DNA of 24,000 nt, taken from contig CAMCNU010000009.1 of NCBI GenBank assembly GCA_945876385.1, positions 17,898 to 41,897 on the forward strand. The letters are read 5' to 3'. The notes under the pieces were generated by a model. It had not been told where the DNA came from. It did not search any database and saw only the letters and a program-made list of their open reading frames with translations. Positions 1 through 24,000 of this stretch are shown here, one piece after another (within the stretch, counting starts at the first letter, position 1; the number at the start of each line of letters is the position of its first letter). The translations under genes were made by a program, and so were the position numbers. The stretch comes from an uncultured Veillonellaceae bacterium. GTDB taxonomy: Bacteria; Bacillota; Negativicutes; Veillonellales; Negativicoccaceae.

Positions 1-434
1 AAACCGATAATGTCCACAATCTTTTGATTGACGTATTTGTCGCCGAGCGATTGGACTTCCCGACCCTCTGCGTCAATCGCCGCCAATTCCGCCGTCCCCG
101 GTGCCAGCCGCATGCCGTCACCGCGCTTCTTCGGTACCTCGCGCGGGGGCGTGCGGCGGACGCGATACCGCTCGCTGCCAACCGCAAAATCCAGCACCAC
201 TTCCGTATCCAGCTCCACCGGTGCGTAATCGCTGCGCATGTGTTTGGCATCCCGCTCCGCGCCGCTTGTCGCGCCGTACAAGGCATAGCAAATCGCATCG
301 AAAATCGTCGTCTTGCCCGCGCCGGTCGGCCCGTGCACCAAAAAGAACTGCCGCGTCCCCAAGGCGGTAAAATCGATTTCCTGCCGCTCGACATACGGAC
401 CGAATGCCTGCATGACCAATCGTAACGGTCTCAT
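1..434 (-). CDS. sbcC: SbcC/Rad50-family exonuclease ATPase subunit, N-terminal part (continues beyond window start)
   Basis: My reverse-strand translation from the ATG at 434..432 gives MRPLRLVMQAFGPYVERQEIDFTALGTRQFFLVHGPTGAGKTTIFDAICYALYG..., a Walker A typical of SbcC. The start overlaps the sbcD stop as ATGA. It is absent from the ORF track because the frame runs off the window edge. Confidence 0.85.
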   Translation of the reverse strand, partial: MRPLRLVMQAFGPYVERQEIDFTALGTRQFFLVHGPTGAGKTTIFDAICYALYGATSGAERDAKHMRSDYAPVELDTEVVLDFAVGSERYRVRRTPPREVPKKRGDGMRLAPGTAELAAIDAEGREVQSLGDKYVNQKIVDIIG

Positions 435-1564
435 TGCTCGCCCTCCGTCAATACTTCCTGCCAAATCCGTGTCATGACCGCTTTCTCCGCCTCCGTCATC
501 GGCGCGCCGCCGACCTCTTCGACAAATCGGGCAAACAACTCCGTCTTATCTGCTCGCCGTATATCCTGCGGCCGCGGCGACGTCGTCAGCTGTGCCGTTT
601 CCAGCGGTTCGATACCGAGCACCCGCGGGAACTTTTTCCGCAAACGGCCGATACCGTCCACGACCCCCTGCGGCTGATGCAAGCGCACCAGCAAGTAATC
701 CTCACTGACCGGCACCGCATCACTCATCAACTCGGCAAATGTCCCCTCCACAATACGCATATCATACCGCGGACGCAAATGCACCGTTTCGCGGCTGACC
801 GCTCCGTCCGCCGCAAGTGTCACACACTCGATGCCCTTCTCGTCCGTCACTTCACTGAATGAATATTTGAGCAACGAACCGCTGTAGCGCACCGTCGGCG
901 CGCCCACACTCTGCGGCCGATGTAAATGCCCCAACGCCGTATAGCTAAATCCCGCAAATGTCGTCCACGGCACCTGCGACGTACCGCCGACCGACAGCGG
1001 CCGCTCCGATTCCGATTCACTGCCTCCCGCTACAAATCCGTGCGCCACGGCAACCGACCGTGCCCCCGCGGGAATCTGCGCCGCAAACCGACGCACCTGT
1101 TCGGCCAGGAGTGTCGCATAGTCGCACACCTCGGGCGCATCAAAACCGATCCGCACCGTCATAGGGTCGGCAAACGCCAACGGGCAAATATACACCGCCC
1201 CCGCCTCGTCATGCAACACCACCGGCGCGGTATCGGGACGCGCGACACCGTACATATAGACGCCGCCCGCCCGCATCAACCGACTGCCGAAATCGATCCG
1301 CTCCGTACTGTCATGATTGCCGCTGATGGCAATCACCGACACCCGCCGCGCCGCGAGTTGCCCCAGCACCTCGTCGAGCAACCGCACCGCCTCTGCCGGC
1401 GGAATCGCCCGATCATAAATATCACCGGCGATGATGACAGCATCCGGCCGCCACTCATCGACCAACTCAAGAAACTGGCCGAGCACATACTCCTGATCCG
1501 CCGTCATATACTGTTCATAAAAAATCCTGCCTAAATGCCAATCCGCAGTATGGATAAATCGCAT
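431..1564 (-). CDS. sbcD: SbcD/Mre11-family nuclease subunit
   Basis: MRFIHTADWHLGR, IIAGDIYD, SGNHD and GHLH calcineurin-like phosphoesterase motifs. GGAGGA lies 9 nt upstream of the ATG. There is a 4-nt overlap with sbcC. Confidence 0.93.
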   Translation of the reverse strand: MRFIHTADWHLGRIFYEQYMTADQEYVLGQFLELVDEWRPDAVIIAGDIYDRAIPPAEAVRLLDEVLGQLAARRVSVIAISGNHDSTERIDFGSRLMRAGGVYMYGVARPDTAPVVLHDEAGAVYICPLAFADPMTVRIGFDAPEVCDYATLLAEQVRRFAAQIPAGARSVAVAHGFVAGGSESESERPLSVGGTSQVPWTTFAGFSYTALGHLHRPQSVGAPTVRYSGSLLKYSFSEVTDEKGIECVTLAADGAVSRETVHLRPRYDMRIVEGTFAELMSDAVPVSEDYLLVRLHQPQGVVDGIGRLRKKFPRVLGIEPLETAQLTTSPRPQDIRRADKTELFARFVEEVGGAPMTEAEKAVMTRIWQEVLTEGEQ

Positions 1565-1605
1565 GCGTCACTGTCCTCCTCTGTCCGCATGATACGCACA
1601 TCCCG

Positions 1606-2202
1606 TCATGATCGCGCCGCCGCTTGCGCCAACGCCTGCACCAGACGCGCCTGCAGCTCCTCGCCGCGTACTCGGTCCATGCCCTTCTCCCGCACCGACC
1701 GTGCCGGGCTGGCCCATATGATGACCGTCCGGCCCTTCCGTTCCGTCACCGTCAACGCCGCCTGCCAATAAAGAGCCGATACCGGTCGCTCACCGATGAT
1801 ATGCATGCTCAACCGATCCGTCGGCAACGCGGTAATATACATCAATTCCTGTCCCTCCGGTGCCAGCCGCTGTGCCGTCGCCAGCCAGCCCTCCGCCGCC
1901 AGACTGCGTAGCAAGCGCTCCGCCACCTTAGCCGAAGGGCCCGTCACCGTCGTCTCATACACCCCGTAGCCGATTTCCCTCGTCACCGCTTGCGCCGCCG
2001 TCAGTTGCGCCTGCTGCGCCTTCGTCAAGCGGACGGAAGGCAACTCACAGCACTCCTCCCGATCGGGAAATCGCGTGCCGACCTCTCCGAAAACGCCGCC
2101 ACCACGTCCGAACCCGATTCCCACACCGAATGAAATCGCCTCCACCGGCGACGCAGTCCCCAACAACGCCAGCGCCAGCAACAAACTGCCGATTCGTTTC
2201 AT
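1606..2202 (-). CDS. secreted hypothetical protein (signal peptide, Gly-rich N-terminal segment)
   Basis: The N-terminus MKRIGSLLLALALLGTASPVEA looks like a Sec signal with an AxA-type cleavage site and no lipobox Cys. AGGAGG lies 8 nt upstream of the ATG. The stop is 41 nt upstream of sbcD, so co-transcription is likely. Confidence 0.6.
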   Translation of the reverse strand: MKRIGSLLLALALLGTASPVEAISFGVGIGFGRGGGVFGEVGTRFPDREECCELPSVRLTKAQQAQLTAAQAVTREIGYGVYETTVTGPSAKVAERLLRSLAAEGWLATAQRLAPEGQELMYITALPTDRLSMHIIGERPVSALYWQAALTVTERKGRTVIIWASPARSVREKGMDRVRGEELQARLVQALAQAAARS

Positions 2203-2230
2203 CTCTATCGCCTCCTACTCACTTACTTGT

Positions 2231-2239
2231 ATTATACCA
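2231..2239 (-). promoter_or_regulatory. extended -10 element (TGGTATAAT on minus strand) upstream of the secreted protein/sbcDC genes
   Basis: The reverse complement of attatacca is TGGTATAAT, about 30 nt upstream of the ATG at 2202. I found no good -35. Confidence 0.4.
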
Positions 2240-2516
2240 AACATCCCTCCGTATGACCGCGCCTCCCTTACCTGCGCAAACGCCTGTCGCGTCCGACGCC
2301 GGCATTCTCGCCGATATACCTTGATTGTCACGTGCGCCCTCACCATGCGGGCAATATCCGCACCACTACCATCCGTACGCCATCGCCGGCAGTGCTAAAA
2401 AGCAACCCCTCGACCGTCCATGCAAGTCCCGGTGATACCATGCATCGCCGCGCCGCAATGCCTCCCCCAATCTACGATATGCAAGAATCCCGACACGCCA
2501 AAATCACCGACAAGTA

Positions 2517-2545
2517 TTGACAAATCGCCCAATCTTTCGTATACT
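2517..2545 (+). promoter_or_regulatory. sigma-70-type promoter for tRNA-Ala
   Basis: TTGACA (2517-2522), a 17-nt spacer, then TATACT (2540-2545). It ends 12 nt before the tRNA 5' end. Confidence 0.7.
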
Positions 2546-2557
2546 TAGCTATGTTAT

Positions 2558-2633
<76 letters not shown>

Positions 2634-2634
2634 C

Positions 2635-2672
2635 AAAAAACGCCCGCAGGCATTGCCTGTAGGGCGTTTTCG
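2635..2672 (+). terminator. intrinsic terminator after tRNA-Ala
   Basis: ACGCCC-CAGGC loop ATT GCCTG-GGGCGT stem followed by TTTT. Confidence 0.75.
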
Positions 2673-2795
2673 CATTGTGCAACAGAGTGCAGACGCCAGC
2701 ATCCTGTCTGTTTCGTCATTTGCCTGCATATCGCCACCGCTATACGATGTCACAAATATATTTTATCTCGCAATCGAGCGCCGCCACCTCCCTAC

Positions 2796-2840
2796 AATAA
2801 AAAAGATACCAAAACATGCCGCACGGCACATCTTGATATC
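2796..2840 (-). terminator. intrinsic terminator downstream of tRNA-Leu (distal of two)
   Basis: On the minus strand, GATATCAAGATGTGCCG-TG-CGGCATGTTTTGGTATC forms a stem of about 17 bp when G:U pairs are allowed, followed by TTTTTTATT. The plus-strand transcript would carry C:A mismatches, so the element is strand-specific. A weaker hairpin plus T7 lies proximal at about 2870-2897. Confidence 0.65.
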
Positions 2841-2906
2841 TTCTTTACGCGAACGAGATTTTTGCGCACAAAAAAATCCGCCCTCACGGTTACGGATATA
2901 TTTGAC

Positions 2907-2991
2907 TGGTGCCGGAGAAGGGACTTGAACCCCCACGGTGTTACCCGCCTGATTTTGAGTCAGGTGCGTCTGCCAATTCCGCCACTCCGGC
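2907..2991 (-). tRNA. tRNA-Leu (anticodon CAA), long variable arm, CCA encoded
   Basis: The reverse complement is GCCGGAGTGGCGGAATTGGCAGACGCACCTGACTCAAAATCAGGCGGGTAACACCGTGGGGGTTCAAGTCCCTTCTCCGGCACCA. The anticodon loop CTCAAAA gives CAA. It is a class II tRNA of 85 nt. Confidence 0.95.
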
Positions 2992-3010
2992 TTTATCTGT
3001 CAACGATAAA

Positions 3011-3039
3011 ATCATATCATATTTCAGTAGGCGAGTCAA
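3011..3039 (-). promoter_or_regulatory. sigma-70-type promoter for tRNA-Leu
   Basis: On the minus strand: TTGACT (3039-3034), a 17-nt spacer, then TATGAT (3016-3011), about 20 nt upstream of the tRNA 5' end. Confidence 0.65.
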
Positions 3040-3048
3040 CCGATTCGT

Positions 3049-3810
3049 TCAGTTTTCCTGTACTATTTTTTCGACTTCCGGCAGCTTGGCCACGTCGGTT
3101 GTTTCCCACTGCAAAGGCACAACGGTCAAGTATCCTTGATGCAACCAATGTACGTCCGTATCGGGTGCGCCGGTGGTCACATACTCGCCCGCCACATGAT
3201 AATAAATCTGCCCGTCTTCATCCAGCAACGGACTGATGGCGTTGCGGTAGTGTTGTTGGCCGACACGGCATACTTTCAGCCGCTCCCAGCCGATGTCGAC
3301 AATATCGGGAATATTCAGATTAAGCAAGCCGTCATACCGACCCTCTACGAATACGCGTTGAACGAAGTCCCGAACAAAGGGCACCGCCCGTTCCAAAAAA
3401 TCTTCGTCCATGTAGGTACCGGAGACAGCCAATGACGGTATCCCGAGCAGATGCCCTTCGAGTGCGCCCGCCACCGTCCCGGAATAAATGACATCGCTTC
3501 CCGAGTTGTAGCCGTTGTTGATTCCGGATACGACCAAGTCGGGTTTGTCATCCTCCAGCAGGTAGGCCAAGCCGAACTTGGCACAGTCGGCGGTCGTGCC
3601 GGTAAACGAATACGCCGTCAAATTCGCCACGCCGGGAAAGTATTCTTTCAAATACAACCGCTCGCGCAAGGTCAACGACGATGAGCACGAACTGCGTTCC
3701 CGATCGGGTGCCACCACGGTGACACGGCCGACATGCTTGGCCAACTCCCGCGCCAAGCGTTGTAGCCCGATGGCCTGAATGCCGTCATCGTTGGTCATGA
3801 AAATATGCAT
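3049..3810 (-). CDS. surE: 5'/3'-nucleotidase SurE
   Basis: MHIFMTNDDGI and SGINNGYNSGSDVIYSGTVAGALEG match SurE signatures. AGGAG lies 5 nt upstream of the ATG and overlaps the stop of the upstream GT2 gene. Confidence 0.93.
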   Translation of the reverse strand: MHIFMTNDDGIQAIGLQRLARELAKHVGRVTVVAPDRERSSCSSSLTLRERLYLKEYFPGVANLTAYSFTGTTADCAKFGLAYLLEDDKPDLVVSGINNGYNSGSDVIYSGTVAGALEGHLLGIPSLAVSGTYMDEDFLERAVPFVRDFVQRVFVEGRYDGLLNLNIPDIVDIGWERLKVCRVGQQHYRNAISPLLDEDGQIYYHVAGEYVTTGAPDTDVHWLHQGYLTVVPLQWETTDVAKLPEVEKIVQEN

Positions 3811-3812
3811 AG

Positions 3813-5072
3813 TTACTCCTGTTTTTTCTCACCCAAATGCAAGGCCACATCTTTTAGCGAGATACTGCGTGTATGCTGCGTGTGGCTCCATTCTTTTTTG
3901 TGCCGGTCGATAAAGCCGAGGAACGTAATCGGTACCCATGAGTACAAAAACAGCGGATACAGGGGCAGGTAGACCCACACGCCCCACGGCACTTTGATTT
4001 TCCACAGGACTATCACCGGCAGCAGGTACTGGATAATCCCCAGCGCTGTCCAAAATTCAATCGGCAACAGGACACCGTTGTACAAAAACGTCGTGAAGAA
4101 CGGTGTATACAAATTTACATACGAGGCCAGCAGGAACAAGGTCGAGATCAGCATGAAGTACGGCTGCGAGAGTTGCATGATGCCGTCCAGCTGGCGGATG
4201 TTCGCGCGTTGTAATCCGCGCACCAAGAGCCGCGGAATATAGCGCCCCGCACAGTCAAAATGCCCTTGCGCCCAACGCTTGCGTTGGTGCCATGACTGCA
4301 TAAAGGTCAGCGGTTTTTCGTCATAGACGATGGCATCGTGCGCCCACGTCGTGCGGACGTTGCCCTCATACAGTACTTTCATGGAAAATTCCATATCTTC
4401 GGTCAGACAGTTGCAGCCCCAGCCGAACCGCCGGATAATCGCTGTCGAGATGCACATCCCCGTACCGCCCAATGCGGTCGACAGACCCAAGTTGTACTTG
4501 CCCAAATGCCACAGATGGTTGACCACCCAAAACGCCATGGCAAAGGTCGCCGATACCCAGGTGTCGCGCGGATTTTTCGCGCTGAGATAGCCTTGGATGA
4601 CGACTTCGCCCTTGCAGAGCCGACTGTTCATTTCCGTCAGGAAGTCGAGATGAACGAGGTTGTCCGCGTCAAAGACGCAAAACGCATCATATTCGACATC
4701 CAAATCGAGCACCCGCCGAAACATCCAATCCATCGCGTAGCCTTTGCCGACCAACTCCCGATTGAAACGCTCATGGACGATAGCGCCGTGCGCACGCGCC
4801 AGTTCGGCGGTGCTGTCGGTACAGTTGTCCGCGACGACATAAACGTCGTACAGTTCTCGCGGGTAGTTGAGCATGTAGAGATTGTCAATCAATTCTCCCA
4901 ATACTTGCTCTTCATTATGCGCCGCAATAATCAGCGCAAAACGCTTTTCCGGGGTGGTGATTTTGGTTTCCCGCTTGCGCCACAATCCGAACATCGCCAA
5001 TAGAAAATAATAGAACGTAAAGAAAATGACGATGATTTGAATGGGTATCATGATGATATCCATAATATACAT
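3813..5072 (-). CDS. membrane-embedded family-2 glycosyltransferase of the processive (D,D,D,QxxRW) synthase type
   Basis: There is an N-terminal TM helix. IIAAHNEE...VVADNCTDST, VFDADN, LTEDMEF and HQRKRWAQG are the processive beta-glycan synthase motifs. The C-terminus is multi-TM. Confidence 0.85.
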   Translation of the reverse strand: MYIMDIIMIPIQIIVIFFTFYYFLLAMFGLWRKRETKITTPEKRFALIIAAHNEEQVLGELIDNLYMLNYPRELYDVYVVADNCTDSTAELARAHGAIVHERFNRELVGKGYAMDWMFRRVLDLDVEYDAFCVFDADNLVHLDFLTEMNSRLCKGEVVIQGYLSAKNPRDTWVSATFAMAFWVVNHLWHLGKYNLGLSTALGGTGMCISTAIIRRFGWGCNCLTEDMEFSMKVLYEGNVRTTWAHDAIVYDEKPLTFMQSWHQRKRWAQGHFDCAGRYIPRLLVRGLQRANIRQLDGIMQLSQPYFMLISTLFLLASYVNLYTPFFTTFLYNGVLLPIEFWTALGIIQYLLPVIVLWKIKVPWGVWVYLPLYPLFLYSWVPITFLGFIDRHKKEWSHTQHTRSISLKDVALHLGEKKQE

Positions 5073-5145
5073 AGCATCTACTCCTATGCCTTACGGCAAT
5101 GCACCCGTCCGGCGCGGCGCACACATCGGTGCACGCCGCTACCGC

Positions 5146-5817
5146 TCAATGCGCCAAACGGTTCCAGCAGGTATTCAACAGACCGAAAATAAAGTACATC
5201 AAAAACGGCACAAAAGGCCACAGCGCCACATTCCACCACAGCAGGCAAAAGCCGACGGCGACCGTCGCCGCAATCGCTTTTTTCTGCAACGGATCGGGAC
5301 TTTTTTCTTTGAAATTCGGGTAATGGACGGCAGAGACCATCATCCACGCAATCCACATCGCCATCGGGGCGACAATCCATTCCGACAGGCGCACGCCGCT
5401 CAAGACATAGGTCGCGGCCAGGCATCCGGCCGTCGGTATCGGCAAACCCATAAAAAAGCCGTGAATCGTATCGGTACTCAAGTTGAATCGTGCCAGCCGC
5501 ATCGCGCCGCAGACCGCATACATCACCGCGGCGGCAATTCCCAACGCACTGACCGCATGCAGCTGCCAACTGTACAGCAAGATCCCCGGCGCCACCCCGA
5601 ACGATACCACGTCGCAGAGCGAATCGAGCTCGCGCCCGAAATCATTGGCCACGCCGAAATGCCGCGCGACACGTCCGTCCATCGCGTCAAACACCAACGC
5701 CGCCAAGATGGCCGCGGCCGCGCCGGTATATTCTCCGTGCATCGTACACACGAGCGACAGCGTCCCGCAAATAATATTGCCCGCCGTGCAGGCATTGGCC
5801 AAGTAGCGTTTACTCAT
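5146..5817 (-). CDS. pssA: CDP-diacylglycerol--serine O-phosphatidyltransferase (CDP-alcohol phosphatidyltransferase family)
   Basis: DAMDGRVARHFGVANDFGRELDSLCDVVSFG matches DGx2ARx8Gx3Dx3D. I place the start at the internal ATG 5817 (MSKRYLANA...), which has GGAGG 8 nt upstream. The track ORF extends to 5874. Confidence 0.9.
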   Translation of the reverse strand: MSKRYLANACTAGNIICGTLSLVCTMHGEYTGAAAAILAALVFDAMDGRVARHFGVANDFGRELDSLCDVVSFGVAPGILLYSWQLHAVSALGIAAAVMYAVCGAMRLARFNLSTDTIHGFFMGLPIPTAGCLAATYVLSGVRLSEWIVAPMAMWIAWMMVSAVHYPNFKEKSPDPLQKKAIAATVAVGFCLLWWNVALWPFVPFLMYFIFGLLNTCWNRLAH

Positions 5818-6448
5818 TCCGTATCCTCCCGATGACGGTCTCGCCCCCGACGACCTTGTCGCCCTTGCGGACACAGACCTCGACCGATTGCGGCAAAAAG
5901 ACCTCCGTGCAGGAGCCGAATTTAATCATACCGTACAACTCCCCTTTCTCGAGATGGTCGCCCAATTTTTTCCACGACACAATCCGTCGTGCCAAAATCC
6001 CCGCAATCTGCGTAACGACAACCGTCAGACGCTCATTGACCAGGGCAATGGTATGCCGTTCATTTTCAAAACCGACCGTCTTTTGGTATGCCGGACGAAA
6101 TCCGCCGACCGTATATTGTCTGAATTTGATTTCGCCGGCAATCGGGGTACGATTGACATGTACATCGAATACCGACAGGAAAATCGTCACCTTGCGGCAC
6201 GGTTCTCCCATAAACAGTTCTTCCGTCGCTATCTCGACCGCCATGACACGGCCGTCCGCCGGCGACACGATGACGTCGGGATCGGTCGGCACGACACGCG
6301 CGGGCGAACGAAAGAAAAAGATAAAAAACAACGTCAGCACGGCGGGCGGTATCGCCCAGTACCGGCCGATTCCCGCACCGACGAGCAAGGTAACGACCAA
6401 CGCCGCGCCGATAAACGGAAACCCTTCCTTGACGATTCGAATCCCCAC
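5810..6448 (-). CDS. psd: phosphatidylserine decarboxylase proenzyme (short form)
   Basis: LSVFDVHVNRTP and a GMIKFGSCTEV self-cleavage (G-S) region. GTG start at 6448 with GGAGG 7 nt upstream. It overlaps pssA by 8 nt. Confidence 0.9.
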   Translation of the reverse strand: MGIRIVKEGFPFIGAALVVTLLVGAGIGRYWAIPPAVLTLFFIFFFRSPARVVPTDPDVIVSPADGRVMAVEIATEELFMGEPCRKVTIFLSVFDVHVNRTPIAGEIKFRQYTVGGFRPAYQKTVGFENERHTIALVNERLTVVVTQIAGILARRIVSWKKLGDHLEKGELYGMIKFGSCTEVFLPQSVEVCVRKGDKVVGGETVIGRIRNE

Positions 6449-6451
6449 CGC

Positions 6452-7218
6452 TCAACCTCCCCTGCGGTTATTACGCCGTTTCGCCTCGCGGCGAACGGCA
6501 TAGATAAATTGCGGCAAGACGGCCATACGTTTCCAGCGGCTCGGCTGTTTGTACACCCGATAGAGCCACTCCAAGCGATGTCGCTGCATCCACAACGGCG
6601 CCCGCCGCAAATGACCGGCCAGCACGTCAAACGAACCGCCGACACAAACGGCGGTCACGCCCGGCAACGATGCCCGTCGGGCACACGCCCAGCATTCCTG
6701 TTTGGGTGCGCCCAGCCCCACGAACAGATAGCGCGCGCCGCTCTCGCGAATCGTCGCCACAATGGATTCCGTCTCGTCGTCCTGAAAATACCCGTCACGC
6801 ACACCCGCGACAACCAATCCCGGCACGCTTTGCCGCAATTTCTCGGCCGCGGTTTGTGCCACACCGGGCTTGCCGCCGAGAAAATATACACGTTCCTGCC
6901 GCGCCGCCGCCCGCGCAATGAGCGCCGTCATAAAATCAATCCCCGCCACCCGTTCGGGAAACGGTGTGCCGAGCACCTGCCCCGCCCAGACGACGCCCGC
7001 GCCGTCCGGCAACACCAAATCCGCCTGCCGCAACGCCTCTGCCAACTGCATATCGACCTGCGCCCGCATGACGATTTCCGCATTGACCGTCGCGATATAG
7101 CGACCCTCTTTTGCGTCATGCCATGCGGTCACTCGTGACAACGCGTCCGCCTCCGAGAGCGGATGAATCCCCACTCCCAGTACGGACACGCGCTGTTCTT
7201 GTACTTGTTGTACTTGCA

Positions 7219-7219
<1 letters not shown>
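6452..7219 (-). CDS. tagA: WecB/TagA/CpsF-family glycosyltransferase (N-acetylmannosaminyltransferase-like)
   Basis: VNAEIVMRA...DLVLPDGAGVVWA...YFLGGKPGVA...FVGLGAPKQECW is typical of the TagA/WecG family. The ATG overlaps the guaB stop (TGATG). Confidence 0.85.
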
Positions 7220-8709
<1,490 letters not shown>

Positions 8710-8773
8710 TCATCGTTCGCCGTAGTGGCGCCGTCATTGACCGGCGGCGGCGCACAAGCAGTCTATTTTATTT

Positions 8774-8801
8774 ATTATATCATATCCGCCCCCGCTGCCA
8801 A
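8774..8801 (-). promoter_or_regulatory. sigma-70-type promoter for guaB operon
   Basis: On the minus strand: TTGGCA (8801-8796), a 16-nt spacer, then TATAAT (8779-8774). The leader to the guaB ATG is about 90 nt. Confidence 0.6.
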
Positions 8802-8836
8802 GAACGAAACCGTCCCGCGACCTGTCGCACGGACGG
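8800..8836 (-). terminator. intrinsic terminator after the flavodoxin pair
   Basis: On the minus strand: a CCGTCC-GCGA loop TCGC-GGACGG GC-rich hairpin (8810-8836) followed by TTTCGTTCTT. It begins 3 nt after the flavodoxin stop. Confidence 0.7.
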
Positions 8837-8838
8837 AT

Positions 8839-9276
8839 TCAGGTTTCGGGGTATACGGTCCCCATGACGACGCCGAGCTCACGGCACTCTGCCAGCACCT
8901 CCGCATCGGGATAGCCGACACCGCGTACCGGTGCATGCAAAAACGTCGCCCCGGCGGCGGCCAACTCCTTGGCCCACTTGAGCAGCCATTCGCCGCGCGA
9001 CCAGCCGCACGACCCGAACAGCCCGACCTCTTTGCCGTCGAGCGATGGCACCAACGCGTCGGTGAACGGGCGCACCTCAAACTCTTCCACTTCTTCGAGC
9101 CCCATCGCGGGCGCGCCGAGTATAATCCGATCATAGGTGGCGATATCGTCCGCCTTGACCTCGCTCATCTCCGCCAGCAGCACCTCGGCGCCGGCATCAC
9201 GCACCCCCAGCGCGACCTCCTCCGCCATCGCCTCCGTGTTGCCCGTCGCCGACCAATACACCACCGCTACTCTCAT
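8839..9276 (-). CDS. short-chain flavodoxin (paralog B)
   Basis: MRVAVVYWSATGNTEAMAEE is an FMN-phosphate loop (T/S-x-T-G-N-T). I place the start at ATG 9276, which has GGAGG 5 nt upstream. The track ORF starts at 9312. Confidence 0.88.
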   Translation of the reverse strand: MRVAVVYWSATGNTEAMAEEVALGVRDAGAEVLLAEMSEVKADDIATYDRIILGAPAMGLEEVEEFEVRPFTDALVPSLDGKEVGLFGSCGWSRGEWLLKWAKELAAAGATFLHAPVRGVGYPDAEVLAECRELGVVMGTVYPET

Positions 9277-9296
9277 GTCGTCCTCCCTGTCCTCTA

Positions 9297-9328
9297 TACA
9301 AGAAAACGCCACGACATTCGTGGCGTTT
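9297..9328 (-). terminator. intrinsic terminator/attenuator between the two flavodoxin genes
   Basis: AAACGCCACGA-ATG-TCGTGGCGTTT is a perfect 11-bp stem, followed on the minus strand by TTTTCTTG. It starts 6 nt after the stop of the upstream flavodoxin. Confidence 0.7.
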
Positions 9329-9333
9329 CATCA

Positions 9334-9762
9334 TTACGCTTCCGCCAAGGCTTTGCCCAATGCGCGGCACGCTTCCAATTCCGGATCGCCCGGATAGGCA
9401 AATGCTTTGACCGGGTCGGCAACCAAGTCCGCTCCCGCGTCCGTCACCCGTTTCGACCAGAGTTCAATCCATTCTCCGTCATTCCAAGCATACGAGCCGA
9501 AGATGACGACTTTTTTGCCGGATAATTTCCCTTCCAACTCTGCAAAAAACGGTTCGAAGTCATATTCTTCGAGTTGTTCGGCACCCATTGCCGGACAGCC
9601 GAGTGCGATGTACTCATATTCCGCGATATCGTCGGCCGTTACGTCCGTCACAAACGACAGTTCCGTTTCCGCGCCCGCGTCGCGTGCGCCTTCGTCGACG
9701 GCCTGTGCCATCGCTTCGGTATTACCCGAGCCCGTCCAGTATACAATTGCCAATTTTGCCAT
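9334..9762 (-). CDS. short-chain flavodoxin (paralog A)
   Basis: MAKLAIVYWTGSGNTEAMAQAV. The 142-aa length is typical of clostridial-type flavodoxins. An AAAGGGGAA ribosome-binding site lies upstream. Confidence 0.9.
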   Translation of the reverse strand: MAKLAIVYWTGSGNTEAMAQAVDEGARDAGAETELSFVTDVTADDIAEYEYIALGCPAMGAEQLEEYDFEPFFAELEGKLSGKKVVIFGSYAWNDGEWIELWSKRVTDAGADLVADPVKAFAYPGDPELEACRALGKALAEA

Positions 9763-9805
9763 GTGATTGTTCCCCTTTCAAGTACTGAGATGGTATCTTG
9801 CCTCT

Positions 9806-9834
9806 ATCATAACCAAGGGTCAGGCCCTTGTCAA
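9806..9834 (-). promoter_or_regulatory. sigma-70-type promoter for flavodoxin genes
   Basis: On the minus strand: TTGACA (9834-9829), a 17-nt spacer, then TATGAT (9811-9806). A second TTGACA lies 20 nt further upstream. Confidence 0.65.
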
Positions 9835-9859
9835 TTACGATTTTTGCGTTTGTCAAATG

Positions 9860-10558
9860 TCATTTTGAAAAATAGCGGCCGCGGCTTTCTTTGCGCGACT
9901 GCCATGCCTGTGTCAACGCCTTGGTCCACGCGGGATGGTGACCGTCCGTCACCAGCCAAAACATCTCGACCGTCGTCCCTCTGTCAATCAACCACGCGTG
10001 ATAGTACTGGTCCATCTGCACCCCGTGTTCGCGCCACGGTCGCATCCAGCTCCCGTAGAGCACACTGCCTTCGGCGTCGGCCTTGGCAAACGGCTGCAGC
10101 CATTGCACCTGCGGGCCGCAAAGTTGCGCCGCCAGTGCCGACGCCCGTGCCAGCCGCTCCGCGCGATCGGCCGGTACCTCACGGCGCGTCTGCTTGACCG
10201 TGAGCATCGGCAAACGCTGTTGCCCCGCCGCCTGTACGACAGCCCCGCGCGACGGCGTTACCGCTACCCGTTCCGTCCGCACAAAGGCGGCATCCAGCGG
10301 AATCCGCGCCGCCCACGCATAGGCAAAATCCGCCTCGCGCTGCCCGCGCAAGAGGTAGTATTCACTGCCGTAAATCCCGTGCCGATGTAAGCGCGCATTC
10401 CAGTTTCGCTCCGGTGCCGATGCCGGCATCCCGACCTCGACCTGCGTACCGGCAGGTAAGGTCATCTCGCCCAGACCCGGTATGCGCCACTCCGCCGCCT
10501 GCACGCTGCCGACCAGTACGCACAGCGCCGCACACGCACCGATCCAGATCCGTCTCAT
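9860..10558 (-). CDS. secreted hypothetical protein
   Basis: From ATG 10558 the product begins MRRIWIGACAALCVLVGSVQAAEW, which looks like a signal peptide. GAGGAGG lies 6 nt upstream. The gene sits 11 nt downstream of the glnS stop. I recognise no domain. Confidence 0.6.
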   Translation of the reverse strand: MRRIWIGACAALCVLVGSVQAAEWRIPGLGEMTLPAGTQVEVGMPASAPERNWNARLHRHGIYGSEYYLLRGQREADFAYAWAARIPLDAAFVRTERVAVTPSRGAVVQAAGQQRLPMLTVKQTRREVPADRAERLARASALAAQLCGPQVQWLQPFAKADAEGSVLYGSWMRPWREHGVQMDQYYHAWLIDRGTTVEMFWLVTDGHHPAWTKALTQAWQSRKESRGRYFSK

Positions 10559-10569
10559 GTGCGTCCTCC

Positions 10570-12243
10570 TCATGCTTTCTGCGCCCGGATTTTCGCCCAT
10601 GTATCGCGCAACCCGACAATGCGGTTCACGACCGGATGCCCCGCCGTCGTATCCGTATCGATGACGAAGTAGCCCTGCCGCATGAATTGGAACCGCGTCC
10701 CGACCGGATACTCCAAAATGGCCGGTTCCGCCAATGCCGCCAGCACGCGGAGCGAGGCTTCGTTGACCTTCTCTTCCGGTGCACGGTCATCAGCCGTGTC
10801 CTCCGGACTGAAGAGATACTCATACAAACGGGCTTCCGTCGGCACCGCGGTCGCGGCATTGACCCAATGCAACACGCCCTTGACCTTGCGCTGACTGCCC
10901 GGCGTGCCGCTCTTGGAATCGGGATCGTAGCTGCAGCGCAGCTCGACAATCTCGCCCGACGCATCCTTGACCACTTCGTCACAACGGATGATGTAGGCGT
11001 TTTTCAAGCGGACTTCCTTGCCCGGTGCCAAACGAAAGAACTTCTTTACCGGCTCTTCCATAAAATCCGCCCGCTCAATATAGAGCTCGCGGCCGAACGG
11101 CACCTCCCGCACGCCCGCCTGCGGGTCGTCGGGATTGTTTTCCACCGGCAAAAGTTCCTGCCGGTCCGCGGGATAATTCGTCAATACGACCTTCAGCGGT
11201 TCGAGCACCGTCATCAAGCGCGGCGCTTTCGTCTTGAGGTCTTCCCGTACACAAAACTCGAGCAGTCCGATATCGACCGTGCTGTCGTTTTTGGCGACAC
11301 CGATGCGCTCACAAAAATCCCGCAACGCTTCCGGCGTATAGCCGCGACGGCGAATCCCCGAAATCGTCGGCATCCGCGGGTCGTCCCAACCGGACACGAT
11401 GCCCGCTTCCACCAGCCGACGCAATTTGCGTTTGCTGGTAATCATCGTCGTCACATTCAAGCGGGCAAACTCGATTTGCCGCGGATGTTCCTTGGCCGGC
11501 CAGCTTTCCAAAAACCAATTGTACAGCGGCCGATGATCTTCAAATTCGAGCGTGCAAATCGAATGCGTAATATTTTCAATCGCATCGGACAGCGGGTGCG
11601 CATAATCGTACAAGGGGTAGATGCACCAGCGGTCTCCCGTCCGGTGATGATGCGCATGCAGGACGCGGTACATCACGGGGTCGCGCATGATGATATTCGG
11701 CGCCGCCATATCGATTTTGGCGCGTAAGACCTTCTCCCCGTCGCCGTACTTGCCGTCGCGCATCTCCGCAAAGAGCCGCAGATTTTCCTCGACACTGCGA
11801 TTGCGCCAGGGACTTTCCTTGCCGGGCGTGTTGAAATCGCCGCGATAGGCCTTGATTTCTTCACTGCTCAAATCATCTACATAGGCTTTGCCTTCGCGAA
11901 TCAACTGCTGCGCATAGGTATACATCTGTTCAAAATAGTCGGACGCAAAATGCGCTTCGCCTTCCCATTCAAACCCCAGCCACCGCACGTCTTCCTTGAT
12001 GGATTCGACGTATTCCGCTTCTTCCTTCGTCGGGTTCGTATCATCAAAACGCAAATTCGTCTTGCCGTGATACTTTTCTCCCAGTCCGAAATTCAGGCAG
12101 ATACTTTTGGCATGTCCGATATGCAAGTAGCCGTTCGGCTCCGGCGGAAATCGGGTATGCACGCGCTGATCGGCATACACCTCGTCGGCGATGTCGGCAT
12201 TGATTTCATTTTCAATAAAATTACTGCTTTTCCGCTCTTCCAT
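10570..12243 (-). CDS. glnS: glutamine--tRNA ligase
   Basis: RFPPEPNGYLHIGHAKS (HIGH motif) and a VTTMITSKRKL (KMSKS-like) region; the overall layout is GlnRS-like. I place the start at ATG 12243 (MEERKSSNF), which has GGGAGGAA upstream. Confidence 0.93.
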   Translation of the reverse strand: MEERKSSNFIENEINADIADEVYADQRVHTRFPPEPNGYLHIGHAKSICLNFGLGEKYHGKTNLRFDDTNPTKEEAEYVESIKEDVRWLGFEWEGEAHFASDYFEQMYTYAQQLIREGKAYVDDLSSEEIKAYRGDFNTPGKESPWRNRSVEENLRLFAEMRDGKYGDGEKVLRAKIDMAAPNIIMRDPVMYRVLHAHHHRTGDRWCIYPLYDYAHPLSDAIENITHSICTLEFEDHRPLYNWFLESWPAKEHPRQIEFARLNVTTMITSKRKLRRLVEAGIVSGWDDPRMPTISGIRRRGYTPEALRDFCERIGVAKNDSTVDIGLLEFCVREDLKTKAPRLMTVLEPLKVVLTNYPADRQELLPVENNPDDPQAGVREVPFGRELYIERADFMEEPVKKFFRLAPGKEVRLKNAYIIRCDEVVKDASGEIVELRCSYDPDSKSGTPGSQRKVKGVLHWVNAATAVPTEARLYEYLFSPEDTADDRAPEEKVNEASLRVLAALAEPAILEYPVGTRFQFMRQGYFVIDTDTTAGHPVVNRIVGLRDTWAKIRAQKA

Positions 12244-12279
12244 TCTTCTTCCTCCCATATGTGCCTACCAATTATTAGT

Positions 12280-12288
12280 ATTGTACCA
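12280..12288 (-). promoter_or_regulatory. extended -10 element (TGGTACAAT) for glnS
   Basis: The reverse complement of attgtacca is TGGTACAAT, about 37 nt upstream of the glnS ATG. The leader is too short for a T-box. Confidence 0.45.
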
Positions 12289-12334
12289 CAGCCGCATATA
12301 TTTGGCACTTCATGAAGCGATTTTCGCCGCCGCA

Positions 12335-12343
12335 TGCTATAAT
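12335..12343 (+). promoter_or_regulatory. extended -10 element (TGCTATAAT) for FAH-family gene
   Basis: TGCTATAAT lies 32 nt upstream of the ATG at 12375. It is divergent from the glnS promoter. Confidence 0.45.
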
Positions 12344-12374
12344 CAATCCGAATGAATCGGAAAGGAGTCTGTCT

Positions 12375-13265
12375 ATGCGTTGTGTATCATTTACTTATTA
12401 CGGATCGCCCGAGTGGGGTGTCGTCATCGAGCCGGACGAGACATCCGCGCCGGTACGCGCCGTACTCCGCGCCGCCGACCTGGAAGAACGCTACTTCATC
12501 CCGCTGCCGGCCTCGCTGGGCGAGCTCATCACCGCCGGCAAAGAGGGGCTGGTCACACTCGGCGCGGCCATCCAGCAATATCACGAAGACGAATGCGGGC
12601 ACGAACTGGCGACCGCGCTGGAGGAGGTCACCGTCACGATCCCCTTCCTGCCGCCGCGCAATCTCATCGGTATCGGGCGCAACTATCCCGACGGACGCGG
12701 CGATATGCCGGCCGCCCCCGTCTACTTCAGCAAACCGCCGACGACACTGATTGCCTGCGGCGATACCGTCCCGCTGCACGGGGACTGCACGAGTGAGGCG
12801 GATTACGAGGGCGAGCTCGCCGTCATCATCGGCGCCGTCACCAAGGATGTCACGCCGCACGAGGCGGCGGCGTCGATATTCGGCTACACCGTCGCCAATG
12901 ACATCACGGCGCGGGATCTGCAGCAGTCCCGCCAGCAATGGTTTTACGCCAAAGCATTGGACGGATTTACCCCGATCGGTCCCTATGTCCTGATCGGCGC
13001 GCGCGAGACGCCGTTTCATCTGACGACGCATGTCAATGACGAGTTGCGCCAGAGCGCAAGTACCGACGAGATGCATGTCGCCGTCACGGAAATCATCAGC
13101 GACCTCTCCCGCGTCATGACCCTGCTCCCCGGCGATATCCTCCTCACCGGCACGCCGGCCGGTACGGGCAGCGCGCAGAAAGAGCCCGCCTACTTGCGGG
13201 AAGGCGACCGCGTGCGCGTCACGATTGACGGCATCGGTACGCTCACCAATACCGTCGGCCGCTGA
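12375..13265 (+). CDS. fumarylacetoacetate hydrolase (FAH) family protein
   Basis: DYEGELAVIIG and GDILLTGTPAGTG are FAH-family motifs. I place the start at ATG 12375 (MRCVSFTYYG), which has AAAGGAG 7 nt upstream. The track ORF starts at 12312. Confidence 0.88.
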   Translation: MRCVSFTYYGSPEWGVVIEPDETSAPVRAVLRAADLEERYFIPLPASLGELITAGKEGLVTLGAAIQQYHEDECGHELATALEEVTVTIPFLPPRNLIGIGRNYPDGRGDMPAAPVYFSKPPTTLIACGDTVPLHGDCTSEADYEGELAVIIGAVTKDVTPHEAAASIFGYTVANDITARDLQQSRQQWFYAKALDGFTPIGPYVLIGARETPFHLTTHVNDELRQSASTDEMHVAVTEIISDLSRVMTLLPGDILLTGTPAGTGSAQKEPAYLREGDRVRVTIDGIGTLTNTVGR

Positions 13266-13327
13266 CCGATATACCGACAACGCAAGGTAATGCGAATCGG
13301 CACGCCCCCTGACAGAAAACGCCACAC

Positions 13328-13356
13328 AAAAAAGGACGGGATTCCCCGTCCTTTTT
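13328..13356. terminator. bidirectional intrinsic terminator shared by the FAH gene (+) and the OLD cassette (-)
   Basis: AAAAAA-GGACGGG-ATTC-CCCGTCC-TTTTT has a U-tract on either strand. It lies 14 nt from the stop of the 204-aa ORF. Confidence 0.8.
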
Positions 13357-13369
13357 GCATGCACGCAGT

Positions 13370-13984
13370 TTATGCCCGGCGCACCGCATCGAACTCCGCC
13401 AACGCCGCCGCCAGACACGGCGCGGCGATACCGTAGCGCGACGTCATCCCCAGTATCCGCCGCACCGCGCCCTGCGCATTTACCCACATCTGCGCCGATT
13501 CACCGCACAGCAGCAGGTAGCGTCCGCCCGCCGCGTCCGCGACATCGGCCGTCGGCACGATATCGGGCGGCAGTATCTCCGCCAACGGAACAGCGCTTTG
13601 CTCCGGAACGGACGCCAATGCCGCCAGCCCCTGTGCGCACGCCGCCAACTGCGTCAACCGATACGCCTCGCGCGCGGTCGCCGCAAACAACTCCGCATGT
13701 AGATGATGCGCCGGCATCGGGCCCGTCAACCACATCGCCGCCTCCGCACGCAAGTCCTCTCGGTCCCGCCACGCCTGCCGCGACGCAGCCGCCGCCCACA
13801 CGGTCGGCACCGCCTGCCCTGCCTGCGCGAGCGCGGCAATTCCCCGCAATAGCGGCGCCGTCTCTACGGCATCGTCTGTCCCTGCTACCTCCTGCCGCAA
13901 CGCCTGCGCCGTCACACTGCGTTCTTCCTCTGCAATCACGGCCGCCGCCGTCGCCATGACCTCTCCCCAATCGACTTGTTCCAT
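13370..13984 (-). CDS. hypothetical 204-aa protein, partner of the OLD-family nuclease (no recognisable domain)
   Basis: The ATG at 13984 is preceded by GGAGGAG, which overlaps the TAG stop of the upstream gene. In-frame codons end overwhelmingly in G (GCG, CAG, GAG, ACG, CCG, TTG), like other minus-strand genes here. The ORF stops just before the terminator. Composition is unusual: 52 Ala and 0 Lys by my count. Confidence 0.7.
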   Translation of the reverse strand: MEQVDWGEVMATAAAVIAEEERSVTAQALRQEVAGTDDAVETAPLLRGIAALAQAGQAVPTVWAAAASRQAWRDREDLRAEAAMWLTGPMPAHHLHAELFAATAREAYRLTQLAACAQGLAALASVPEQSAVPLAEILPPDIVPTADVADAAGGRYLLLCGESAQMWVNAQGAVRRILGMTSRYGIAAPCLAAALAEFDAVRRA

Positions 13985-13992
13985 CGCTCCTC

Positions 13993-15660
13993 CTAACGCG
14001 CCAGCTCGGCCGCCCGCGCAATCGCCTGTCGAAATGAATGCGGTATCATCTCCGCCGTCAGTATCCGTCCCAACGCCCGTCCGACAATCACGCCTTTATT
14101 GCTGTACAGCCAGGCAAAATAATAAAATGTCAAACCGTCCGTATCGCGTCCCGAAATATTTTTCAACTTCTTCGCACCGAAATACCGGTTGCCGTTCGGC
14201 TTCCACTTACGGGCGGCCTTCGTCGCCATCTCGCGCCGCACCTGCCCGTCACTGCCGCCGATAAGGCGCACCACGGAACGCAGCTCTTTGAGCCCGCGAT
14301 TGGCCAGCAAATGCTTCACCACGTCGAGCTCAAAGCACGGCCCTTCCGTGAAAAACGTATCCGGCATCTCGCCGACTTGCTCACGGACATCACGATCGTA
14401 CAGCTTAACCGTCCCCAGTCCGAACCGGTGGAACAACTCCGCAATCCGCGCAATCGAGCTCTCCCCGCGGGCATTAATCAGCGAAATCCCCACATAATCG
14501 AAATGCACACCGAGCGATTTGCCGAACTCAAAAAACGCACCGTACTCCGTCTCCCCCTCGACAATCAGGACCGAGCGGGCATAGAGCGCCTCCTTGATTT
14601 CCGGAAAATGCATCACCAGATGCTTTTCCACATCCGGCGCAAAGGAAAATTCCGCGCCGCACGCCGCCCGCACACGTCCCTTGTCATCCCGATACAAGCG
14701 CATAATATAATGATAATCGTCAATCAGACAATCCGTCGAGTGCGTGACGATAAACAATTGCCCCTCGAGCCCGTCCACGCCCAAAAAATACGACAGCAAG
14801 TCGGTGACCAATCGGCTTTGATTGGCGATAATATCCCGATAAAAATGCAAGAGCGAACGCTGCAAAAACGGGTGGAGATGGATTTCCGGCTCGTCAATAC
14901 TGATGACCAACGGCAAGTATCGTCGATGGCGCTCATCAATCAGCAGATTATTCTCCCAAAAGGCGCTGTCCCGGTTGCGCAACTCCGCCAGCTCCGTCAC
15001 CAACTGGAATACCGCCGCGAGCAACATGCGAAACGTCTGCGCCGCTGCCCGTTCATCGGGGACCCCCGTATGCAAGTACGTCAGCCAGTCATCCGTCTGC
15101 GCCGTCGCTTGGGCGACCTCTTCCGCCCGTACACCCGTCCGTCGGGCCAGCTCTGCCAACAACTCCAGCGCCGCCTCCCCGCGCTCGGCAAAATACCCCT
15201 CAATCGACCGCTTGTACGCCGCCTGCCGTGACGGCTCCATCCCCGTCCGTCCGAGCTGCGACGGCATATGTGCCACATACCGCAACCGATGCAGCCAAAT
15301 GCGATCGACAGGCTGCCCCGTCTCGACATTCACAATCGTAAACAGCTCCTCATCGGGGCGCTGCGTCACTTCCAAATGCAAAAAACCGTCCTCATCCGCC
15401 AACGGCTGTCCGTCCGTCAGCAACTTGTGCCGCGCTTTCAACTGGAGCGTCAGCCGCACACGAAGCGGCCGGCGCACATCCAAAAAATCCGTCGCTAAAA
15501 AACGCGTCCCCGTGTGCAAGGTGTGCAGCAAATCCAAAAAGTTGGACTTGCCGATGCGATGCGATCCGACCAGGTAATTCAACTGCGGATGAAACGCCAT
15601 GCGCACATGTCGAAACGTCCGATAATTTTCCGCCTCTATCGTTACGATATGCACCCTCAT
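13993..15660 (-). CDS. OLD-family ATP-dependent endonuclease (ABC-type ATPase + Toprim domain), 555 aa
   Basis: Walker A GSHRIGKS (nt 15544-15567). Walker B/D-loop LVISIDEPEIHLHP (14869-14910). H-loop LFIVTHS. Toprim glutamate block VLIVEGETEYGAF (14533-14568) and a DxD in KLYDRDV (14386-14403). I place the start at ATG 15660 (MRVHIVTIEAENY), which has a GGGGGA ribosome-binding site. The track ORF extends to 15816, across the promoter region. Confidence 0.85.
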   Translation of the reverse strand: MRVHIVTIEAENYRTFRHVRMAFHPQLNYLVGSHRIGKSNFLDLLHTLHTGTRFLATDFLDVRRPLRVRLTLQLKARHKLLTDGQPLADEDGFLHLEVTQRPDEELFTIVNVETGQPVDRIWLHRLRYVAHMPSQLGRTGMEPSRQAAYKRSIEGYFAERGEAALELLAELARRTGVRAEEVAQATAQTDDWLTYLHTGVPDERAAAQTFRMLLAAVFQLVTELAELRNRDSAFWENNLLIDERHRRYLPLVISIDEPEIHLHPFLQRSLLHFYRDIIANQSRLVTDLLSYFLGVDGLEGQLFIVTHSTDCLIDDYHYIMRLYRDDKGRVRAACGAEFSFAPDVEKHLVMHFPEIKEALYARSVLIVEGETEYGAFFEFGKSLGVHFDYVGISLINARGESSIARIAELFHRFGLGTVKLYDRDVREQVGEMPDTFFTEGPCFELDVVKHLLANRGLKELRSVVRLIGGSDGQVRREMATKAARKWKPNGNRYFGAKKLKNISGRDTDGLTFYYFAWLYSNKGVIVGRALGRILTAEMIPHSFRQAIARAAELAR

Positions 15661-15682
15661 TCCCCCTTCGTACCTTACCGCT

Positions 15683-15691
15683 ATTATACCA
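15683..15691 (-). promoter_or_regulatory. extended -10 element (TGGTATAAT) for the OLD cassette
   Basis: The reverse complement of attatacca is TGGTATAAT, about 23 nt upstream of the ATG at 15660. The -35 is weak. Confidence 0.5.
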
Positions 15692-15736
15692 ACATTTATC
15701 TCACTCTGCCCGACCGCGGAATCGGCAAAAAAGATA

Positions 15737-15764
15737 TTGCATCCGACCGATAATTTGCTATAAT
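15737..15764 (+). promoter_or_regulatory. sigma-70-type promoter for ddh
   Basis: TTGCAT (15737-15742), a 16-nt spacer ending in TGC, then TATAAT (15759-15764). It lies 30 nt upstream of the ATG. Confidence 0.65.
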
Positions 15765-15793
15765 ATTCACACACAAAAAGAAAGGATGATACT

Positions 15794-16765
15794 ATGCATA
15801 CATTACGAATCGGCATTGTCGGCTACGGCAATCTGGCGCGCGGTGTAGAACTCGCCGCCGCCCGCCAAGGCGACATCGAACTCGTCGCCATCTTCTCGCG
15901 CCGCGAGGGCGTACAAAGCGCCGGCGGCACCCCCGTCTATACGATGGACAAACTCGACGCATTCGTCGGTCAAATCGACGTCCTCATGCTCTGCGGCGGT
16001 TCCGCCAACGACCTGATGACCCAGGCTCGCGACATCGGGGCCAAATTCCACATCGTGGACAGCTTTGACACCCACGCGAAAGTCGAAGAGCACTTCACCG
16101 AGCTTGACGCCGTCTCCAAAGCGGCGGGCAAAGTCTCACTCATCTCCGTCGGCTGGGACCCTGGGCTCTTCTCTCTGCAGCGTCTGTACGGTGAAGCCGT
16201 CCTCCCGCACGGGAAAAACTACACCTTCTGGGGACGCGGTATCAGTCAGGGACACTCGAATGCGATTCGCCGCATTCCGGGAGTCGCCGACGCCAAGCAA
16301 TACACCGTCCCGAAAGAAGCCTGTCTCGAACGCTGTCGCCGCGGCGAACAAGCCGACATCAGCGCGCAGGAATCGCATCTGCGCGAATGCTACGTCGTCT
16401 TGGCGGACGGCGCCAATGCCGCTACCGTCGAGCAGGCCATCAAAACCATGCCCGACTACTTCGACGGCTATGAAACCGTCGTCCATTTCGTCAGTCAGGA
16501 AGAACTCGATCGCGACCACAGCGCCATGCCGCACGGCGGCTTTGTCCTGCGTGTCGGGGAAACCAAACCCGCGGAGACGGAAGTCATCGAGTACAGTCTC
16601 AAACTCGACAGCAACCCGTCCTTTACCGCAAGCGTTCTCGTCGCCTACGCGCGGGCGCTGATGCGCCTCGCCGCTCACGGCGCGACCGGATGCTTCACGG
16701 TCTTTGACATTCCGCCTGCGTATCTCTCGCCCAAATCACCGCGAGAACTGCGCAAACTGCTGTAA
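15794..16765 (+). CDS. ddh: meso-diaminopimelate D-dehydrogenase
   Basis: RIGIVGYGNLARGVE...VAIFSRR, GWDPGLFSL and WGRGISQGHSNAIRRIPGV closely resemble Corynebacterium-type Ddh. Confidence 0.92.
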   Translation: MHTLRIGIVGYGNLARGVELAAARQGDIELVAIFSRREGVQSAGGTPVYTMDKLDAFVGQIDVLMLCGGSANDLMTQARDIGAKFHIVDSFDTHAKVEEHFTELDAVSKAAGKVSLISVGWDPGLFSLQRLYGEAVLPHGKNYTFWGRGISQGHSNAIRRIPGVADAKQYTVPKEACLERCRRGEQADISAQESHLRECYVVLADGANAATVEQAIKTMPDYFDGYETVVHFVSQEELDRDHSAMPHGGFVLRVGETKPAETEVIEYSLKLDSNPSFTASVLVAYARALMRLAAHGATGCFTVFDIPPAYLSPKSPRELRKLL

Positions 16766-16776
16766 TCAACAATCAA

Positions 16777-16808
16777 TAAAAGGACTTGCCTAGGCAAGTC
16801 CTTTTTTG
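16777..16808. terminator. bidirectional intrinsic terminator between ddh (+) and the thrC operon (-)
   Basis: Perfect 22-nt palindrome AGGACTTGCCTAGGCAAGTCCT, flanked by an A-run and TTTTTT. Confidence 0.85.
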
Positions 16809-16834
16809 TTCCTGTACTATTGTCCGTTTCCGTT

Positions 16835-17548
16835 CTATTCTTCCGTCCGTGCTTTGCGGCGCTGTGTCCACCACCAGAGCGCGCCGTAGACGGCGGTCAC
16901 GCCGACTATCATCACGGTCAGGCGCATGCGGTTTTCATCGGCATTGACGAGGTCGTGACCGACGATGACTTCAATCGCCACCGAAGGCAATTTGCCGAGG
17001 AAACAGCCGATGATGTAGTCACGATACGATATGCTCGAAAGCGCGCCCAACGCCGTGACAAGTCCGTTCGGTGAATACGGTACGGCCCGCGCAATCGCCA
17101 TCGCCCACATCGTGCTGTAGCGGTCGAGTTTGGTGAGCATCTTGTTTTTCGCAATCAAGCGCTCCGCCATACCGCGAAACAGTGTGCGCATCATCCAAAA
17201 GGAAATAATCACGCCGACCGTTTCACCGACCCAGGAAATCAAAATTCCCCATCCGATACCGAAAACCAATCCGTTGGCCGTCGATAAAAATATCGAGGGC
17301 AAAAAGCCGACAATATTGATAATGACATCAATCAGAAAGCTGACCAGCATAGCGGCCGTGCCGAAACTCTTGAGATAGCGCACCGTGCCGCTGAAGTCAC
17401 CGCTTTGGGAAAGCCCCCAAATGGTCGGATAAAAGGCCGGATCCACCCAATGAATCCCGGCCAGCAGGAGGACCAGCAGTGCCAACAGCCCCCACTTGAT
17501 ATATCGTTCTTCGCGTTCGCTCCATTCCCGTTTCATTCTGCCTGTCAA
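16835..17548 (-). CDS. TVP38/TMEM64 (DedA-related) family membrane protein
   Basis: Multi-TM protein with VPYSPNGLVTALGALSSISYRDYIIGCFLGKLPS, as in the TVP38/YdjX family. The start is uncertain: TTG at 17548 overlaps the thrC stop, or ATG at 17536. Confidence 0.8.
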   Translation of the reverse strand: MTGRMKREWSEREERYIKWGLLALLVLLLAGIHWVDPAFYPTIWGLSQSGDFSGTVRYLKSFGTAAMLVSFLIDVIINIVGFLPSIFLSTANGLVFGIGWGILISWVGETVGVIISFWMMRTLFRGMAERLIAKNKMLTKLDRYSTMWAMAIARAVPYSPNGLVTALGALSSISYRDYIIGCFLGKLPSVAIEVIVGHDLVNADENRMRLTVMIVGVTAVYGALWWWTQRRKARTEE

Positions 17549-19050
17549 TCGCCCGCCTTTTGTCCTTTCGCCGCCAGTGCCTGCAGCACCTCGGTCACGG
17601 CTTTCTCCATATCCGTATTGCCGATGACCGCAGAGAAACGGACCGGCTGTGCCTTCAATTGCGCCAACGCTGTCGGCACGGGAATCTGCGTGCAGGCGGC
17701 GAGCCTGTCCAAGGTGCGATACGGGGTGTCCCCCGCCGCCACACCGAGTGCGGCCGCCACCGTTTCCGGGAATTTGTACGGATGCGCGGTCGCCATCACC
17801 GCCACCGGCCGGTCACCGACCAAACCGCGAGCACGCAGGCGTTCGACGACGCCGTACGCCACCGCGGTATGCGGATCGAGCAGGTACCGTGTGCGGTCAT
17901 ACACGCTCCGAATGACCGCCAGTGTTTCCTCGTCCGTCAGCCAGCCGCCGATGAAGTCCTCCGTCGCCTGCCGCTCCGCCGGCGTCAACGCCATGTGCCC
18001 GCTTGTCAGCAGGTCCCGCATCAATTGCGCGACCCGCTCGGTATCGCCCGCTGTCGCATAGTACAAAAACCGCTCCAGATTGGACGAGAGCAGGATATCC
18101 ATCGACGGGGAACTCGTCACATGAAATGCCCGACGCCGGTCATAGACACCGGTCGCAAAGAAGTCCGCCAAGACGTGATTTTCATTCGAAGCGCAAATCA
18201 GGTGGCGAATCGGGACACCGATACGTTTGGCCAGGTACCCCGCCAGGATATTGCCGAAGTTGCCCGTCGGCACGGCGACATCAAAGGTCTCACCCGCCGC
18301 CAACTCGCCGCGTCCGACCAGCTCGGTATACGTGCGAATATAGTAGACAATCTGCGGAATCAGGCGGCCGATATTAATTGAGTTGGCACTGGAAAATGCC
18401 ACCCCCGCCGCCGCCGCTCGGGCACGCATATCGGGCGAGGAAAACACGCGCTTGACAAATTGCTGTGCGTCGTCAAAGTTGCTGTCAATTCCGACGACAT
18501 GCACATTGGCTCCGGTCTGCGTCTGCATTTGTGCCCGTTGCATCGGACTGACGCCGTGCGCCGGATAAAAGACCATGATGTCCGTACCGGCGACATCGGC
18601 AAATCCCGCCATGGCCGCTTTGCCCGTATCGCCGCTCGTCGCCGTCAAAATGAGCGTGTGCTCCGTATCTCCCAAATCCTGTTTGGCTTGCACCAACAAG
18701 TGCGGAAAGAGCGAGAGCGCCAAATCTTTGAACGCCAGTGTCCGTCCGTGAAACAGCTCCACCGCATGCATACTGTCACCGAGCGGCGCCGGCGAGATGA
18801 CATCTTCAGTGGCAAACGTACCGCAGTAGGCGGCCCGGCACAAGCGAGCGGCCGTGTCGTCGTCACAGCCGAAAAACAGGCGGACGATTTGCGCCGCCAA
18901 GTCAGCATAGCCGCACGCCCCGGTCGCAAGCCAATCATGTGCCGCGGGCAATTCGCACGGCACATACAGGCCGCCGTCGCTCGCCAATCCCTGTACCAAC
19001 GCCGCCGCGGCATCGGCTGTCGCGCCGCCGCGCGTACTGATATAGTGCAT
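17545..19050 (-). CDS. thrC: threonine synthase (long form)
   Basis: MHYISTRGG N-terminus and a LAFKDLAL PLP-lysine motif. I place the start at ATG 19050, which has a GAGGA ribosome-binding site. The track ORF starts at 19095. Confidence 0.93.
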   Translation of the reverse strand: MHYISTRGGATADAAAALVQGLASDGGLYVPCELPAAHDWLATGACGYADLAAQIVRLFFGCDDDTAARLCRAAYCGTFATEDVISPAPLGDSMHAVELFHGRTLAFKDLALSLFPHLLVQAKQDLGDTEHTLILTATSGDTGKAAMAGFADVAGTDIMVFYPAHGVSPMQRAQMQTQTGANVHVVGIDSNFDDAQQFVKRVFSSPDMRARAAAAGVAFSSANSINIGRLIPQIVYYIRTYTELVGRGELAAGETFDVAVPTGNFGNILAGYLAKRIGVPIRHLICASNENHVLADFFATGVYDRRRAFHVTSSPSMDILLSSNLERFLYYATAGDTERVAQLMRDLLTSGHMALTPAERQATEDFIGGWLTDEETLAVIRSVYDRTRYLLDPHTAVAYGVVERLRARGLVGDRPVAVMATAHPYKFPETVAAALGVAAGDTPYRTLDRLAACTQIPVPTALAQLKAQPVRFSAVIGNTDMEKAVTEVLQALAAKGQKAGD

Positions 19051-19064
19051 AGAGTCCTCGCTTT

Positions 19065-19541
19065 CTATTCCTTCATGACGACATCGCTGACCCATGTCGC
19101 AATTTCCTGCTTGTCCGGTGCGGGATGTTGCCGTTGGCGCACGACCAGTATATCTACCAGCGCACCGCCGCTGTCACGTGCCAACTCCTCGCCGCTGTGC
19201 CCCGGTCGACTGCCGCATGTCACCAGCCCATAGAGCCGACGCCCTGCCCACGACGCTTCCCGCACCCAGCTGTGCAACGGCCACGCATAGGTAAACCACC
19301 ACGTCGGCACCGCCAAAATGACGCGCTCCGCCGTCGCCACGACATCCGCCGCCGGACATACCGCGCGGTGGCTGCCACACACCATCTCACCGCCGATACG
19401 TGCCACCATCTGCCAGTAGCCGCCCGTGTACGGCGGTGAGACCGTCAGCTCCGCAAGCGGCCAGCCGCTCGCCTCCGCCGCCGCCTCCGCCGCCCGCCGC
19501 GTATATCCCGTATACGAGTACACCACGATGATTCCGCGCAT
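19065..19541 (-). CDS. flavodoxin-like fold protein
   Basis: MRGIIVVYSYTGYTRRAAEA resembles the N-terminal FMN loop of flavodoxin-family proteins, and there is a VPTWWFTYAWP segment. The gene ends 14 nt upstream of thrC. Confidence 0.65.
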   Translation of the reverse strand: MRGIIVVYSYTGYTRRAAEAAAEASGWPLAELTVSPPYTGGYWQMVARIGGEMVCGSHRAVCPAADVVATAERVILAVPTWWFTYAWPLHSWVREASWAGRRLYGLVTCGSRPGHSGEELARDSGGALVDILVVRQRQHPAPDKQEIATWVSDVVMKE

Positions 19542-19565
19542 TTCACACCTCCGTTACGTGTTCTC

Positions 19566-19574
19566 ACTATACCA
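19566..19574 (-). promoter_or_regulatory. extended -10 element (TGGTATAGT) for the flavodoxin-like/thrC operon
   Basis: The reverse complement of actatacca is TGGTATAGT, about 25 nt upstream of the ATG at 19541. Confidence 0.45.
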
Positions 19575-19616
19575 TATTCGTCCGCCCGCACCAAACCGCC
19601 GCCATCCTTCACGGAC

Positions 19617-19645
19617 GTGACTTTTTCTCGCGCCGCAGGTACAAT
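19617..19645 (+). promoter_or_regulatory. putative promoter for thioesterase gene
   Basis: GTGACT, a 17-nt spacer, then TACAAT (19640-19645), 32 nt upstream of the ATG at 19678. Confidence 0.4.
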
Positions 19646-19677
19646 AATAAACATCCTGTTACAGAAAGGAGTATCCT

Positions 19678-20064
19678 ATGCATACTATCGGACTTACCGG
19701 CACCTGCCGTCTCGAGGTCACCCCGGCACGCACGGCGGCGGCCGTCGGCAGCGGTACGCTTGCGGTCTGTGCCACTCCCGTCGTTGCCGCGGCGGCCGAA
19801 GGCGCGGCCGTCGCCGCCTTGGTGGCGCACCTTGCCCAAGGCGCGACCACCGTCGGCACACGGATTACCCTCGACCATATCGCCGCCACTCCGGTCGGCA
19901 TGACGGTCACGGCTACTGCCGAGGTAATTCGCCACGAGGGACGCACTTACGAATTTCGCTTTTCCTGTTGTGATGAATCCGGAGAAATCGCCCGCGGGAC
20001 GCATACCCGCGTCGAGGTCGACAGTGAACGATTTATGGCTAAAGCCGCCCGACGTTTACCCTGA
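19678..20064 (+). CDS. hotdog-fold thioesterase family protein (FlK-like)
   Basis: AAAVGSGTLAVCATPVVAAAAE...TVGTRITLDHIAATPVGMTV...GTHTRVEV follows the pattern of the small thioesterase family. AAAGGAG ribosome-binding site. Confidence 0.8.
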   Translation: MHTIGLTGTCRLEVTPARTAAAVGSGTLAVCATPVVAAAAEGAAVAALVAHLAQGATTVGTRITLDHIAATPVGMTVTATAEVIRHEGRTYEFRFSCCDESGEIARGTHTRVEVDSERFMAKAARRLP

Positions 20065-20074
20065 CCGCTCCCTG

Positions 20075-20103
20075 CGAGGCCGCCTGCGGCCTCGTTTTTT
20101 ATT
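20075..20103 (+). terminator. intrinsic terminator after thioesterase gene
   Basis: CGAGGCCG-CCTG-CGGCCTCG followed by TTTTTTATTT. The U-tract overlaps the stop codon of the convergent metallophosphoesterase gene. Confidence 0.8.
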
Positions 20104-21247
20104 TGCCCGCATGCAACGTAATATACGTCAACTCCCGCGGACAGCCCAGACGAAACGGGAACCAATGCCCCGTCCCCCGTGTCACATAGCCGACCGAATG
20201 TCCTTCATAAAATACGCCGCGATTATATGTATAGAGCGGCAAAAACGGCCGCCCCATGATATTGATTTGCATCCCGTGCGTATGCCCCGCCACAATCAAA
20301 TCCACCCCGCGGTCAAATCCGGCTTTGAGAAAGTCCGGATGATGCGCAATCAACAGACGAAATTGCGAAGCGGGTGCGCCTTGCAGCGCCGCGTCCGTAA
20401 AGTCGGCAATTTCTTTCTCCCGTGTCGCGGCCGTGCCGAACGGATAGTCCACGCCCGCCACGATGATGCCCGCATCGCCGCGGCGCAATTCGTAATGTTC
20501 GTTTTCCAAAATCCGCAACCGCGACGCATGAAGCGCTTCCGCGACGCGCGGCCGATTGTAGTAATATTCGTGATTGCCCCAGACGAAGTCGATTCCGTAG
20601 GTAAAATGCGCCGCCTCGGTATTGATGATGTCCGTAAGCTCCGCCAGCACCGCGGGATCCGTTTCGTCAATCAGATCGCCCGCAATGATGACATAATCCG
20701 CCCGCTCGCGCTTGGCGTCCGCCAATTGCGTCCGCAAATCGTCGAGACGATAGTAGGGACCGATGTGCGTATCGGCAATCAGGGCGATTTTCAATCCCTC
20801 AAAACTCGGCGGCAATTTCGCCGACATGACTTCCAAGCGTTCCCGCTCCCAGTGCAGATGTCCGTCCACCGCGCCGTATGCGGATACGGCAAATACCGCC
20901 GCCAGCAGACAAGTCGCCGTGATGTTCCAGACCCGCTTACCGCCGACAAGTGCCGCCAGACGCATGAGCACCAGCGGTATCCACAAGACCGACTGCGCCA
21001 CGACCCAAATCGTCGCCGCATACGCCGCCACGACTGCCGCCGTCCCTGTCAGCGAGAGATACGCCTCCCGATAATAAATAAAGTAGCCGCCCCCCGCGAC
21101 CGCCGCCGCCAGCCATACCGCCATGACAGTATACTTGCGCCGCCGCCGGCGCCTATCCCCTTCCGTAACGAGCGACGCATAATTCCACGCATTGAGCAGC
21201 GGAATCAGACCGATGACAAGTATATGAAACAACACCCAATAGTTCAT
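20099..21247 (-). CDS. membrane-anchored metallophosphoesterase
   Basis: N-terminal TM helices, then IALIADTHIG, IIAGDLID, WGNHEYY and VAGHTHG calcineurin-like motifs. AGGAG ribosome-binding site. The gene is 9 nt downstream of mutY. Confidence 0.88.
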   Translation of the reverse strand: MNYWVLFHILVIGLIPLLNAWNYASLVTEGDRRRRRRKYTVMAVWLAAAVAGGGYFIYYREAYLSLTGTAAVVAAYAATIWVVAQSVLWIPLVLMRLAALVGGKRVWNITATCLLAAVFAVSAYGAVDGHLHWERERLEVMSAKLPPSFEGLKIALIADTHIGPYYRLDDLRTQLADAKRERADYVIIAGDLIDETDPAVLAELTDIINTEAAHFTYGIDFVWGNHEYYYNRPRVAEALHASRLRILENEHYELRRGDAGIIVAGVDYPFGTAATREKEIADFTDAALQGAPASQFRLLIAHHPDFLKAGFDRGVDLIVAGHTHGMQINIMGRPFLPLYTYNRGVFYEGHSVGYVTRGTGHWFPFRLGCPRELTYITLHAGK

Positions 21248-21256
21248 GGTTCTCCT

Positions 21257-22288
21257 TTAGGCCAATGTGGCCGCCAACTTAGCGTGCGGCCCGGCCAGCG
21301 GTATGGTCAAAAGCTCGTCGCGCGTGTACCAGCATTCATCCTCCTGCAACGCTGCCTCCATCTCCCAACGGTACGCCCGCATCTCCCAAATCCGATGGGT
21401 AAATACATGACGATGCCGCCAATATACGCCGTGCGGTGTTGTCAGCCCGCGGGCAGCGCACAGGCCCGCCAGCGCCGCGGCATGCGTCCGTCCCGTCACG
21501 GCGGGAAATTCCCACATCTTGGCGAGCATCCCCGTCTCGCTGCGGCGGTGGAGCAGGTAACGTCCCGCATGGGCAATCACCGCCACGGCAACCCGCTCCG
21601 TGACTTGTTTCGTTTTCTTCTTGCGCACCGGCAGCACCGTTTCCCGACCCGAGCGGCGCGCACCACAATCGACCTGCAACGGACAGTCGGCACAGTGCGG
21701 TGTCCGCGGCGTACAAATCAGCGCGCCCAAGTCCATCAACGCCTCGTTGAATGCCCCCGGCGCGTCGTGCGGGATGACCTCTTGCGCCAGTGCGGTCACC
21801 CGGCGGCGTGTCGCCGGCTGCAAGACATCGTCTTCAATCCCGTACAGGCGGGCGAAAACACGCAGCACATTGCCGTCCACCGCCGGCTCGGGGGCACCGA
21901 ACGCCAGTGAACGGATTGCGCCGAGCATGTACGGGCCGACGCCCGGCAAGGCCGCAAGCGCCTCGCGCGACGAAGGGATACATCCGTCGTAGCGGGCGAC
22001 TACTTCCTGCATCGCACGCTGTAAATGCTGCGCGCGTCGGTAGTAGCCGAGTCCCTGCCACGCATGCAGGATATCACTCTCGTCAGCCGCCGCCACCGCC
22101 GCCGGTGTCGGAAACCGATGCAACCACGCCGCATAATACGGCCGCACCGCCTCCACCCGCGTCTGTTGCAGCATCACTTCCGAGACCCACGTCGTATACG
22201 CACTCCGGTTCTCCCGCCACGGCAGTTCGCGCCCTTCCCGCGCAAACCACGCCAAGAGCCGCGTCGGCCAATCAGGGCGCGGCCACAT
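21257..22288 (-). CDS. mutY: A/G-specific adenine DNA glycosylase
   Basis: WVSEVMLQQTRV, HhH LPGVGPYMLGAI, and a 4Fe-4S loop CTPRTPHCADCPLQVDC, plus a C-terminal NUDIX-like domain. I place the start at ATG 22288, which has a GAGGA ribosome-binding site and overlaps the NUDIX gene by 17 nt. The track ORF extends to 22441. Confidence 0.9.
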   Translation of the reverse strand: MWPRPDWPTRLLAWFAREGRELPWRENRSAYTTWVSEVMLQQTRVEAVRPYYAAWLHRFPTPAAVAAADESDILHAWQGLGYYRRAQHLQRAMQEVVARYDGCIPSSREALAALPGVGPYMLGAIRSLAFGAPEPAVDGNVLRVFARLYGIEDDVLQPATRRRVTALAQEVIPHDAPGAFNEALMDLGALICTPRTPHCADCPLQVDCGARRSGRETVLPVRKKKTKQVTERVAVAVIAHAGRYLLHRRSETGMLAKMWEFPAVTGRTHAAALAGLCAARGLTTPHGVYWRHRHVFTHRIWEMRAYRWEMEAALQEDECWYTRDELLTIPLAGPHAKLAATLA

Positions 22289-22760
22289 CGAGTTCCTCAA
22301 TCCGCCGCAACCGGCACTCCTGCACGGTATCATCCGCCCCGAACACAATCTCGCCGGCAATCCGTTCGCCCGCCAATATCCGCGGCAGCCAGTACCGATC
22401 CGCCGCCCACATCTGCGCATAAGGCACCTCGTCCGGTGCAAACCAGCGCGGCTCCATCTCGTCGGTCAGTTGCGGCTCGCCCGTAAACCGGCGCAACAAG
22501 TAAATCCGTGCCGGATGGTCCTGCTCCGGGCTCTCGACAAAGGAAAATTGCAACTCCCCGCACCACGTCAAGTCCGCCGCCTCTGCAGTCAGACCCGTCT
22601 CTTCCATAAGCTCCCGTACCGCACAGGCACGAAGCGTTTCCTCCGCCTGCACCTTGCCGCCGAAACCGTTCCATTTGTCCGCACCGAAACCGCGCCGCTT
22701 GCGTCCGAGGAGCACCGCCCCGTCCGCCCGTAACGGAAACACTAACGTCGTCGGCTTCAT
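22272..22760 (-). CDS. NUDIX hydrolase, MutT/8-oxo-dGTPase-like
   Basis: NUDIX box GFGGKVQAEETLRACAVRELMEETGL. ATGA overlap with the upstream GntR gene. Confidence 0.85.
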   Translation of the reverse strand: MKPTTLVFPLRADGAVLLGRKRRGFGADKWNGFGGKVQAEETLRACAVRELMEETGLTAEAADLTWCGELQFSFVESPEQDHPARIYLLRRFTGEPQLTDEMEPRWFAPDEVPYAQMWAADRYWLPRILAGERIAGEIVFGADDTVQECRLRRIEELDVAAP

Positions 22761-23503
22761 TCGCGCTCCCGCCGGTGCAGTTCGTGAATAAAGTCCGCCG
22801 CCTCTTTATCTTCCGCAATCCCTTTGAGCAACGTCTTTTCAGAATTTTCCATATGAATCGCCGCGATTTTCATCGCACGGGACGCATTGTGCGCCGCAAT
22901 CGCCTCAACCAGCTTGCAATGCTCTTCCCACGTTTCTTCCAAGCGTCCGGGATAGTGCAACGACACCGATCGGAACCGCAAAATCTGATCGCGCAAATTA
23001 TGAATAATCTCAATCAGGCGGGTATTGCGACTGGCCTCGTACAGCACTTGATGAAATTGGACATCGGCCGCGATAATCGCCTCGAAATCCTGTTCATCCA
23101 TATGGACGCGGATATCCCGAAGCAAGCGTTCCAATTCCTCGAGTTCCGTATCCGTGATTCGTTCCGCCGCCAGGCTCGCCGCGAGTTCTTCCAACGCCGA
23201 GCGGATTTCAAAGACCTGCGAAATATCTTTCAGCGAAATATCCGCCACATATGTCCCCCGCCGCGGAATCATGACGACAAATCCGTCCGCCTCCAGTTCC
23301 CGAATCGCTTCGCGAATCGGTGTGCGCGATACCCCCAGCTCATCCGCCAAATGGATTTCCATCAGGCGTTCCCCCGGGGCGAGCACGCCTTCCTGTATCG
23401 CTTGCCGCAGTGTTTCCGCGACCACTTCCCGCAGCGGCCGATACTCGTCCAGTGAAATCGGCTGCAGCCGTCGTGTGTCATTATGTTTCATCCTGTATAC
23501 CAC
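22757..23503 (-). CDS. GntR-family transcriptional regulator with FadR-type (FCD) C-terminal domain
   Basis: LMEIHLADELGVSRTPIREAIRELEADGFV is a winged HTH, and the C-terminal half is helical and FCD-like. The start is ambiguous: GTG at 23503 or ATG at 23491. Either overlaps the ispE 3' end. Confidence 0.88.
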   Translation of the reverse strand: MVYRMKHNDTRRLQPISLDEYRPLREVVAETLRQAIQEGVLAPGERLMEIHLADELGVSRTPIREAIRELEADGFVVMIPRRGTYVADISLKDISQVFEIRSALEELAASLAAERITDTELEELERLLRDIRVHMDEQDFEAIIAADVQFHQVLYEASRNTRLIEIIHNLRDQILRFRSVSLHYPGRLEETWEEHCKLVEAIAAHNASRAMKIAAIHMENSEKTLLKGIAEDKEAADFIHELHRRERE

Positions 23504-24000
23504 CCCTCGTCCGTGTACACCACAATTGCCAATCCGGATGCCGCTCCCGTACCCGCTGTGCCAGCAAGCGCGCTTCGCGGCGACTCTCCGCGATGACGAA
23601 AAATGCCGCCCCCGTCCCGCTCATCAGGACCGGACAGCCCGCCTTGACGAACGCCCGTTTGACTTCATCGAGCAACGGTTCTTGCGGCAGCAGCACCGAC
23701 TCAAATACATTTCCCAAGCGGCGCCGCACCATGCCCGTCGTGCCGCCGTGCAGGGCATTGACCATGCCCGTGACATCGACCGTCCCCGTACGTGACGCAC
23801 GGTCATAGGCCTGATACGCCGCGGCCGTCGAAACGGTCAGCGGCGGCTTGACGATAATCAATTCCGTCGGCGCCAGCACCGGCAATGCCGTCAATACGTC
23901 GCCGCGCCCCGTGGCGCGCGCTGCGCCGCCCTCCAAACAAAAAACCGTATCCGTTCCCAGTTCCCGCGCCAAAAACCGAAGCTCCGACGGCAACAACTGT
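23481..24000 (-). CDS. ispE: 4-diphosphocytidyl-2-C-methyl-D-erythritol kinase, C-terminal part (continues beyond window end)
   Basis: VLMSGTGAAFFVIAES is GHMP-kinase motif 3, in a C-terminal context typical of IspE. The frame stays open to the window edge. Confidence 0.75.
   Translation of the reverse strand, partial: QLLPSELRFLARELGTDTVFCLEGGAARATGRGDVLTALPVLAPTELIIVKPPLTVSTAAAYQAYDRASRTGTVDVTGMVNALHGGTTGMVRRRLGNVFESVLLPQEPLLDEVKRAFVKAGCPVLMSGTGAAFFVIAESRREARLLAQRVRERHPDWQLWCTRTRGGIQDET

Follow-up and report, generated by a model that had tools for sequence, protein, structure and literature searches.

Is an OLD-family nuclease gene with a small companion a portable defence system, or a resident gene whose companion has some other origin? 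OLD nucleases are currently classed by their genomic neighbours and assumed to be mobile anti-phage genes. Here we ask how far this applies to a locus from the Veillonellales, abundant bacteria of the human mouth and gut, in which an OLD-family gene is followed at its stop codon by a gene for a 204-aa protein. A preliminary description of the 24-kb window (the whole stretch of DNA analysed here) had read the pair as a two-gene defence cassette whose partner lacked any recognisable domain.

The operon and its OLD-family protein

Both genes are real and form a single operon, laid out as follows.

15683..15691, minus strand: extended -10 promoter element TGGTATAAT (sequence and conservation in relatives)
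13993..15660, minus strand: OLD-family nuclease gene, GajA-type sequence (ORF and translation; Pfam; PADLOC; AF2 fold)
15544..15567, minus strand: Walker A/P-loop GSHRIGKS, residues 32-39, with K38 (sequence; alignment of 85 homologues)
14869..14907, minus strand: Walker B and the region after it, VISIDEPEIHLHP, residues 252-264, with D256 and E257 (sequence; 85 homologues)
14737..14748, minus strand: H-loop VTHS, residues 305-308 (sequence; 85-homologue alignment)
14389..14586, minus strand: Toprim core, residues 359-424, with VEGETEYG and YDRDV (PF20469, 46.8 bits)
13985..13995, minus strand: junction, where the OLD TAG overlaps the partner's Shine-Dalgarno sequence (TAGGAGGAGCG) ahead of the ATG (read from sequence)
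13370..13984, minus strand: partner gene, 204 aa, Gnd helical-domain paralogue, Rossmann-less and catalytically dead (Pfam, PDB profile, hhalign, alignment, dN/dS)
13373..13825, minus strand: partner residues 54-204, aligned with Gnd 273-439, from the second helical repeat to YFDxYR (hhalign, PDB profile alignments)
13328..13356, unstranded: bidirectional intrinsic terminator common to the operon and the convergent FAH gene (RNA fold)

Opened at the ATG at 15660, the OLD reading frame encodes 555 aa and closes with the TAG at 13995-13993; the true start is probably the GTG at 15654, which would give 553 aa, because this codon lies 6 nt past a GGGGGA Shine-Dalgarno sequence and GTG or TTG occupies the same position in relatives. 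After the stop come GAGGAGCG and the ATG of the 204-aa ORF (13984..13370), and in L001, L005, L086, L094 and L095 the stop likewise falls within or beside the Shine-Dalgarno sequence, at a gap of 8-12 nt. The promoter, TGGTATAAT, has no -35 box and was therefore missed by a consensus promoter scan; it lies ~25 nt 5' of the OLD Shine-Dalgarno sequence, and seven related lineages keep a TGnTATAAT-like extended -10 at the equivalent place 5' of OLD. At the other end, the terminator hairpin AAAAAGGACGGGGAATCCCGTCCTTTTTT (13356-13328) folds at -27.9 kcal/mol (z = -4.8), with analogous A-run/hairpin/T-run elements at six related loci. The neighbours are a convergent FAA_hydrolase (FAH) gene and a divergent DAPDH/ddh gene. 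The two-gene operon thus stands in the sequence as first described, with its own promoter, its stop-in-Shine-Dalgarno junction, its bidirectional terminator and both neighbours. Judged from these signals, the two genes are co-transcribed and probably translationally coupled; dN/dS is 0.06-0.10 for OLD and 0.15-0.29 for the partner.

What defines an OLD-family protein is present in the larger product: an N-terminal ABC ATPase with Walker A, Walker B and H-loop, a C-terminal Toprim domain with its glutamate and DxD, and the fold. Across 85 homologues, G32, G37 and K38 of Walker A are invariant, as are D256, E257, P258, E259, H261 and P264 of the Walker B region (DEPEIHLHP, residues 256-264), T306 and S308 of the H-loop (H307 is kept in at least 90%) and, in the Toprim domain, E368, E370 and E372 of VEGETE (residues 367-372) and D422 and D424 of DRD (residues 422-424); K485 is also invariant. 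Pfam detects AAA_15 (56 bits) and OLD-like_TOPRIM (PF20469, 46.8 bits, residues 359-424). The AF2 model (pLDDT 88) finds its best Foldseek matches in the PDB in TsOLD (6p74, 4.7e-15) and GajA (8u7i/8sm3, ~4e-14), with the retron Eco8 OLD also among the best. We take the protein to be an ABC ATPase that carries a helical insertion and continues into a Toprim nuclease, and its initial assignment as an OLD-family ATPase-Toprim nuclease is confirmed by motifs, Pfam and AF2/Foldseek.

Affinity to GajA and inheritance of the nuclease gene

Profile comparisons place the nuclease in the GajA (Gabija, Class 2) sequence subfamily. The PADLOC GajA model PDLC00085 matches it at 353 bits (E 1e-105), as against at most 70 bits for any other defence model, and matches the Veillonella, Megasphaera and Dialister orthologues at 371-426 bits; for all of these proteins, every other GajA or Old model stays at or below 110 bits. 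The same model gives 617 bits to the plasmid-borne GajA of Lactiplantibacillus plantarum, whose gene adjoins hsdR and shares 4 nt with a true gajB. Identity to a bona fide GajA is 25% over residues 12-424, and residues 216-554 align collinearly to GajA-model positions 236-578 without a large deletion, at the level of a half-protein alignment. Gabija (Class 2) proteins carry a helical insert in Toprim, ~50 residues more than Class 1, and the AF2 model of the window protein shows seven helices past the Toprim core.

The likeness to Gabija thus covers domain order (ABC ATPase, then Toprim), catalytic motifs and a downstream gene whose start abuts the OLD stop, in the manner of gajB. The difference lies in what that gene encodes, here a 204-aa Gnd-derived pseudoenzyme rather than the GajB helicase, and in the setting, since the window OLD is chromosomally fixed, vertically inherited and flanked by housekeeping genes instead of being plasmid-borne or part of a defence island. 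No GajB was found by tblastn with the Lactiplantibacillus protein in the 24-kb window or at 96 related loci from six genera, searched ~6 kb to each side, and the gene downstream of OLD has no helicase match, which leaves Gabija without its GajB component at the loci searched. The possibility that profile searches would assign the pair to a named system was therefore borne out in part: the GajA profile matches OLD strongly, but Gabija is incomplete.

Other named systems were considered and rejected. A retron effector (Class 3) does not fit neighbours that are ddh and FAH with no reverse transcriptase, and the NCBIfam Eco8 effector model scores 30.6 bits against a cut-off of 250; nor did Rfam detect a retron RNA in the window, where it returned two distant tRNAs only. 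PARIS (Class 4) is excluded by the presence of ATPase and Toprim on one polypeptide and by AriA models scoring just ~36-60 bits. For Septu, the partner has no HNH match, and the PtuA models match weakly, at 38 bits for PADLOC and at 22.5 bits where NCBIfam requires 500. A toxin-antitoxin-like pair, in which the partner would be an obligatory antidote to OLD, was set aside on finding intact OLD without the partner in L088, L090, L092 and all other genera. Profile searches bear out the earlier exclusion of a helicase, an HNH nuclease and a reverse transcriptase as identities of the partner, and with no GajB, no retron RNA or reverse transcriptase and unsplit domains, the pair does lie outside the four context-defined OLD classes. 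Class 1, defined as a solitary gene with no conserved defence neighbour (PMC10568477), comprises P2 Old, Thermus scotoductus OLD, Vibrio cholerae OLD and E. coli YbjD/OldB; it resembles the present family in that most orthologues in Veillonellales stand alone, those of Veillonella, Megasphaera, Dialister, Acidaminococcus and Negativicoccus included, again without a conserved defence neighbour, and in that TsOLD is the top structural match of the window protein. It differs in that the window OLD groups with the GajA subfamily (the P2-type Old model gives 62.6 bits) and, in the window lineage, is co-transcribed with a partner rather than solitary.

Orthologues of 38-87% identity occur in Veillonella, Megasphaera, Dialister, Allisonella, Negativicoccus and Acidaminococcus. 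A scan of species-representative genomes, bounded by its search patterns, confirmed 151 OLD loci, and the best 80 of the 151, which were inspected, are all from Negativicutes. In a neighbour-joining tree the genera are monophyletic; the flanks are genus-specific housekeeping genes (ThiC-OLD-PyrB, EamA-OLD-MscL, OLD-topoisomerase-SelB, MatE-OLD-FKBP), and a ThrC...OLD...GlnRS synteny is common to the window lineage and Veillonella. No phage match was found, the best plasmid match is merely 29% identical, and the locus shows no hallmarks of mobility or of a defence island. Outside Negativicutes, its nearest relatives are genuine GajA proteins of Gabija, plasmid-borne and with a restriction system alongside. 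Tree and synteny identify OLD as an old, vertically inherited resident chromosomal gene across Veillonellales, which would have been fixed in the chromosome before Veillonella, Megasphaera, Dialister and Negativicoccus diverged. The proposed defence cassette does not survive this comparison: since OLD is vertical and order-wide while the partner is confined to six close relatives, the pair is no portable anti-phage cassette.

Resident OLD genes have precedents. One is ybjD, a resident bacterial OLD gene (PMC13261556), and the window OLD is likewise resident on the chromosome. Another is Cran1, of the clade U11 OLD ATPases of Sulfolobales, which are order-wide and vertically inherited and for which a non-defence role in the cell cycle has been confirmed, a hypothesis prompted by the pattern of a taxonomically homogeneous, order-wide clade with a tree that tracks host taxonomy (PMC12796447). 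The Veillonellales clade is similarly homogeneous and its tree follows taxonomy; the likeness is one of analogy and not of membership in U11 by sequence, and Cran1 is archaeal whereas the Veillonellales OLD is bacterial.

Origin and distribution of the partner

The partner is alanine-rich and, as had been noted, contains no lysine. The description of it as domainless, however, has to be withdrawn, as Pfam, PDB profile, hhalign and alignment all connect it to the C-terminal helical domain of 6-phosphogluconate dehydrogenase (Gnd). The Pfam 6PGD match (PF00393) reaches 25.8 bits, slightly below the gathering threshold of 27, and precomputed PF00393 matches exist for six of six family members; the partner profile finds Gnd in the PDB at E 1.2e-7, and hhalign against full-length Gnd gives a probability of 97.7% (E 1.9e-12). 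Longer partner homologues are collinear with the whole Gnd helical domain, from the 'VHNGIEYGDMQ' position to 'YFDxYR', and proteins of the window clade are ~32 residues shorter at the N-terminus. The partner starts no earlier than the helical domain itself and so has no N-terminal NADP-binding Rossmann domain, and in the alignment K..HNGIEY (with the catalytic Lys/His/Asn/Glu motif), the substrate motifs KGTGKW and GGCIIR, and the C-terminal tail are each missing or substituted. Gnd and the partner share the helical domain only, the Rossmann domain, the catalytic and substrate motifs and the tail being confined to Gnd. With all of these gone, the partner cannot be a dehydrogenase, and from its alignment it is a catalytically dead, Rossmann-less paralogue of the Gnd helical domain. 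Its AF2 model is poor (pLDDT 46). Separately, a Rossmann-less Gnd C-domain ORF that arose through simple gene breakage was observed at L096.

The partner is under purifying selection though fast-evolving. Identity across the block is 58-60% for the partner, 86% for OLD and 93% for GlnRS, making the partner its fastest-evolving gene, and homologues have diverged to 28-38% identity around the invariant blocks WL.GP.P..L, Q.G..RR, RYG.A.P and D..R. Searches of 1.84 billion representatives and 5.8 billion clusters recovered the family in six closely related lineages only, and never away from OLD; in all six the order is ddh-OLD-partner-FAH-GlnRS, the partner following immediately on the OLD stop. 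More than 80 further OLD orthologues lack it, and the slot is empty beside an intact OLD in L088, L090 (Negativicoccus) and L092. L088 nests among partner-bearing lineages in OLD-inclusive trees, where short internal branches are not robust, and this placement suggests loss of the partner with retention of OLD in a sister lineage. The partner is dispensable for keeping OLD. A conserved OLD-partner association, as first envisaged, thus holds locally, in six related lineages and one syntenic block, and breaks down at the other OLD orthologues; the link is a single event in one block, and co-occurrence is therefore inseparable from shared ancestry.

Competing explanations and implications

We favour, with moderate confidence, a chromosomally fixed GajA-type nuclease without GajB, accompanied by a lineage-specific, dispensable pseudoenzyme accessory. 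OLD would either have lost the GajB helicase or never had one. By analogy with characterised OLD proteins, it would be oligomeric and nucleotide-gated, its ATPase controlling when the Toprim site, using two-metal catalysis, nicks or cleaves DNA; given that most orthologues stand alone, it may need no partner to function. A truncated gnd paralogue that kept the helical dimerisation domain would have been inserted between OLD and the terminator in one Negativicoccus-related sub-lineage, where its product may act as an accessory subunit or modulator of OLD, in the position that gajB holds in Gabija. That an OLD of the GajA type was domesticated order-wide as a core chromosomal enzyme, the bacterial equivalent of archaeal Cran1, and that one sub-lineage recruited a dead Gnd helical domain as its regulatory subunit in the GajB position, which would amount to a fifth, undescribed OLD neighbourhood class founded on a metabolic pseudoenzyme, is a bolder proposal that we consider improbable.

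We regard it as unlikely that the pair is an undescribed two-component anti-phage system in which the partner, as obligatory sensor, inhibitor or adaptor of OLD, functionally replaces GajB. Other members of the GajA subfamily need a downstream partner, the stop/Shine-Dalgarno layout is kept in six lineages although the partner has drifted to 28-38% identity, and among 15 billion proteins the family was detected nowhere else. Its rate of change (58-60% identity against 86% for OLD and 93% for GlnRS) is that expected of an arms-race component, but relaxed constraint explains it equally well, dN/dS being below 0.3 and not above 1. An obligatory role also sits poorly with more than 80 orthologous OLD genes standing alone among housekeeping genes, with the empty slot in three sister lineages whose OLD is intact, with a locus lacking mobility or defence-island hallmarks, and with an association that amounts to one event in one syntenic block.

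Similarly doubtful is the idea that the partner is an unrelated passenger, a gnd fragment that shares only the OLD promoter and, for example, heterodimerises with full-length Gnd, by way of the helical dimer interface, to modulate pentose-phosphate flux. The part retained is exactly the Gnd dimerisation domain, comparable C-domain ORFs arise by breakage elsewhere (L096), and OLD needs no partner in most genomes; yet the Gnd tail and most substrate-contact motifs have been lost, the tight stop/Shine-Dalgarno coupling to OLD has persisted over deep divergence, and the family never occurs apart from OLD. Far less probable is that the 204-aa ORF has no protein function, whether as a gnd pseudogene in decay or as an ORF arisen by chance in GC-rich DNA. 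A sub-threshold Pfam match, the alanine-rich composition, the ~32 N-terminal residues lost in the window clade and the low-confidence AF2 model could be read this way, but conservation has already largely refuted it: six lineages preserve an intact ORF, with invariant residue blocks, even where identity falls to 28%, dN/dS is 0.15-0.29, and the Shine-Dalgarno sequence 5' of the partner is conserved. We give equally little credence to an ordinary Gabija with gajB elsewhere in the genome; the GajA model does match strongly and just 24 kb of the genome is in view, but the search around 96 loci in six genera yielded no GajB within ~6 kb on either side, the solitary arrangement is stable order-wide, and known Gabija genes are adjacent or overlapping (PMC10568477).

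The role of OLD may be cell-intrinsic, in DNA or chromosome maintenance or in constitutive surveillance, as for archaeal Cran1; we put the chances of this at about even. A classical accessory anti-phage role is a weaker but serious candidate. The former is somewhat likelier because OLD is conserved vertically and order-wide among housekeeping genes; the latter is still plausible for a resident gene because its nearest relatives outside Negativicutes are plasmid-borne Gabija GajA proteins. Veillonella parvula is genetically tractable, and the role of OLD is thus directly testable. The partner, for its part, illustrates how a fragment of a metabolic enzyme may be kept as a pseudoenzyme in a nuclease operon. 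More broadly, the window OLD has a GajA-type sequence without GajB and vertical inheritance across Veillonellales in a housekeeping setting, a pattern that in Cran1 was recently linked to a non-defence, cell-cycle role. If a Cran1-like role holds, the gene would represent, in bacteria, a defence nuclease that has been domesticated, and 'GajA' matches made by HMM only may over-call the defence content of Negativicutes.

OLD gene and operon layout

The OLD gene, encoding an OLD-family ATPase-Toprim nuclease, and the gene directly 3' of it, here called the partner, lie on the minus strand with the following features.

Features of the OLD-partner operon
15660 to 13995-13993, minus strand: OLD ORF, 555 aa, ATG to TAG (read from sequence)
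13984 to 13372-13370, minus strand: partner ORF, 204 aa, ATG to TAA (read from sequence)
15691-15683, upstream of OLD: promoter element TGGTATAAT, lacking a -35 box; supported by cross-lineage conservation
13356-13328: bidirectional terminator hairpin with an A-run and a T-run on its flanks (z = -4.8)

Much of the preliminary description was reproduced here: the motifs GSHRIGKS, DEPEIHLHP, VTHS, VEGETE and DRD are all found in OLD, the partner contains no lysine, and the OLD stop falls within the partner's Shine-Dalgarno sequence, with GAGGAGCG and then the ATG after it. Indeed, the stop lies inside or adjoining this Shine-Dalgarno sequence in 6/6 partner lineages, leaving a gap of 8-12 nt. 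The promoter was missed by a consensus scan of the window because it has no -35 box; we accept it on the conservation of a TGnTATAAT-like element at the same distance upstream of OLD in seven related lineages. The terminator hairpin folds far better than shuffled sequence, and relatives carry analogous bidirectional terminators. The 555-aa ORF is present as described, but the true start is probably the GTG at 15654 (553 aa), since OLD starts in relatives are GTG or TTG codons 6-7 nt after a Shine-Dalgarno sequence, with two residues fewer in the consensus for the family.

The assignment to the OLD family is confirmed by the Pfam domains AAA_15 and OLD-like_TOPRIM and by a confident AF2 model (pLDDT 88, from an alignment of 85 homologues), which among PDB structures comes closest to Thermus scotoductus OLD, Gabija GajA and retron Eco8 OLD. 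The Walker A lysine (K38), the Walker B pair (D256/E257), the Toprim acidic residues (E368, E370, E372, D422 and D424) and K485 are invariant across the 85 homologues, so both the ATPase and the nuclease activities are probably intact. Among defence-system profiles, the PADLOC GajA model PDLC00085 stands out, matching the window OLD with 353 bits (E 1e-105), against at most 70 bits for all other GajA, Old, AriA and PtuA models; its Veillonella, Megasphaera and Dialister orthologues match PDLC00085 with 371-426 bits. Its sequence thus places the window OLD in a Firmicute subfamily of GajA (Class 2); Foldseek on the OLD model gave near-equal E-values for TsOLD and GajA, with a TM-score of ~0.4 owing to domain orientation, and could not tell Class 1 and Class 2 apart.

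Origin and conservation of the partner

The partner had been called domainless, a view we revise, as it matches the C-terminal domain of 6-phosphogluconate dehydrogenase (Gnd; 6PGD) by Pfam, PDB profile and hhalign. The Pfam score (25.8 bits) is just under the threshold of 27, and a precomputed match to the same domain exists in all partner-family members. The family profile matches solved 6-phosphogluconate dehydrogenases (E 1.2e-7; residues 299-446 of the best match, 2zyg), and hhalign aligns partner residues 54-204 with residues 273-439 of full-length Gnd (97.7% probability, E 1.9e-12). Furthermore, in longer family members (235-250 aa) collinearity extends over the whole helical domain, and the 'VHNGIEYGDMQ' position is exactly where they start. 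The partner lacks the Rossmann NADP domain, and the alignment shows the catalytic Lys/His/Glu, KGTGKW, GGCIIR and the C-terminal tail each to be missing or substituted; with these losses, the partner is a pseudoenzyme reduced to the helical dimerisation scaffold. Its identity rests on sequence profiles because the AF2 model, built from a six-sequence alignment, is all-helical and of low confidence (pLDDT 46), and so unusable for fold search. No full-length gnd was found near OLD at any locus searched, and the neighbourhood of the closest full-length Gnd (P0128) told us nothing more. On an unrelated contig (L096, 3696-5108), gnd is split into a 203-aa NAD_binding_2 ORF and a 215-aa 6PGD C-domain ORF, showing a simple route to a Rossmann-less helical-domain gene like the partner.

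In six lineages the partner ORF has stayed intact, even where identity falls to 28%; it has invariant blocks and a dN/dS of 0.15-0.29, all of which mark it as a real gene. An exhaustive HMMER search over 1.84 billion representatives and two indexed searches of 5.8 billion clusters found only these six lineages, weaker matches being ordinary Gnd; among these searches was a second, broader profile search for relatives, which added nothing. All six carry the same ddh-OLD-partner-FAH-GlnRS block. Conservation of the partner beside OLD is seen in these syntenic lineages but not elsewhere, an HMM search of 80 genome loci having returned no homologue 3' of OLD beyond close syntenic relatives. The partner slot is empty in the same block of L088, L090 (Negativicoccus) and L092, and in the latter two the terminator comes straight after OLD. 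In trees that include OLD, L088 branches among the lineages with a partner, which implies that the partner was lost at least once while OLD was kept, although the internal branches are short. Within the block, the partner is the fastest-evolving gene (58-60% identity, versus 86% for OLD and 93% for GlnRS). The OLD-partner link rests on a conserved operon architecture stemming from a single evolutionary event, not a repeated independent association, and the persistence of OLD without the partner argues against an obligatory antitoxin role.

Other ORFs of similar size following OLD were considered and rejected as partners. In a Dialister subgroup (L012, 2029-2670; L016, 4886-5494) the ORF encodes a Flp-pilin-like protein of ~202 aa, with N-terminus MKKQKGQDIIEYALMLAVVVGIGFG, unrelated to the window's partner; those of Dialister loci L014, L015, L031 and L033 look like antisense artefacts, and that of L011 overlaps FAH on the minus strand, an overlap also seen at the equivalent locus L092. 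Two further observations concern the block itself. In L088, OLD and FAH converge so closely that their stops almost meet inside the palindrome TAGTTTATAAACTA (6716-6725), with no hairpin terminator between them, unlike all other lineages. In the window, a conserved 246-aa ORF (9860-10600, minus strand) directly follows GlnRS, overlapping or abutting its stop; no Pfam family was found for it at syntenic loci L001, L086, L090, L092, L094 and L095 (223-259 aa).

Distribution and inheritance of OLD

With one genome taken per species, a pattern scan gave 151 confirmed OLD loci, the best 80 of which all belong to Negativicutes (Veillonella, Megasphaera, Dialister, Allisonella, Negativicoccus and Acidaminococcus). 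Five loci (L022, L047, L050, L055 and L059) come from bins labelled Paludibacteraceae, Lachnospiraceae, Ruminococcus bromii, Fusicatenibacter and Acutalibacteraceae; these contigs are probably mis-binned, since their OLD genes nest within Dialister or Megasphaera clades. The flanks of OLD are housekeeping genes specific to each genus.

Gene order around OLD
Dialister and Allisonella: ThiC-OLD-PyrB
Veillonella: EamA-OLD-MscL
Megasphaera: Fer4-OLD-type IA topoisomerase-SelB
Acidaminococcus: MatE-OLD-FKBP
Window lineage and Negativicoccus: ThrC-VTT-ddh-OLD-(partner)-FAH-GlnRS

The ThrC...OLD...GlnRS linkage is kept even in Veillonella. Genera are monophyletic in a neighbour-joining OLD tree, and OLD has a dN/dS of 0.06-0.10, close to that of ddh. 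Searches for mobile copies gave no phage match and were negative for plasmids, with the best plasmid match just 29% identical; around the OLD-partner pair, no flanking repeats, att sites or nearby tRNAs were found, in agreement with the earlier remark that mobile-element hallmarks are absent. Taken together, these features are the signature of an ancient, vertically inherited resident gene that is not mobile, and the notion of a portable defence cassette gains no support. The window's only RNA genes, tRNA-Ala(GGC) (2558-2633, plus strand) and tRNA-Leu(CAA) (2907-2991, minus strand), lie ~10 kb from the pair and are not associated with it.

In Megasphaera, a 710-723-aa type IA topoisomerase (Toprim, Topoisom_bac and Zn ribbon) lies 3' of OLD on the same strand (L017 and L018, both 7732-9864; L069, 7677-9818; and at least 11 further loci), usually after a gap of ~15-100 nt and up to ~350 nt; in L069, SelB comes next. 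This genus-wide adjacency could hint at a link to DNA topology or repair.

Relation to Gabija and possible roles

The closest plasmid relative of OLD, from Lactiplantibacillus plantarum (in tblastn, 29% identical across 56% of the query; in BLASTP, 25% identical across residues 12-424), scores 617 bits on PDLC00085; its gene and that of a true GajB helicase (PDLC00107, 552 bits) share 4 nt, and hsdR adjoins. Using this GajB in tblastn, we found no such helicase in the window or the 96 related loci. The window OLD is therefore GajA-type by sequence but lacks the adjacent GajB that defines Gabija, and its surroundings likewise differ from those defining retron, PARIS and Septu systems; no Rfam match, such as a retron ncRNA, was found near OLD. 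The claim that the pair fits no described OLD neighbourhood class holds. By context, most OLD orthologues are Class 1-like, to which the window lineage adds the partner, an addition without precedent in the literature searched, where nothing relevant appeared for orphan GajA, a 6PGD domain in defence or Gabija in Veillonella.

By analogy with characterised OLD proteins (PMC10568477), OLD would be a Toprim nickase or nuclease, oligomeric and gated by nucleotide, that can function without GajB. Its order-wide fixation leads us to favour a cell-intrinsic DNA role or constitutive surveillance, to which we would give about an even chance, over a classical accessory defence role, which is possible at rather less than that. 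The vertical-inheritance signature is common to the Veillonellales OLD and Cran1, an OLD ATPase of Sulfolobales, for which it led Yang et al. to a non-defence, cell-cycle role (PMC12796447); the OLD gene ybjD of E. coli is likewise resident (PMC13261556). Most plausibly, the partner would bind and modulate OLD in place of GajB. It is nearly as likely that it is a passenger, for example interacting with Gnd. The main interest lies in an order-wide, apparently domesticated GajA-like OLD and a Gnd-derived pseudoenzyme, rather than in a portable two-gene defence cassette.
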